Assembly: GCA_041640595.1 (NCBI GenBank)
Contig: JBEPZY010000001.1
Location: 768,001-832,000 of the forward strand
DNA from: Gemmatales bacterium
GTDB taxonomy: Bacteria > Planctomycetota > Planctomycetia > Gemmatales > HRBIN36
DNA: 64,000 nt
Reading direction: 5' to 3'
The first letter of the stretch is position 1; every line of letters begins with the position of its first letter. Below the pieces are notes generated by a model that saw only the letters and a list, made by a program, of their open reading frames with translations, was not told the DNA's origin and did no database searches. Position numbers and translations under genes: made by a program. Positions 1-64,000 of this stretch are shown here, piece after piece.

Positions 1-2964
1 CTGGCGATTGGGACCCAGGCCAAAATGTTGAACCGTTACCGCCTCCTCGAGGAAACCTTCCGGGAAAGTCCATCGGCCGTTCTGGAAGAGCTGTTGCCTG
101 CGCTGCTGACTCCAGTGGATGACGGCCCAGTAGTGTTGCGCCATTCTCTGAGCGGTGATTGCAGCTGCCAGGCGGTCCGCTGTTAGTCCGGGGTGCAAAC
201 TGGAGAGACTTTCTTCCGTTACCGGCTCACCGAAAGGCGTCGTCAGGAGTTTCTGCAGAATCTCCTTGTCCACCTCGCCGAAAAATTGCCGCACTGCCTG
301 CCGCAGAATTCCTTTCTTGAACCGGCTGGTTCCAGTCTTCGCGTCGAACTCGATGCAGTCGGGATGGCTGTGAATATAGGCCCACAGCACTTCTCCCAGG
401 GTGCGAATCTGCTCCTGAATTCGCAATCGCCGCTCGATAACCGGGTTGACTTCCCAGCGTTGCGGCGGTTTGGGCCGAACCGGTGCCAGCAATACCTGAG
501 CGATTTGCTGCTGCTCCGCCGGCAATACATCCACCGGCTGACGCACAATCTGGTCGAAAGGCAGACCCGGCTGCACGATTTGCACTCTCGGTTTGAGCAA
601 TTCCTCTTGCAGCGTGAAGAAGATTTTCTCTAGGCCTGGCTGCATCTCCTGCAGGGCATAAACAGCCTCATCCACGATGATCACGCCCAGCGCTGCCGGA
701 ACCGGCTTGCCAGCTGTGTCGGTTACCTGGAAGCGAATGCTGGTGGCTTCGCCAGGTCGGAATGTGTCCTTTTCCCGCGCCACTTCAATCTTCAGTTCGT
801 CGCGGGGCTGGACGTAAATGACCCGGCTGTCGCGGATGATTTCCCCATCGGCCAGCATCTGGTATGCGTGTACCTCGAGGCTGCCAAACAGCGCGGGCGG
901 AATGTCCAGCTTGGCGCTGGCCTTTCCGTCCTTAACGTCCAGCCATTGCGACAGCAACACCTGGCCTGATTTGATGATGTCCAGATAAACCGTGGGCAAA
1001 CCGGCGGAACTGCGAATGTCCACGACCATCGTATCACCGGCACGGTAAACGGCTTTGTCAAGCCGCAACAGGACGTTTTCGCCGAATAATTCGCAATTGA
1101 GCTGGGCCGCAGTGTGCGCTCGATGACCCTGTTTATCCTGGGCTTCGGCAACCAGGTCGCAAACCAGTCGCGGCCCCGGAATGGTAATCGTCTGCCCGCC
1201 GAGCAACTCTATTGTCTGTGGCTCAGGCTGACCACCTAGCATGGGCCGAATGCCAGGTCGGCCCGGCCGAATCGGGCGTATGCCGGGACCTATGTCGTCT
1301 GCGAAACCCGGACCCGCAAACGCTTGCCGGAGGTTCTCCTTACGCGGAGTCAGCACAAACTCTGCCAGCCCGGCCGCGTTAGTTTTCAGCACTGCGATCG
1401 GCTCTCCACGTTTGCCCGAAGCCTGCGGTTTCCCCTGGTCGGAACTTTCCCGCTCACCGAACCAGACACGCACGGTGCAATCGGCCGCAGGGCTGCCGTC
1501 AGGATAAACCGCTGCCACGAAAACGCGGTTCTCCATTTCGGGTACCAGCCGGCCACCCTCGGCAATCAAACCAATACGGATCGGCTGATCGCTGACCGGA
1601 TAAGTCCGCGTAATGGTCTCGCTGTGTTCAGCGGTATCCGTTACCGTGACCTCGAACTTAACCAGCGCATTGCCCCTTTGCAGCGGCTGCCCGACAAAGT
1701 AGTCGGGCAACTTGATTTCAAACTTCACATGCCCATTGCTGTCCGTTTTCCCTTCCCAACGGGCAAATTCTTTGAATTCGACGTCGAAGGTACTGGCCGA
1801 GACTTTCACGGTACCGCCAGCCACCGGCTTGCCGAAGAAGTAGTCGCACTGCAACTCGGCTTTGACCGTTTCTTTGGGCAGGTAGAACTTCTTGTCGGTG
1901 GTCAACTCCACCTTGAACTTGGGCAGCACATACTTTTTCACCGTGACCGTCTTCTTGGCTTCGTGCTGACCGAGAGCAGCACGGATCTGGTAATCACCCA
2001 TGTTGACTTCATCGGCCAGCTGGAAATCCACTGAAGCGATGCCATACTCCGAGGTTTTCACCGACCGCTTGAAGACCTTGTTGCCTTTCGGGTCCTGGAT
2101 CTCGAACAGGATTTCACTGTCGGCCACAGGAGTCAAATCGAACGGACGCAGAGCCAGCGCACGCAGGTGAATGATCTGGCCCGGCTGGTACAAAGGTTTG
2201 TCGCTGACGAGGAGAATTTTCGGCTCGGCCTTCACCTGAACCGTCTGTTCCAGCTTTTCTTCGCCCAGTGGGCTGCGCGTGTGGATTTCGACCTTATACT
2301 GCCCAGGCGGCAAATTCGGAACCGGTACGGTCACCATGGCCGAACCTTTGGCGTCGGTGCGACCCTGCTCCAGAGGGATTTTCTTGCCGTCTTTGTCCAC
2401 CAGGCACACTGCAAATTCCGCTCCGCCGAGCGGAACCGTTTCGGTCAACGACTTCGCGCCCTGCACCTGCAGACGAAGCGCCGCCCGGCTACCCGCATGC
2501 CATTCCTTGCTGGCCAGCACCGCCGTCTCGTGAGCCTTGACCAGCAGCACTTTGCTCAGGGGCACCACAATCTGCTCTTTGCCAAACTCGACCCGCAACT
2601 GCAAATCGCTGGCAGCTTGCTGCGGGCGCGGAAACTCGAAGCGGTAGCTTTCGGCCAGGTCGGTTTGTTTGACGGCCAGTTGCTGCGTCGAGAGTACCTG
2701 GTTTGCGGAATCGAGCAAACTCACCTTGAGCGTGCCGGCCAGGGGTGCCTGAACTTTGCCGGCTTGTGGATTCTCAATGGTTACCGCCACCAGCAATTTT
2801 TCGCTCGTTTGAAAGGCCGCTGCACCGTCCACGGAGAGAACTCCTGCTTGCACCGGAGGCGATTGCAGAAGCCAGAAGGCTCCAGCAATTATCAACGCTC
2901 CCATCGCCACTACCATGCCTGCCCGCGCTGCCAGAACCAGCCTGGTCTTTGTAGCGTCGTGCAT
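1..2964 (-). CDS. Alpha-2-macroglobulin/thioester-protein-like secreted protein, N-terminal ~988 aa (runs off the left edge; absent from ORF track)
   Basis: Manual translation of segments from ATG 2964 (AGGAGA RBS at 2971-2976) is open in frame, including at position 1. Signal-like N-terminus (MHDATKTRLVLAARAGMVVAMGALIIAGAFWLL). MG2 motif VSDKPLYQPGQIIHLRAL, then VKKYVLPKFKV, DYFFGKPVAG, LDKAVYRAGD and ALGVIIVDEAVYAL. Confidence 0.88.
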   Translation of the reverse strand, partial: MHDATKTRLVLAARAGMVVAMGALIIAGAFWLLQSPPVQAGVLSVDGAAAFQTSEKLLVAVTIENPQAGKVQAPLAGTLKVSLLDSANQVLSTQQLAVKQTDLAESYRFEFPRPQQAASDLQLRVEFGKEQIVVPLSKVLLVKAHETAVLASKEWHAGSRAALRLQVQGAKSLTETVPLGGAEFAVCLVDKDGKKIPLEQGRTDAKGSAMVTVPVPNLPPGQYKVEIHTRSPLGEEKLEQTVQVKAEPKILLVSDKPLYQPGQIIHLRALALRPFDLTPVADSEILFEIQDPKGNKVFKRSVKTSEYGIASVDFQLADEVNMGDYQIRAALGQHEAKKTVTVKKYVLPKFKVELTTDKKFYLPKETVKAELQCDYFFGKPVAGGTVKVSASTFDVEFKEFARWEGKTDSNGHVKFEIKLPDYFVGQPLQRGNALVKFEVTVTDTAEHSETITRTYPVSDQPIRIGLIAEGGRLVPEMENRVFVAAVYPDGSPAADCTVRVWFGERESSDQGKPQASGKRGEPIAVLKTNAAGLAEFVLTPRKENLRQAFAGPGFADDIGPGIRPIRPGRPGIRPMLGGQPEPQTIELLGGQTITIPGPRLVCDLVAEAQDKQGHRAHTAAQLNCELFGENVLLRLDKAVYRAGDTMVVDIRSSAGLPTVYLDIIKSGQVLLSQWLDVKDGKASAKLDIPPALFGSLEVHAYQMLADGEIIRDSRVIYVQPRDELKIEVAREKDTFRPGEATSIRFQVTDTAGKPVPAALGVIIVDEAVYALQEMQPGLEKIFFTLQEELLKPRVQIVQPGLPFDQIVRQPVDVLPAEQQQIAQVLLAPVRPKPPQRWEVNPVIERRLRIQEQIRTLGEVLWAYIHSHPDCIEFDAKTGTSRFKKGILRQAVRQFFGEVDKEILQKLLTTPFGEPVTEESLSSLHPGLTADRLAAAITAQRMAQHYWAVIHWSQQRRQQLFQNGRWTFPEGFLEEAVTVQHFGLGPNRQ

Positions 2965-3132
2965 AGGTCGTCTCCTCTTATCTCTCGTGGACTTTTCGGT
3001 GATAGAGCCCCTTCGGTGATAGAGCCCCAGTATGTGACGAACGAACCGTCCGATTGGATCGCGTTGGCTTCTGTTTTTTACGAGCCAGCTTCTGCTTATG
3101 TCCGAAACATCCGGGGCAACGAAAATCCACGC

Positions 3133-4200
3133 CTAGGCCGGCACTACTGCCAAGCCTGGTTGCGGCAGAGCCGAGGTTTTTGCTGGTGGTTGTGGCAAAA
3201 ACCAATCTGGTCGGCGTCGAACTAGGCGCACAAAGTCGGCAGTCAATTGAGGGTCAAGTTGTGTTCCGGCAGAGCGTTCCAGTTCGGCACAGGCATCCTG
3301 CCAGTCCAGCGGCATACTGTAGGGGCGAAGGCTGGTGATCGCGTCGAACACATCCAGCACTGCCAGAAGTCGGGCCAGCAGCGGAATGGACTGTCCTGCT
3401 AAACCGTCGGGATAACCGTTACCATCCCACCGTTCGTGATGGTGTCGGATAGCCGCTAATACCAGCGGATGATCCACGACAGGACGAACAATTTGCACGC
3501 TCCAGAGCGGATGCTGTTCAATGGTTCGGCGTTCCGACTCATTCAGAGGGCCAGGTCGGTAAAGCAAGCCCGCGGGGACTCCCATCTTGCCAACATCGTG
3601 GAATCGAGCGGCTAGGTCCAGGGCCAGCTGTTGCGGTGCAGGCAGGCGAAGCAGACGGGCGACCAGGCGAGCAGACCGGCACACCCGCCGGCAATGAGCA
3701 GCCGCTATCGGGTCATGCAGGCTCAACGCGGTTAATAATGATTCGGAAGCACGCAAAATCTTATGCGTCCGTTCCTGAAGGCGTTGCCGCAATTGTTGCT
3801 CCAGCTCGCGGACATGCCGCAACCGTTCCCGTTCTTCGCGTACCAGTTGCACCTGACGCTGCAAGACCGCATGCAGGTCGTCTATGTCCAGCGGTTTGGC
3901 AAAGCAGCGCAGCACGCCCATCCGCATGCAGCGTAACAAAGTCTCACGCTCGGCACTGCCGGTCATCATCAGACACACGGTTTCTGGCCACTCTTGCAAA
4001 ACCTGCTCGACAAACCAGAATCCATCCCGGCCAGGCAGCACAATATCCACCAGGACTATCGGCGTAGGTCGGCGTTGAAAAAGTGCCCAGGCCTCTTCCG
4101 CAGAACGTGCCCCTTGCGCTGGCAAATGCCACAGCTCCAGGAGTTTCCGCAGCAATTCCTGCACACCGGGCTCATCTTCCACCCAAGTGATCCACGCCAT
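3133..4200 (-). CDS. Response regulator with HD-GYP c-di-GMP phosphodiesterase output (RpfG-like)
   Basis: Receiver motifs VEDE, VDIVLPG, MMTG and FAKP. HDVGK and HHERWDGNGYP motifs are intact. GGAGAG precedes ATG 4200; alternative start 4227. Confidence 0.9.
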   Translation of the reverse strand: MAWITWVEDEPGVQELLRKLLELWHLPAQGARSAEEAWALFQRRPTPIVLVDIVLPGRDGFWFVEQVLQEWPETVCLMMTGSAERETLLRCMRMGVLRCFAKPLDIDDLHAVLQRQVQLVREERERLRHVRELEQQLRQRLQERTHKILRASESLLTALSLHDPIAAAHCRRVCRSARLVARLLRLPAPQQLALDLAARFHDVGKMGVPAGLLYRPGPLNESERRTIEQHPLWSVQIVRPVVDHPLVLAAIRHHHERWDGNGYPDGLAGQSIPLLARLLAVLDVFDAITSLRPYSMPLDWQDACAELERSAGTQLDPQLTADFVRLVRRRPDWFLPQPPAKTSALPQPGLAVVPA

Positions 4201-4615
4201 CCCGTCTCTCCCGCTGCTTCGAGACACGAAATCCTTACTTCAACAGCGACTTCCATGCCCTGAACAACCGGAAAATTCACCTGCCATTCCGCTTACAAGC
4301 GTACCGACCGTACCGGATATGCCGTACTTGCGAACCTTTGTTCGGCGGGGACCATACCTGCCGCGTCTCGGCGATCCTCACCAACGTTTGCTGCGAACAG
4401 CTAGACCCGGCGAAATGGAAAAACCGCGACCATGACCAACTTGCTTGGCGCTAACAAAGGCAGAACTGAACTGGCAATGCACCCGGCCGGAACCGCCGTC
4501 ATATCTGGCAACTGTGATAACCGCACAAACCGCAGAACGCCTGAACCTGCGACAACGTTGCCAGCGAACGACGAACTTTGCCGATAAGGCATCAAGACGC
4601 TCGGAGGAATTGCGG

Positions 4616-5377
4616 ATGGACCGTAATACGAAAATGGCAGGGACGGCGCTGGTTTTCTTGCTCCTGGCCACGCTGCAGGGATGTCATTGCTGGGGCTGGT
4701 ACCATTACCACAACTGTTACGTTTACCTCGGCACACCGCCCGGCGCCAAAACGTATGGTCATCCGTGGTTTGCTCCGGGCTGGTACAGCGGTTGGCCCTA
4801 TGGTTACACTTCCCCCGCTTTCGGATACCCAATGGGCGTTAGTTACTCGCCAATTTTTGCGGAAGCAGAAGCCGTCGGGCAGCCATCGGTTACGGAAATT
4901 GCCCCCATGCCGCGCGCCTATCCTGAAGGTAGCCAGCCGGACTTGCTATTACCGCCACCGCGACCGGCAGCACCTCCGGCAGAAAAACCCGTTTCCCCCG
5001 AGCCATCCCGAACTGCGCCTGGCTCCGGTTTGCAGTTGCGCTTCACCGGGCCGCAACAAACTACCCTGTCTGAGAACATAACCTGCACGCTGACATTGCA
5101 CAACGCCGGCGACTCCGCACTTGACGACTTGGAACTGGTCCTGCACCTGCCGAAAGTAATCCAGTTGGTCAGTAGCAGCCCAGCAACGCAGGTTCGCGGC
5201 AACGAGGCAGTGTGGAAATTCGCCCGACTTGTGCCCGGCCAGACCGAGACAGTAACGCTCACTTTGCGGCCCGTGCACACCGCCAACCAGGCCATCTGCC
5301 ACGCCAGCGTTCTAGCCCGCGATGGTACCGGCGCTGCAACCGTTCACGCCATCCGTATCCTCCCATCGGATCGTTGA
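4616..5377 (+). CDS. Putative lipoprotein with Pro-rich linker and C-terminal DUF11-like Ig-fold domain
   Basis: GGAGGA RBS before ATG 4616. Lipobox-like LLLATLQGC, aromatic/Gly-rich stretch, Pro-rich linker, then TLTLHNAGD...LP...SSSP...WKFARLVPGQTETVTLTL typical of DUF11. Confidence 0.7.
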   Translation: MDRNTKMAGTALVFLLLATLQGCHCWGWYHYHNCYVYLGTPPGAKTYGHPWFAPGWYSGWPYGYTSPAFGYPMGVSYSPIFAEAEAVGQPSVTEIAPMPRAYPEGSQPDLLLPPPRPAAPPAEKPVSPEPSRTAPGSGLQLRFTGPQQTTLSENITCTLTLHNAGDSALDDLELVLHLPKVIQLVSSSPATQVRGNEAVWKFARLVPGQTETVTLTLRPVHTANQAICHASVLARDGTGAATVHAIRILPSDR

Positions 5378-5903
5378 TAGCGCGTTTTATCGACAAATCT
5401 ACAATGAGCTCCCCTGAACCGACTTCAAAATTGCAGCCAAAGTTTCGCACTGTAGCTATGGGTTCCCGGCAGACCGCCAATAGGGCACAGTCGCGCAAGA
5501 CCAGAGCGATTTACGTCCCCGCACTCCAGGTTTGACCGCGCTACCGACACGTGAGAAGTCATGTTTCAGAGCAGTTCCGACGCAGAGCAGACGTCGCTGC
5601 CGCACCAATCTGCGGTCCAGCCTTCGTTAGCGAAAACATGTTCGCCGAGACCGCACGCAATGGCGACGTGGCCGGTAAAAACGCAGACTTGCGAAAGCAC
5701 TGGCCCAGTCGAGAATGGAACCTGCGGCCCGTACGCCCGAAACGAGTTTGTAGAACTTGGGTCGCGCCTGCAAGAGTCCGCCAATAGACCAAATTGGCAA
5801 ATAATTCGGCAGCGCCAACAGCGTATGTTGCTTGAAGACGGAAGCAAAAGGGCAACCAACGGCCGGCCGCTGGTTGCCCCTGGCTTACGTGAGTCTCGGC
5901 GAG

Positions 5904-7676
5904 TTATTCAGCCAGCTCCATACGGCGATACATCGGCAGGTGGCGGTAGTAAACTTCGAGCGTGAGAATGCACAAGCTGGTGGAGTAAATGCGCCCGGCC
6001 CGTGGACCGTAATCGAAATATTCAGCGGCCCAGGAACCGTAGGAGCAAGCAGATGGGTCAGACTTATCCTGCAGTTTGACCAGCAGGTCGCGCATATTGG
6101 GGTTCCACTCGTCGAAATACTTGCCCTCCATGTGATGCATCACCTGCGTGGCGTAGTACCAGCCGTACAGATTCAGGCCTCTGGGATTACTGACTTTGTC
6201 TTTGTCCGGCGGTCGGAAACGTTCCAACAGGTATGTGCAGCCGGCATGCAGATCGGGCACCAGCGGCCCCCAGCCGAGGTACTGCCGACACAGCAACCCG
6301 ACGGACGTCAGCACCGGGGTTCCGCCGCTACCAGGAGTGTAGCCATACAAGGCCTTCGCATACTCTTTGTCGCCAATCTTAGCTTTGGCAGACACCTGAT
6401 CGAGGAATCGGCGAGCACCATCGAGAGCGGAGCTGGGCACGTTCAGGCCGGCCATCTGCCCGCTGCGCAGGGCCATGATGACCCAGCCGCTGACTGAAGT
6501 ATCCCCCGGATCGCGCTCGCCGTAACGCCAGCCACCGGTCACGGGATGCTGGATGTTCACCAGATAATTCAGCGCTCGTTGCGCTGGCCCCTGCAAACGT
6601 GGATCACGTGTCATGCCGTAGGCTTCGCACAGGGCAATCGTGGCGATGGCGGTCTCGTAGGTGGTTCCCTTGCCTATTTTCCCACGTTGATCCTGCTGCT
6701 GGATCAGGAACATCAACCCCCGCAAGACATTGTTGCGATAGGGCGAATTTTTGGCCACATTGTTTGCCCCTTCCGGAGCCATGTGGGCGTGACCAGCTCC
6801 CAAGAAGGCCAGCAGGGCGAATCCCGTCATTGCGACGTCATGGGCACCAACGTTCTGTTCGGACTGATTTCGGCAACGGCAGCCCGGCTTGGCCAGATGG
6901 TATTTGTCGCCCGACCATCGCCCATCTGGCGACTGGTGCCGCGCCAACCATGCCAGACCACGCGCGACGGCGGCTTCCGACTCCTCGGTGGCGCCCATTC
7001 TCTTGATCAGGTTCAAGTCTCTACCGCCTCGCAAACCGATGCCGCCTCCTTGACGCGAACCGCCTCCGCCTCCACCGAGCAGACCCAGACCCAGTCCCGA
7101 TGGCAAAGCACCGCCTTCGCCCACTGCTCCGTAAGCTCGCCGCGCATCATCGGTGTGCAGCAGGAAACCGCCCAATCCTTCTGGACCCGCCATTCCAGGC
7201 CCTTGGACACCACCTTCGTTGCCCGAACCTATGCCGGCTGGAAGGTTCTGCTGCAACTTGGACGGATCAACTTCCAGACCAGCATTTTCGGGAACATCGG
7301 TCGGATTCTCCGATGGCAACGATAACTCCGGCGCTGCGGTGACATCAGGGGCATTATCCATGAGGTCATCGGCAAACGGATTGATGGGCATATTCTCTGG
7401 GTCATCCGGCATAATATCGCTCTTCGTTTCTTCGTTAGTCAACTCAGTGAGCGTTCGTTCACCGGAACTGTTTTGCCCTTGCGTCCAGGCGTTGAACAAC
7501 AGCAGGGCCACCAGGACGGAAACATTGAACACAACGCTGATCAGCATGGCCGGGATGAGTCGCAATAAATCACGCCAGGTCAAACGGGTATCGGCGAGTT
7601 CACTGAGCGGCACAAACCCCCGCAGCACCCGCACCCCTTGCGTTGTTTTGCCGGTCGGCTTCGCCCCTGCAGACAT
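5904..7676 (-). CDS. Membrane-anchored prenyltransferase/squalene-oxidase-repeat (alpha/alpha barrel) protein
   Basis: AAGGAGG RBS before ATG 7676. N-terminal TM helix, acidic and Gly-rich linker, then repeats GLAWLARHQSPDGRW, QHPVTGGWRY, DTSVSGW, YGWYYATQ and YSTSLCILTLEVYYRHLP, typical of the planctomycete family. Confidence 0.85.
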   Translation of the reverse strand: MSAGAKPTGKTTQGVRVLRGFVPLSELADTRLTWRDLLRLIPAMLISVVFNVSVLVALLLFNAWTQGQNSSGERTLTELTNEETKSDIMPDDPENMPINPFADDLMDNAPDVTAAPELSLPSENPTDVPENAGLEVDPSKLQQNLPAGIGSGNEGGVQGPGMAGPEGLGGFLLHTDDARRAYGAVGEGGALPSGLGLGLLGGGGGGSRQGGGIGLRGGRDLNLIKRMGATEESEAAVARGLAWLARHQSPDGRWSGDKYHLAKPGCRCRNQSEQNVGAHDVAMTGFALLAFLGAGHAHMAPEGANNVAKNSPYRNNVLRGLMFLIQQQDQRGKIGKGTTYETAIATIALCEAYGMTRDPRLQGPAQRALNYLVNIQHPVTGGWRYGERDPGDTSVSGWVIMALRSGQMAGLNVPSSALDGARRFLDQVSAKAKIGDKEYAKALYGYTPGSGGTPVLTSVGLLCRQYLGWGPLVPDLHAGCTYLLERFRPPDKDKVSNPRGLNLYGWYYATQVMHHMEGKYFDEWNPNMRDLLVKLQDKSDPSACSYGSWAAEYFDYGPRAGRIYSTSLCILTLEVYYRHLPMYRRMELAE

Positions 7677-8122
7677 GTATCGTCCCTCCTTCAACGTGTT
7701 TCTTGACCAGCACCGAGCTTAGCGCTGGCAGCCATCCCTCGATAATTTACACCCGAGCTATTGGTTTTACACTTTTGACGCTGGTTTCCGGCAGAAAGTT
7801 CCCTGATGAAAGTTTAGCTAAAGACCGGCGACGCCGGCAAGTATCACTTCGCTATTTCTCAGAATAATCCCTTGCGGCCGTCCATGCCGCGACAATTGCC
7901 TCGACCCATGCGGCGTTTGCAGCGTAGGCGTTTATGCCGTAACCGGCTAAAATTGGCAGCAAATGCCAGGTAACCGTCATGCTGCCCAGGCATTTTTTTC
8001 GGCCCTTCCCAGGCCAGCCAACCCCGGCCATCCGAATATATCCCGGCGGTAGGAAGGAACCGAAACCCGCTCCCCCGTCAAATCGCCGGGAGCTTCTAAA
8101 CCTGCCTCAGCGGAGGGCGCAG

Positions 8123-11100
8123 ATGAACCGGTCACACGAAAGCAAGGGCGGTGGATGTTCCCGTTGTCTCGGCCAGAAAATCGCCGCATCAATCGGCTTT
8201 GGCGTTCTTGGCGGTGGATGGTTACTGGTGATGGCGTGGATAAGTCTAACTGACACAGCCGGTGGGCAGGCAACCGATAAGGCTCCAGCTGCCGGAGACC
8301 TGCCGGGCATCGTCTTCGTTGCCGCTCCGGTCTTTGATGAGGCGACCGATGTGCAGGAAGGCTACGTAGGCAGTTATCACTGGCGAGACGGTTACCTCTA
8401 CCCGCGAGCGGCCACCTATCATCGCAAAGAACGCACCACCGGCCCGATGCGTCTGGGGAAAAATCTCTATCTGCTGACACCGGCCCGACCGGATGGCCAG
8501 TTACGCCAGCTGACGTTTCTGCAAACTGAAGGGGCAGTTTATAAACCGGAACCTTCCTACGACGGTCGCAAAATCCTGTTCAGCATGCGTAAAGATGGCG
8601 AAGATTGGTTCCATCTATACGAAATGGACGTGGAGAGCGGTAAGGTTCGCCAGCTGACGGATGGGCCGTTTAACGATTTCGCTGGTTGTTACCTCCCTGA
8701 TGGACGAATTGTTTTCGTCTCCGACCGCACCGGGTTTTTGGAGGAGTACCACGAAGAGCGGACGGAATGCTTGTTCGTCATGAATCCCGATGGAACGGGA
8801 ATCCACCAGATCACCTTCAACCCAGGAACCTATTTCGAGCCGTCCGTTCTGCGCGATGGACGGATTATATGTGCCTTCTGGGATGCGTTTCACCTGAACG
8901 TTCCGCCGCTCGATAAACACGAAACGGTGCTGGTTACGCTCAATCCCGATGGCACGGATGAACGGCATTATTTCGGAGCAGGGCAATATCGCTTTTTCGG
9001 ACGGGAACGGCATAGCGGTGTATCGTTTACGACACCCCGGGAAATGCCCGATGGCCGCATCCTGGTGCAATGCGAACTGGGCCCGGCGATTGTGGATATT
9101 CGAGCCGGCCAGCATCCCCGTGATGCGCTGGTGCCGATCTTTCCAGGAGCGACTTCGATCCAAATTGGCGGTACCACGCATCGCGTCCATCTATCGCCGT
9201 TGGGCACGCGGAGCACCGCCTATCCATTGCCCGACGGTCGCATTTTATATTCGGCCACGAAACCCGGCGCCCGCGACAGTGCCATCTACATAACCGACCC
9301 GTTCACGCGCGAGGAAAGGTTGATTTACGACATCCCCAATTATGCCGAGTTCGACCCCGTGCCGGTTCGGATGCCGCGACCGTTGCCGCGACGCTTACCC
9401 CAGCAGATCAAGCATCCCGAAGTGTATGCGTCGGGTCTGGGGCAGCTAGAAGAATTGCCGTCACCGAGTCGCACAGGGCCAACGCAGGAATCAGCGTCTC
9501 CGACACCGACGCCGGGCTGGTCGCGGTTTGTGGTCGTAGCAGGGCGGGAGTCGGATTTTCCCGAACGCACTGCCGCACTGAGCCGTGCTCGTTATCTGCG
9601 TGTGATGGAGGCGGAGTACACGGCAGTTACGACCAGCAGCCATACCAATCTCGAAACGCGGATTCTTGGGGTGGTGCCGATCCACGAAGACGGCTCAGCT
9701 TACTTTGAAGTGCCTGCCGATACCCCGATCTTTCTCGACGTGCTGGACGCAGCCGGCCAACGAGTGCTGCACGCCTGGCCACTTGCTAACACTTCCATCG
9801 AGCGCGGTCGGCCAGTCAGCCTGACGCAGATCGCTTACATGAGCGCTCGCAGCGGGGAAGTTCGCTCCTGCTACGGTTGCCATGCACCGCAGCAGGTGGC
9901 CGCGCCCAACGTTTCTCTCGAAGCTCTGCGACATCCTCCAGTGCGTATCGGTCGCCATGTTGCGAACCTGCAATATCGCCGCAATGAGCCGGACTATTAC
10001 CGTCGGCAAGCGATAGTCGGCAGCGGCCAAGCGGAAATGTACCGCCGCTGGTTGGACAGTCGCGATCCCTGGGTCCGAGCTCGCGGTTGCGAAATGCTGG
10101 CATATCTCGAGGATGAAGCCACCGCGGCCCTGCTGAAAATTGTCGAATTGACCCGCGATCCCGATGTGCACGTGCGACGAAACGCTGCCTGGGCCCTGTG
10201 TGTGCTGGGCAGAACCGAGCACGTACCCCTGTTACGCGAACTGGCCGAGCGCGATCGTGACGAGCTGGTGCGCTTCCATGCCCGTTCGGCATTGCAGGTA
10301 CTCGACCAGCCTGCCGACCCGGAACTCGTCATGGAAAGGCTGGGCCGACTCAGTCAGATTAGCCCCGATGACTTACAGCGAATCCGTGCGACACTGCGGC
10401 AAAGTTTACCGCCACTGTCGGCTCTACGTGCGGCCGGGCGATGCCGCGATCGCGAAGCGGTAGCGTTGCTGGTACCCTGGCTGGATCGGGCGGAAATGGA
10501 GGCTTATGCGAAAGAAGCCGCCCGGGCCTTGGGCCGAATTGGCAGTCCCGAAGCCGTGCAGGCGTTGTGGCACGCGTTGCGTCGTCACGTACCGAACAAA
10601 CGCGTTTTCAACGTGCGGTATTTCCAGCACGGTCCCCGACCGGAGGAATATGCGATTCTGGAGGGACTGGTGCTGGCCGGTGCCCGTCCTGAGCCTGAAG
10701 ACATCCCATTGCTGATCGCGCTTTTGCCCAATGCTTTCATGGAGAAGCCACGCTTTGAAGACCGGTTCCGCAGCGAAACTGCCCGCGTAGTTTGGCCAAG
10801 AGTGTTGCTTGAGCGAGGCGGTTACCGCAAGCCGATCGTGCGGATGCTTTGCCAGACCTTGCAGCACAACTCACCGGCTGAGACTACCGGGCGTCCCGAA
10901 ACCGTGTCTCAACCAAAATTCTCCGAAGCAGAGTCCCAGCAGCTTTACCAGGCGGTCTTGCAGGGGATCAACTTAGAACGGCCGTTCCAGGAGCACGGCC
11001 GACCATTCCCGGTCATTCCTGCCGTCGGGGCAGAAGAAGCATTATGGCTTTTGACCTGCCTGGCCCAACCCGGCGAGGTACCGGAAGAAATTATCGTGCC

Positions 11101-12448
11101 CTATTTGACCTCCGCATATCACCGCGAACGGATAGATGCGGCGGTGCTGTTAGCTTTACAGGGTTTTCGCTCGCCAAATCCAGACCCGAATGGTGCCGAA
11201 GCGGTTTTGCTCCGCGAAGCCAGCAAAGCGTATCCTTTCCCGGAAATCTGGAGCATCGGCAAAGGCATGCCAGACGACAACTTCCGCGATAAAGCCTACA
11301 TGGTGCAGGCTCTGGCAATGCACACGGCGAATCTGGGTGCTCTGGAACGGTTCACCGATCCTGGCTCGGCCTACCGCGACCAGCGTTACGCGCTAGCACG
11401 AGGACTGGCCCGGCGAGGCAAAACCGACGGCATTCCTTTGTTGCTGCGGCTGTGCCAGGACCCCCTGACGGTTGTGCAGCAGCAGGCCCGTTATGCTCTG
11501 GCGGACATTCGCGATCAAGCCCGGTTACGCGGTGAGCCGGTGCCCCATTTTCGAGTCGCCTGGCCAGGTGTGAAAGATACCGAAGCAACGCAGGGGCGAG
11601 CCTCACCGGAAACGCCGCCCATCTGGGTGCCCGTCAACGATACCTCCTGGGTTCAGCGTCAGTATCCCGCCAGAGTTTACTCCTGGCCAAGCACGAAGCC
11701 CGCACCGTTACCGCAACGCCTGTCCTTACCACAACCACTCACGGACTGGCAGAAGCTGCTTTTGCCGCAACACTTCCGCAATCTCAGCATTCCATTTGTA
11801 CGTGGTGCCGACAGGATGATGGTGCAACATGCCCACGAACTGGCCAGCATTGCCGAGGCGTTGCGCCAGCTGCCACCGCAGCAAACACGCGAGATGTGGC
11901 TGCGCTGGCTGGACTCTCCTTACCCGTATGCGCAATACCTGGCGCTGGAATCGCTGTCGCTACAACCCCAGCCCCAGCTGACACCATTGCTGCTGCAAAA
12001 ACTCAACGAATTTGCACAACGGGGGAACGCCGTCGGTTTCTGGTGGTGTTGTGAAGCACTGGCGGCAGTGGCGAAACAGCTGCCCGATGCGAGTAGCAAT
12101 GCTTCGGCATCGCGGGCCCAGGTAGTGCAAGCCCTGGCGAAATACGCTGGCCCGTCGCCGTCATCCTCAGCATTCTTCGGCCCGGAAGGAATGGCTCTGG
12201 GTTATCCGGCAGCCAGGGCGATCGGCCGAATTGCAGCCAGTACCGATCACGAATTGGTGAGGCGACTCTGGCAGAGCGATAATCTCTGGCTTCGCGCCGG
12301 TGTCTTACGCGGATTGGCTGAAACCAGAGCCGCAAATCTCGCCGATTGGCTCCTGGAGGCCCGGCAACCATCGCAGCCCGCATTGGTACGAATGGAAGCG
12401 GAAATCCAGATGCGTCGGCTCGGGCGAGCATCGGTACCAGCGGAGTAA
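8123..12448 (+). CDS. Large exported protein: TolB-like propeller, hydrazine-synthase-alpha-middle-like domain with one CxxCH, then HEAT/PBS-lyase repeats
   Basis: GGAGG before ATG 8123. Propeller motifs PSYDGRKILFS and LPDGRIVFVSDR; ILGVVPIHEDGSAYFEVPADTPIF; SCYGCH (9869-9883); HEAT motifs DPDVHVRRNAAWAL and EAARALGRIG. Confidence 0.8.
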   Translation: MNRSHESKGGGCSRCLGQKIAASIGFGVLGGGWLLVMAWISLTDTAGGQATDKAPAAGDLPGIVFVAAPVFDEATDVQEGYVGSYHWRDGYLYPRAATYHRKERTTGPMRLGKNLYLLTPARPDGQLRQLTFLQTEGAVYKPEPSYDGRKILFSMRKDGEDWFHLYEMDVESGKVRQLTDGPFNDFAGCYLPDGRIVFVSDRTGFLEEYHEERTECLFVMNPDGTGIHQITFNPGTYFEPSVLRDGRIICAFWDAFHLNVPPLDKHETVLVTLNPDGTDERHYFGAGQYRFFGRERHSGVSFTTPREMPDGRILVQCELGPAIVDIRAGQHPRDALVPIFPGATSIQIGGTTHRVHLSPLGTRSTAYPLPDGRILYSATKPGARDSAIYITDPFTREERLIYDIPNYAEFDPVPVRMPRPLPRRLPQQIKHPEVYASGLGQLEELPSPSRTGPTQESASPTPTPGWSRFVVVAGRESDFPERTAALSRARYLRVMEAEYTAVTTSSHTNLETRILGVVPIHEDGSAYFEVPADTPIFLDVLDAAGQRVLHAWPLANTSIERGRPVSLTQIAYMSARSGEVRSCYGCHAPQQVAAPNVSLEALRHPPVRIGRHVANLQYRRNEPDYYRRQAIVGSGQAEMYRRWLDSRDPWVRARGCEMLAYLEDEATAALLKIVELTRDPDVHVRRNAAWALCVLGRTEHVPLLRELAERDRDELVRFHARSALQVLDQPADPELVMERLGRLSQISPDDLQRIRATLRQSLPPLSALRAAGRCRDREAVALLVPWLDRAEMEAYAKEAARALGRIGSPEAVQALWHALRRHVPNKRVFNVRYFQHGPRPEEYAILEGLVLAGARPEPEDIPLLIALLPNAFMEKPRFEDRFRSETARVVWPRVLLERGGYRKPIVRMLCQTLQHNSPAETTGRPETVSQPKFSEAESQQLYQAVLQGINLERPFQEHGRPFPVIPAVGAEEALWLLTCLAQPGEVPEEIIVPYLTSAYHRERIDAAVLLALQGFRSPNPDPNGAEAVLLREASKAYPFPEIWSIGKGMPDDNFRDKAYMVQALAMHTANLGALERFTDPGSAYRDQRYALARGLARRGKTDGIPLLLRLCQDPLTVVQQQARYALADIRDQARLRGEPVPHFRVAWPGVKDTEATQGRASPETPPIWVPVNDTSWVQRQYPARVYSWPSTKPAPLPQRLSLPQPLTDWQKLLLPQHFRNLSIPFVRGADRMMVQHAHELASIAEALRQLPPQQTREMWLRWLDSPYPYAQYLALESLSLQPQPQLTPLLLQKLNEFAQRGNAVGFWWCCEALAAVAKQLPDASSNASASRAQVVQALAKYAGPSPSSSAFFGPEGMALGYPAARAIGRIAASTDHELVRRLWQSDNLWLRAGVLRGLAETRAANLADWLLEARQPSQPALVRMEAEIQMRRLGRASVPAE

Positions 12449-12464
12449 CCGACTGGCGTTACTT

Positions 12465-13874
12465 TCAGTGCGGGGGCGGATTCTCGGTAACCTCGCGAAT
12501 GGCCCATTCGAGCGTGCTGCATAGCAAATCGAGTTCTTCCCTGGAAATCACCAGCGGCGGGAAGATGACCAGAACATGACCCAGTGGTCGTAGCAATACA
12601 CCGCGCTCCCGGGCGAGCAGGCATACCTGCGCTCCGATCTGTTGCTCATACGGGTACGCTTCGCGGGTGAGCCGGTCGCGTACCAATTCGATACCGGCAA
12701 GCAAACCTTTTTGCCGTACCTCGCCGACGTGAGGCAACTGACGAAACCGATCGCACCAGCCTGCCAGCTGGGCAATCCGTTCCGGCAATTTCTCGAGCAC
12801 ACGTTCGCGGTCGAATAATTCCAGCGTCGCCAAAGCTGCTGCTGCCGCCAGCGGATTGCCGCCGTAGGTGTGCCCGTGGAAAAACGTTCGCCGTTCCGCT
12901 ACCGTTCCGAGGAATGCCTGGTAAATCCGCTCCGTGGTCAGCGTCGCCGCCAGGGGCAGATATCCGCCGGTCAATCCTTTGGCCAGACAGAGAAAATCCG
13001 GGGCGACCTGTTCCTGTTCGCAGGCAAAGAAAGTTCCGGTTCGGCCAATGCCGACCGCTACTTCGTCGGCAATCAGGAGAACATCGTATCGGCGGGTCGC
13101 ATCGCGCACGCCGCGCAAAAAACCCTCCGGAGCTACGATCATCCCGGCAGCTCCCTGCACCAGTGGTTCGATAACGACGGCGGCGATTTCCTCATGATGC
13201 TCCCCCAGTAGCCGTTCGCAGGCTTGCAGGCAATCTATCTGACAGGTCTCACGTTTCAGCCCCAGCGGACAGCGATAACAGTACGGCTGGGGTGCCCGAT
13301 AGGTTGGGAAGAGCAACGGGCCGAACATCCTGTGGAACAAATCCACGCCGCCCACACTCACATCGCCTAAAGTATCGCCGTGATACGCTCCGCCGAAAGA
13401 GAGAAACTTCGTCTTTTTCGGTTTGGGGCCTCCCTGTTCGGCAGGGCGTTGCTGCCAGTACTGGAAAGCCATTTTGATCGCCACCTCCACTGCGGTGGCG
13501 CCGTTATCCGAAAAGAACACGCGAGTCAATGGCTCGCCCCATTGGCCAAGCGGTGCCGCTCGTTCCACCAGCTTGCGAGCCAGTCGAATGGCCGGAACAT
13601 GACTGATGCCCAGTAAGGTGCTATGGGCGACGCACTCCAGTTGCGCTTGCACTGCCTGGTCCAGTTCCCGGCGACGATGACCGAAAACGTTGCACCAGAT
13701 CGAACCGACGCCGTCCAGATAGCGCCGACCATTGATGTCAATCAACCAGCATCCCTCGGCCCGCTCGATGATGAGTGGCTCGGAGCGGGCGTATTCGGCC
13801 ATTTGTGTAAACGGATGCCAGAGGTGCGCGATATCCCACTGTCGCAGTTGTTCCTTTTGTTGTTGCGAAAGCAT
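12465..13874 (-). CDS. bioA: Adenosylmethionine-8-amino-7-oxononanoate aminotransferase
   Basis: LWHPFTQM, SDNGATAVEVAIKMA, YHGDT, EPLVQGAAGM, DEVAVGIGRTG, AKGLTGGYLP, FFHGHTYGGNPL. Confidence 0.93.
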   Translation of the reverse strand: MLSQQQKEQLRQWDIAHLWHPFTQMAEYARSEPLIIERAEGCWLIDINGRRYLDGVGSIWCNVFGHRRRELDQAVQAQLECVAHSTLLGISHVPAIRLARKLVERAAPLGQWGEPLTRVFFSDNGATAVEVAIKMAFQYWQQRPAEQGGPKPKKTKFLSFGGAYHGDTLGDVSVGGVDLFHRMFGPLLFPTYRAPQPYCYRCPLGLKRETCQIDCLQACERLLGEHHEEIAAVVIEPLVQGAAGMIVAPEGFLRGVRDATRRYDVLLIADEVAVGIGRTGTFFACEQEQVAPDFLCLAKGLTGGYLPLAATLTTERIYQAFLGTVAERRTFFHGHTYGGNPLAAAAALATLELFDRERVLEKLPERIAQLAGWCDRFRQLPHVGEVRQKGLLAGIELVRDRLTREAYPYEQQIGAQVCLLARERGVLLRPLGHVLVIFPPLVISREELDLLCSTLEWAIREVTENPPPH

Positions 13875-14131
13875 CACCGGTCGTTCCTCACCACCAGGAA
13901 GATTTTGCAGCTTGCCGCGCAAATTGTAACCGCACTGGCGCCACTCGACCCGAAGGCATTTGGCGTTCTGGTGGCCTGGAACCGCGCGACGTGATAAAGT
14001 ATCGGCACCGGTCGGTGGACCCGTAGCACCGGGAGTTGGTCACGCGGACTGGCATCCGTGGTCGGGGGCGTACACCGGCCCGAAGAACCTGGCCGACGGC
14101 CTGCCCGTTGGCTTTCACCAAGGAGTAACCT

Positions 14132-14482
14132 ATGCGTCCCGCCGTGAGGGCAATCCTCATTCTCGCAGCCACGCTCGCGCTCTGCCTGCCGCTTCTGGCT
14201 CAGAAAAAGCTCTCGGAGCTTATCGTCGGTAAATGGGAGCCGGTCGAGGCGGACAAAGTCAAAGTCGTCATCGAGTTTGCTCGCGACGGCAAATTGCTGA
14301 TCAGCGCCGCCGAGAAAACGATCCGCGGCACATATCGCGTGCTTGACGACAGCAGCGTCGAGGTGACCATTGATGTCGAAGGCAAACCGCAGACCGAAAA
14401 GTTACGAGTGTCTTTTGAGCAGGATGAAATGACCACTGTGGATTCGCGGGGCAGGAAGGATACCTTCCGCCGGATAAAATGA
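14132..14482 (+). CDS. Small secreted protein, TIGR03066 (Gemmata paralogous family)-like
   Basis: AAGGAG RBS. Signal peptide followed by LIVGKWE...IEFARDGK...GTY...KDTFRRIK. Confidence 0.75.
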   Translation: MRPAVRAILILAATLALCLPLLAQKKLSELIVGKWEPVEADKVKVVIEFARDGKLLISAAEKTIRGTYRVLDDSSVEVTIDVEGKPQTEKLRVSFEQDEMTTVDSRGRKDTFRRIK

Positions 14483-14694
14483 CTCACGAACTCACAGCGC
14501 CGTTTGCCGACCAAACGCGATCCGACTGGCAACCCACGCGGTGAACTAATCGCTCACCCGATAACACAGTTTCAACTCGCGAAGCGGTGAACTAGCATAA
14601 CCAGTGCAATCGCCTTCGCATCGTTCAGCTTTCTCTGATAGCGGACCGCAATTGCCCCACGAGTCAGCGGTGAACTGGAAGGGGATGCCGGTAT

Positions 14695-15711
14695 ATGACC
14701 ATTCACCTGGTAACAGGTGCCACAGGCCTGCTGGGCAGCCATCTGGTGGAGCTGCTCTGTAAACGCGGCCAACGGGTGCGTGCTCTGGTGCGGCCCGGTG
14801 CCGATACGCGCTTCCTCGTCCAGCACGGAGTGGAAATAGTCTGGGGCGACCTGACCCGACCAGAGACGCTGTTACCTGCCTGTCGCGGGGTGAGTGTAGT
14901 TTATCACGCTGCGGGGAAAGTCGGGGATTGGGGCACCTGGCCGGAGTTTTACACCCACACAGTGGCCGGAACGTACAACCTGCTTCAAGCAAGTCTCGCC
15001 TGCGGTGTCGAACGGGTCATTCACATTAGCTCGACCAGTGCCTACGGTCACCCTCGAGCAAACGGTCGCCCCATCACGGAGGATTGGCCGCTCGGTCGTA
15101 CCTGCTGGGTCTGGGACTACTACACCCGCGCCAAGATTCTGGCAGAGAAGGTCGTGTGGCGAACTTATCGTCAACAGCGTTTGCCCATCACCGTGATCCG
15201 TCCCAGCTGGCTTTATGGGCCTTATGACCGCACCAGTATTGGCAGGTTGGCTCGGTCGCTGCGCTGGGGGCTGGTCTTTTTGATTGGCAACGGGTCGAAC
15301 CACATCAATTCCGTATATGCCGGGAATGTGGCTGAGGCTTGCTTACTGGCTGCGGAATCGCCACGGGCCATTGGTGAGGCTTACAACATCACCAACGATG
15401 GTCGGTTGATCACGCAGCGCGAGTATCTGGGAACGTTTGCCCAGGAGCTGGGGTATCCACCACCCTGGCGGCGCGTTCCTTACGGTGTGGCATTCGCTGC
15501 CGGTTACGCTTTGGAAGCGGCGTTTCGCTTCTGGCGGTTGCAACAACCACCGTTTGCCACGCGGTACGGCATCTGGCTGCTGGGACGCGAACTCGTTTAC
15601 AGCACCCGCAAAGCCGAGCAGCAACTGGGCTGGCGACCGAGCATTAGTTTTGAGGAGGGCGTTCGGCGCACTGTGGAATGGTACCGGCAGAAAACCGAGC
15701 AACGTCCGTAA
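14695..15711 (+). CDS. NAD-dependent epimerase/dehydratase (extended SDR; 3-beta-HSD/HpnA-like)
   Basis: LVTGATGLLGSHL, HAAG, HISSTS, YTRAK catalytic YxxxK, RPSWLYGP. Confidence 0.88.
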   Translation: MTIHLVTGATGLLGSHLVELLCKRGQRVRALVRPGADTRFLVQHGVEIVWGDLTRPETLLPACRGVSVVYHAAGKVGDWGTWPEFYTHTVAGTYNLLQASLACGVERVIHISSTSAYGHPRANGRPITEDWPLGRTCWVWDYYTRAKILAEKVVWRTYRQQRLPITVIRPSWLYGPYDRTSIGRLARSLRWGLVFLIGNGSNHINSVYAGNVAEACLLAAESPRAIGEAYNITNDGRLITQREYLGTFAQELGYPPPWRRVPYGVAFAAGYALEAAFRFWRLQQPPFATRYGIWLLGRELVYSTRKAEQQLGWRPSISFEEGVRRTVEWYRQKTEQRP

Positions 15712-15863
15712 TGCCGCGCAGGACCGTTCGGTTTCAATCCCCGAAGTTACGGAAGGGGTATGACTCGGCGTGTTTGTTCCGCGGAGACTGCCAGCTCACG
15801 ACTCGTTTTGTGTGATGCGCTGCTGGTGAACGCCTGCGGGCTTGTGGCATGTTTCCGGCAAAT

Positions 15864-16517
15864 TCATCGTCGTGGCCTGGGCAAAATGCGCACCCGCCTG
15901 CCTTCCACTCGCAATCGTCCTTCAGCAAAGAGGCGAATCGCTTCCGGATAGGCTTCGCACTCTTCCGCAAACACGCGAGCCGCCAGCGATTCGGGTGTGT
16001 CATCATCGAGCACCGGTACGACACGCTGCAAAATAATCGGCCCGTGATCGTATTCGTTATCGGCAAAGTGCACCGTACATCCGGACACCTTGCAGCCGTA
16101 GGCCAGCACTGCTTCATGCACGCGCAGACCGTAAAAGCCTTTGCCACCAAAAGCGGGGAGCAGTGCCGGATGGATGTTCATGACCCGGTTTTGAAAATCT
16201 TCGGGGATACGCACCAGGTGAAGGAATCCTGCCATGCAGACGAGGTCGGCTTGCACTTGCCGGCAGCGATCGAAAATCTGCTGGCTGAATTCCTCCACCG
16301 AGGACGCATTGCGTCGTTCAATGACTTCGGTAGGCAGGCCGGCCCGGCTTGCTTTTTCCAGACCAGGCACGTTGGCCTTGCTGGAAATCACCAGGCGAAT
16401 CTCCGCCGGCAATTTTCGAGCCGAAATGTGCTCGATCAGGTTCTGCAGCGTTGTCCCGGTGCCGCTGATCAGCACTACCAGCCGCAATGGGATATGGGGT
16501 GTTGTCATTCCTGCCAT
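15864..16517 (-). CDS. purN: Phosphoribosylglycinamide formyltransferase
   Basis: VLISGTGTTLQ, NIHPALLPAFGG, GCTVHF, DHGPII. Start 16517 or 16508. Confidence 0.95.
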   Translation of the reverse strand: MAGMTTPHIPLRLVVLISGTGTTLQNLIEHISARKLPAEIRLVISSKANVPGLEKASRAGLPTEVIERRNASSVEEFSQQIFDRCRQVQADLVCMAGFLHLVRIPEDFQNRVMNIHPALLPAFGGKGFYGLRVHEAVLAYGCKVSGCTVHFADNEYDHGPIILQRVVPVLDDDTPESLAARVFAEECEAYPEAIRLFAEGRLRVEGRRVRILPRPRR

Positions 16518-16750
16518 GCGTAACCCTGTATGACGAGAATATTCGGAGCCGTTTCGGCCAGCGTTCACTGCGTCGCCAGCGGTGGGCATCCAGGTCTGTG
16601 CTAAGCAGCGACGACTACCGCGAGCACTGGCATAGCGAGTAAGGCTACGGTATAAAAACCCCTGGAGCCGTCAAACATTCGGCGGCTGACCTTAAGTCGC
16701 CGAAAGTTGCCCAAGGGGATGGAAAACACATCGCAGCGTGGGGATTGACC

Positions 16751-18595
16751 ATGCGGGAAACCATTGCCCTCGCCCTGACCCGGCATGACTGTAGGCGGGT
16801 TGGTTTGACAGCCACGCTTTTTCTGGCTTGCCTGCCGGTTGGCATGTCGGTGGCAGCAGCTTCTCCGCAAAGCGATCCCCGCTGGCTTGCGAAACATGCC
16901 GAGGTTCTGCATCGTCAGGGGCAACACGAAGCGGGTGAATTACTACTGCAACGGCTTGGCCAGCGGTTTTCGGACGACCTATCGGTGCTGGTAACCCGTG
17001 CTCGATTAGCTGCCCGCAGGGGAGAGACTCAGTATGCCCTCGCTCTGTTGCAGGAAGGGATTCGGCTGGACAGCCGTTACGCCGAGGCCTGGATGGCACG
17101 GGCAGAAGTGCTCCGTCAACGGAACCGCATATCCGAAGCCATGCAAGACCTGGAGACGGCCTTGCGACTCAATCCGCCACCGGAACTGGCGGAGCGAATG
17201 CGTGGCTTGTTGCGGCTGATGCAGGGGCAATGGGAAACAGCCATCGTTCACCTGACGCGCTACCTGAACCAGAGCGACGGCGAAGACGCGGATGCCTTTT
17301 GCTGGCGAGGTCTGGCCTGGCTACGCTTCGGAAGACCGGAAAACGCCGAGCCCGACTTTGCCCGTGCTCTGCAATTGCATCCAAATTTGCCGGAAGTCTG
17401 GCAACTCCGTGCCCAGGCCCTGGAAAGCCAGGGTAAGCTCGAGGAAGCAGCAACCGCGTACCAGCGCTGTGTGCAGCTTGCCCCTCACGACCAGGTATCG
17501 CGGCTGGCTTACGCAAAAGTATTGCATCGCCTGCACCGTTACGCTGAGTGTCTCGCCCAGCTGGAGGCAGTAGTGCAACTGCAACCCCGCCATCGGGAAG
17601 CGCTGCAATTGTTGCTGCAAACCGCTGCAACATTACGCCGGCCGCATGTCATGCTCGCGGCCATCGAACGTCTGCTGGAAATAGAAGCCGATCCGAACCT
17701 CTGGTTCCGCAAGGCCCTGACTTTGGAAATGCTTTTCCGCGAACGGGAAGCTCTGGAAGCCTTGGCCGAATGTGAAAGATTATCTGCTGCCCAAAGTGCT
17801 CCCAACGCCCGGGGACAACTGTCGCCACTTTTCTATGCCGTTCGCGCCCGGTTGCTGATGAAGCTCGACCGCTACCAGGACGCACTGGCTGCGGTTCAAG
17901 AAGCTACTAAGCGCAGTCCCCAGTACGCTTATGCGTTCTATCTGCGTGCGGACATCCACTGGCGAATGGGCAGGACCGAAGAAGCCCTGGCCGACCTCAA
18001 TATCGCAGAACAGCTCCAGCCCGATGACGTTTACATATTCATCAAACGAGCGGAGCTTTTGCGGTCCCAGGGTAAATGGGAAGCGGCTCTGAAACAACTG
18101 GATCGAGCCGTGGCGATCAACCCGAAGGCTAACTTCGCCAGGACACAGCGGGGCGGTATGCTTTTGCTTCTGGGCAAATGGGAGGAGGCTCTTCAGCAGT
18201 TTGGCCAGGTACGGGATGATGGCGGCGAACACCTGTCCACGCTGGCTTATGCCCAGGCCATCGTCGCTGCCTTGCAGGGAAACTGGGAACAAGCCGAACG
18301 CATCGCCGAAGAACATCTCGCCGGTTTTCCTACGGATGCGTTGAGCAGTTATAACATGGCCTGTGCCTGGGCCATTTTCGCTCAACTGCGCATCCAGAAA
18401 TTCGGAATACCGCCGCACGATCCACAAACGCAGCTTTACCAGCGCCGGGCACTGGATTTGCTCGAAAAGACGTTCGCGTTGGGCTACAAAGACCGCTGGC
18501 ACACTCGATACGATCCGGATTTGTTCGTGTTGCACCGGGAACCGGCGTTCTGGCGATTGGCCGGTGAAACCGCTCCGCCTCTCACGAAACCTTAA
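16751..18595 (+). CDS. Exported tetratricopeptide-repeat protein
   Basis: Signal-like N-terminus and many TPR units (AEAWMARAEVL, ADAFCWRGLAW, AYAFYLRADIH). C-terminal YNMAC...GY...DPDL end-capping motif. Confidence 0.88.
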   Translation: MRETIALALTRHDCRRVGLTATLFLACLPVGMSVAAASPQSDPRWLAKHAEVLHRQGQHEAGELLLQRLGQRFSDDLSVLVTRARLAARRGETQYALALLQEGIRLDSRYAEAWMARAEVLRQRNRISEAMQDLETALRLNPPPELAERMRGLLRLMQGQWETAIVHLTRYLNQSDGEDADAFCWRGLAWLRFGRPENAEPDFARALQLHPNLPEVWQLRAQALESQGKLEEAATAYQRCVQLAPHDQVSRLAYAKVLHRLHRYAECLAQLEAVVQLQPRHREALQLLLQTAATLRRPHVMLAAIERLLEIEADPNLWFRKALTLEMLFREREALEALAECERLSAAQSAPNARGQLSPLFYAVRARLLMKLDRYQDALAAVQEATKRSPQYAYAFYLRADIHWRMGRTEEALADLNIAEQLQPDDVYIFIKRAELLRSQGKWEAALKQLDRAVAINPKANFARTQRGGMLLLLGKWEEALQQFGQVRDDGGEHLSTLAYAQAIVAALQGNWEQAERIAEEHLAGFPTDALSSYNMACAWAIFAQLRIQKFGIPPHDPQTQLYQRRALDLLEKTFALGYKDRWHTRYDPDLFVLHREPAFWRLAGETAPPLTKP

Positions 18596-18678
18596 TTCAG
18601 CCGTTGGTATCATGACTTGGTGAACCGGCACACTGGGGTGTCGGTTCCATGTGTTGCTGCTATCTGGAGGGATTGACC

Positions 18679-19365
18679 ATGCGCTGGGTTCACATTGCCG
18701 CTACTTTGCTGCTGGGCCTGTGGCTTTGCGAAGCTGTCCATGCTCAGGACAAACCTCGCTTCCCATTCGCCGGGAGGCTCGGTGGAGGTGGCCGACTGTT
18801 CCTGCTCAGTCAGGAGTCCGTGCAGGCCGACCTGAAGCTTACCGACGAGCAAAAAGCCAAAATCCGTTCCTTACAGGAATCGCAGCGACAACTGTTCCAG
18901 GATTTACGTAATCTTGGCCGGGAAGAAGCGGCCAAACGGTTGCGCGAGCAGGCCGAGAAAACCGACAAAGAACTCGCCGCGCTTCTCAAGCCCGAACAGG
19001 CCAAACGCCTGCAGCAGATTCAACTGCAACTGAACCTGCGGCAGGGCAACTATCGAACCATCCTCACTGATCAGGACATAGCTGAGAAGATCGGTCTGAC
19101 TGACCAGCAGAAGGAAAAAATCCGCCAGCTTGATGCAGAGGCGGCCAAATTGCGCGAAAGTTTCCAGGCCGGTAACCGCGAGGAAATTTTCAAACGATTC
19201 AAGGAACTCAACAGCAAATACGAAAGCATTCTCACCGACCAGCAGAAGGCGAAGCTGAAAGAACTGGGTGGTGAACCGTTCACTGGCGAAATCCGTTTCG
19301 GTTTCGGTGGCGGTGGTCAGCCCGGCAAACCGCAATTCCGCCCCCGCAAACCGGCCAAACCGTAG
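18679..19365 (+). CDS. Periplasmic LTxxQ-motif (Spy/CpxP-like) protein, internally duplicated
   Basis: GGAGG RBS and signal peptide. Motifs LKLTDEQK, LKPEQ, GLTDQQK and LTDQQK. Confidence 0.75.
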   Translation: MRWVHIAATLLLGLWLCEAVHAQDKPRFPFAGRLGGGGRLFLLSQESVQADLKLTDEQKAKIRSLQESQRQLFQDLRNLGREEAAKRLREQAEKTDKELAALLKPEQAKRLQQIQLQLNLRQGNYRTILTDQDIAEKIGLTDQQKEKIRQLDAEAAKLRESFQAGNREEIFKRFKELNSKYESILTDQQKAKLKELGGEPFTGEIRFGFGGGGQPGKPQFRPRKPAKP

Positions 19366-19422
19366 AATACTATTGGGAAAGTCGCGGCAGACAGGTCAGT
19401 TTGCCGCATGCGCCGCACGCTG

Positions 19423-19459
19423 GGGAGAGACAGCGACAACTGCTGTCTCTCTCTTTTTT
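19423..19459 (+). terminator. Intrinsic terminator after the Spy/CpxP-like gene
   Basis: GAGAGACAGC-gacaact-GCTGTCTCTC hairpin followed by TCTTTTTT. Confidence 0.85.
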
Positions 19460-19834
19460 GCGAAGCCACTATTTCTGCGTTATCCGCAATTGCCTCGGAT
19501 TGAAGGATAGGGCTATCAGATGCAGTTGAGATGTAGCTGGCTTCGCAACGCTAGCCTCGCATGGTTTGTGGATTGTTATTGTCTCAAACTGAAGTTGGAA
19601 AAGGCTCTGTGCTGTGTCGGAAACACACTGTTTGCGAATTGCTTTCAGTTGCAGATGAAGGCTACTTTACTTTCGCGGCTACTCGTCGGTTCCACTCCTG
19701 CGATGAGAGCGCTACAAAGGGTTGACGCTTCTATTCGTCTGGCAGGGCCGAGCGGTTCGTTGTAGAATGGGCGACATCGGTAACGTAGCCATATTCCCCG
19801 CGCTGGAGCCGGTTTCCATACGGAGCGCCCTGCC

Positions 19835-21523
19835 ATGCACGGAAACGATCCCCATTCGCTCGCCGAAGCCTCTTCTGCACTGGACAAAGCCACGCCCGCA
19901 CCGGCTGGCGGATGGTGGGGCCGATTACGCCGAGTTGTCGAATCCCATCCCCGCGGACTGTTTTTGCTGTTCTTCGTCGAGATGTGGGAGCGGTTCAGCT
20001 ATTACGGCATGCGGGCTATCCTGGTACCGTACCTGATCCGCGATCGCATGGATGCGATAAATCCGGGCCGGGGTTGGCCAGAAGGGCAGGCCAATTTACT
20101 GTACGGCTGGTACACAGGATTAGCCTATTTGCTGCCGCTCATAGGTGGTTTTGTGGCCGATCGTCTGCTGGGCACGCATCGCTCGGTTCTGGTCGGGGGA
20201 ATTGTAATCGCACTGGGGCATATTGTGCTGGCTATTTCCGGCTTGGACGGTCTGGCATTCTCGGAACTGGGCATGAGCATGTTTATCGCCGGGCTGGCCT
20301 TGATTGTCATCGGCACGGGCTATTTCAAACCCTGCGTTTCGGTCATGGTCAGCCAGCTCTACGAACCCGGGGACCCACGCCGTGATAGTGCTTTCACCAT
20401 TTTTTACATGGGTATCAATCTGGGGGCCTTGCTTTGCAACTACGTGGCCGGCACTCTGGGAGAGAAAGTCAACTGGCACATGGGATTCGGAGCCGCTGCA
20501 GTGGGAATGCTGGCGGGGCTGAGCCTGTACGTTTGGGGCAGGCCCCGGTATTTGCGTGGTATTGGCCTGCCTCCGGAAAAGTATCACGAGTGGCATTACG
20601 CCGCCGTTCAGGTTCCGTTGGCGGTTTTGCTCGCAGCTTTGGTGGGGGTGTTTTATCATATTGGCGGCTTCGGCTGGCTGGCCGACACTATCCGTGCGAT
20701 CTGGGAACATCCCTACGGCCATTACCTTTTGGCTTACGGCTCGGTTTTGTTAGCCCTGGCAGGTGCGGCCTGGCTCGTCGCTATTCAGCAACCGGGCGAG
20801 CGAGGGCTGACAGCCAGCATCCTGATCTTCATGCTCTTCAACGCCGTCTTCTGGATTGGTTTTGAGCAAGCTGGGTCCACGCTCAACGTCTTTGCCGAAA
20901 AGTTTACCGACCGTCGCGTACCCTTAGGGCCATTCGGACGTGTTTTCGGTACGCCCGAATGGGAAATGCCCTTTACCTGGTTTCAGTCGCTGAATCCGTT
21001 TCTGATCCTGGCGTTAGCTCCAGCGTTTGCTTGGATGTGGTCGGCCCTGGAAAAACGCGGCTGGAATCCCACGCAGCCGATGAAAATCTTCTGGGGACTG
21101 GTGTTGCTGGGCGTGGGGTACGTTTTCATCGTCATCGGAGCCTATTTGAACCATAAGCACGGCCAGCCTGTGTCTATGTTCTGGCTGACGGCCATGTATT
21201 TGTTCCACACACTGGGCGAGCTTTGCCTGTCACCGACCGGTCTGGCGTATGTGACCCGGGCGGCGCCCGCGCGTTATGTGTCGCTGCTGATGGGCATCTG
21301 GTTTATCTCCAGTTTCCTGGCTAATCTCGGAGGCGGCATCATCGCCAGTTACGTGGAAGAGGTGGAACGCGGCGAAATCAAGTTACCGTGGCAGCTTTAC
21401 GGCTACGAGCTGGGCGGGCGAGCGGATTACTTCGCCATGTTTGCTGTGGGAGCTTTTGCCGCCGCAGTGGTCATCCTGATTTTGACACCGATCTTCAAGC
21501 GCTACCTTGGCGTGAAGGAATAA
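19835..21523 (+). CDS. POT/PTR family proton-dependent di/tripeptide transporter
   Basis: EMWERFSYYGMR signature, FTIFYMGINLG, FEQAGS, WFQSLNP, GELCLSPTGL. Confidence 0.95.
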   Translation: MHGNDPHSLAEASSALDKATPAPAGGWWGRLRRVVESHPRGLFLLFFVEMWERFSYYGMRAILVPYLIRDRMDAINPGRGWPEGQANLLYGWYTGLAYLLPLIGGFVADRLLGTHRSVLVGGIVIALGHIVLAISGLDGLAFSELGMSMFIAGLALIVIGTGYFKPCVSVMVSQLYEPGDPRRDSAFTIFYMGINLGALLCNYVAGTLGEKVNWHMGFGAAAVGMLAGLSLYVWGRPRYLRGIGLPPEKYHEWHYAAVQVPLAVLLAALVGVFYHIGGFGWLADTIRAIWEHPYGHYLLAYGSVLLALAGAAWLVAIQQPGERGLTASILIFMLFNAVFWIGFEQAGSTLNVFAEKFTDRRVPLGPFGRVFGTPEWEMPFTWFQSLNPFLILALAPAFAWMWSALEKRGWNPTQPMKIFWGLVLLGVGYVFIVIGAYLNHKHGQPVSMFWLTAMYLFHTLGELCLSPTGLAYVTRAAPARYVSLLMGIWFISSFLANLGGGIIASYVEEVERGEIKLPWQLYGYELGGRADYFAMFAVGAFAAAVVILILTPIFKRYLGVKE

Positions 21524-21597
21524 GTCGGACGGATTCGATTCGTGAGCCGATCGGTGCTTCTTGCGGCCGGTCGGTCGTCCCTGGGGAGGTCCAAGCT

Positions 21598-22965
21598 ATG
21601 CAGCAGGAAAGCGCGGTGTCAGGCTTATCCGCCAGAACGACGCCGGAGGATTTGAATGTTTATCGCATGTCCGTGCAACAGCTCGAGCGTGCTCTGCGGT
21701 ATTTGCCTACCATCAAGAAAGGCTTGATTGATTTCCTGAAACGACCAGCGCGGTCCATCATCGTGGAATTTCCCATCGAGATGGAAGATGGTTCGGTGCA
21801 AACATTCACGGGATATCGGGTTTTGCACAGCCGTGTGCGCGGGCCAGGGAAGGGCGGCATTCGGTATCACCCGGACGTCAATCTCGACGAAGTGCGGGCC
21901 CTGGCTGCCTGGATGACCTGGAAATGCGCCGTCGTAGATATCCCTTATGGCGGTGCCAAAGGGGGCGTGGCCTGCGATCCGAAAAAGCTGAGCGAAACAG
22001 TGCTCCGCCGCATCACCCGCCGGTACATCTCAGAGCTGGGCGACAATATCGGTCCGTTCGAGGACATTCCCGCTCCCGATATGTACACCGACGCCAAGAC
22101 CATGGCCTGGGTCTACGACACCTACCAGATGATGCATCCTGGGCGAAATAACCTCCCCGTCGTCACCGGTAAGCCCGTAGATCTCGGCGGCTCATTAGGC
22201 CGACGCGAGGCCACAGCCCGCGGCTGTTTGTTTGCTGTCCAGCGCGCCCTGGCACGTGGAATACTGTCCGGGCTTACCTCAGTCCAGGGGGCTGGCGTGG
22301 TGATCCAGGGATTCGGTAATGTCGGGGGTATCGCCGCACAACTCTTTCACCAGGCCGGTGCACGTATCCTCGCTGTGAGCGATTCCACCGGGGGCATTGT
22401 CAGCGAACGGGGCCTCGACCCGGATGCCGTCTGGCGACACAAGGAGAAAAACCGCACTGTCCAGGGCTTTCCTTCAGCACGCAACATTACCAACGCTGAG
22501 TTGCTCGCTTTGCCGTGTGATATTCTCATTCCGGCGGCGATGGAATGCCAGATTCGTGCCGACAACGCCGACAAAGTCCGCGCCCGAATGATTGCGGAAG
22601 CCGCGAATGGCCCGACCACGCCTGCCGCAGATGACATTTTGTTCGCCCGGGGCATCCCGGTACTGCCGGACATTCTCGCCAATGCCGGTGGCGTTACCGT
22701 CAGCTATTTCGAGTGGGTGCAGAACATCGAAAACGAGCGCTGGGAGGAGGAAGAAGTCAACGAAAAACTTCGCGTCAAAATGGAACGCGCTACCGATGCA
22801 GTGCTGGAGAAACAGCAGCAACTCAACCAGCGCGTAGCCCGTGGCGAACTCGTTGGCCAGGACGGACAGACGATTCGTCAGCCCGCCGACTTGCGGATTG
22901 CCGCTCTGGTGCTGGCGGTCGAGCGGGTGGCAAATGTCGCTCTGGAACGCGGCATCTGGCCTTGA
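21598..22965 (+). CDS. gdhA: Glu/Leu/Phe/Val dehydrogenase (probably glutamate dehydrogenase)
   Basis: GGAGGT RBS before ATG 21598. RGPGKGGIRYHP, GGAKGG, DIPAPD, QGFGNVG, EAANGP, NAGGVTVSYFEW. Confidence 0.92.
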   Translation: MQQESAVSGLSARTTPEDLNVYRMSVQQLERALRYLPTIKKGLIDFLKRPARSIIVEFPIEMEDGSVQTFTGYRVLHSRVRGPGKGGIRYHPDVNLDEVRALAAWMTWKCAVVDIPYGGAKGGVACDPKKLSETVLRRITRRYISELGDNIGPFEDIPAPDMYTDAKTMAWVYDTYQMMHPGRNNLPVVTGKPVDLGGSLGRREATARGCLFAVQRALARGILSGLTSVQGAGVVIQGFGNVGGIAAQLFHQAGARILAVSDSTGGIVSERGLDPDAVWRHKEKNRTVQGFPSARNITNAELLALPCDILIPAAMECQIRADNADKVRARMIAEAANGPTTPAADDILFARGIPVLPDILANAGGVTVSYFEWVQNIENERWEEEEVNEKLRVKMERATDAVLEKQQQLNQRVARGELVGQDGQTIRQPADLRIAALVLAVERVANVALERGIWP

Positions 22966-22970
22966 TTGGC

Positions 22971-23765
22971 TCAGCGTCTTCGTCGCCTCTGCATCTTCTG
23001 GTAATTCGCCAGCATCAGCTCGCATACTTCCTCAGGCGAATCGCAAACTCGGAACAAGCGCAGTTCCTCGGCCGAAATATTGCCGGCAGAAGCTACTGTG
23101 TTTTTCAGCCATTCGACCAGACCGCCCCAGTATTGCGAGCCGAACAGCACGACGGGAAACTCGCGCAGCTTGCCCGTCTGAATCAGGGTCAGGGCTTCGA
23201 ACATCTCGTCCAGTGTGCCATATCCTCCGGGAAACAGCACGAATCCTTCAGCATACTTGGCAAACATGGTCTTGCGGACGAAAAAGTAATGGAACTCGAC
23301 AGCAATGCGGACGTAAGGATTGAGCCGTTGCTCGAACGGAAGCTGAATGTTGCAACCGACCGAGACGCCCCCAGCCTCGACCGCACCCCGATTGGCTGCT
23401 TCCATAATGCCCGGCCCGCCACCGGTGATGATCGCGAATCCCGCCTTGGCCAATAGTCGAGCCGTTTCCCGGGCCGCTTCGTACATGGGATGTTCTGGTG
23501 GCGTGCGTGCCGAACCGAAAATAGACACGGCTGCGGCAATATCCGCAAGTCGGTTGATCCCGTGGACAAACTCGCCGGCAATCCGCCACACTCGCCACGG
23601 ATCCTCGCGCGTGAATCGCCCACGCCGTCTGTCCAACGGTCGCGGTCGCACCCCACGCACGCGTTGCAGCAATAACTCATCTTCAGTCGGCCCGTGGACG
23701 TTAGTTTCAGGGACGCCACCCTGTTCATTCGCTTCGTCCGACCTCGAATCACTCGTCCTCGCCAT
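22971..23765 (-). CDS. LOG family / TIGR00730 nucleotide phosphoribohydrolase
   Basis: SIFGSART, TGGGPGIMEAANRGA, FFVRKTMF, PGGYGTLDE (PGGxGTxxE). Confidence 0.93.
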   Translation of the reverse strand: MARTSDSRSDEANEQGGVPETNVHGPTEDELLLQRVRGVRPRPLDRRRGRFTREDPWRVWRIAGEFVHGINRLADIAAAVSIFGSARTPPEHPMYEAARETARLLAKAGFAIITGGGPGIMEAANRGAVEAGGVSVGCNIQLPFEQRLNPYVRIAVEFHYFFVRKTMFAKYAEGFVLFPGGYGTLDEMFEALTLIQTGKLREFPVVLFGSQYWGGLVEWLKNTVASAGNISAEELRLFRVCDSPEEVCELMLANYQKMQRRRRR

Positions 23766-23977
23766 CGCCTTGCTCTCCCGGTTTGTCTGAATCGTTGTCA
23801 TCGGGAAACGCTGCACTGATTGAGCGGAATAGACACGGATACTGTAGCGAGATGGTTACGCAAACGGGTTGCTTGTTCGCGCCTGGCCATATTTTCGGCA
23901 GAAAAAAGGGGGCCACTCTGGGTCAGGTTTTCGTTACAATAGGCCAGAAAACTGCGTCAACACAAGGGAGCAAGGCT

Positions 23978-25249
23978 ATGCGTATCCTGGAACGGCTAAT
24001 CGCGCCGGCAGTGTTTAGCTGGTGTATCTGGTCTCTCGCATGGATTTCCGCCCAGGAAACCAGTAGCAAACCGGCGCAGCCTTCCATCCGCTGGCAAAAA
24101 ATGGTACTCGACCGCAAATTCTGGTCCGAAGGTGTGGCGGTTGCCGACGTCAACCGCGATGGTCAACCCGACGTCATTGCGGGTGATGTCTGGTACGAAG
24201 CTCCGCAATGGAAACGACACTTTCTACGACCGGTACAGCGCCGCGATAAGGGTAACCCGGACGATGGTCACGATCCGCTCAATTACAGCAACAGTTTCGG
24301 CTGTTTCGCGGATGACTTCAACGGAGACGGCTGGCCCGACGTAATCATCCTGCCATTTCCTGGCGAACCGTGTTACTGGTACGAAAACCCGAAAGGGCAG
24401 GGGGGTTATTGGAAGCCGCATCTGGTCTGGCGTAGCGCTTGCAACGAGACGCCGCAATTCGTTGACCTCTTCGGGGATGGGCAGCGTCGGTTGATTATGG
24501 CCATCCAGCCCGAAGGGCAGATGTGCTGGTTTGAGATTCCGAAAGACCCTACTCAGCCGTGGATTCCTCACGCTATCAGCGAAAACAAAGCTCCTGGCAC
24601 GGAACGATTCTCGCACGGGCTGGGAGTAGGCGACGTCAACGGCGATGGCCGACTGGATGTGATTGTGACCGCCGGTTGGTGGGAACAGCCACCCGAAGGA
24701 AAACACCATACCAAACCGTGGAAGTTTCATGCTGCCAATCTGGGTGGCCCTTGTGCGGACATGATCGTTTACGATGTGGATGGCGATGGGCTGCGTGATG
24801 TGATTAGCAGTTCGGCTCACGGTCGCGGCATCTGGTGGCATCGGCAGTTACCGGATTCGCAAGGAAGCCGCTTTCAACAGCACGATATTTACACCGGCTT
24901 CACGCAAACTCACGCCATCGTTTTCGCCGACATCAACGGCGATGGCCGACCGGACATCGTCACCGGCAAACGCTGGTGGGCACATGGCCCCAAAGGTGAC
25001 AAAGACCCGCTTGATCCAGAAGAACCGAATCGCCCAGCCGTGCTATACTGGTTTGAGATAGTGCCGCCCGCTCCAGGCGCCAAAAACGACAAGCCTGGGC
25101 GACCGCGTTTCATACCGCACCAGGTGGATGACGATTCGGGGATTGGTACACAATTCGTGGTCGCCGACATCAACAACGACCGCCTGCCGGACATTGCGGT
25201 CGCCAATAAGAAAGGCGTGTTCATCTTTCTGCAAAAGCGGGAACCCTGA
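23978..25249 (+). CDS. Secreted FG-GAP/VCBS-repeat beta-propeller protein
   Basis: Signal peptide. Repeated DxNxDGxxD motifs (ADVNRDGQPD, DFNGDGWPD, GDVNGDGRLD, DVDGDGLRD, ADINGDGRPD, ADINNDRLPD). Confidence 0.92.
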   Translation: MRILERLIAPAVFSWCIWSLAWISAQETSSKPAQPSIRWQKMVLDRKFWSEGVAVADVNRDGQPDVIAGDVWYEAPQWKRHFLRPVQRRDKGNPDDGHDPLNYSNSFGCFADDFNGDGWPDVIILPFPGEPCYWYENPKGQGGYWKPHLVWRSACNETPQFVDLFGDGQRRLIMAIQPEGQMCWFEIPKDPTQPWIPHAISENKAPGTERFSHGLGVGDVNGDGRLDVIVTAGWWEQPPEGKHHTKPWKFHAANLGGPCADMIVYDVDGDGLRDVISSSAHGRGIWWHRQLPDSQGSRFQQHDIYTGFTQTHAIVFADINGDGRPDIVTGKRWWAHGPKGDKDPLDPEEPNRPAVLYWFEIVPPAPGAKNDKPGRPRFIPHQVDDDSGIGTQFVVADINNDRLPDIAVANKKGVFIFLQKREP

Positions 25250-25277
25250 TCACGCAAGGGCCGTCCAAGGAATAGCC

Positions 25278-25508
25278 ATGCTCAATCCGGAATTGCTCAA
25301 AATCCTCGTCTGTCCGCTGGGCAAGGCTGAGTTACGCCTGGAAGGTAATTTTCTCGTCTGCACGCGCTGCGGACCACGCTTCGGCATCAGCCGCGAAGGG
25401 TATCCGAATATGCTCATCGAAGAAGCGGAATTGCCACCTGGCATAACGCGGATCGAAGATTTGCCCTGTTACCGTGAAGCCCTGAGTCGGCACCAGACGC
25501 ACGGATAA
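25278..25508 (+). CDS. Trm112/YcaR family protein
   Basis: AAGGA RBS. MLNPELLKILVCPLGK...LVCTRCG...GYPNMLIEEA. Confidence 0.85.
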   Translation: MLNPELLKILVCPLGKAELRLEGNFLVCTRCGPRFGISREGYPNMLIEEAELPPGITRIEDLPCYREALSRHQTHG

Positions 25509-25536
25509 ACCTTCCAGCATGGTCAGGAGCGGAGAT

Positions 25537-26427
25537 ATGAGGAATGGGAGAATTTTGCCTAGCCTGATCGGGCTAACCACACTGGCCCTCGTTGTAAGCC
25601 AGGCAGCGCAGGAGCAAAAAGAGAAACCAGCCCCGCTCAAAATTGTCAACATGGAACGGCTCAACAGCGAAGCGGATGAATGCTATCCCAGCATGGGGCA
25701 GGAAGGCCTGACTTTCTTTTTCTGCCGACGGTACAGCCAGGGAGATTGGGACATTTACCAGGCGACACGCCCGGCCTTGCGGGGTCCATTCGAGAAACCT
25801 GAGCCAGTTGTCGAGGTCAACAGCAAAGCGGATGACATCAGCCCCATAGCTGTGCGAGATGGCGCGGGGCAATTTCTCTTTTTCGCCTCCAAACGGGGTG
25901 GGGGCAGCTTCGACATCTACTTCACGCGGCGATTGCGATTGAACGAGCCATTTCAGAGAGCTGCCGTAGCTGCTTTGCCGCCCAACATTGACACCCCCGA
26001 GGATGAAGCTGACCCGTGGATCACTGTCAGCCAGCGGGAGATGTATTTCAGTCGCCGGGGCGAAAATGGCTGGCAGGTTTTCCTGGCAACAGGGAGTCAG
26101 CAGCGCAATTTCACGAAAGTGCAAAAATTGCCGTTCGACGGCGGTTTTGCACGACCGACGCTGACGCCGGATGGCCGGCTGATGTTTTTGCAAGGCAAAC
26201 TGCCCGATGGCCGCTGGGGTTTGTTTTACGCTCGCCGGAATGCGACCGGTCAATGGGGTCAGCCCGTTCCCATCGAGGAATTGAACGATCATCCCGGCAA
26301 AGAAGGAACGCTTGCCCCGGCGCTAAGCTGGGACGGAGTTTATCTGTTTTTCGCTTCGGATCGGCCCGGCGGCAAGGGCGGCCTGGATTTGTACTGGGTC
26401 GAGGTCAAACATCTCAATCTGAAGTAA
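25537..26427 (+). CDS. Secreted PD40 (TolB-like) beta-propeller protein
   Basis: Signal peptide. NSEADECYPS, NSKADDISP, PTLTPDGRLMF, LSWDGVYLFFASDRPGGKGGLDLY. Confidence 0.85.
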   Translation: MRNGRILPSLIGLTTLALVVSQAAQEQKEKPAPLKIVNMERLNSEADECYPSMGQEGLTFFFCRRYSQGDWDIYQATRPALRGPFEKPEPVVEVNSKADDISPIAVRDGAGQFLFFASKRGGGSFDIYFTRRLRLNEPFQRAAVAALPPNIDTPEDEADPWITVSQREMYFSRRGENGWQVFLATGSQQRNFTKVQKLPFDGGFARPTLTPDGRLMFLQGKLPDGRWGLFYARRNATGQWGQPVPIEELNDHPGKEGTLAPALSWDGVYLFFASDRPGGKGGLDLYWVEVKHLNLK

Positions 26428-26546
26428 ACCGGCCTGCTTTCGTCAGGGTGACCCGACGCTGTTGCCAGGATTTCGCGGCGCTGAGCACCGGTATTAATTT
26501 AGCGGGAAAGGGCAGAGCAGCTCGCAGGGCCATGACGCCGGGCAGG

Positions 26547-28037
26547 TCAACTCTGCGGCGGGTAGCGGTGAGCCAATTCCACCAGGGTACGCACACCGAA
26601 GCCGGTGCCGCCTGGGTCACGGGTCGGGCCATCATCGCTGGCCCAGGCAGGCCCGGCAATATCCAGGTGTGCCCAGGGTTTGTCCGCGACGAAATGTTCG
26701 AGAAACTTGGCCGCCGTGATCGCCCCCGCATAGCGGCCACCGACGTTTTTGACGTCGGCGACGTGGCTGCGCAATAGCTCTGCATATTCTTTGAACATAG
26801 GCAACGGCCAGACCTGCTCACCGGCTGTAGTAGCGGACTCTCTTACGCGCTGGGCCCAGGTTTCGTTATTGCTCATCAAGCCAGCCACTTCAGTTCCCAG
26901 AGCCACCATGCAGGCACCGGTCAAGGTGGCCAGGTCGAGCAAATGCTCGGCGTTCTGCTCCACCGCGTAGCACAGGATGTCGGCGAGAATCAAGCGGCCC
27001 TCGGCATCGGTGTTGAGGATTTCTACGGTTTTGCCGTTGCGTGCTTTTAAGACATCGCCCAGTTTCAAAGCCTGGCCGCTGGGCATGTTTTCCACCAGCG
27101 CGAGCAATCCCAGGACGTTCACCGGTAAGCGAAGTTCAGCGATCGCCTGCACCGCTGCCAGCACCGCTGCTGCCCCGGCCATGTCTCCTTTCATATCCTG
27201 CATCTGCTCGTTGGTTTTCAATGAAAGACCGCCGCTGTCGAAGGTGACGCCTTTGCCCAATAAGGCCAGCGTCGGTTTATCGCCACCGTTGCGATAACGC
27301 AGAATCACGACCCGCGGTGGTCGTGCAGAACCCTGAGCCACGCCGAGCAGGCAACCCATTCGCTCAGCCAGCAACTGTTTTTCGTCCCAGATGGTACATT
27401 CGATGCCCGCGGATTGGCAAACCAGTTCGGCGCGGCGGGCAAAAGTTTCCGGATACAGATCACACGGAGGCTCGTTGACCAGGTCGCGGGCTAGCTGAAT
27501 AGCGCGGCCTTCAGTTTCCACTCGCCGTAATGTCGCCGTTGCAACTTCGCCAGGGGCCTGGGAAGGAACAATCAGCCAGGTTTCCTCCGGCGGATGACGA
27601 TCCGGTTGAGTTTGGCGGATACCTGGCCCTCGGTACGCGGCATAAAGTCCCGTCCCCAGACCCAGGATCATGTCGGCCCAGGTGAGTTGTCCAACTGGTT
27701 CGGGAATGGCCAGGGCAATCCGATGGTGCTTCCGAGAAGAGACGTATTTCCCCGCAGCAAAGCCGGCACGGTAAAGCGACCGCCGATCCAGCTCTTCGGC
27801 TTTACCCAGTCCCAAGAGCAAAACGCGTTTGGCCGAGCCATAAGGTCCCGCAAAGAGCGGCACCGTTTCCGCCAGTTTTCCCCGCGCATCCCCGCTTTCA
27901 CGCAGCCGCGTCAATAGCCCATTCGCCAGCTCATTGAACTCCTGCGCAGCACTACCGGTCGCATCTTCCAGCACCGGCACAATCAGCCAGTCTGCTTCAA
28001 TTGGCCGCAGCGAACCGCTTACGCAAGTCCAGCGCAT
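26547..28037 (-). CDS. pepA: Leucyl aminopeptidase (M17)
   Basis: GKGVTFDSGGLSLK, MKGDMAGAA, NTDAEGRL, DLATLTGA, HLDIAG. Start 28037 or 28052. Confidence 0.95.
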   Translation of the reverse strand: MRWTCVSGSLRPIEADWLIVPVLEDATGSAAQEFNELANGLLTRLRESGDARGKLAETVPLFAGPYGSAKRVLLLGLGKAEELDRRSLYRAGFAAGKYVSSRKHHRIALAIPEPVGQLTWADMILGLGTGLYAAYRGPGIRQTQPDRHPPEETWLIVPSQAPGEVATATLRRVETEGRAIQLARDLVNEPPCDLYPETFARRAELVCQSAGIECTIWDEKQLLAERMGCLLGVAQGSARPPRVVILRYRNGGDKPTLALLGKGVTFDSGGLSLKTNEQMQDMKGDMAGAAAVLAAVQAIAELRLPVNVLGLLALVENMPSGQALKLGDVLKARNGKTVEILNTDAEGRLILADILCYAVEQNAEHLLDLATLTGACMVALGTEVAGLMSNNETWAQRVRESATTAGEQVWPLPMFKEYAELLRSHVADVKNVGGRYAGAITAAKFLEHFVADKPWAHLDIAGPAWASDDGPTRDPGGTGFGVRTLVELAHRYPPQS

Positions 28038-28212
28038 AGTTGGATTCCTCATTTCCTGAAGTTGAGGCTTAGCAGATCGGCGAACTGACGCAATTGCGCG
28101 AGCAAAGCAGCAGTTGCTAGCTGTTATACAAGCTAACCCATCACGACACCAAGGGCGAATAGTCGAGGGCAGGGCAGCGATTACGCCATTTCCAGCGGCA
28201 GAATTTTTCGGC

Positions 28213-29412
28213 TCAGCGACCACCCGGCTTGCTCAACTGTTCGTCGAATTTGAGCAACTCCTCAACATCACGGACACGGTTGGGTTCCTGCTTCCGGCGC
28301 TCCGCCAGGAATGCCTGAGCCAGTTCAGCAGGTTTTCCCTGAGCTTGTTGGGCGCAGGTGAGAGCGTAACGCAGAATAGCACGCTGGCAGATAGGCACAT
28401 TGTGCGAGGGCTGAGTGTACAGAGCCAAAATTTGCTCAGCAAACTCCCAGCGGTGCCATTTGCGGAGATCCTCGATGACCAGGTCGGCTATGTCTGCTTG
28501 CTTCAACAGCTTCGCCGCACTTGCCAGTAACGCTTCCTGTTTCATGCCGGGAGCGGGATTGTCCCAGAAGTAGCGCACCGCCCGGAGTGCGGCATAGCGG
28601 CGTGTGAATTCTTCCTTTTCGTTGCTGAGAATCTGGTCTATCGCTTTCAGGCCCTCTTCGGGTCGCAGCAAGGTCAGCCCCGTCAGCACGCCGTCCAGTC
28701 CAGAAACAATGTCGCGTTCACGGTTGTGGACTAATTCCAGCAGCACCGCAGCATCCTCCGCCTGGCCACACAGTCCCAGCAAGAATGCGTAAAAGCCATA
28801 ACGGAGCGCCGGTGTCTCCTTGTTGCGCAGCCAGGCGATAAGCTTGCGGCGCAGGTAATCGCGATCGCTGCTACGCACCCATGCCAGCACATCGGCCAGG
28901 CTGGTGTTGCCAAACTCCTTGTAGGCATCCACGCTGATTTCCGGATCGGGATGATCCAGATATTCGAAAAACACTTTGAGGCGTTCGGGCTGCTTGGCGT
29001 CTTTCACCTCAAGCACTTTTTGCATGTAGGTCACCAGTGCCTTGTCCTTCACGGGGATGCCGCGGAACGGGTCGAGCTTACCCATAAACATGTCGAAAAA
29101 AACGATAAAGCGAATATCCTGCTGGTTTCCGGTAGGCACGTATCGAGGCAGGGTGATGATTTTCTTGCCCTGCAAATACTCGTGGGGTTTGATGACGGTT
29201 TCGATGACCAGATCGGTCGTGCCGGTACCTTCCTGAGCGTCGAGCAGGCGGGCATTGGTCAGTCTGCCGTGAACAACGAAGCTCGCCTGCTCGAGCTCCT
29301 TAGCCAGCGTTACGCCCTGAGCACTGCAAAACGGACAGCCGCGGACTGTTCCCTGCAGCCCGACCGTCAGACTCAGGGCTAGCGACAAGCTCATGAGCAT
29401 CGTTCGTGGCAT
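28213..29412 (-). CDS. Exported hypothetical protein whose predicted mature N-terminus begins CPFC; helical C-terminal part
   Basis: GGAGA RBS. Signal peptide ...VRG|CPFCSAQG. Confidence 0.75.
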   Translation of the reverse strand: MPRTMLMSLSLALSLTVGLQGTVRGCPFCSAQGVTLAKELEQASFVVHGRLTNARLLDAQEGTGTTDLVIETVIKPHEYLQGKKIITLPRYVPTGNQQDIRFIVFFDMFMGKLDPFRGIPVKDKALVTYMQKVLEVKDAKQPERLKVFFEYLDHPDPEISVDAYKEFGNTSLADVLAWVRSSDRDYLRRKLIAWLRNKETPALRYGFYAFLLGLCGQAEDAAVLLELVHNRERDIVSGLDGVLTGLTLLRPEEGLKAIDQILSNEKEEFTRRYAALRAVRYFWDNPAPGMKQEALLASAAKLLKQADIADLVIEDLRKWHRWEFAEQILALYTQPSHNVPICQRAILRYALTCAQQAQGKPAELAQAFLAERRKQEPNRVRDVEELLKFDEQLSKPGGR

Positions 29413-29441
29413 ATCTGGTCTCCTTTTGCGACATTGGCTGG

Positions 29442-30527
29442 TCACTGAACATAAAATTGGGCCGGTGGAGGCAGGGGAGCCTTCTCGACCCGATAGGCAT
29501 GGATCACGGCCTTCCAGGAGCCATCCGGCAAATTGACGAAATCCAGCCGCCCCTGAACGCGAATCCAATCCCCAGGTTGAATGCCACTGACCGGTCGCCG
29601 GGAAACTGCAAAGACCGAAAGCGGCCGGGAATCGTTGACGCAGCAGGCCATGCGCAGGCGTACCACTGCGAACTGGTTTGGCCGTTTGGGCACCGGCTGG
29701 TAAAGCCCCTCGACTTCAACGCGACGGAATTGTTTCCAGTGTTCCCGTTGGGCTGGCACGTAGGCAACCTGCTCCAACTGGACAACGTCAGTTCGACGAA
29801 TCGCTGATTCCGGCACTTCGGTGCTTTCTTCCAGATAATCGAGTGCTTTTTCCAGGCTGGCTGGCTGATCGGCCGCACGGTACTGGCACATCGCAGCCGC
29901 CACGCTCCGCGCTAACGGGTCGTGGCTCAGACTCCACAAGCCGAATGCCAGTAAACTATCTCCAGGAGTGGCCAGCCCACCGCTGATGGCTTCCGTAGCG
30001 ACCCGGCTTTTGCTCCGCTCGAAAGCCCGAAGCATTTCACCCCAATCCAGCGGCAGAAGCACAAGCAACACTGGCGCCAGAAGCACAAAGAACCGCCACG
30101 GCGACCAATCCTGTTCGTGTTCGTGACCGTGGGCATGGCTGGATACCGGCGGCGATTCGGTTTCCCCTTCCCGCAAAGCTGCCAGTTCCGAAACAGGCAC
30201 ACAGCAGCATTCTTCGTGCTCGTCGTGGTCGTGGTGATGATGTTCGCCCACACCCACCAGATGCAGGCCACCGTGCTGGCGTAACTGCCGTGTGGACCAG
30301 ATCACCCAGCTGGCGCGAAGCACAACTAACCCGGCCAGCGCGATCCCGGCGTACAAAATCATCTGCTGAATCCAGGGCACCACGGTGCTGATAGGTGTAC
30401 GTTCCCCGCTGGCCGCTCGCCAGTAATCAAACACCATTGTCCCCGCATAAATCAAGCCGACGCCCAGCATCCAAAGCTGTTCCACCAGATAGCGTTTGTT
30501 CTGCATACCCATGTCCTCACGCGGCAT
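29442..30527 (-). CDS. His-rich membrane protein, DUF1980/TIGR03943 (YcgQ)-like
   Basis: N-terminal TM helices, HHHHDHDEHEECCC and HAHGHEHE tracts, C-terminal RLRMACCVND...GDWIRVQG. Confidence 0.75.
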   Translation of the reverse strand: MPREDMGMQNKRYLVEQLWMLGVGLIYAGTMVFDYWRAASGERTPISTVVPWIQQMILYAGIALAGLVVLRASWVIWSTRQLRQHGGLHLVGVGEHHHHDHDEHEECCCVPVSELAALREGETESPPVSSHAHGHEHEQDWSPWRFFVLLAPVLLVLLPLDWGEMLRAFERSKSRVATEAISGGLATPGDSLLAFGLWSLSHDPLARSVAAAMCQYRAADQPASLEKALDYLEESTEVPESAIRRTDVVQLEQVAYVPAQREHWKQFRRVEVEGLYQPVPKRPNQFAVVRLRMACCVNDSRPLSVFAVSRRPVSGIQPGDWIRVQGRLDFVNLPDGSWKAVIHAYRVEKAPLPPPAQFYVQ

Positions 30528-30649
30528 GTAAATTATGAGCTCCTCGCCATTCTAATCGCACGGACGAAAGCTCGCAAACCGCGAGGTAAATTCGTCTCCA
30601 CCCACGTGCTGATTCGTTTATGTTGGCGCCCCGACTGCCAGAATGTACG

Positions 30650-31786
30650 CTACGTTCCCCCAGCGCTTCCCGCACTGGTAAAAGATGACACCAGATTTCG
30701 CACCATCGGGTCCAGATAATGCGTAGCCAGGGTCAGCAAACCGACGGTAAGCACGACGCTCCCGATGATCGTCCAGATTAGCCGCGGTCGAAAGACGCGA
30801 GTGTACATCAGGTACAGCTTCAAATCCAGCATAGGGCCCAGCACCAGGAAAGCGAGTTTTCCACCCAAAGGAATGGCGATCAGGTTGGCAGCAACAAATG
30901 CGTCCGCCTCGCTGCACAGGCAAAGAAGCACGGCCAGAAGCATCATCGCCGGCACAGCCAGGGCAGGGGAGTTCTTCAGCATCGGCGCGTAACTGAGTAA
31001 ATCGGCGCTCTGCACAATGGCCGCCAGCGTTGCACCCAGAATCAGGAAGCAGGTGATCTCCAGGAAATCGTGGATGGCGATCTCGGCGATGTTGACCAGT
31101 CGGAACCAGATGCGCCAGGTCAGTGTAGTCCGCGGCATGGTGCCATGTTCATGAGGATGGGAGTGGCTATGGTGCTCGCCAAGCTCTTTTGCCGCAGTGT
31201 GAGCGCTCGGGGATTCGATAACTTCCAGACCGATGGTACCGGGTGGATCGTGTGCTGGATTGTTGCCATATTCCCGACTGTTTCGGTTCATGTTGACGCC
31301 GCGGATTGGTAATAGCAGGGCATCCAGCCCATAACGGCGGTCAGCCCAGTGAACCACGTGCGCTACAGTGAAGGCAGTTAGAAAAGCCAAACCCACGCGC
31401 AGGCTCACCATTTGCAGCGAGGTCAAGCCGTCCAGACCGCTGCGATCACCGGAAAAGGCCGCCCAGGTGCTGGCCATCACTACCGGATTGATTACCGGAG
31501 CAGCCAGCATGTAAGCAATCGCACAGCTGAGCGGGAGTCCCTTACGCAACAGCCGACGCATGACCGGCACGATCCCGCATTCGCACATCGGGAAAATCAG
31601 ACCAAGCAAAGCGCTCACCGCCACCGCCACAGTTCGACGCCGGGGCAGCAACCTTGTAATGGTCCCCTGCGGCAAAAGTTCCTCCAAAGCACCGGAAATT
31701 ACCGCTCCCAATGCGATAAAAGGCAATGCTTCGAAAAAAATGCTGATGAAAATGACAAGAAATCGCTCCACCGCGTTTTCGGTCAT
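30650..31786 (-). CDS. Predicted permease, DUF318/ArsP_1 (YcgR)-like
   Basis: EALPFIALG, FPMCECGIVP, AAPVINP, LCLCSEADAF, GPMLDLK, with a His-rich central loop HHSHSHPHEH. Confidence 0.9.
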   Translation of the reverse strand: MTENAVERFLVIFISIFFEALPFIALGAVISGALEELLPQGTITRLLPRRRTVAVAVSALLGLIFPMCECGIVPVMRRLLRKGLPLSCAIAYMLAAPVINPVVMASTWAAFSGDRSGLDGLTSLQMVSLRVGLAFLTAFTVAHVVHWADRRYGLDALLLPIRGVNMNRNSREYGNNPAHDPPGTIGLEVIESPSAHTAAKELGEHHSHSHPHEHGTMPRTTLTWRIWFRLVNIAEIAIHDFLEITCFLILGATLAAIVQSADLLSYAPMLKNSPALAVPAMMLLAVLLCLCSEADAFVAANLIAIPLGGKLAFLVLGPMLDLKLYLMYTRVFRPRLIWTIIGSVVLTVGLLTLATHYLDPMVRNLVSSFTSAGSAGGT

Positions 31787-31931
31787 TGCAAGTCAAGCTC
31801 CCGGCTTGTCGGATAGGTCGTTTGCGATGGTTGGTCGCATCGCAATTCGACAGCCCTGCGCCTCTGGATAGTCTCCACCTGCACCAGGCCGCGGAGAGAC
31901 GCCCCTTTCAAAAAGCGATAGCAAGCAGCGG

Positions 31932-32978
31932 CTAGTGAGTCAGTGGCACAACCGGACGCGGTCCCCGGAGCCATTTTCCTATCAGCATGGACGTAAAAAA
32001 GAGGACGACACCCACCACGACCATGATGCCGCCCGATCCCAGTGCCAGACGCACCTGGCCGATCTCCAGCACCAGAGTGTAGCTGAGCCAGGTTCCGCCC
32101 GGCCCGGCCAGGAGAGCTACCCCAATCGCAATCCAGAAATACTGCCGAAGGTTCCTGGCCAGGTTGAGGGACGTGGCTGCGGGAAATATCAGCATGGCGT
32201 TGATCAGTAATGCCCCCACGACTTTCACGCAATAGTTCACGACAAACGCCAGCAGGACGATGAACAAATACTGTGCCAGCCGCACCGATATACCACGGGC
32301 ATGCGCCAGGCTGGGATTAAAGCTGATGAACACCAGCGGATTGTAAAGCCACCACAAAAACAATCCCAGCCCAACCAGAAGCAAACAGAAATGCACCAGG
32401 TCGAGACCGGAAACGGCCAGGGGCTCGCCGAAAAGAAAATTCTCCGGACTGAAGCCGCGAACACGAGCAGCACTGATGCCTTTGATGAGCACCGCCCCCA
32501 GGCCCATGGCTCCAGCAAAAAAGACGCCGATCACGGTATCGTTAGCCAGTGCGGTTTTTTCCCGCACCGCGGCAATGCCTAGCCCAACCGCCGCTCCTAA
32601 CAGTGTCATGACCGTCAAAATCCCTTCCTCGCCGCTGATCCAGCCGAGCAGGTTCATAATCAAGCCCAGCGACACGCCGGCAATAGCGCAGTGGGCCAGG
32701 GCATCGCTGAAAAACGCCATGCGATTGCTGATCACCAGCGCACTGGCGGCCCCACAAGTCAGACTCACCAGCGTCACCCCGAGCAAACCCTTCACCTGAG
32801 CCGGATGACTGGCCAGGGCTTCCAGACCGTAGCGGGCCTGTGACCAGTCGCGCAGCGCCAGCACCAGATCGTCCACGGTCTGCCCCAGCGCTGACATCCA
32901 GCCCAGATGGGCGCCGAAGCATGTGGCTCCAATAATCAAAAGCAGCGCGATTAGACTGAGCCAGGCGCGAATTCGCAT
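31932..32978 (-). CDS. Mn/Zn ABC transporter permease (ABC-3, ZnuB-like)
   Basis: RMAFFSDALAH, NFLFGE, KVVGALLINAMLIFPAA. The ORF-track extension to 33788 overlaps the antisense DUF1080 gene and is spurious; likely start about 32978. Confidence 0.88.
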   Translation of the reverse strand: MRIRAWLSLIALLLIIGATCFGAHLGWMSALGQTVDDLVLALRDWSQARYGLEALASHPAQVKGLLGVTLVSLTCGAASALVISNRMAFFSDALAHCAIAGVSLGLIMNLLGWISGEEGILTVMTLLGAAVGLGIAAVREKTALANDTVIGVFFAGAMGLGAVLIKGISAARVRGFSPENFLFGEPLAVSGLDLVHFCLLLVGLGLFLWWLYNPLVFISFNPSLAHARGISVRLAQYLFIVLLAFVVNYCVKVVGALLINAMLIFPAATSLNLARNLRQYFWIAIGVALLAGPGGTWLSYTLVLEIGQVRLALGSGGIMVVVGVVLFFTSMLIGKWLRGPRPVVPLTH

Positions 32979-33087
32979 GTGTGTCAGGAGGCTTGCCAGT
33001 TTCTCTTTGTTCGTCTCGTACCCTTGTTGCAGCAGAGGGGCTCTAGTTGCTGGTTCGCAGGCTGTGGATTGCTTTTCAGGGGAAAAG

Positions 33088-33116
33088 CTGCCAACCGACA
33101 CTGGCTTTGTTATGAT
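33088..33116 (+). promoter_or_regulatory. Putative sigma70 promoter of the DUF1080 gene
   Basis: CTGCCA-17 nt-TATGAT, with an extended -10 TG. Confidence 0.5.
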
Positions 33117-33182
33117 ACGTACTGCGAGCGAGAAATGCTCATTGCCCGCCTGAGCAATTTTCCAACCACAGGAGGTCCCACC

Positions 33183-33884
33183 ATGCAGCAATGCCCGCGG
33201 AACTGGTTCGTTGTTTTCGTACTTGCTCTGCCACTGCTGCTCCAGTCGAATTCGTACCTGGCAAAGCAGGCCGATGCCGATCAACCTGGCAAAAGTGCTC
33301 TCGAAACCGATCCGCAAGGCTGGAAAGATATCCTTCCTGGGAAGAACCTGGAAGGCTGGCATCGTGTACCGGTTCCGGCAGGAGGCAAACTCAGCACGAA
33401 AAATCCCTGGCACGTGGATGAAACCCGCAAGGTACTGATTTGCGACGGCGTGGGGGTACATGAGAATCTGCAATACCAGCGGGAACTGACTAACTTCATT
33501 TTTCACGTCGAATGGCGGTTTGTCCCAGTCGAAGGGAAGAAGGGTTATAACAGCGGCGTTTATGTGCGAAACTCGCCGGATGGTAGCATCTGGCATCAGG
33601 CTCAGGTCGGCGACCGAAATGTTGGTTTCCTTTTCGGCGATACCCTGGCCGGCGGCAAGAAAGTTCGTTTTCGTGTCGGCGATACAAAGCCGCAACGTGG
33701 CAAACCGGCCGGCGAATGGAACGTTTACGAAATCACCTGCCGCGGTCCGGAGATCATTCTCTGGATCAACGGTTACGTTACCGCTCACTGGAAAGAGTGT
33801 CAGGTAGCCCGCGGCGAAATCGGACTGGAAGCCGAAGGCTGGCTCATCGAGTTTCGCAATTTACAGCTGAAAGAGCTTCCCTGA
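33183..33884 (+). CDS. Secreted DUF1080 (3-keto-glycoside hydrolase-like) protein
   Basis: GGAGGT RBS and signal peptide. GKNLEGW, FHVEWRF, YNSGVYVR, KPAGEWNVYEI, GEIGLEAEG, EFRNLQLKEL. Confidence 0.9.
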   Translation: MQQCPRNWFVVFVLALPLLLQSNSYLAKQADADQPGKSALETDPQGWKDILPGKNLEGWHRVPVPAGGKLSTKNPWHVDETRKVLICDGVGVHENLQYQRELTNFIFHVEWRFVPVEGKKGYNSGVYVRNSPDGSIWHQAQVGDRNVGFLFGDTLAGGKKVRFRVGDTKPQRGKPAGEWNVYEITCRGPEIILWINGYVTAHWKECQVARGEIGLEAEGWLIEFRNLQLKELP

Positions 33885-33889
33885 AAACC

Positions 33890-35392
33890 TCAGGAGCACA
33901 ACACACAGCTGTTCACCAGTCGTGATGCGCTGACGTACATCAGTTCCAGCGCGTCCTCGGCTTCCTGCGGCGTAATGACCAGCGGCGGGGCAATGCGTAT
34001 CACTTTTTTCGCCAGGGGACCGAGCAGGTGGATGCCGGTCTCACCGTTGCCGCGATAGCACTCCAGAACAAAGTCGCTCGCCCAATCGGCAGCGCTGCGA
34101 CCGCCCCAGTCCCACATTTCTATCCCCCAGACCATGCCGCCAGCCTCCCCGCGGACGTAACCAACGAATGGCAGGTCTTTCAATCGGACAAGCCCCGCCT
34201 CGATGATCGGCGAAACCTCCCGCACGTTGTCCAGCACTGGCTGACAGGCATAACAATCCAGCGTGGCCAGAACCCCGGCGCAGGTGAGTGGGTTGCCGCT
34301 ATATGTATCCGAACCCTCGCCGTAATCGAGTGCAGCAAACAGGTCGGCTCGCCCAACTACCGCCGCGCCAGGCACACCGTTCGCCAGACCCTTGCCCAGC
34401 ACCACCATGTCCGGCTCGATTCCGTAGTGCTCGAAAGCAAACCATTTCCCCGTCCGGCCAAAAGCCGACTGCACTTCATCCAGGATCAGCACCCAATCAT
34501 GCTCGCGGCAATAACGCTGCAACAATTGCAAATAGGCTTTCGGGGGATGGTAAGAGCCACCGCCACCAAGATACGGTTCCGTAATCACCGCGGTGATCCG
34601 CCGACCATACTGCGCCAGTAAACTGTCCAGCTCGCGTTGGTAAGGAGTCGCGTCAAACGGATGATCCCGCATGGTCACATCGCGGCACTCTTCCATAGGG
34701 AAGCTGATAAAGCGAACACGTGGATCGCGCTCACGGTCGGTTTCGCAACCGGTGGTAGCGCCGGCCAGACCCTTCTTGCCATGAAAGCCATATCGGGTAG
34801 CCAGGATGATGTCGCGCTGCCGATCGCGAGCTAAAGCAGCCCATAACGCTTTGATAACCGCCTCGGACCCAGAAGCGGCCCACAACACCTGTTCGAGCCG
34901 CTTTCCGCCGGGTCGGCTACGCACCAACTCCACCAGTCGCCGGCTTGCTTCCGCTTCTAATTCGGTCAGGGCGTTGTAACTGGTCAGCGGCACCGCTACG
35001 GCAAATGGTTGATTAGCCTGCTGGGCCCCCGGAAAAGAACTGCCTGGGGCGCTACCGTTCGCAATTTCCCGCCACGCTGAAGACCAGCCCAGGTAATGCC
35101 AGAACCGTTCCAGCCACAACTGCGGATTGTGTCCCAGATTGGCAACCAGCACGCCGGAAGTGAAATCGTAAAGCCGCCGACCGTCCGGCGTCCAGTGAAA
35201 AATGCCGGCACTCCTAGCCAGCACCGCTTGCGTCGGCGTGTAGGTTCGTTGCGTCCGGGGTTCCAACTGCTGCAGGATAGCGCGAACCGCATTGCCCCGG
35301 GGTTCGCCAGAATGCTGGATAGCCGATGCCTGATGCCAATCCACGCGAATGGGCGGTAATCCCACTAATTCGCCGTTACACTCGCGGTTCAT
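33890..35392 (-). CDS. Class III PLP-dependent aminotransferase, substrate unknown
   Basis: GGAGGTG RBS. YDFTSGVLVANLGH, ASGSEA, GFHGK, LDEVQSAFGRTG, LGKGLANG, IRIAPPL. Overlaps the upstream gene by 17 nt. Confidence 0.9.
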   Translation of the reverse strand: MNRECNGELVGLPPIRVDWHQASAIQHSGEPRGNAVRAILQQLEPRTQRTYTPTQAVLARSAGIFHWTPDGRRLYDFTSGVLVANLGHNPQLWLERFWHYLGWSSAWREIANGSAPGSSFPGAQQANQPFAVAVPLTSYNALTELEAEASRRLVELVRSRPGGKRLEQVLWAASGSEAVIKALWAALARDRQRDIILATRYGFHGKKGLAGATTGCETDRERDPRVRFISFPMEECRDVTMRDHPFDATPYQRELDSLLAQYGRRITAVITEPYLGGGGSYHPPKAYLQLLQRYCREHDWVLILDEVQSAFGRTGKWFAFEHYGIEPDMVVLGKGLANGVPGAAVVGRADLFAALDYGEGSDTYSGNPLTCAGVLATLDCYACQPVLDNVREVSPIIEAGLVRLKDLPFVGYVRGEAGGMVWGIEMWDWGGRSAADWASDFVLECYRGNGETGIHLLGPLAKKVIRIAPPLVITPQEAEDALELMYVSASRLVNSCVLCS

Positions 35393-36665
35393 AAAGCACC
35401 TCCAGTTCTGACTGACCCGGACTGGCCAGCACCAGGCCACCGCGGGGATGATTCACCCAGACTACCGCATCCGGTTCGCCCTGAACATGTCGCTGCAGGA
35501 TCGCCTCCAGCGCATGTACCACAGCCACGGTATGGCGGTCGGCGGACAGGTCGTTGTAAGCCAGCGCTCGCATCTGTTGCAATCGTTCCGTTCGTTGGCT
35601 CTTAGGTCCGCCAAATTCCACGTAAGCCACTTCCTCAAAGAATCGCTCAATTGCTTCCAGACCATAACCGCGCTGTGTGCGTTCGCCCCACGGTTCGAGA
35701 AAGCATGCGTTGTAATGGTGATTGGGCGTGATTTTGAACTCGTGTGGCGTTCTTCCTTCGATGGTTACTTCCACACCGCGTTTACGCTGATGGGCGTTCC
35801 AAACCGCGTTATCGAAACGAAACTGCACCTCTTGCTCGACATATCCGGGGAAATTATCAGGCGTAACCCAGCTGGTATGGATATCGAATGCTGCCTCTCG
35901 CCCGTCGGGATAAACGTAGATGATTCGCAGTTGCACCGAATCCCAGGTCGGTCCGTTCGGCTCAGCAACGATGCCACGCTGCCCGGTCGCCGTGATCCTC
36001 GCCAATCTCGCTGCTGTCCCATGGAAAAACGTGAAATCAATCAGCTTCACGTAATGCACCGCAACATAGCTTCCCGGATTGCGACCGTGAATCCACTCGG
36101 CGAACTGCGCTGTTCCGATTTGCTTTGGCTCCAACAGGGAACAATAGCCGTGATTGACGTGGCGAAGGACCTTGTCGGCCACAAGCGTTCGCAAACGTTT
36201 ATGGTCGGGATCGAACAACTTGTGATAGACGACTTTGGCCAGGACGCCGTTTTCCTTGGCCAAGTTCAACAGGTCATCGAGTTCCTGCATCCGCAACACG
36301 GAAGGCTTTTCGATGAGCACGTGTTTGCCGGCAGCCAGGGCCAATCGTGCCGCCTGGTAGTGCCGGTCATCGGGAGTAGCGACGCAGACAACATCCACGC
36401 CGACTTCCAAAAGCTTTTTGACCGCGTCCGGTTCGGTCACGCTCACGAACGGGGCAATACGATCGGCAGCCTGTTGACGATACTTTTCTGCCCGCCTGCC
36501 AGTTTTGCTGGCTACCGCGGCCAATTCAACAGCAACTCGCCCTGTTTCGGGTGTCCAGAGTCCACGCCGGTGCAATTTTTCCAGGGTCGGGCGATAGGTT
36601 TCGTCGAAAATCATGCCCATCCCGACCATCCCGACACGCAAGAGCCGTTCGGGCTCCCCAGGCAT
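35376..36665 (-). CDS. Gfo/Idh/MocA family oxidoreductase
   Basis: VGMVGMG Rossmann motif, VATPDDRH, GKHVLIEKPS. Confidence 0.9.
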   Translation of the reverse strand: MPGEPERLLRVGMVGMGMIFDETYRPTLEKLHRRGLWTPETGRVAVELAAVASKTGRRAEKYRQQAADRIAPFVSVTEPDAVKKLLEVGVDVVCVATPDDRHYQAARLALAAGKHVLIEKPSVLRMQELDDLLNLAKENGVLAKVVYHKLFDPDHKRLRTLVADKVLRHVNHGYCSLLEPKQIGTAQFAEWIHGRNPGSYVAVHYVKLIDFTFFHGTAARLARITATGQRGIVAEPNGPTWDSVQLRIIYVYPDGREAAFDIHTSWVTPDNFPGYVEQEVQFRFDNAVWNAHQRKRGVEVTIEGRTPHEFKITPNHHYNACFLEPWGERTQRGYGLEAIERFFEEVAYVEFGGPKSQRTERLQQMRALAYNDLSADRHTVAVVHALEAILQRHVQGEPDAVVWVNHPRGGLVLASPGQSELEVLYEPRV

Positions 36666-36715
36666 ATTTCATCTCCCGAATCCTCTTCGCCCTCAGCCAG
36701 GCGTGCTCAGGCATA

Positions 36716-37084
36716 TTATGGCAGCCAGTAAATGACGATGGTGAGAAGCAGGGCAGTCAGCAACGATTGTACGACAATCCGTAGGGTCCGCCTGCGGGCA
36801 TCCGCAACCGCCTGGACGTCGGTTTGCACAACTTCGCCATTATCCCAATTGCACGTCCCGCGTGCAGCCATGACGACTCAGGTCGAACCCCGCGCTTCCA
36901 ACCAAGCCAGAAGCCAGAACCAGATCGGCAGAAATAATGCCAGGCGCCAGATTCGCTCGACCTGCAACGCGATCAGCACGACGTAAAGGCCAAGGGCGAC
37001 AACCAGACTCAGCGAGCCAATCACCAGTCGCTTACGCCGTTCGCGCGGCCCAATGTTGCCATCACATACCGGAGCTTCACTCAT
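36716..37084 (-). CDS. Probable selenoprotein: 122-aa three-TM membrane protein with in-frame TGA at codon 69 (YgaP/DUF2892-like pattern)
   Basis: The 68-aa ORF ends ...LEARGST at TGA (36878-36880). The frame continues VVMAARGTCNWDNGEVVQTDVQAVADARRRTLRIVVQSLLTALLLTIVIYWLP to TAA (36716-36718). A SECIS-like hairpin starts 11 nt after the TGA. Confidence 0.7.
36850..36866 (-). promoter_or_regulatory. Candidate bacterial SECIS element
   Basis: The mRNA reads UGA-GUCGUCAUGGC-UGCACG-CGGGA-CGUGCA: an 11-nt spacer, a perfect 6-bp stem and a 5-nt loop with G at position 2. Confidence 0.65.
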
Positions 37085-37360
37085 GCTTCATCCCGTCCTT
37101 TCCACCCGTTGCCGCTTACGTTGTACGGAATCCAAACCGACTCGACACGCCCAACAGTCGCGCGATCCCTCTCAGCAATGTCCTCGAATCCTCCAAGCGA
37201 TACGTTGACCATCTCGGTCGGACGTGCTGGCAGCCGGAACAGCAACCCTGACTGGAGCCCTTCGCCGATTCGGCTGTCACGTGAGCCTGGAATGCGCTCG
37301 GTTTCACTTCCGGGGTTCGAACAACAAACCACGGATTTTCCTGGGTTTTTACAGTAGCGT

Positions 37361-37478
37361 AATTGAACATAAGAGCGGTTATCGGAAGTTGTGGAAGAAC
37401 ACTGGGAATGGCCGGCGATCGAACGGAATCCGCTGGCCGCCCGAAAACAACTTCCGATAACTGCCGTTATGTTCGATT
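37361..37478. repeat. 32-bp imperfect inverted repeat forming a long hairpin (ncRNA or MITE-like)
   Basis: AATTGAACATAAGAGCGGTTATCGGAAGTTGT (37361-37392) versus ACAACTTCCGATAACTGCCGTTATGTTCGATT (37447-37478): 28/32 Watson-Crick pairs. Inner stem GGCCGGCG/CGCTGGCC. Confidence 0.8.
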
Positions 37479-37552
37479 AGCACGCGTACCAAAATCTAGC
37501 TGAGCATCGGGCCGAACCATACATCACCGCGACGATTTCGCCAGGACGCGGT

Positions 37553-38662
37553 TCAATGCTGGGAGTCGGAATTGCTGTTTTCGGTCGCCTCAGCAGATTC
37601 GTCCAGGGTCAGGTTGGCGGAAGGAGCGTCTGCCGAATCGTGGGTAGCTGAAGCATTGCTCGACCCGGCCTGACCGGTCTGGTTGCTGGTTGCAGTTACG
37701 CCGCGCAGAAAGACTCCCATGCGACGAAACTTTTCATACCGCCGCTGCAACAGGACATCGGTGGGAACATCCCGCAGCTCTCGCAGGTAACGAAGCAGGT
37801 AAGTCTTCAGTGTGTTAGCCATGCTTCGTGGGTCGCGGTGAGCGCCGCCGAGTGGTTCGGGAATCACATCATCGAGCACGCCCAGGCGTTGCAGGTCGCG
37901 AGCGGTGAGTTTCAATGCGTCGGCAGCACGGGCCTTGGTTTCATCGGTAGCTTCTTTCCACAGAATGCCTGCACAACCTTCGGGGCTGATTACCGAATAA
38001 TAGGCGAACTCGAGCATGGCCAGTTTGTCGCCCACACCGATTCCCAAAGCGCCACCGGAACCGCCTTCGCCTATAACCACGCAAATAATCGGCGTGGGAA
38101 GGCGCGACATCTCGAGCAAATTCTCGGCGATCAGATAAGCCTGGCCCCGCTCCTCTGCTCCGATGCCTGGATAGGCTCCGGGCGTGTCTATCAAAGAAAC
38201 GATGGGGATGCGAAATTTGGCAGCCAGTTTCATTTTCTTAATCGCCTTGCGATATCCTTCGGGATGGGCACAACCATAAAAACACTGCTGCCGTTCCTGC
38301 AACGTTCGCCCCTTTTGATGGCCGATGAGCATGACCTTGTAATCCCCGATACGGGCAAAACCGGTGCGAATAGCGCGGTCATCGCCGAAAGCCCGGTCGC
38401 CATGCAGTTCGACAAAATCTTCCGCAATAGCTTCGACGTAGTCGAGAAACTGAGGCCGTTCCGGATGACGAGCCACCAGCACGGTTTCCCAGGCGGAAAG
38501 ATTGCTATAAATCTTTCGTTTCAGATTGGTGAGTTCCCGACGAACCCGTTGCAACTCTTCGGCACTGGCCAGCTTTTTCTCGACGTCGGCCTCCAGCCGT
38601 GCCAGCACCTCTTCCAGTTCGTAAATTTCCTTTTCGAATGGCAGACGATAGGTCGTGGCCAT
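37553..38662 (-). CDS. accA: Acetyl-CoA carboxylase carboxyltransferase alpha subunit
   Basis: ELHGDR, PEGYRKA, IDTPGAYPG, GEGGSGGAL, YSVISPEGCA, EPLGGAHRD. Low-complexity C-terminal tail. Confidence 0.97.
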   Translation of the reverse strand: MATTYRLPFEKEIYELEEVLARLEADVEKKLASAEELQRVRRELTNLKRKIYSNLSAWETVLVARHPERPQFLDYVEAIAEDFVELHGDRAFGDDRAIRTGFARIGDYKVMLIGHQKGRTLQERQQCFYGCAHPEGYRKAIKKMKLAAKFRIPIVSLIDTPGAYPGIGAEERGQAYLIAENLLEMSRLPTPIICVVIGEGGSGGALGIGVGDKLAMLEFAYYSVISPEGCAGILWKEATDETKARAADALKLTARDLQRLGVLDDVIPEPLGGAHRDPRSMANTLKTYLLRYLRELRDVPTDVLLQRRYEKFRRMGVFLRGVTATSNQTGQAGSSNASATHDSADAPSANLTLDESAEATENSNSDSQH

Positions 38663-38822
38663 GGATTGACTCGCGATTTTGACAAATTGGGACGGCTAGC
38701 AGGTCGGTTTCATGCCAGAAATGGACAGGCCCAAATTTCAATCAGACGCAACAGTGAGTTTAGCAAAAGCGTCAGGCGCTGCCAGTGCCGTTCGGGCGCA
38801 GGCAGGATAGGCCCTGGTCTCT

Positions 38823-39719
38823 CTAACTCTGGGCCAGTTCGAGTTTATCGCCTTTGAAAACGCGAACCGTCCGAAACTCGCTCAGAAACTGCGCCAGGTC
38901 CGGAAAACGTTTCTTCGGGTCTTTTTCCAGCATCCGCATAATCATTTGGGCGAATTCGTCGGTGACTTCAGGATTGACGATTTGCGGCGAGGCGGGCTTA
39001 TCGTACAGATGCTTGCGTAGCAGGTCTGCGGGAGTGGCACCGGCAAACGGCAGCCGTCCGGTTACCAGTTCGTAAAGCGTCACGCCTAAGCTGTAAATGT
39101 CCGAAGCTGGCGTGATGTCGAGATTCTGTATCTGTTCTGGCGACATGTACGACGGTGTACCGGCGGCTGTGGTTTTCTTGCCAAAAATTCGGCTCAGCCA
39201 GCTGGACTTTTGAATTTTCTTCGTCAGCGCGAAGTCAATGATTTTCACCTCGGCACTGCTGTTGACCAGGATGTTGTGCGGTTTCACGTCGCGGTGTACA
39301 TAGCCGCGCTGGTGAACATGAAGCAGTCCCTTGGCAATCTGTTCAATGATGCGGTGAATGTTCTCCCTCACCACCAGGTATTGCTGCAACGGTTCCCCGG
39401 TGCGCGGATCCACTCGGCGGGCCGTGCGCAATTTCAAATTCATGCCCGGGAAAAACTCCATGACGATGTAGGGATTCTTGCGATCCGGCCCGAGTTTGAT
39501 CACGCGGATGACGTTGGGGTGAGAAAACTTCTGTCCCACCTCCCCTTCGTGAATCATCATCTGAATGTGCTGGGGAGAGCGAAGCGATTCTGGCAGCAAC
39601 ACTTTGACAGCATAGTGGCGACCGCTGGTGGGCTCGACTGCCTCCCAGACCTGACTGGTCTGCCCCTGGCTCATCAATTTCAGCAACCGATAGCCGCCAA
39701 CAATATCAACCGCTGACAC
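38823..39719 (-). CDS. Hanks-type Ser/Thr protein kinase, stand-alone cytoplasmic domain
   Basis: AVK, HPNVI, VHRDVKPHN, IIDFAL, GTPSYMSPEQ, DIYSLG. GTG start with AAGGAGG RBS. Confidence 0.92.
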   Translation of the reverse strand: MSAVDIVGGYRLLKLMSQGQTSQVWEAVEPTSGRHYAVKVLLPESLRSPQHIQMMIHEGEVGQKFSHPNVIRVIKLGPDRKNPYIVMEFFPGMNLKLRTARRVDPRTGEPLQQYLVVRENIHRIIEQIAKGLLHVHQRGYVHRDVKPHNILVNSSAEVKIIDFALTKKIQKSSWLSRIFGKKTTAAGTPSYMSPEQIQNLDITPASDIYSLGVTLYELVTGRLPFAGATPADLLRKHLYDKPASPQIVNPEVTDEFAQMIMRMLEKDPKKRFPDLAQFLSEFRTVRVFKGDKLELAQS

Positions 39720-39756
39720 CCGTTTCCTCCTTCTGCTGGATTGCTCCCCGGATATG

Positions 39757-40707
39757 CTACCAGTACTCCTCGAAGTGAATGTTGCCGCGGACTTTGCCTT
39801 CGTCGGGTCGGAAACCGCGTTGCATGAGTAGTTCTACGACTCCCGTCGGTTGCGGGAACTGCCATTGTCCAGTTTGCGGATCGCGTTTGGGCACACCAAT
39901 CATGTTAGGATTGCCACACAGATAGACGTGAGTCGTCGCCGGGTCCAGTGGTTGACCCAGCGCTTTTTCCAGCTCGCCGCTCACAATCAAATCCTGTATG
40001 TACATTTTACGGCCAGCATTTTCCGGCTCGCGAGTGGTCATCGGCAAGTAGCGATAGTTGGGAAACATGGAAACCAGCCGGCGGTGCGTTTCCAGATAAG
40101 CCAGGTCGCGCCAGTAGCGAACGCAACAAGCCGCCAGGATCCGTCCGCGATGACCGTCGCGCAACAGCCGCCAGATCATGTAATTGTGCGGCGCTTCGCC
40201 CGTACCCGTGGAAAGGAAAAGCACTGTATCTTCCGGGCGGACGGGATCGAGCGTGTAATGGCCCGTGATTTTCTCGCCGAGGTAGAGGCGGTCGCCTTCG
40301 CGCAGAGCAAAAAGTCGTGGGGTCAGTGCGGGGGCTTTTTCCGTGCCACTTTGACGTACCAGGACGATGTAAAACTCCAGGAAATCGAGGACGTCGCGTT
40401 CGATCAAGCGCCCCTGTTCATCGAGAATCGGATGGGACAGCGAGTAAGCCCGTCGCACCACTCGCGTCCAGTCGGATGGGCTAAGGTGTTCCTCCTGGCA
40501 GCCGGGAACCCGCGGCTCCCAGTTGCCCAGACCGAGAGTGCTGTACTGTCCAGGCTTGTGAGGCGGTATAGGAAAATCCGGGCGCACCCGCATCACCGCC
40601 AGTTCACTATGGGGCTTGCGCAAGTAAACCAGCGTGGCGTTGTAATGTTTCTTTCGTAACTCCTGAATCTGCGCGGGAGTCAGGTACTCATCCATGCAAG
40701 TTTCCAT
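39757..40707 (-). CDS. Ferredoxin(flavodoxin)-NADP+ reductase family protein
   Basis: RRAYSL, STGTGEAP, YLCGNP, C-terminal HFEEYW. Confidence 0.9.
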   Translation of the reverse strand: METCMDEYLTPAQIQELRKKHYNATLVYLRKPHSELAVMRVRPDFPIPPHKPGQYSTLGLGNWEPRVPGCQEEHLSPSDWTRVVRRAYSLSHPILDEQGRLIERDVLDFLEFYIVLVRQSGTEKAPALTPRLFALREGDRLYLGEKITGHYTLDPVRPEDTVLFLSTGTGEAPHNYMIWRLLRDGHRGRILAACCVRYWRDLAYLETHRRLVSMFPNYRYLPMTTREPENAGRKMYIQDLIVSGELEKALGQPLDPATTHVYLCGNPNMIGVPKRDPQTGQWQFPQPTGVVELLMQRGFRPDEGKVRGNIHFEEYW

Positions 40708-40821
40708 TCAGGGGAGAAGTGAGCACATGGGATTCAGCCAGATGCCTGGCAGCGTTTTCCCCCGCTCTGTCCTAGCCGGAAAACGCTAGACTTGCAATCG
40801 TCAATTAGCCCGAGGAGCGCA

Positions 40822-41718
40822 TCATCCCACCTGGCGAATGGCCGACCGGAGAATCTCGATGCACGCGGCCATATCAGGCACCGGATTATCCGGATGGGCT
40901 TCGTATTCGATGCTGATGTAGCCGCGATGAGCCTTCTCATTAAACTTTACTTCCTTCAGCGCCCGAATGACGGCCACGACATCCAGGGCGCCCTTTCCAT
41001 AGATCACGTCGGTCTTCCGCTGGTTGTCGTGATCTTTGAGATGCAAGCCGAAGTTCCGTTCTCCCATAATGCGGATTTGCTCGGCCGGGTCAAGCTTCTT
41101 GCCCAATTGCGCCGCTCGAATCAAATGCCCGGTATCGAGACAGGTGCCGATCAGCGGGTGGTGATTCTTGACGGCCGCGAGAATGACCTCGGCACTGTAC
41201 CAGCGATGCAGTCCTTTGCCGACCGGCCCATGGGGATGGATGGCGATACTGATTTTGTACTGTTCGCAGAGTTTGTCCAGGCTGTCGAAACTGTCCGGGT
41301 CGGGGTCGGCACTGAAGTGTTTTATACCCAGAGCAGCGCCAAACTCAAAAAGCCGTTTGTTTGCGTCATGGTCTTTGGTGAAACGTTGCACGCCGTAAGC
41401 AATGGGGGTGATGCCATAATCGCTGCACATCCGCAGGATGGCCTTGATTTGCTCAGGCGTGCTATTGGCTGGGCAATGAGCCTGGAAAAACTCCACGTAG
41501 CGAAGGCCCAGTTGTTGAATGCGTTTCAACGCTCCTTCGCGGTCAAAATTGCGGAAACAATAACTTTGGGCCCCGACGATAAAATCACCGAACGAGTTTT
41601 TGGTGTCGGCCTGTTGTGCCCAGGCATTACTCGTCGGTTCGTGGACCGCCCAGCTTAGTCCGCCTATTGCCAGCCCGCTGGCTTGCAGAAATTGCCGCCG
41701 ATTCATCGCTTGGGTCAT
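40822..41718 (-). CDS. Tat-exported sugar-phosphate isomerase/epimerase (xylose-isomerase-like TIM barrel)
   Basis: Twin-arginine NRRQFL. QSYCFR, AIHPHG, LDTGH, LHLKD, ISIEYE. Confidence 0.9.
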   Translation of the reverse strand: MTQAMNRRQFLQASGLAIGGLSWAVHEPTSNAWAQQADTKNSFGDFIVGAQSYCFRNFDREGALKRIQQLGLRYVEFFQAHCPANSTPEQIKAILRMCSDYGITPIAYGVQRFTKDHDANKRLFEFGAALGIKHFSADPDPDSFDSLDKLCEQYKISIAIHPHGPVGKGLHRWYSAEVILAAVKNHHPLIGTCLDTGHLIRAAQLGKKLDPAEQIRIMGERNFGLHLKDHDNQRKTDVIYGKGALDVVAVIRALKEVKFNEKAHRGYISIEYEAHPDNPVPDMAACIEILRSAIRQVG

Positions 41719-41900
41719 GTCGTGTCTCCTTGGTGGTTCTGGGGGAAATGCGGCAGTCCGAATGGTTGGAGTACACGTTCAGCGTACAACCGAGCAAGCC
41801 GGCGTCAAGCCAACCACAAACGAGTCCCAGTGTGCTGGGCAGATTTCGCAATGGCCAGAGCAAACTCAGCTAGCTGACTGCCTGGGTTGACGATACCCTC

Positions 41901-43241
41901 TCAGCGTTCCGGACGGAAGATTAGAACAAGATGGTAAGCGTCCGCACGCACCTGACCGCGCTGTTGCCGAAACCGCTGGATTTCCTTGCTGGGCGGGTAA
42001 CGCAACGGACTGAATGCTACTGCCTGGGCTACGGCGGGCGGGACCGGCTGCCTCGCGGCTAGCTGTTCCAGCTTACGAAGTGTGTCGTCCGCGACCGTAG
42101 GGTCGGCAGCAGGAGATGGCGACGTGTCTGCTTCGGGAAGCAAGCCGGTCGGCAAACCCAACAACTCCGCCAGCCGTTGCCGAACTTCCGGAACCACAGG
42201 CTGGGCCAGTATGCTGCGGATTTGTGCTTCGCTCGGGGACTTGCCAGCACCGCGAACGTCTTCGCGATGCAAAGCGAGTAACAAGTCCCCTGCCTGGGCC
42301 CGGCTGAGATTTTCAACATAGACGAAAAAGACAGTGTTCTGGTGGTGATCCCAGAATTTTTTCAGCCGGCTGTCCAGCAGGACTGGAATCTTCTGACTTC
42401 GGAAAGCTGCCTGCACCCGCTCCCAGGTACGCCGACCGTCACGACAGGAAACATCCAGGACGAGGAACCGCTTGGTACCCAAAAGTTGCTGCACCTCGTT
42501 TTGACCGAAGTTTTGCCAGCTGAAGATGGGAGGCAAACTAAACTCCAGAGAACGGAACATCTGCCGATTGGTGTCGCGCAGAGGGCTGGTCAGTACAGCG
42601 GGATTACCGATGTCAGGCACCGCTGGGTTCCAATCACCGAGCACCAGCGGTTCCAGTTCGTTCCAGGCGGCTCGGGCCAGTTCATTAAGCGGCTCGATGG
42701 ACTGGGCCAATAATTGTTGCCAGCTCTCCCCTGCCCTAACGCTCTCCTGCCAGCCAGTACGCAGCTTCTGCTCAAGTTCGGCCCAGGTGTGCTTGGCTAA
42801 TTGATTCGCGTCAGATGCCACGGGCCCAGGTCTATCAAAATCTTGCTGTTGCGGCTGCGACTGGCTCGACGATGCCACAGAAGGCGATTCTGGTCTTGTC
42901 AAAATTTGACTGAGCAAGGCAAACGTGCCCCAGGCGATAAACGGTAGCAGCGCCGCCGCAACTGCTACCGGTGCCCAGCGACGGATACGTAACCGCCACA
43001 ATTGCCGTCGAGCCAACCTGGCCACTTCTTCGCGCAGGATCGCAACTACGCGGTCAGCGAAAGCCGTCGGCAATTGCTCCCGTCGCAGATACTTCAACCG
43101 CAGCGAGTCGCTGACCAGATCGGAGAAAAGCTGACGTGCTTCAACGGAGGTTCGCAACAGCAGTTCTGCGCGTTCTTTCTCCGCCGCGCTCAGAACGCCG
43201 TCCAAGTAGGCGGTCAGCAACTGTTTTTCTGCCTCGGTCAT
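41901..43241 (-). CDS. Putative membrane-anchored anti-sigma factor
   Basis: N-terminal LLTAYLDGVLS anti-sigma domain and a single TM helix. Lies directly downstream of an ECF sigma gene. Confidence 0.8.
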   Translation of the reverse strand: MTEAEKQLLTAYLDGVLSAAEKERAELLLRTSVEARQLFSDLVSDSLRLKYLRREQLPTAFADRVVAILREEVARLARRQLWRLRIRRWAPVAVAAALLPFIAWGTFALLSQILTRPESPSVASSSQSQPQQQDFDRPGPVASDANQLAKHTWAELEQKLRTGWQESVRAGESWQQLLAQSIEPLNELARAAWNELEPLVLGDWNPAVPDIGNPAVLTSPLRDTNRQMFRSLEFSLPPIFSWQNFGQNEVQQLLGTKRFLVLDVSCRDGRRTWERVQAAFRSQKIPVLLDSRLKKFWDHHQNTVFFVYVENLSRAQAGDLLLALHREDVRGAGKSPSEAQIRSILAQPVVPEVRQRLAELLGLPTGLLPEADTSPSPAADPTVADDTLRKLEQLAARQPVPPAVAQAVAFSPLRYPPSKEIQRFRQQRGQVRADAYHLVLIFRPER

Positions 43242-43262
43242 GGCTGTTTATTCCGTATGCCC

Positions 43263-43865
43263 TTATCTCTGCAATTCCGGCAAATAGGTCGAGTTGGCGC
43301 TATCTTTTTCCATTTCCTCCAGCAATCGCCGCAATTCGAGGCGTGCACGGTGAAGGCGACTGCGAACCGTGCCAATCGGGATGTCCAGCACCTCGGCAAT
43401 TTCCTCGTAGCTAAGTTCGTCCATGTCGCGGAGGATCAAAACCAGGCGATACTCGCTGGAGAGCTTGGCCAGGGCTTGTTGCAGGCGTTCGTCCTCTTCC
43501 CTGCGCTGCAAATGCCAGTCTGGGCTGGCCGAAACCGACCGATCCGGCGGCTCGTTGGGGTGTGCTGAATCCTCTGCTTCTGGCAAGGCCCGTGAAGTTT
43601 TTGCCCGTCGCTTCAAGTCCAGGGCGTGATTCAGAGCAATCCGGTAGAGCCAGGTAAAAAATTGCGAGCGACCGCGAAATTTTTTCAGATTGCGAAATGC
43701 GCTCAGGAAGGCCTCCTGAGCGACATCGCGGGCATCCTCCGGATTGCCGAGGAAGCGAAAAAGAGCATTGTAAAGGCGATCCTGGTAGCGGCGCACCAGC
43801 TCGCCAAAGGCTTCCACGTGGCCCTGCAAGCAGCGGTCAATCAGAAGGCGATCTTCGTCGGCCAC
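43263..43865 (-). CDS. ECF RNA polymerase sigma factor
   Basis: AFGELVRRYQ, DARDVAQEAF, FFTWLYRIALN, SYEEIAEVLDIPIGTVRSRLHRAR. Confidence 0.95.
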   Translation of the reverse strand: MADEDRLLIDRCLQGHVEAFGELVRRYQDRLYNALFRFLGNPEDARDVAQEAFLSAFRNLKKFRGRSQFFTWLYRIALNHALDLKRRAKTSRALPEAEDSAHPNEPPDRSVSASPDWHLQRREEDERLQQALAKLSSEYRLVLILRDMDELSYEEIAEVLDIPIGTVRSRLHRARLELRRLLEEMEKDSANSTYLPELQR

Positions 43866-44034
43866 GCCTTCCCTCTCTTTAGACGTGGGCGGGCGACGCC
43901 GAGTTCCCTGCGACGGTTGCTAGCGCTAGCATACAATGATTTCCGGTCAACGGGTATCTCTTGCCTCTGGTTGCAGTTCTGAAAAGCCAACACGCCCGGG
44001 CAGCAGCTTTTCCTCTGTAATAATCCTAGCAGCA

Positions 44035-47000
44035 ATGGAAACGAGCAAGATTGTCATCCGCGGTGCACGCGAGCATAATCTGCAAAATGTTTGCCTGGAA
44101 TTACCACGCAATCGCCTGATCGTGTTCACCGGGGTAAGTGGCTCAGGCAAAAGCTCGCTGGCTTTCGACACTCTTTATGCCGAAGGACAACGGCGTTACC
44201 TGGAGTCGCTGTCCAGCTATGCGCGACAGTTTCTAGGCCAGCTGCAAAAGCCAGACGTGGACTATCTCGGCGGACTTTCGCCGTCCATCAGCATCCAGCA
44301 AAAAACGGCCGGACGCAATCCTCGTTCGACCGTAGGAACGATTACCGAAATTTACGACCTGCTGCGTGTCTTATTTGCCCGAGTGGGACGGGGTCATTGT
44401 CCGCGATGCGGCCGACCAGTCCAGGCCCAGAGCCGCGACCAGATCGTCGAGCAGATTCTGGCATTACCCGAGCGTACCCGTATCCTCGTCCTCGCGCCGG
44501 TGATTCGTGAGCAAAAGGGGGAATACAAGGATTTGTTTGCGGAAATGTTACGCCGCGGTTACCTGCGAGCGCGGGTGGATGGCCAGCTGGTGCGCATTAC
44601 CGAGGAATTGCGCCTGGATCGTCAGCTCAAGCACAACATCGAGATCGTAGTGGATCGCATCATGGTTGAAGCAAAAGCGCGAAGCCGAATTGCCGATGCG
44701 GTCGAACAGGCTCTCCAGCTCAGCGACGGTACCTTGCTGGTTCTAGTCGAGCCTGAAGAAACTGTGGACACTCGTGCGCGGCGTAATTCCGAGCAGGAAA
44801 GCAACCAGTCACTGCGGTCGAGGGAGATGCTGCTCTCGGCGAAATATGCCTGCGCCCATTGCCAGGTGAGTTACGATCCGCCGTCGCCGCAACTATTCAG
44901 TTTCAACAGCCCGCAGGGGATGTGCCGCGAGTGCGAGGGACTGGGCGAAAAATACGATTTCGACCCGGCGCTGCTGGTGCCCGACCCGAATCTGAGTTTT
45001 GCTGAAGGTGCGGTCGAAATTATCGGGCCTCTCCATGCCATGGGACGGTGGCGCCGCCACATTTTCGAGGGTGTCGCAGAGTCGCTCGGAATTGACCTGA
45101 ATCGCCCCTGGAAGAAACTGCCAGCACAACATCGGCACTGGCTGCTTTATGGAAGCGGCGACCGCCAAATCCTGTTTACCTGGCGTGGCCGAGATCATGT
45201 CTGGAAGCATTATGGCCAGTGGGAGGGGATAATTCCGCAACTGCTCCGCAGCTTCAAGAAAACTCCTACTGGGCCCCGACGTTTACAGCTGGAAAAGTAC
45301 ATGCGGATTGTCCCCTGCGCTGCCTGCCGAGGAACCCGCCTCAATCCGCAGGCTCGCTCGGTACGTGTTGGAGGCAAAACATTACCCGAAGTGTGTGCCC
45401 TTCCAATTGGTCAACTGGCGCGCTGGTTTGCCGTGCCCCAGTCCAACGATGACAGCAGCGATTATCTCGTTCGCCATCTCACGCCGCTGGAACAACATAT
45501 CGCTTCTGAGGTGCTCAAGGAAATTCGCACACGGTTACAGTTCCTGACCGATGTCGGTTTGCACTATCTGACGCTGGATCGGCCGGCACCCAGTTTGTCC
45601 GGTGGCGAGGCTCAGCGTATTCGGCTGGCGCGACAGATCGGAAGTGGGCTGGTGGGTGTGCTTTACATTCTCGACGAACCCAGCATTGGCCTGCATCCGC
45701 GTGATAACGCTCGCCTGCTGGCCAGCTTGAAGCAGCTCCGCGACATGGGCAACACGGTGGTGGTCGTGGAACACGATGAAGACACCATTCGGGCTGCCGA
45801 TTATGTGGTGGATTTCGGACCTGGTGCAGGTGTGCGTGGCGGTCGAATCGTCGCCTGCGGCAGTGTGGACGACATTTGTCAGCATCCGGAGAGCTTGACC
45901 GGGCAGTACCTGAGTGGCCGCAAACAGATACCGATTCCGCAAAGCCGTCGGTCTCCGGGAAAGGAACGGCTCCGCATTTACGGAGCCTGTCATAATAATC
46001 TCAAAAACATTGACGTGGAAATCCCCTTGGGTCTATTCGTTTGTGTAACCGGAGTGAGCGGTTCGGGGAAAAGCTCTTTAGTGAACGACGTGTTGTTACG
46101 AGCGTTGCGAAGGCACCTGAATAAAAACGACAGCGATGACGAAGACGACGAAACGAGCTTGCGACGGATTTTGCCTCCTGGTCGGCATCGAAAAATTACG
46201 GGCTTGCAGTATCTCGATAAAGTAATCGCCGTGGACCAATCTCCCATCGGGAGAACGCCGCGATCGAACCCGGCGACGTACATCAAGGTGTTTGACGAAA
46301 TCCGGCAATTGTTCGCAAGTTTGCCGACGGCCCGAGTTCGCGGATACAAACCAGGACGCTTTAGCTTCAACGTTCCGGGCGGACGATGCGAAGCCTGTCA
46401 GGGACACGGAGCGAATCGCCTGGAAATGGACTTTCTCGCCGATATCTGGGTGCCATGCGAAGTTTGCGAGGGACGACGCTTCAACCGTGAAACCCTGCAG
46501 GTCGAATTCAAGGGAAAGAACATCCACGAGGTGCTCCAGCTCGACGTGCAGGAAGCTCTGGAGCTGTTTGCCAATCAACCCAAAATCCGCGCCATGTTGC
46601 AGACCTTGCACGACGTTGGCTTGGATTACATCAAACTGGGACAACCTTCTCCCACGCTATCGGGTGGCGAAGCCCAGCGGATCAAACTCGCCCGGGAACT
46701 CTGCCGCAAAAGCACCGGCCGAACACTGTACATTCTGGACGAGCCAACGACTGGCTTGCACTTTGACGACATTGCCAAGCTTTTGCGTGTTCTGCACGAA
46801 CTGGTAGATCGCGGCAACACCGTTGTGGTGATTGAGCACAATCTCGAAGTTATCAAGACCGCCGACTGGGTCATTGATCTGGGCCCGGAAGGCGGTGAGG
46901 CCGGTGGTTACGTTGTCTGCGTCGGGCCGCCCGAAGCCATTGCTCAATGTCCGCAGTCTTATACCGGCCAGGCCTTGCAGCGTGTTTTAAACCCGGTAGC

Positions 47001-50000
47001 TCCCACCGCAATGCCAGCCGAAAAGGCCCGGGCACGCAGGTCTCGCCGCGAGCAAACTTCCGTTCCGTCACGTGAGCAAACTTCGACTTCGGATGCAAGT
47101 GATGCGCGAACCTCCGCCATCACCCACATCACCGTCCGGGGGGCTCAGCAGCATAACCTGAAAAACATTTCGGTTGCCCTGCCCCGCGAGCAGATGACGG
47201 TATTTTGCGGCCCGAGCGGTTCCGGCAAGACCTCTCTGGCGGTGGACACCATTTATGCTGAGGGACAGCGGCGGTACATCGAATCCCTCTCCGCTTATGC
47301 CCGACAGTTCCTGGGCGGCATTCAGAAGCCGAAGGTGGAACAAATCACAGGACTCTCGCCGGCCGTTTGTATCGAGCAGAAAAACACCAGCAAAAGTCCC
47401 CGTTCGACGGTGGGAACGGTTACGGAAATCCATGACTATTTGCGCGTGCTTTACGCCCGGCTTGGACAAATGTATTGCCCGCGTTGCCAGGTACCGGTCA
47501 GCACCCAGACCGCGGACCAGATCATAGACCGTTTGCTGAGTTTTCCGGAAGGCACCAGGCTTTACATTCTGGCCCCGCTAGAACGGCGCGAAACCGAGTC
47601 CTACGCCGATTTGTGGGAAGAAGTGCGGCGTGCCGGTTTCGTTCGAGTCCGAGTAGATGGGAAAACCTACACTCTGGAAGAAGTGCCGAACTTGGATCGT
47701 CGCCGGCGGCACGAGGTGCAGGTGGTCGTGGACCGGGCGGTGGTACGCGGCAACCAACGGTCACGCCTAGCCGATGCGGTGGAGCAGGCGCTCGAAGTGG
47801 GCTGCGGTGTTTTGCAGGTGGCGATAGTCGAGGACGGCCTGCCCGAGGAACGCTGGCGGCAGCAACAATTCAGCCAGCACCTGGCCTGTCATCAATGCGG
47901 GCGTGGCTTCGAGCCCCTCAACCCGCATCACTTTTCCTTCAACAGTCCGCTGGGCTGGTGCCCGGCCTGCGAAGGCCTGGGCGTCCAGCAGGGCGCTAAT
48001 CCCCATGCACTAATCCGCGATGCCGGTCGCAGTTTACGCGAAGGTGCGATTGTCGGCTGGTCGGACTTACGAGATTCGCTCTTCGGGCAAATCATGGAAG
48101 CAGTGGCCCGACATCACGGTTTGCCCCTGGATGTTCCGCTTCGCCAACTGGAGCCTGCTGCCCGGCGCATCCTTTTCTACGGAGGCGGGAATGTAAGCGT
48201 CGCTGTCAATCCGCTGTCAACGCCTACCGAAAAACTCCATGCGAATGATACTTGCGGCGACGCCTCGCAACCTGGTGAATTCGGAGATGCGTCTGGACGC
48301 TTCTGGGTTGAATACAAGGGGTTGTTTCCAGCACTGGAGGAGGCCGCGCGGATCAGTCCTGTCTGGCGACAGCGTCTGGAAGCGTTGATTAGCGACGTAC
48401 CTTGCTCGGTGTGCCAGGGAGCCCGACTCCGCGACGATGCCGCGGCGGTTCGCTTCCGCGGAAAAACCTTGCACGAGCTGGGAGAACTGCCGCTCGGCCA
48501 GGCCCTTGCCTTTTTCCGCGAACTACGCTTATCCCACCGGGAACAGCAGATCGCCGGCGAACTGGTACGGGAAATTGAGCAACGTTTGCAGTTCCTTGTG
48601 GACGTTGGTCTGGATTACCTGACGCTGAATCGCCCGGCACCGACTTTGTCTGGCGGGGAAGCACAGCGAATCCAGCTTGCCGCGCAACTGGGAAGCGGCC
48701 TGACCGGCGTCCTCTACGTGCTCGATGAACCGACCATCGGTTTGCATCCCCGTGACAATCGCCGCCTGATTCGCGCTTTGAAACAGCTACGCGACCTAGG
48801 CAACACGCTGATTTTGGTCGAACACGATCGCGAGGTGATTGCCACCGCCGATTACCTTGTAGATTTCGGTCCCGGTGCCGGTGACCGGGGTGGTGAGATT
48901 GTCGCCCATGGTTGCCCTGAGGCCGTCCAGAAACAGGAGCATTCGCTGACCGGGCAGTACCTCAGCGGCCGTCAGGCTATCCCGGTACCGACATCTCGCA
49001 GACCGCCCGCGCCGGACCGCTGGTTAATCGTGCGGGGAGCCCGACAAAACAACCTGAAAAACCTGGATGTCGCTTTTCCTCTGGGCTGCCTGATAGCAGT
49101 AACCGGGGTGAGTGGTTCAGGCAAAAGCTCGCTGGTGCAAGAAGTTCTGTATAACACGCTGGCTCGCAAATTGCATCGGGCTCGCACTCCGGTTGCCGCC
49201 TGCGATGACATCCTGGGCATTGAACACCTGGACAAGGTCATCAACGTGGATCAGAGCCCAATCGGTTCGACTCCGGCCTCGAACCCGGCCACGTACACTG
49301 GTGTGTTCGACCTGCTGCGTGAACTGTACGCCCAGCTACCGGAAGCCCGTGTTCGTGGTTACACGGCTCGCCGTTTCAGTTTCAATCGCCCGGGAGGTCG
49401 CTGCGAGGCTTGCGAGGGTAATGGCCAGAAACGTATCGAGATGCATTTCCTTCCCGATGTTTGGGTGGAATGCGAGGTGTGTCGCGGTAGCCGATATAAC
49501 GCTGAAACACTGCAAGTCCGTTACAAGGGCTATAGCATCAGCGACGTGTTGAACATGCGGGTGAGCCAGGCGCTGGAGGTGTTTGCTTCTTTTCCGCGTA
49601 TCCGCCGCATTTTACAAACCCTGGCCGATGTCGGGCTCGATTACGTCGCATTAGGCCAGCCAGCGCCAACTTTGTCCGGCGGGGAAGCGCAGCGCGTGAA
49701 GCTCGCCGCCGAACTGGCCCGACCGAACACTGGTCGAACCCTGTATATCCTCGATGAGCCGACCACCGGTTTGCATTTCGAAGACATCCGCAAACTGTTG
49801 GAGGTGCTGCATCGCTTGGTAGATCTGGGCAATACGGTCGTCGTTATCGAACACAACCTGGACGTCATCAAAACCGCGGATTGGGTCATTGATCTCGGTC
49901 CCGAAGCAGGCGACGCAGGTGGCTATGTGGTCGCCTGCGGGACGCCGGAAGACGTGACCAGTGGTCGCCAACCAACCACCGCTCCGCCGAAACTGCCCGA

Positions 50001-51123
50001 TGGATCGCTGCTCACCTGGCCGGACGGTAGTCTGCCATCGCATACACGTCCATTTCTGGCCGAAACACTCGAGCGCAGTCCCCGTGCGGATCGGCGACCC
50101 GTGGTGGTTGAGTCGGAAGAATCGGTGCCGACGGCCAGCGATGATCTCCCCGCTGTGCTTGCACCCTGGGAAGCAGATGGCGTGCGCTGGCATACTCAGG
50201 AACGCCATAGCAGCGACGGTCAACCCTGCCGATGGGATGGCCGTATTCTGCTCTGGCTCGATGAAAAAATTCACCAGCTCGGCGAATTCGCACCCACGGA
50301 CTGGAATCACCGCACACGGGTCGAGATTGCCTGGAAGGAACGCAGCAAGGGTTGGTTTTTGCATGCTTACACCGGAGATGCCTGGCTGGTCTGGTTGAGC
50401 TTTCGCGTGGCTCGTAACACGTTCCGCCAGGAGCAGCTGGAGGCGCAATTGGGCATTCGGCCCTGCAGCGAAACGCCTGGCCTGGAGGGTCTTGGCGACG
50501 CTCCGCGAGTGCGTGTGCAGAATCAGCGCGGTCCCTGGCAACAGGTCGAGTTGGGCGTGCACCGCCTCTCTGAAATTCAGAGCAAGGCTTTTGGCCAGTT
50601 CCTCAAACAGGCCGTCCAATCGTTCAGCCGCCAGATGCAATTGTTGTCACGTAAACCCGAAGACTTCATGCCCTGGAAAGTAGATGGCAAACGCTGGCAT
50701 CTGTCTGCGAAGGGCTTTCCGCCTGGTCAAGAGCGTCAGTGGCCTGCTTCGCTTTTATCCGCGCTGGTGGTATGGGTGCAGAAAGCGGTGCCCGATGTGG
50801 TTTTCGACTGGGGCTACCGCGATGCCGTGGTATTGCGCTTACCAGATATTCGCCGACCCTGGGCACGCTGGCGAACGAAGCAACCAGATTACCTGGAGTG
50901 TGCCTTTGCTGTGCCGAAAGGAAGCTGGAACCTGGCCCAGCTGGAACGACTCACTGCCGGGTTCGATCTGGACACTGATCATCGTGACGTGGATGTCGTC
51001 CGCTGGCGCTTCACCCGCGAAGAAGAGTTGGTCGGTTCGACAGCCCAGGAGTTATTCCGTGCCCTGGCGGAGTCGTTTCGCCGACAATTTGGCGTCTCGC
51101 CTTCGGCCAAGATAGACAAATAA
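44035..51123 (+). CDS. uvrA: Excinuclease ABC subunit A, double-length (two tandem UvrA units) with a C-terminal extension
   Basis: Four Walker A motifs (GVSGSGKS three times, GPSGSGKT) and four LSGGEAQR signatures. Duplicated CxxC zinc fingers and FSFNSP motifs. Confidence 0.95.
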   Translation: METSKIVIRGAREHNLQNVCLELPRNRLIVFTGVSGSGKSSLAFDTLYAEGQRRYLESLSSYARQFLGQLQKPDVDYLGGLSPSISIQQKTAGRNPRSTVGTITEIYDLLRVLFARVGRGHCPRCGRPVQAQSRDQIVEQILALPERTRILVLAPVIREQKGEYKDLFAEMLRRGYLRARVDGQLVRITEELRLDRQLKHNIEIVVDRIMVEAKARSRIADAVEQALQLSDGTLLVLVEPEETVDTRARRNSEQESNQSLRSREMLLSAKYACAHCQVSYDPPSPQLFSFNSPQGMCRECEGLGEKYDFDPALLVPDPNLSFAEGAVEIIGPLHAMGRWRRHIFEGVAESLGIDLNRPWKKLPAQHRHWLLYGSGDRQILFTWRGRDHVWKHYGQWEGIIPQLLRSFKKTPTGPRRLQLEKYMRIVPCAACRGTRLNPQARSVRVGGKTLPEVCALPIGQLARWFAVPQSNDDSSDYLVRHLTPLEQHIASEVLKEIRTRLQFLTDVGLHYLTLDRPAPSLSGGEAQRIRLARQIGSGLVGVLYILDEPSIGLHPRDNARLLASLKQLRDMGNTVVVVEHDEDTIRAADYVVDFGPGAGVRGGRIVACGSVDDICQHPESLTGQYLSGRKQIPIPQSRRSPGKERLRIYGACHNNLKNIDVEIPLGLFVCVTGVSGSGKSSLVNDVLLRALRRHLNKNDSDDEDDETSLRRILPPGRHRKITGLQYLDKVIAVDQSPIGRTPRSNPATYIKVFDEIRQLFASLPTARVRGYKPGRFSFNVPGGRCEACQGHGANRLEMDFLADIWVPCEVCEGRRFNRETLQVEFKGKNIHEVLQLDVQEALELFANQPKIRAMLQTLHDVGLDYIKLGQPSPTLSGGEAQRIKLARELCRKSTGRTLYILDEPTTGLHFDDIAKLLRVLHELVDRGNTVVVIEHNLEVIKTADWVIDLGPEGGEAGGYVVCVGPPEAIAQCPQSYTGQALQRVLNPVAPTAMPAEKARARRSRREQTSVPSREQTSTSDASDARTSAITHITVRGAQQHNLKNISVALPREQMTVFCGPSGSGKTSLAVDTIYAEGQRRYIESLSAYARQFLGGIQKPKVEQITGLSPAVCIEQKNTSKSPRSTVGTVTEIHDYLRVLYARLGQMYCPRCQVPVSTQTADQIIDRLLSFPEGTRLYILAPLERRETESYADLWEEVRRAGFVRVRVDGKTYTLEEVPNLDRRRRHEVQVVVDRAVVRGNQRSRLADAVEQALEVGCGVLQVAIVEDGLPEERWRQQQFSQHLACHQCGRGFEPLNPHHFSFNSPLGWCPACEGLGVQQGANPHALIRDAGRSLREGAIVGWSDLRDSLFGQIMEAVARHHGLPLDVPLRQLEPAARRILFYGGGNVSVAVNPLSTPTEKLHANDTCGDASQPGEFGDASGRFWVEYKGLFPALEEAARISPVWRQRLEALISDVPCSVCQGARLRDDAAAVRFRGKTLHELGELPLGQALAFFRELRLSHREQQIAGELVREIEQRLQFLVDVGLDYLTLNRPAPTLSGGEAQRIQLAAQLGSGLTGVLYVLDEPTIGLHPRDNRRLIRALKQLRDLGNTLILVEHDREVIATADYLVDFGPGAGDRGGEIVAHGCPEAVQKQEHSLTGQYLSGRQAIPVPTSRRPPAPDRWLIVRGARQNNLKNLDVAFPLGCLIAVTGVSGSGKSSLVQEVLYNTLARKLHRARTPVAACDDILGIEHLDKVINVDQSPIGSTPASNPATYTGVFDLLRELYAQLPEARVRGYTARRFSFNRPGGRCEACEGNGQKRIEMHFLPDVWVECEVCRGSRYNAETLQVRYKGYSISDVLNMRVSQALEVFASFPRIRRILQTLADVGLDYVALGQPAPTLSGGEAQRVKLAAELARPNTGRTLYILDEPTTGLHFEDIRKLLEVLHRLVDLGNTVVVIEHNLDVIKTADWVIDLGPEAGDAGGYVVACGTPEDVTSGRQPTTAPPKLPDGSLLTWPDGSLPSHTRPFLAETLERSPRADRRPVVVESEESVPTASDDLPAVLAPWEADGVRWHTQERHSSDGQPCRWDGRILLWLDEKIHQLGEFAPTDWNHRTRVEIAWKERSKGWFLHAYTGDAWLVWLSFRVARNTFRQEQLEAQLGIRPCSETPGLEGLGDAPRVRVQNQRGPWQQVELGVHRLSEIQSKAFGQFLKQAVQSFSRQMQLLSRKPEDFMPWKVDGKRWHLSAKGFPPGQERQWPASLLSALVVWVQKAVPDVVFDWGYRDAVVLRLPDIRRPWARWRTKQPDYLECAFAVPKGSWNLAQLERLTAGFDLDTDHRDVDVVRWRFTREEELVGSTAQELFRALAESFRRQFGVSPSAKIDK

Positions 51124-51179
51124 GCGGCAGGAACACGGCGGCTGTGTATATGACAGTTGGGATTCTGACTATGCTGGCG

Positions 51180-51851
51180 GTGCACCTTCCCGATGGCGTG
51201 CTGGCGACAAAATGGTGGCTGGGCGGCTGGGCAGCCACTGTGGTTCTACTGGCACTTTCTGCCTGGCGCATCCAGGCCGAGGAAATTCCACGTCTGTCGC
51301 TGGTGAGTGCCGCCTGTTTTGTCGCTTCTTCTATCCATGTGCCCCTAGGAGTCACCAGCGTACATCTGCTGCTGAACTGCCTAGCCGTTCTGCTGGCCGG
51401 ACCGCGGGCAGCACTGGCAATTTTCCCGGCCTTGCTTCTGCAAGCCTTGTTGCTGAATCACGGAGGACTCCTGACACTCGGCGTGAACACGGTCATTTAC
51501 ACCGTGCCAGCGTTAGTGTTGTGGGTGCTGGGCCAAACGGTACTTCGACGATTTCCGGCATTGGCGAGACTACGCTGGGCCTGGCTCACCGGAGCACTGC
51601 TTGGCGGGGGAACAGTTCTGGCGACGGTATCCCTCAATGCGTTGGTTCTGTATTTGGGTGGTCTGGAAAGCTGGTCGGCCCTGGTTATGCTGGTTTTTGT
51701 CGCTTACCTTCCGGTCGTCGCTGTCGAAGCGTGCATTACCGCATCTTTGCTCACTTATCTGTGCCGCGTGAAGCCGGACTTACTCGCTCTGCCCTGCAAG
51801 CGGGCACCCGCTGCCGAATGCCCCGATACACTGTCGCATGCGAATCAGTAG
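51180..51851 (+). CDS. cbiM: CbiM/NikM family ECF transporter substrate-binding component (Co/Ni)
   Basis: A GTG start at 51180 gives (M)HLPDGVL. Also SVHLLLN and LQALLLNHGGLLTLGVN. Upstream in-frame ATGs at 51150 and 51171 are possible. Confidence 0.85.
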   Translation: MHLPDGVLATKWWLGGWAATVVLLALSAWRIQAEEIPRLSLVSAACFVASSIHVPLGVTSVHLLLNCLAVLLAGPRAALAIFPALLLQALLLNHGGLLTLGVNTVIYTVPALVLWVLGQTVLRRFPALARLRWAWLTGALLGGGTVLATVSLNALVLYLGGLESWSALVMLVFVAYLPVVAVEACITASLLTYLCRVKPDLLALPCKRAPAAECPDTLSHANQ

Positions 51852-51971
51852 CGGTGCAGGCAACGGACGGTGCGTCAGACAGGTAAATTATTTCGCTGAC
51901 GACCGCCGCAAAAGAGTCGCTGTCCTTCTTCCTGACTATTGCCTAAGAAGCAGTTGCAACATTCACCGCCT

Positions 51972-53996
51972 ATGGATAGCCACACGCTGCATTTGCTCGA
52001 ATACCCGAAACTGCGATCCCTGGTAGCTGGGTACACACAGACGACCCTGGGTCGCCAGCTGGCAGAGCAACTCGAACCTTCTACGGATAGTGCCTGGATC
52101 ACCGACCAGCTTGCGCTCACCGAGGAAGCATGTCGCGCTCTCCGGGAAGGAGCCAACGTCAACCTCAGTGGTCTTCGTGATATCCGCCTGTTATTACGAC
52201 GAGCCAGCATTGGCAGCACGCTGTCAGCAGAAGAGTTGCTCCAGGTGCGGGAGACGGCCTGGAGTCTGGCAGCCCTATACCGCTGGCGGATGCAGCTGGA
52301 CGAGCGCTTCCCGAAACTGCGTACCTTGCTCGCGGCAGTCGAAGACCACGGCCTGATTGCCAAAAGTATTGAGGGTTGCCTCGATGCTCGTGGCTACGTT
52401 CTGGATATGGCCAGCCCGGAGTTAGCCCAGGTTCGTCGGCAACTGCGAGAATTGGAAGAACGAATCCAGGCTGTGATTAAACGTTTGCTGCGCGATCCGG
52501 AAATCCGTAAAATCTTGCGTTTCCCCAACGCTACCATGTCCGGCGACCATTACGTTCTGCCGGTTGCTGCCAATTACCGTCATCGTTTGCCGGGAGTCGT
52601 ACATCGCACATCGGCCAGCGGCGATACCGTGTACATTGAGCCGGCCAGCCTGGCATCGCTTGCTGCGGAACGGGCGGTTTATAAGGCCGAGGAGGAAAAG
52701 GAAGTGCAGCGTGTTTTGCGGCGACTAACAGCCCAAGTGGGCAAGGCGGCCCATGCGTTGGAAGCATCCCTGACCGCTGCTGCCCAACTGGATTTCACCC
52801 TCGCCAAAGCACGGTTTGCCCTGGATTACGAGATGACCGTACCGGTCATCACCAGCCAAACGCAGCTGGTTCTACGTCAGGCTCGGCATCCCTTGCTCGA
52901 ATACTACTTCCGCCATCCGCCCGTGGCTGCATCCGCGGAGAACAATCCCTCGACCGGCCCCGAATCCGTCAGTGCGGATGCTCAGCAAACATCAGCCAAC
53001 GTGCTTACCCGGCCTGCCACTCCCCTGCCCTCGCCAGTTCGCCAGGTGGTACCTATTGACGTTCGACTCGGCGACGACTTTCGCATTCTTGTCATTACCG
53101 GCCCCAACACCGGTGGCAAAACCGTTACGTTGAAGACAACGGGTTTATTGTGTCTGATGGCGCAATCCGGTCTGCTCATTCCCGCCGCCGAAGGAAGCTG
53201 CCTGCCCGTCTTTCACCATATCCTGGCCGACATCGGCGATGAACAAAGCCTGGAACAATCGCTGAGTACCTTTAGCGGCCATATTACCCGCATCCGTGAT
53301 ATTCTGAGTACGGCGGATGCTCGCAGTTTAGTTCTCCTGGACGATCTGGGTGCCGGTACGGATCCAACCGAGGGAGCCGCTCTGGGCCGCGCCATCCTGG
53401 AAGAACTCGACCGTATCGGATGTTTGACCATGGTTACGACGCACCTGGGAGACCTCAAGCTGTTTGCCCTGGCTCATCCGCGTGCACAAAATGCGGCGGT
53501 CGAGTTTGATCCGCAAACGCTGCAACCGACTTATCGCCTGCTCATCGGCCAGTTTGGCATGAGTTGTGCGCTGCAAATCGCCAAACGCCTGCGGTTGCCG
53601 AATCGGTTAATGCGAAGAGCCTGGTACTGGCTCAAACGTCGCCGGCGGTTACCGGAACTGCGTCGGTTGCAACAAGCCCGACAGGCAGCGGAAGCCGCTC
53701 GCCAGCAGGCTTTACAAGCTCTCTCCGAGGCTGAAAAGCAGAAAGCAGAGTGGGAGCGCCGGCTCCGTGAACTGGAACGCGAAGAAGCTCAAAAACGCGC
53801 CCTGGCAGAAGCTCGGGCTCGTTTACAGCCTGGTGATCGTGTGCGCATCGTTTCTCTGCGCGAACAAGGAGAAGTGATCCGCGTGGACACACGCAGGGCC
53901 ACTGTGCTGGTACGGGCTGGGCTCGGCCAGTGGGAGGTGCCCCTCCATGACGTCTTTCCCAGCGATTGGCCCGAACCCAAACCTGACCAGGGCTAG
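51972..53996 (+). CDS. mutS2: MutS2 family ATPase lacking a C-terminal Smr domain
   Basis: MDSHTLHLLEY, SASGDTVYIEP, ARHPLL, ITGPNTGGKT, DIGDEQSLEQSLSTFSGH, TTH. Ends in a KOW-like PGDRVRI module. Confidence 0.9.
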   Translation: MDSHTLHLLEYPKLRSLVAGYTQTTLGRQLAEQLEPSTDSAWITDQLALTEEACRALREGANVNLSGLRDIRLLLRRASIGSTLSAEELLQVRETAWSLAALYRWRMQLDERFPKLRTLLAAVEDHGLIAKSIEGCLDARGYVLDMASPELAQVRRQLRELEERIQAVIKRLLRDPEIRKILRFPNATMSGDHYVLPVAANYRHRLPGVVHRTSASGDTVYIEPASLASLAAERAVYKAEEEKEVQRVLRRLTAQVGKAAHALEASLTAAAQLDFTLAKARFALDYEMTVPVITSQTQLVLRQARHPLLEYYFRHPPVAASAENNPSTGPESVSADAQQTSANVLTRPATPLPSPVRQVVPIDVRLGDDFRILVITGPNTGGKTVTLKTTGLLCLMAQSGLLIPAAEGSCLPVFHHILADIGDEQSLEQSLSTFSGHITRIRDILSTADARSLVLLDDLGAGTDPTEGAALGRAILEELDRIGCLTMVTTHLGDLKLFALAHPRAQNAAVEFDPQTLQPTYRLLIGQFGMSCALQIAKRLRLPNRLMRRAWYWLKRRRRLPELRRLQQARQAAEAARQQALQALSEAEKQKAEWERRLRELEREEAQKRALAEARARLQPGDRVRIVSLREQGEVIRVDTRRATVLVRAGLGQWEVPLHDVFPSDWPEPKPDQG

Positions 53997-54102
53997 CTTG
54001 CGGGGCCATTCTCGTTTCCGAACCTGTCTGGGCTGAAAAACCGATCGCCTGGTCGCTTAGCACCGATTTGTTCGAGCTGCGTTACGCAACCGGTTCATGC
54101 TG

Positions 54103-54141
54103 ATTGCATGCAGGCACCGTCTAATTGCATGCAGGCACCGT
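54103..54141. repeat. Two-copy direct repeat (18 bp, 21-bp period)
   Basis: ATTGCATGCAGGCACCGT at 54103-54120 and 54124-54141. Confidence 0.85.
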
Positions 54142-54158
54142 TACGGTTTCTTCACAGG

Positions 54159-54965
54159 TTACCGCGGCGGAACTTGTAAGTCGAGCGGCGCGTAAACCCA
54201 TTCGTAGCGATCGAACTGCACCTGATCGGTATGTTGCCGGAATTCATCACCCAGTCGTTTGAATTTCAGCCGCAGTGCTTTTTGTTTGATGATCGGTTTT
54301 CCGTTGGGGTCGTCCACCATAACGAAACCGTTCGACAGGCCGAACACGTAAATGTAAAAATCTCCCGGCTCCGGTCGGAGATAATTCCGCACATATTCGG
54401 GCTGCTTCGACAACGTGCGCACCTCTTCCGGCGTCGCTACAATCCAGGTCGCCACGCCAGTAACGTATTCGGGATAGGCAATGCGTTTGCCCTGGTCGTC
54501 GAATTGCTTTACGAACGGTATCAAAACCTGGGTGATCGTCGCGGAATCCTTAATTGGATACACGTTCTGCGGGTCTTCCAGACGTCGAATCTTTTCCACT
54601 GCGACCGGAATCACTTCGTCTCGGTATGCCCCTTCTCGGCCTGGTGTGGTCTGCACCCAGACAAACATCGGGGAGAATCGCCGATTCTGCCCGGTGTCAT
54701 TGGATACCTGATACCACAGGTACCATACAATCCGCCGACCGCGACCGGGAATATCTACCTCAATCGTGCGGGGATCCTTGAAATGGAAATCCAGCGTCCA
54801 CAAATCCTCTCGCGGAGGATCTTCGGGTGCCTTCCGTTCCGGAATGGGGCGAACGTTGAAAGCAGGGGGCAGTTCCTGTGCACTACCCTGCCAAACCATT
54901 GCCAGCACTACGGTTCCGCCGACTAGCAGGCTCAGACTTGCCGGCTTCAGGACACCCTTGACCAT
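54159..54965 (-). CDS. Exported hypothetical protein (planctomycete-type)
   Basis: GGAG RBS before ATG 54965. Signal peptide ...QGSA|QE; motifs WYLWYQVSN, GVATW and YVFGLSNG. Confidence 0.7.
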   Translation of the reverse strand: MVKGVLKPASLSLLVGGTVVLAMVWQGSAQELPPAFNVRPIPERKAPEDPPREDLWTLDFHFKDPRTIEVDIPGRGRRIVWYLWYQVSNDTGQNRRFSPMFVWVQTTPGREGAYRDEVIPVAVEKIRRLEDPQNVYPIKDSATITQVLIPFVKQFDDQGKRIAYPEYVTGVATWIVATPEEVRTLSKQPEYVRNYLRPEPGDFYIYVFGLSNGFVMVDDPNGKPIIKQKALRLKFKRLGDEFRQHTDQVQFDRYEWVYAPLDLQVPPR

Positions 54966-55392
54966 CGTCCGCTCCGTAAAAGTTCCTGGCGTGTTGACTA
55001 TGCGTTCGCTGCCCATGCTGCGATCAACCAGTTCCCAGAAAGACAAACGGCTCAAGCGTGCATTCTCCATGCCGTGGCGGTACTGGTTGCACATCCACCA
55101 GTTGCTGCCGTAACCAGAACCCACCTGCATGTGTTACATCGTGCATGTACATTGTGCCAGCCGCTTATCCCGTGTCAAGCCGAACCGAATCCGGCAAGCC
55201 GCCTAGCATGCCGAAGCAATTTGCTCAGCCCGCAGTGGGCCAATAAAATTATCTGACCGACGGCGTTCCTGGCGGCAACAAATATAATGGGCAACGTGAA
55301 CACCAAGGCGTACCGGCCCGGTCTCTGATTAGAGCATGGATTTCACGGTCATGGCGCCGCCGTGGTTAGAGCACCAAGCCGAGGAACATCCG

Positions 55393-55905
55393 GTGTGGAA
55401 AAACTTATGGGCTCCGTGGCGGTTGGCGTATGTCGTCCAGGACCGGCAGGCGAACGATGCCTGTTTCATCTGCACAGGTCTGGCCGCGGGCGACGATCGC
55501 CGCCACTGGATTGTTTACCGTAGTCCTCATTGTGTCGTGATCCTCAACCGCTATCCGTATAACAACGGTCATTTACTTGTCGCTCCCCAAGCGCACAAGG
55601 CTAGCCTGGCGGAATTAACCCCTGACGAAATGCTGGATTCCCAGCAAACTTTGAGCCGAATGGTAACCGCGCTCAGCGAGCTTATGCGACCGGACGGATT
55701 CAATATCGGCATTAACCTGGGCAAAGTAGCCGGTGCTGGTTTGCCCGGTCATCTGCACTGGCATATTGTGCCCCGCTGGGAAGGCGATACTAATTTCATG
55801 CCGGTTCTGGCCGAAGTTAAGGTCATCGTCCAATCGCTGGAAGCGTTGTATGATTTGCTGACGGCCCATTTAGGCAAACCGCAAAGCGGGAGCTGCGGGC
55901 GTTAG
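55393..55905 (+). CDS. HIT family hydrolase (Ap4A phosphorylase/FHIT-like)
   Basis: LWAPWR, CFIC, LNRYPYNNGHLL, GHLHWHIVPRWEGDTNFM. GTG start after GAGGA; alternative start 55336. Confidence 0.93.
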   Translation: MWKNLWAPWRLAYVVQDRQANDACFICTGLAAGDDRRHWIVYRSPHCVVILNRYPYNNGHLLVAPQAHKASLAELTPDEMLDSQQTLSRMVTALSELMRPDGFNIGINLGKVAGAGLPGHLHWHIVPRWEGDTNFMPVLAEVKVIVQSLEALYDLLTAHLGKPQSGSCGR

Positions 55906-55960
55906 CCTGCCAGGCAACTGACGCCCTCTTTTCCTTGAGCTTTTTGCCCGAGTAACGGCC

Positions 55961-57214
55961 ATGCCTGTCGAAAACCGTCTGAGCGTAACACGCTTTGAGC
56001 CTCCTGGTAACAGCTCGGCTTTTGCCGCGCCCCCCGAAGTCAGGCCAGGCGAGAGCGAACCGATATTTCGCCCGCTGGATCCCTGGGAATGGGAAGAGCG
56101 GTTTCTGGCTCCGTATGCCATGCGTACACGGTTAAGCCGTGGCCGAATTCATGAGGAACCGGAGCACCCGTACCGTACTCTGTATCAGCGGGATCGCGAT
56201 CGGATTATTCATAGCGCGGCATTCCGCCGGCTGATGTATAAAACTCAGGTTCTGGTAAACCACTACAGCGACCAGCACCGCACTCGCCTCACGCACACCC
56301 TGGAAGTGGCTCAGATAAGCCGCACTATTGCCCGCCAGCTCGGGTTGAACGAGGACCTGACGGAAGCCATCGCGCTCGCCCACGACCTCGGCCATCCACC
56401 CTTCGGTCATGCTGGCGAAACCGCACTCGATGAGTGTATGGCCCAGTTCGGCGGGTTTGAACATAACCGGCACGGACTGCGCCTGGTGCAGTTTCTGGAG
56501 CGGCGCTATCCTGCTTTTCCCGGCTTGAACCTGACCTGGGAGGTGCTGGAATCGCTTTCTTATCACAGCAAGCGTCCGGAAGCACCGGAGGTAAAACCCT
56601 TCCGCACCTTCGCTCAACCGTTTTTGGAAGCTCAGGTCGTGGATGCCGCTGACAGCCTGGCTTACGACACCCACGATCTCGACGATGCACTGGAGTTAGG
56701 ACTGATCGAATTGGATGAGGTGCGTGAAGTTCCTTTCTGCCGGCTCGCGGAGGAGCGGATGCGTGAGCGTTACGGTCAGGTCAGCCGCGAAAACTACCCG
56801 GCTGCCCTGGTTCGCACACTCATTGATTGGCAAGTAGAGGACCTTCTCGCTCATACCCGACAGCGGTTGCGGTCGTTTCAGGTACGCAGTGTCGAAGATG
56901 CCCGGCGAGCCCCGGAACCGATAGTGCAACCCAGCCCGGAAATTGCTCGGCTCAAAGCGCAGCTTGAGGAATTCCTCAGGGATCGGGTCTATCACCACTA
57001 CCGTGTCCAGCGGATGACAACTAAAGCGAAGCGCTTTTTGCGGATGTTGTTTGACGAGTACCGTCGCGTGCCGGGAATGCTGCCTCCCTTTTTCCGCCAG
57101 CGCATTGCCAGCGACGGTTTGGAGCAGACCATTTGCGATTACTTGGCCAGCATGACAGACCGATTTGCTCAAGACGAGTACCTGAGACTGTTCCATCCGT
57201 ATCAGCGTGAGTAA
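55961..57214 (+). CDS. dgt: Deoxyguanosinetriphosphate triphosphohydrolase (HD family)
   Basis: YQRDRDRIIHS, FRRL, RTRLTHTLEV, AHDLGHPPFGHAGE, DYLASMTDRFA. Confidence 0.95.
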   Translation: MPVENRLSVTRFEPPGNSSAFAAPPEVRPGESEPIFRPLDPWEWEERFLAPYAMRTRLSRGRIHEEPEHPYRTLYQRDRDRIIHSAAFRRLMYKTQVLVNHYSDQHRTRLTHTLEVAQISRTIARQLGLNEDLTEAIALAHDLGHPPFGHAGETALDECMAQFGGFEHNRHGLRLVQFLERRYPAFPGLNLTWEVLESLSYHSKRPEAPEVKPFRTFAQPFLEAQVVDAADSLAYDTHDLDDALELGLIELDEVREVPFCRLAEERMRERYGQVSRENYPAALVRTLIDWQVEDLLAHTRQRLRSFQVRSVEDARRAPEPIVQPSPEIARLKAQLEEFLRDRVYHHYRVQRMTTKAKRFLRMLFDEYRRVPGMLPPFFRQRIASDGLEQTICDYLASMTDRFAQDEYLRLFHPYQRE

Positions 57215-57416
57215 AGTTAACTCGGACGAACAGGGGACAGGCAACCTATTCAGGTAACGCGGCCTCCCTGAGAAAGGCTCGCCTTACCAGATGTAGGGAG
57301 GCTTTTCGGAACAGTAACGGGCAGGGAGAGTGTCGGTTGGCCGGGTACACCGACACTCCGGGACAAACCAGGTTGCGGGTTGGCTCTCACCGACTCGCAC
57401 CAAGGAGGAGATTCCA

Positions 57417-58520
57417 ATGTTGCTCAACATTCTTCGCGGTGTTTTTGTGGCCATGGTCATGGGCGTGGCCACTGCTTTAGCCATGCACTCTTCGAGCTGG
57501 TTTTCAGAGGACAGCTGGTGGGTTCAGAATCTCGGGCAGTTCGGACAATTAGTGGGACCCTACCTGGTATTTGCTGCGGTGATGCTGGTGGGGCTGGCAG
57601 TTGTCGCGCTCGATATGTTTACGCCAAAGAAGGACATCACGACCTTTTCAGCAATCTATCTCGGCTTGCTGGTGGGGCTGTCGCTGGCGTATTTGCTAAG
57701 CGCTGGTCTTCGCCCGATTCTGGAACCGAGCCTGAACCAGCAGATCTGGGGTCTGGCTCAACTGTTCCTGGCCTTTTTGTTCTGCTACCTGTGCGTGAGC
57801 ACGTTATTGCAAACCAAAAACGACTTTCGCTTTATTATCCCTTATGTCGAGTTTAGCAGGCAGATCAAAGGCCCAAAGCCGCTTTTGCTGGACACGAGTG
57901 TCATCATAGATGGGCGCATTGCCGATATAGCCGATACCCGCATCATGGATTGCAAACTGATCGTGCCGCGCTTCGTGTTGCGGGAACTGCAAAACATTGC
58001 CGACGCCAGTGATCCGGTACGGCGCCGACGGGGCAGGCGCGGCCTGGATATATTGAAACGCCTGCAGAACAATCCTCACGTCGAAGTCGAGGTGCTGGAA
58101 AATGATCCGCCCGAGCTGTCCAACCTCGACGACGTGGATCAGCGATTGGTGCGCTTAGCCAAGCTCTTCGGAGCCCGCATCATCACCACCGACTTCAGCC
58201 TCAACAAACTGGCTCAGGTCGAAGGTGTCGAAGTGGTGAACATGAACGACCTGGCGAACGCGGTACGGATCGCGGCCTTGCCAGGCGAAACTCTGCACAT
58301 ACGCCTGGTGCGTCCAGGTGAGCAACCCGGACAGGCTGTCGGCTGGCTGGAAGATGGAACTATGGTCGTGGCCGAACAGGGACGCTCTTACATCGGTCAG
58401 GAGGTGGCGATCACCGTGACCAGCGTACACCAGAGCCCTGCCGGTCGGATGATCTTTGGCCGGGTCGAACGCCCGACCCCTGCACCGCCGCCACCAGCCC
58501 CGGCTTCCAGCTCCAGCTAA
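57417..58520 (+). CDS. Membrane-anchored PIN/TRAM domain protein (YacL-like)
   Basis: AAGGAGG RBS and four N-terminal TM helices. LLDTSVIIDGRI, RGRRGLDIL, GWLEDGTMVV, QSPAGRMIF. Confidence 0.92.
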   Translation: MLLNILRGVFVAMVMGVATALAMHSSSWFSEDSWWVQNLGQFGQLVGPYLVFAAVMLVGLAVVALDMFTPKKDITTFSAIYLGLLVGLSLAYLLSAGLRPILEPSLNQQIWGLAQLFLAFLFCYLCVSTLLQTKNDFRFIIPYVEFSRQIKGPKPLLLDTSVIIDGRIADIADTRIMDCKLIVPRFVLRELQNIADASDPVRRRRGRRGLDILKRLQNNPHVEVEVLENDPPELSNLDDVDQRLVRLAKLFGARIITTDFSLNKLAQVEGVEVVNMNDLANAVRIAALPGETLHIRLVRPGEQPGQAVGWLEDGTMVVAEQGRSYIGQEVAITVTSVHQSPAGRMIFGRVERPTPAPPPPAPASSSS

Positions 58521-58589
58521 CCGCTGCCGGAGCGGTCTTCCTGCATTTGCTGCTTTGAAGCCGTTGCGAACCAGGCACGGAGGCTCGCT

Positions 58590-59333
58590 ATGAACACAGC
58601 CCGCTTCGCTTCGATCTGTGCAACTTTGGTCAGCTGCGCTGCGACGATGTTGACGACGGTAAGCGTTGCTCAGGATAAGCAGACCATTGGCAAGCCCAAC
58701 CTTCCCCAGAATGAAATGCCGCTCGTGGAAAAAGTAATCGCAGCTCGCAAACAGTACCAGCAAGCTCTCGAACAGCTTCGCGAGTACTATGTCCGAACCG
58801 GCGACGTGGAGCGTCAGCAGTGGGTCGAGGAAGAGTTGATCGGTTTTCATCGCATCACCAAACGGGCTTACCTTCTGGAGCTGGATGTCCCGCCCCCCAC
58901 GCTGAAACCGGAGTTCAACATTCCAGAGGCGAACGAATTATTCCGGCGTGCCCTGCTCTATAAAGGACGGGGTTACGGTCAGGAATACGAGGACAATATG
59001 CGGCGGGCGGAACTGTTGCTGCAACAACTTCTGACTTACTATCCGCAGAGCGACAAAATTGACGACGCGGCTTACCAGCTCGGCGAGATTTACGAGAGCC
59101 GTCCATTCCGGCAGTATCGTCGGGCGGCCTGGTATTACGAACGGTGTTTTCAGTGGAATCCCAATACCAGTAGCGATGCCCGTTTGCGAGCCGCCCGCAT
59201 CTACGACCGCATTTTGCAAGAACGAGGCAAAGCCATTCAACTCTATCGCGAAGTGATCAACCACGATGCCGACCCGCAGAGAGTGGAAGAAGCCCGCCGG
59301 CGTTTGAAAGAACTCAGCGGCAACAGTCAGTAA
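58590..59333 (+). CDS. Exported TPR-like (BamD/CpoB-like) protein
   Basis: GGAGG RBS and signal peptide. YPQSDKIDDAAYQLGEIY and DARLRAARIY helical repeats. Confidence 0.75.
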   Translation: MNTARFASICATLVSCAATMLTTVSVAQDKQTIGKPNLPQNEMPLVEKVIAARKQYQQALEQLREYYVRTGDVERQQWVEEELIGFHRITKRAYLLELDVPPPTLKPEFNIPEANELFRRALLYKGRGYGQEYEDNMRRAELLLQQLLTYYPQSDKIDDAAYQLGEIYESRPFRQYRRAAWYYERCFQWNPNTSSDARLRAARIYDRILQERGKAIQLYREVINHDADPQRVEEARRRLKELSGNSQ

Positions 59334-59348
59334 ACGCGCGGCGAAGGT

Positions 59349-59377
59349 TTGCCATCGGCCAGGCGATCGTGTATACT
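59349..59377 (+). promoter_or_regulatory. Putative sigma70 promoter of the second DUF1080 gene
   Basis: TTGCCA-17 nt-TATACT. Confidence 0.6.
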
Positions 59378-59478
59378 GCACGCTTGTTGAACCCGTAGCT
59401 TGCGAAAACAAGCTACACGTGCCCTCAGCTATAAGGACGACGTGGCCCCTGGCATTAGCACCCGAAAGGAGAACAGCG

Positions 59479-60180
59479 ATGTGGGGAAAGTACCGCAACT
59501 GGACGATGCTCCTGTTTACTTTCACCATGCCGATCGCCATTGTCTGGCCTGCATGTTCCTGCTTCCCAAGGCTGCAAGCGCAGGCAGCGGGCGAATGGGT
59601 TTCGCTTTTCAACGGGAAAGATTTGACCGGCTGGAAAGTGTATAACGGCAAGCCGGAAGTTTGGGGCGTGGAATCGGGATTGCTTTACTGTAAAGGCGGC
59701 GGTGGCGGTTGGCTCATGACTGAAAAGGAGTTTGCCGACTTTGAGTTACGGTTCGAGTTTCGGCTACCCAAAATGGGTAACAGTGGCGTGGCGTTGCGAG
59801 CGCCCCTGCAAGGCGATCCTGCTTATCAGGGAATGGAAATTCAACTCCTCGACGATGAAAATTGGAAAGGTTTACGCCCCGAACAATACTGCGGCGCGAT
59901 TTACGATGTGGTGGCTCCTAAAAAACATGCCACCAAGCCCCACGGTGAATGGAACTCGATGCACATCATTGCCGATGGCCGCAAAATCACCATCGTCCTC
60001 AACGGTGAGACCGTGGTGCAGGCCAACCTCGATGACTACAAGGATCGTGCCCAACCAGATCCCAAATCGAAAAAACGGGCTCATCCCGGCCTCCTCAACG
60101 AAAAAGGACACATCGGCTTCCAAAGTTACAACTACCGCGTTGATTTTCGCAACATTCAAATCCGTGAACTGCGCAAATAA
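59479..60180 (+). CDS. Secreted DUF1080 (3-keto-glycoside hydrolase-like) protein
   Basis: AAGGAG RBS. LFNGKDLTGW, FELRFEF, GNSGV, EIQLLD, GEWN, GHIGFQ, FRNIQIREL. Confidence 0.92.
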   Translation: MWGKYRNWTMLLFTFTMPIAIVWPACSCFPRLQAQAAGEWVSLFNGKDLTGWKVYNGKPEVWGVESGLLYCKGGGGGWLMTEKEFADFELRFEFRLPKMGNSGVALRAPLQGDPAYQGMEIQLLDDENWKGLRPEQYCGAIYDVVAPKKHATKPHGEWNSMHIIADGRKITIVLNGETVVQANLDDYKDRAQPDPKSKKRAHPGLLNEKGHIGFQSYNYRVDFRNIQIRELRK

Positions 60181-60197
60181 CAGGGGACGTCAGCGGG

Positions 60198-61676
60198 CTA
60201 AAGATTCGGAATCCACATCCGGGCGACGTTGAAATAAATGGCAATCCCGGTTACGTCCACAAACGTCGCCACGAACGGGCTGGAAGCAAAGGCGGGATCC
60301 AGCCCAACCGAGCGAAACAGAAGCGGCAGCATGGAACCGACTAAGGTTCCCCATAAACAGATGCAGGCTACAGCTAAGCCCACAATTACGCCCAAACGCC
60401 AGCCTTCTAACCGTTGCACAGTGACGAGGTCGTTCCTGACTTCCTCGGTAAAAGCCCGCTCGGTGGTATTCGCCAACGGTTCTGCTCCAGCGACTCGATT
60501 GCCAGGCCGTAAATTGAGCAGGTCGGGATTGACCCATTCGACTGCATAACTGCGAACAAAACCAATCAGCCCCAGCGTCATTCCCAGAGCCAGGCCCATG
60601 AGCAATTCATGCCGCAGCACTTTCCACCACTGTTGCACCGAAACCTGTCCTAAAGCCAGAGCACGGGTGATCAAGGTAGCAGCCTGAGAACCGGAATTGC
60701 CGCCGGTAGAAATGCACAGTGGCACAAACATTGCCAGTACCACCACCTTGGCGATTTCTTCCTCAAAGTAAGCGAGAGCCGTAAAGGTAAACATTTCCGC
60801 CACGAACAAGCACGCCAGCCAGCCGACGCGGCGACGCCAAACGTAGAAAAAGTCCGCCTCCAGGTAATTCTCGATCGGCAACAAACCGCCTCCCTTTTGT
60901 ACGTCTTCGGTGGCTGCCGAGACGACCACATCAATGACGTCGTCGTAGGTTACAATGCCGAGGAGACGCTGTTGATCGTCCACGACGGGAATAGCCAGCA
61001 AATCGTAGCGGCTTAGCTTTTGCGCAACGGATTCCCGGTCTTCGCTGGCGTGCACGGCAATGATGTCCCGTTCCATCAAGTCTTCCACCAGGCGATGCCG
61101 TGGCGCCAGAATCAGGTCGCGCAAGGAAACTACTCCGAGCAAGCGTCGCTGCTCATCCAGGACATAGACGTAGTAAATCGTCTCGCTGTCCGGCGCCTGC
61201 AGTCGCAATCGTTCCAGAGCTTCGGCCACGGTGATGCGGGCAGGGACCCAGGCATAATCAGTGGTCATTATCGCGCCGGCAGTGTTATCGGCATAGCTCT
61301 GGAGTGTGGCAATATCGCGGCGGTCAGCTTCATCTACCAGACGGAGCAAACCTTCCCGCACAGCCGGGAGCAGGCGTTGCAACAGGTCCACGCGGTCGTC
61401 ATGGGACATTTGTTCGATGAGTCGTGCCATGTGGTGCCGACCCGCCCCTTCGACCATGCGAATCTGCCATTCCGGCGGAAAGTACTCAAAGATGCGGGCT
61501 TGCGTTTTGATGTCCGTGTTCTGCAGAAACCGCCACACCTCCTCCACTTCAATTCCATCATGCAACGCTTCCGCTACGGTGGCGGGATGCAGGTCTTCGC
61601 AAAATGCCTTCATCGCGGCAACATCGTTTTCTTCGAGCATTTGCCGCACTTCTGGCGTAAAAAGCGGGTGTGCCAT
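60198..61676 (-). CDS. mgtE: Magnesium transporter MgtE
   Basis: MgtE N-domain, CBS pair (TAGAIMT, YYVYV, LLGIVTYDD), TGGNSGSQ, DPAFASSPFVATFVDVTG. Confidence 0.95.
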   Translation of the reverse strand: MAHPLFTPEVRQMLEENDVAAMKAFCEDLHPATVAEALHDGIEVEEVWRFLQNTDIKTQARIFEYFPPEWQIRMVEGAGRHHMARLIEQMSHDDRVDLLQRLLPAVREGLLRLVDEADRRDIATLQSYADNTAGAIMTTDYAWVPARITVAEALERLRLQAPDSETIYYVYVLDEQRRLLGVVSLRDLILAPRHRLVEDLMERDIIAVHASEDRESVAQKLSRYDLLAIPVVDDQQRLLGIVTYDDVIDVVVSAATEDVQKGGGLLPIENYLEADFFYVWRRRVGWLACLFVAEMFTFTALAYFEEEIAKVVVLAMFVPLCISTGGNSGSQAATLITRALALGQVSVQQWWKVLRHELLMGLALGMTLGLIGFVRSYAVEWVNPDLLNLRPGNRVAGAEPLANTTERAFTEEVRNDLVTVQRLEGWRLGVIVGLAVACICLWGTLVGSMLPLLFRSVGLDPAFASSPFVATFVDVTGIAIYFNVARMWIPNL

Positions 61677-61728
61677 GCCTCGAGCCTCCGGTACGAAAGT
61701 ATCTCCAACCGGGCAGTGCCGATTGCAC

Positions 61729-61780
61729 TATAATACGCCTGCTCACCAACCTGCAGTATCGGTTCCACCACCGGTATAAT
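61729..61780 (+). promoter_or_regulatory. Two consensus -10 hexamers upstream of infA
   Basis: TATAAT at 61729-61734 and 61775-61780. AAGGAGGTG RBS at about 61821. Confidence 0.5.
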
Positions 61781-61839
61781 GCTCTGGTCGGTTCTCAAAA
61801 AATATGGCGCCGGCGAAAGAAAGGAGGTGAACAAGGCGT

Positions 61840-62058
61840 ATGGCAAAAGAACCGGGTATTCAAGTGGAAGGCCGTGTCAAAGAAGCACTGGCCAACATGC
61901 AATTTCGCGTCGAACTCGATAATGGGCACATTGTAACCGCTCACGTCTCCGGAAAGATGCGCAAGAATTTCATCCGCATCGTTCCCGGCGACCGCGTCAC
62001 TGTGGAATTGTCGCCGTATGACCTGTCAAAAGGTCGGATTGTTTACCGCGCAAAATAG
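61840..62058 (+). CDS. infA: Translation initiation factor IF-1
   Basis: MAKE...FRVELDNGH...HVSGKMR...[22 protein letters not shown]. Confidence 0.98.
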
Positions 62059-62124
62059 CTCCCGCCTGACCCTCCATGATCCCGCCTTTGCTCGTTTTCA
62101 GGACAAACTTGCCAGGTTGCATGT

Positions 62125-63522
62125 TCAGGGTAGCGGCACATCACGGAAACTAAACGGAATTTGCGTCGGCACTATGTCCCACTCGTAGTAAACCAGCTTC
62201 AATTGCTCGGATTTCGGTTTGCCCCCGAGAATCCGACCGATGCCGATTTTGGGGGCTGCATTGCCGTCGTCGCGGTAGAAAGTCAAGGTCCCCTCAGCAC
62301 TGTCGGCGTTAGTAGTCCAGGACATGGCGCCGCCACTATTGAGTTCGCTCCCTTTGGCATCGAAGAGTTTGATCCGCTGCGGTACACTGTGCACCCAGTT
62401 GGGATCGCGCCGGTTGGGTTCGCCCACGCGCGACACTCGTAGCCGTACCTGAACCGATTGGCCGTCATCGCGCACTTCTTCTACCTGCACCGTCGTCCCG
62501 TTTTTCTCCACACGTTTGCCTTTGGCCGAAGCAGCGTCGTCGAAGGTGATAATGGGCCTTTCCGCTGCTACCACCGTGGCATCAATCTGGCCGCGAAAGA
62601 TTTTCAGCTTGCCACCAAGGTTGCCCGGTAGCAGTTGGGCAGAAACCTGCTGCTGGTACATGCGACCGCCGCCATAGTAGTAACTGACGAACCGGTTGCC
62701 ATTATCCGGTCGGGGCATCTGGCGCGACACACCTGTATCGTCTATCGCTTCTTCAACGTGGACATCCCGCACCCCTGTGAATGCATAACGAGGTTCGATG
62801 GTGACCCGCAGACTCACATTCAGCGACTCGCTCCGTTGGATGGTTCCGCTGTTATTCCACCGAGTCGGGCCGGTCATGAACGATAGCGAGCGATTGTAGT
62901 GGAAGCCCACCACAGTTACGCGGAACGGGCCGCTTAGCGAGGTGTAGCTCGGATGCGATTCTCCTGGTTCCAGACGAATGGTTTTACCATTGGCACTGTA
63001 CCATCCCTCTACGTAGCTGACACCCGCTTTTTTGCACAAGTCATCCAGGGCTTCCCAAAAGGTAACGTTTTGCCAATCCCAGTTGTAAACGACGCGGCCT
63101 TCGGCGGTGTCTGGCATGGCGGGTAGTTCGATGCGGTAACCCGTGGCCTGACTGAGCTCACGAATTGTCTCCTGCAACGTCACGCCTTTCAATTGCAGCC
63201 GCAACCGCGTGGGCGTGAGTGTTGGGGCCGCATTGAAACGAGCCAGCAATTGTCGCAGATGGCGCTGCACGGTCGGATCGGCCTCTTTCGATAAAGCTTC
63301 CTCCAGAAACGGGATCACCTCTACGCCAAAAGAGGCCAGCTTCTCTTCAGCCTCCTCACGCACGCGAAATTCCGGCGATCCGAGCTTGCCGATCCATTTC
63401 AAAACCTCGGCCCGGTCGAGAGAAGGCTTCGCAGGGGCCGGCTTGTTCTCGTTCTGTCCGACCACCAGGCTCAAATGGACCAGTATGCCCGTTACAACCG
63501 CTACAAGAACGCTTTGACGCAT
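62125..63522 (-). CDS. Exported hypothetical protein with an N-terminal HEAT-like hairpin
   Basis: AGGAGG RBS and signal peptide. LGSPEFRVREEAEEKL; C-terminal PFSFRDVPLP. Confidence 0.75.
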   Translation of the reverse strand: MRQSVLVAVVTGILVHLSLVVGQNENKPAPAKPSLDRAEVLKWIGKLGSPEFRVREEAEEKLASFGVEVIPFLEEALSKEADPTVQRHLRQLLARFNAAPTLTPTRLRLQLKGVTLQETIRELSQATGYRIELPAMPDTAEGRVVYNWDWQNVTFWEALDDLCKKAGVSYVEGWYSANGKTIRLEPGESHPSYTSLSGPFRVTVVGFHYNRSLSFMTGPTRWNNSGTIQRSESLNVSLRVTIEPRYAFTGVRDVHVEEAIDDTGVSRQMPRPDNGNRFVSYYYGGGRMYQQQVSAQLLPGNLGGKLKIFRGQIDATVVAAERPIITFDDAASAKGKRVEKNGTTVQVEEVRDDGQSVQVRLRVSRVGEPNRRDPNWVHSVPQRIKLFDAKGSELNSGGAMSWTTNADSAEGTLTFYRDDGNAAPKIGIGRILGGKPKSEQLKLVYYEWDIVPTQIPFSFRDVPLP

Positions 63523-63724
63523 AGTCGTCCCTCCTGCTGGCTTTGCTCTTAGTATAAGGAAAGGAGCCTTCGTTTGCTACAATCTAGCCTGCGCTGGATG
63601 CGCAGGATGCTTTTGCAGCAAGTTTGCACCGGCTATCCTCGCCCTCGGACTCAGCACGACCGACACTTTGCGTAGAATCGTTACGGCCATATTCCCCACT
63701 AATTGTGACGACCAACGAACTTCC

Positions 63725-64000
63725 ATGCAACGCTCCAACCGCCCCAGGCTGCTTGTGACGCTGGGTGATGTCGCTGGCATCGGGCCGGAGATCGTGCTTC
63801 GCGGCTGGCCGGAGTTGATCCGTTTCGGTGTGCCGACCGTCGTGGGAGATGTGGCTAGCTTACGGCGGCAGGCACGCCTTTTCCGTTTGCCCTATCGCAT
63901 CGAGCCGGTAGCCCACGCCGTGAGCGATTCAGTTACGGATACCGTCATACCCTGCATTCAAGCCACCGAACGGGATTTGCAGGCGGTGGATTTCGGTCAG
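63725..64000 (+). CDS. pdxA: 4-hydroxythreonine-4-phosphate dehydrogenase, 5' part (runs off the right edge; absent from ORF track)
   Basis: Manual translation MQRSNRPRLLVTLGDVAGIGPEIV...PTVVGD matches the PdxA N-terminal TxGDxxGIGPE motif. Confidence 0.85.
   Translation, partial: MQRSNRPRLLVTLGDVAGIGPEIVLRGWPELIRFGVPTVVGDVASLRRQARLFRLPYRIEPVAHAVSDSVTDTVIPCIQATERDLQAVDFGQ

What the first reader, a model, noticed from the sequence alone, without database searches (positions are those of the whole stretch)
36716..37084. Hidden candidate selenoprotein: in-frame TGA followed by a SECIS-like hairpin in a small membrane protein
Seen: the 68-aa ORF (MSEAPVCDGNIGPRERRKRL...LEARGST) stops at TGA 36878-36880. 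The same frame continues for 53 codons, including a third hydrophobic helix, to TAA 36716. A perfect 17-nt hairpin, UGCACG-CGGGA-CGUGCA, starts exactly 11 nt after the UGA. Established: the E. coli fdhF minimal SECIS is a 17-nt stem-loop 11 nt downstream of UGA, and bacterial SECIS models require a G early in the apical loop. Inference from recalled family patterns, not searched: N-[IV]-G-x-x-[DE]-R followed by two TM helices and a conserved Cys resembles YgaP/DUF2892-like proteins and an uncharacterised 'CNIG...QA...FC[VA]' family. The TGA falls where that Cys is expected. Predicted topology places Cys7, Sec69 and Cys78 on the same membrane face, suggesting a redox, sulfur/selenium-transfer or metal-binding site. 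Standard gene callers would truncate this gene.
Basis: partly seen in the sequence, partly recalled or inferred. Interest (0 to 1): 0.9.

Follow-up and report, generated by a model that had tools for sequence, protein, structure and literature searches.

The report
Hidden three-helix membrane selenoprotein gene
The apparent stop codon in the middle of this small membrane-protein gene almost certainly encodes selenocysteine, so the gene is the selenium form of a large, unnamed bacterial family built around one conserved cysteine.

Summary
On the minus strand, a 68-codon ORF (37084-36881) stops at TGA 36880-36878. The frame stays open for 53 more codons to TAA 36718-36716. A perfect 6-bp/5-nt hairpin lies at 36866-36850, 11 nt after the TGA.

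The selenoprotein reading is strongly supported, but by comparison rather than by this sequence alone. I classified 101 homologues from at least five phyla: 57 have TGA, 43 Cys and 1 Ser at one aligned column. Sequence is conserved on both sides of that column. In a profile search of 1.84 billion proteins the family has 2950 cluster representatives; 61 of 62 sampled full-length members have Cys there.

Hairpins fitting the published bacterial SECIS model occur in 39 of 57 TGA forms and 4 of 44 Cys/Ser forms. Synonymous recodings of the TGA forms give 10.7 +/- 2.7. The genome has SelA, SelB, SelD and tRNA-Sec.

No Pfam or NCBIfam model matches, and the 119-family table of a 2026 review has no such family. 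The closest relative is YgaP-like_TM/DUF2892, and only weakly. Function is inferred, not shown.

Earlier scan notes (e1-6763616, e1-4774110) describe similar finds in other genomes. I could not verify that they are the same family.

The parts
36716..37084 (-). Complete selenoprotein gene: 122 codons plus TAA. Gene callers record it as a 68-aa ORF.
   Evidence: Homologues align over residues 1-122 across the TGA.
37096..37103 (-). Possible Shine-Dalgarno stretch GGAAAGGA, 11 nt before the ATG.
   Evidence: Read directly. Inferred, not tested.
37082..37084 (-). Start codon ATG.
   Evidence: Close relatives P0002-P0006 start at the same Met.
36968..37048 (-). Helix 1 (residues 13-39), preceded by the conserved N-I-G-P-R-E-R-R-K-R motif (residues 10-19).
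   Evidence: AlphaFold2 model, mean pLDDT 95.9. N10 is nearly invariant and R19 invariant.
36887..36955 (-). Helix 2 (residues 44-66), ending in the [QE]-A-R-x-x-T motif just before Sec.
   Evidence: Q63 is nearly invariant.
36878..36880 (-). UGA codon 69, read as selenocysteine.
   Evidence: The column holds Cys in 43, TGA in 57 and Ser in 1 of 101 homologues. It holds Cys in 61 of 62 full-length representatives. The TGA is unchanged in 4 other runs.
36850..36866 (-). SECIS-type hairpin: 6-bp stem, loop CGGGA. The loop starts 17 nt after the UGA.
   Evidence: A hairpin at the same place is conserved in TGA-form homologues.
36827..36877 (-). Conserved segment after Sec (residues 70-86): a short helix and a beta-hairpin, family motif V-x-L-A-A-R-G-x-[RC]-N-x-D-x-G-x-E.
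36725..36817 (-). Long helix 3 (residues 90-120): a basic amphipathic start (LRRxA) followed by the third hydrophobic helix.
36716..36718 (-). True stop codon TAA.

Best explanation
This is one gene for a 122-residue integral membrane protein with three helices. Codon 69 (UGA) is decoded as selenocysteine by the ordinary bacterial route. A hairpin in the mRNA 11 nt downstream (the SECIS) recruits SelB carrying Sec-tRNA(Sec), which outcompetes release factor 2.

The gene is the selenium form of a large, unnamed family of about 120-aa proteins. These have one nearly invariant Cys at the end of helix 2, in the motif F-Q-A-R-x-x-T-[C/U]-[VI]-x-L-A-A-R-G. Lineages have switched between Cys and Sec repeatedly.

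The following is inferred, not shown. The basic N-terminus (RERRKR) and the basic loop after Sec probably face the cytoplasm. That would put Sec69 at the cytoplasmic membrane interface, packed against the conserved N-terminal N-I-G motif and the small beta-hairpin. A single conserved chalcogen that can be S or Se points to a nucleophilic or redox role. My best guess, at about 35%, is a thiol/selenol-based transfer or redox step at the membrane (a persulfide, selenosulfide or metal/metalloid intermediate). This would be analogous to the YgaP-like_TM domain, which has its invariant Cys at the same place and occurs fused to glutaredoxin and, from recall, to rhodanese.

The confidence figure of 0.9 applies to the claim that this is a genuine selenocysteine-decoding gene, not to the functional guess.
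For: 1. Sec/Cys pair.
- Of 24 database homologues, 22 are cut exactly at T68. The 2 full-length ones have Cys at column 69 and align onward.
- In a 401-genome sample of the phylum, 29 genomes carry the gene, own genome included. Of the 28 others, 19 have one in-frame TGA at that column, 7 have Cys, 1 has Ser, and 1 is a weak hit I did not classify.
- Of 76 loci from named genomes, 37 have TGA, 36 have Cys and 3 could not be classified. These loci come from Acidobacteriota, Gemmatimonadota, Myxococcota, Chloroflexota and others.
- All 101 classified rows align at this one column.

2. The part after the TGA is under protein-level constraint.
- Mean pairwise identity is 0.434 before and 0.395 after the column for Sec-Sec pairs, against 0.532 and 0.446 for Cys-Cys pairs.
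- The frame stays open for a median of 53 residues after the Sec.
- The AlphaFold2 model of the read-through protein has pLDDT 95.9 and pTM 0.85, with helix 3 packed on helices 1 and 2.
- Among strain variants in other samples, 6 of 9 variable sites after the TGA are third codon positions.

3. SECIS.
- I used the published model: loop 3-9 nt, stem 4-16 bp, G in the first two loop positions, spacing 16-37 nt, MFE <= -7.5 (PMC13188914, Fig. 2 legend, passage seen).
- 39 of 57 TGA forms pass, with mean best energy -9.50. Only 4 of 44 Cys/Ser forms pass, with mean -3.49.
- Synonymous recodings of the TGA forms pass 10.7 +/- 2.7 times (maximum 17 in 100 trials), with mean energy -4.43.
- All 20 TGA forms of the phylum sample fold better than their recodings (mean z -1.38; 6 of 20 at p<0.05).
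- On 57 TGA forms, 77% of cells pair. The covariation score is 0.168 against 0.109 in shuffles (0 of 500 reach it).
- Compensatory synonymous changes are visible, for example UCGCGC/GCGCGA against UCACGC/GCGUGA in L094.

4. Machinery.
- tRNA-Sec with anticodon tca.
- SelA (E 1.7e-142) and SelB next to it (E 1.3e-115).
- SelD, itself carrying an in-frame TGA.
- 18 of 19 TGA-form genomes have SelA. The two family-bearing genomes without SelA carry Cys forms.

5. TGA is still a stop in these genomes: 14 of the 20 TGA-form genes in the phylum sample end at a second TGA.

6. TGA 36878-36880 and the hairpin are unchanged in contigs from 2 DNA runs and 2 RNA-library runs. One 512-nt RNA-library contig spans 36679-37190.
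Against: - No protein-level evidence exists: no selenium labelling and no peptide.
- The window's own hairpin is not more stable than shuffled sequence (z +0.29). As an isolated hairpin it is -7.1 kcal/mol, just short of the model's -7.5.
- A Cys-form gene (L061) has the same hairpin core.
- The stem overlaps the conserved A-R-G-x-R codons, whose CGCG core is self-complementary. Slid-register controls still pair 52-64% of cells.
- 18 of 57 TGA forms fail my strict perfect-stem version of the SECIS model.
- No Rfam family matches.
- SelA is present in 290 of 401 genomes of the phylum sample, so its co-occurrence with TGA forms discriminates weakly.
- RNA-library contigs do not prove transcription.
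- The functional part rests on analogy only. No gene neighbourhood is conserved across phyla. No domain fusions were found. No solved structure is related.
Confidence: 0.9

Rival explanations
1. The TGA is a genuine stop. The product is the 68-aa two-helix protein, and the downstream frame is untranslated sequence or a decaying remnant of a nonsense mutation.
For: - Public protein sets record the 67-93-aa forms: 22 of 24 hits.
- The own hairpin is no better than shuffled sequence.
- GC-rich DNA keeps frames open by chance.
Against: - 57 independent TGA forms all have the TGA at the one column where relatives have Cys.
- The downstream part is about as conserved as the upstream part (0.395 against 0.434).
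- The downstream part ends at the same C-terminus as in Cys forms.
- Third-position bias of variants after the TGA.
- A truncated product would lack the family's only nearly invariant Cys.
Confidence: 0.04
2. These are two separate small genes. A 68-aa protein comes first, and a 51-aa protein starts at the in-frame ATG 36871-36869, made by re-initiation after the TGA.
For: the ORF listing shows a 51-aa ATG ORF at 36716-36871, two codons after the TGA.
Against: - The Met at +3 is peculiar to this genome. Homologues have L, M, H, R or F there.
- Many TGA forms read TGA-ATC-GCG-CTG, with no start codon after the stop.
- Cys forms are single uninterrupted proteins.
- The model folds as one unit at pLDDT 95.9.
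Confidence: 0.03
3. The UGA is read through, but not as selenocysteine. It could be decoded by near-cognate tRNA as Trp, Cys or Arg, or under a reassigned genetic code.
For: Read-through would also explain the downstream conservation. No selenium measurement exists.
Against: - TGA ends 14 of the 20 TGA-form genes themselves, so the code is not reassigned.
- The column is Cys in relatives, which is the signature of Sec/Cys exchange.
- A SECIS-type hairpin is specifically enriched after the TGA.
- 18 of 19 TGA-form genomes have SelA, and the genomes without SelA have Cys forms.
Confidence: 0.03

Closest known systems
YgaP-like transmembrane domain (Pfam PF11127, formerly DUF2892)
   Same: Both have an N-terminal N/S-x-x-[ED]-R-x-x-R-x-x-x-G motif, two hydrophobic helices, and an invariant Cys right after helix 2. 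hhalign puts the motif and the Cys in register. The protein atlas lists YgaP-like_TM clusters among structural neighbours of a Cys homologue, with TM 0.46-0.52. Such domains occur fused to glutaredoxin and, from recall, to the rhodanese domain of E. coli YgaP.
   Different: No significant sequence match. The own protein has no PF11127 hit at E<=1, and the own genome has no match. Only 4 of 30 members match, with best E 0.0073, below the cut-off. hhalign probability is 4.3%. This family also adds about 55 conserved residues: a short helix, a beta-hairpin and a third membrane helix.
Bacterial selenoprotein genes with an intragenic SECIS read by SelB (E. coli fdhF as the paradigm; bSECIS consensus as quoted in PMC13188914)
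   Same: An in-frame UGA is aligned with Cys in homologues. A hairpin follows directly downstream, with its loop starting 16-19 nt after the UGA in 55 of 57 TGA forms and G early in the loop, mostly GGUCA, CGGGA or GGUCU. The genome has SelA, SelB, SelD and tRNA-Sec.
   Different: The protein family is not among the 119 families or subfamilies in Table 1 of that review (section 7, parts 1-2, read). It matches none of the NCBIfam or Pfam models listed there. The hairpin register slides by 1-2 nt between lineages.
[quoted passage not shown]
   Same: All are integral membrane proteins with Sec. MerT-type proteins are also small three-helix proteins (from recall).
   Different: No similarity to any of their models. 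There is a single Sec with no paired CxxU/UxxC motif, and the Sec sits at the end of helix 2 rather than inside a helix.
Fungal RAX1 C-terminal membrane domain (Pfam PF27892)
   Same: The atlas model of the Cys homologue P0026 aligns to this domain over 121 residues with TM 0.85.
   Different: Both sides of the comparison are predicted models. The domain is eukaryotic and sits behind an RGS domain. I tested no sequence link, and the local Pfam copy gave no such hit. I could not check whether it has a conserved Cys.

Membership tests
Bacterial selenoprotein gene (SelB/SECIS-dependent) | The in-frame UGA aligns with Cys in homologues (Sec/Cys pair). | tested here: met
   57 TGA, 43 Cys and 1 Ser at one column in 101 homologues. 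Cys in 61 of 62 full-length representatives.
Bacterial selenoprotein gene (SelB/SECIS-dependent) | Protein-level conservation on both sides of the UGA. | tested here: met
   Sec-Sec pairwise identity is 0.434 upstream and 0.395 downstream. Alignments.
Bacterial selenoprotein gene (SelB/SECIS-dependent) | A hairpin fitting the bSECIS model: loop 3-9 nt, stem 4-16 bp, G in loop positions 1-2, spacing 16-37 nt, MFE <= -7.5. | tested here: met
   The own gene has a 5-nt loop CGGGA, a 6-bp stem and spacing 17. Its energy is borderline: -7.1 as an isolated hairpin, -8.1 in a 31-nt window. Across the family, 39 of 57 TGA forms pass, against 4 of 44 Cys/Ser forms and 10.7 +/- 2.7 for recodings.
Bacterial selenoprotein gene (SelB/SECIS-dependent) | The genome encodes SelA, SelB, SelD and tRNA-Sec. 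| tested here: met
Bacterial selenoprotein gene (SelB/SECIS-dependent) | Selenium is actually incorporated at the UGA. | not testable with these tools
   Needs 75Se labelling or mass spectrometry.
YgaP-like_TM (Pfam PF11127 / DUF2892) | A match to the Pfam model above its gathering score (25.3 bits). | tested here: not met
   The own protein has no hit at E<=1. G000 has no match. 4 of 30 family members match, with best E 0.0073.
YgaP-like_TM (Pfam PF11127 / DUF2892) | Profile-profile similarity to DUF2892 members. | tested here: inconclusive
   hhalign of A4 against A6 gives probability 4.3% and E 0.0095 over 55 columns, with the motif and the Cys in register.
YgaP-like_TM (Pfam PF11127 / DUF2892) | Layout: N-terminal [ED]-R-x-x-R-x-x-x-G motif, two membrane helices, invariant Cys after helix 2. 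| tested here: met
   By inspection. The atlas structural rows have TM 0.46-0.52.
Any of the 119 listed prokaryotic selenoprotein families (PMC13188914, Table 1) | A match to the family's Pfam, NCBIfam or TIGRFAM model. | tested here: not met
   NCBIfam gives 0 families for the own protein at E<=1. It gives only scattered chance hits for 62 members. Pfam gives nothing relevant. Families defined only by cd or PTHR identifiers could not be scanned.
MerT-type mercuric transport protein (PF02411) | A match to the Pfam model and a Cys pair in helix 1. | tested here: not met
   No PF02411 hit in the own protein or among the families listed for 30 members at E<=1 (25 of 30 families were shown). No CC pair in helix 1.

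The most novel reading that the evidence does not exclude
This three-helix family and the two-helix DUF2892 proteins may form one old, very widespread class of membrane proteins with a single chalcogen. Their lone Cys/Sec at the cytoplasmic membrane face would carry sulfur, selenium or a metalloid as a covalent intermediate into, out of or along the membrane. That would be a carrier mechanism not yet described for bacteria. The repeated switch to Sec would mark lineages where the chemistry is rate-limiting.
Probability: 0.2. Interest if true: 0.8.

Novelty: new member of a known kind. Interest (0 to 1): 0.62.

Why it matters
- **Annotation.** Gene callers and public protein sets cut this gene at codon 68 in dozens of genomes from at least five phyla. 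A whole selenoprotein family is therefore missing from annotation and from selenoproteome counts.
- **Active residue.** The family has about 2950 clusters at 50% identity and no Pfam or NCBIfam model. The Sec/Cys exchange marks its one conserved Cys as the working residue, which gives a concrete handle on the function of an uncharacterised membrane-protein family.
- **Rarity.** Membrane-embedded bacterial selenoproteins are rare in the published inventory.
- **Tool development.** The hairpin overlaps conserved A-R-G-x-R codons, so the family is also a useful case for improving bacterial SECIS and selenoprotein predictors.

Tried and rejected
- **Rfam.** No family matched on 36600-37200 or 37000-37650, even at permissive E-values.
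- **Structure.** Foldseek against the PDB gave nothing at E<=0.001. VIA-align wide gave a best Z of 7.5 to generic helical bundles. A PDB sequence profile search gave only chance hits at E>=0.26.
- **Homodimer.** Complex prediction with two copies of a Cys homologue alignment scored 0.00: no verdict, no evidence either way.
- **Fusions.** The longer family members (155-215 aa) have no Pfam domain in their extensions. A 'longer' homologue search found none.
- **Neighbourhood.** Clustering the ORFs of 104 loci showed only lineage-specific neighbours. These were an RND pump plus outer-membrane factor upstream in Pyrinomonadaceae, and an esterase, an aldo-keto reductase or MMPL elsewhere. The own locus has accA upstream, and a GFO/IDH/MocA oxidoreductase and a class-III aminotransferase downstream. 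I found no promoter or terminator consensus around the gene.
- **SelA co-occurrence as a discriminating test.** The base rate is 290 of 401 genomes, so the test is weak.
- **Literature.** No paper in the library holds DUF2892 with selenocysteine, YgaP with selenoprotein, or the motif NIGPRERRKR. Searches returned nothing on this family.
- **Calls that gave no answer.** The protein atlas does not accept the read-through protein. The search for related loci with A2 had no sufficiently conserved stretch.
- **Earlier scan notes.** Five look-ups gave no sequence link to earlier notes: four by sequence (P0001, P0026, P0176, P0177) and one by place, scope relatives.
- **Sec/Cys switches.** A quick tree of 101 rows gives at least 16 switches. 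The alignment is short and the tree is noisy, so I use only the qualitative point that both forms occur within several lineages.

Full report
**Observation.** On the minus strand the ORF starts at ATG 37084-37082 and reads 68 codons to TGA 36880-36878. The same frame continues for 53 codons to TAA 36718-36716. Eleven nucleotides after the TGA lies a perfect hairpin: UGCACG (36866-61), CGGGA (36860-56), CGUGCA (36855-50).

Taken alone, the hairpin is not remarkable:
- The 48-nt stretch folds no better than dinucleotide shuffles (z +0.29; 122 of 200 shuffles fold at least as well).
- The isolated hairpin is worth -7.1 kcal/mol.

**Homologues decide the matter.**
- A word-indexed search with the read-through protein found 24 relatives. 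Twenty-two are recorded as 67-93-aa proteins that all end at the residue aligned with T68. The only two full-length ones (129 and 121 aa) have Cys at column 69 and stay alignable to the C-terminus.
- A six-frame search of 401 genomes of the window's phylum found the gene in 29, own genome included. Of the 28 others, 19 have exactly one in-frame TGA at that column, 7 have Cys and 1 has Ser. One weak hit was left unclassified.
- A pattern scan of one genome per species returned 76 loci with organism titles: Pyrinomonadaceae and other Acidobacteriota, Thermoanaerobaculia, Gemmatimonadota, Myxococcota, Chloroflexota, a Rokubacteria MAG, and 'Bacterium HR36', the closest at 84% identity. Of these, 37 have TGA, 36 have Cys and 3 could not be classified.
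- All 101 classified sequences place TGA, Cys or Ser in one alignment column.
- Both forms occur within Pyrinomonadaceae, Gemmatimonadota, Myxococcota and Chloroflexota, and within one genus of the phylum sample (g222: G271 with TGA, G331 with Cys). A quick tree needs at least 16 switches, but it is built on a short alignment and is noisy.

**The region after the TGA is coding.**
- Mean pairwise identity among TGA forms is 0.434 before and 0.395 after the column. For Cys forms the figures are 0.532 and 0.446.
- The median open length after Sec is 53 residues, against 55 after Cys. The two shortest TGA forms (32 and 40 residues) are probably cut by contig ends; I did not identify those two loci.
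- Fourteen of the 20 TGA-form genes of the phylum sample end at a second TGA. TGA is therefore an ordinary stop in these organisms, and only the Cys-column TGA is special.

**The family.** A profile of 30 members searched against 1.84 billion cluster representatives gave 2950 hits at E<=1e-3 and 1334 at E<=1e-10. The best 150 are all 106-215 aa. Among 62 aligned sequences:
- Column 69 is Cys in 61 and Gly in 1.
- N10, Q63, V70, A73 and G76 are nearly invariant, and R19 is invariant.
- An N-terminal Cys occurs in 34 of 62.
- Residue 78 is Arg in 30 and Cys in 18.

The consensus is N-I-G-P-R-x-R-R-x-R ... W-R-L-x-L-F-x-P ... L-G-x-F-Q-A-R-x-x-T-C-V-x-L-A-A-R-G-x-x-N-x-D-x-G-x-E ... L-R-R-x-A, followed by a hydrophobic helix.

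No Pfam or NCBIfam family fits the own protein or the members. The protein atlas calls the clusters around a Cys homologue 'hypothetical protein' with no common Pfam family.

**SECIS.** Every TGA form has a GC-rich hairpin at about the same place. The stem overlaps the conserved A-R-G-x-R codons, whose CGCG core is self-complementary, so I ran controls.

- *Synonymous recoding, phylum sample.* All 20 TGA forms fold better than their recodings (mean z -1.38; 6 of 20 at p<0.05). Cys/Ser forms do not (mean z -0.39).
- *Named structure on 57 TGA forms.* 77% of cells pair. The covariation score is 0.168 against 0.109 +/- 0.012 in shuffles (0 of 500 reach it). Slid registers of -2 and +2 still pair 64% and 52%.
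- *Published bSECIS constraints,* taken from the Fig. 2 legend of PMC13188914 (passage seen) and applied to perfect-stem hairpins. Thirty-nine of 57 TGA forms pass (mean best energy -9.50). Four of 44 Cys/Ser forms pass (mean -3.49). Recoded TGA forms pass 10.7 +/- 2.7 times, at most 17 in 100 trials, with mean energy -4.43.
- *Loops.* They start 16-19 nt after the UGA in 55 of 57 forms and read mostly GGUCA, CGGGA or GGUCU.
- *Compensatory change.* A pair of synonymous changes keeps the stem in L094 (UCACGC...GCGUGA against UCGCGC...GCGCGA).

Points against:
- 18 of 57 TGA forms fail my strict version of the model.
- The register slides by 1-2 nt between lineages.
- The Cys form L061 carries the window's own hairpin core.
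- Rfam has no match.

**Machinery and samples.**
- The genome (4.45 Mb, 42 contigs, 95% complete) has tRNA-Sec, SelA and the adjacent SelB, and a SelD gene that itself carries an in-frame TGA.
- SelA is present in 18 of 19 TGA-form genomes. The miss is a 92%-complete, 340-contig assembly. It is present in 6 of 8 Cys/Ser-form genomes. The two family-bearing genomes without SelA have Cys. Because 290 of 401 genomes of the phylum sample have SelA, this agrees with the reading but discriminates weakly.
- Contigs of two DNA runs and two RNA-library runs from other hot-spring or mat samples keep TGA 36878-36880 and the hairpin unchanged.
- The neighbouring change at 36881 is synonymous.
- Six of 9 variable sites after the TGA are third codon positions.
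- One 512-nt RNA-library contig covers 36679-37190. Such contigs do not prove transcription.

**Structure and relatives.**
- AlphaFold2 on the 62-row alignment gives mean pLDDT 95.9 and pTM 0.85. The elements are helix 13-39, helix 44-66, a short helix 70-75, a beta-hairpin at 77-79 and 84-86 with a bridge to residue 11, and a long helix 90-120.
- No solved structure resembles it beyond generic helical bundles.
- YgaP-like_TM (PF11127, formerly DUF2892) is the nearest named family. Four of 30 members hit it weakly. Members of that family from the same phylum have an invariant Cys directly after helix 2 and a related N-terminal motif. hhalign aligns both features in register but gives only 4.3% probability.
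- Atlas structure rows list YgaP-like_TM clusters at TM 0.46-0.52, one of them fused to glutaredoxin. They also list a fungal RGS/RAX1_C domain at TM 0.85.
- I therefore treat the family as DUF2892-like in layout but not as a demonstrated member.

**Function.** I found no conserved neighbourhood across phyla, no domain fusions and no verdict on homodimerisation.

The inference rests on three points:
- There is a single nearly invariant Cys that is exchangeable with Sec.
- It sits at the end of helix 2, next to conserved polar motifs.
- The layout parallels a domain that is fused to thiol and sulfur enzymes.

My committed guess, at about 35%, is a selenol/thiol-based transfer or redox step at the cytoplasmic face of the membrane. 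The topology is inferred from the basic N-terminus and loop (the positive-inside rule, established knowledge) and was not tested.

**Novelty.** I read Table 1 of the 2026 review PMC13188914 (section 7, parts 1 and 2). It lists 119 families or subfamilies, each with a domain identifier, and none is a small three-helix membrane protein of this kind. The models named there that I could scan do not match. From the deep-Sep paper (PMC12013277) I saw passages only; its nine new families are different. Literature searches for DUF2892 with selenocysteine, YgaP with selenoprotein, and the N-terminal motif returned nothing.

Earlier notes of this scan describe similar hidden membrane selenoproteins in other genomes, among them a 'three-helix' family with UGA68 (e1-6763616) and a soil-bacterial family (e1-4774110). 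They also describe several other hidden selenoproteins in this same genome. I could not link them to this family by sequence, and they are not independent evidence.

**Verdict.** This is a genuine, unannotated selenoprotein gene (about 0.9). It is a new family of a known kind. Its biochemical role is unknown.

Noticed in passing
Family-wide; own residue 78 = window 36851-36853 (-): The residue nine positions after the Sec/Cys column tracks the form. In named-genome loci it is Cys in 19 of 36 Cys forms but in only 4 of 37 Sec forms, where 33 have Arg. The phylum sample shows the same trend. Either the Arg CGC codon is kept for the SECIS stem, or Cys forms need a second (resolving) Cys that Sec forms can do without.
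   Followed up: partly
Genome contig C1:725715-726641 (-), about 42 kb before the window start: The selenophosphate synthetase gene selD of this genome itself contains one in-frame TGA, so it is a selenoprotein SelD.
   Followed up: no
P0026 (Cys-form homologue), atlas structure row 4: The predicted fold of the family aligns over 121 residues (TM 0.85) with the C-terminal membrane domain of fungal RGS/RAX1 proteins (Pfam PF27892). This could be a bacterial relative of a eukaryotic domain, or convergence of three-helix bundles.
   Followed up: no
L037 (G187) and one row of alignment A4: Rare family members have Ser (L037) or Gly (1 of 62 in A4) at the Sec/Cys column. These may be inactive or functionally diverged copies.
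   Followed up: no
L112:975-1201 and L116:4001-4226: Two loci keep the N-terminal motif but lose similarity after helix 1 or 2. They look like frameshifted or decayed copies.
   Followed up: no
L041-L092 (Pyrinomonadaceae loci), upstream of the gene: In 35-39 Pyrinomonadaceae and Acidobacteriota loci the gene lies directly downstream of an RND transporter (ACR_tran) and an outer-membrane efflux protein (OEP), on the same strand. This is lineage-specific synteny and is not seen in other phyla.
   Followed up: partly
window 43936-51123 (+): A 2395-aa ORF, a giant protein, lies about 7 kb from the gene. I did not examine it.
   Followed up: no
Whole genome G000: There are 19 matches to PSD1 (PF07587). 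From recall this is typical of Planctomycetota. The runs holding this DNA are mostly hot-spring and microbial-mat metagenomes.
   Followed up: no
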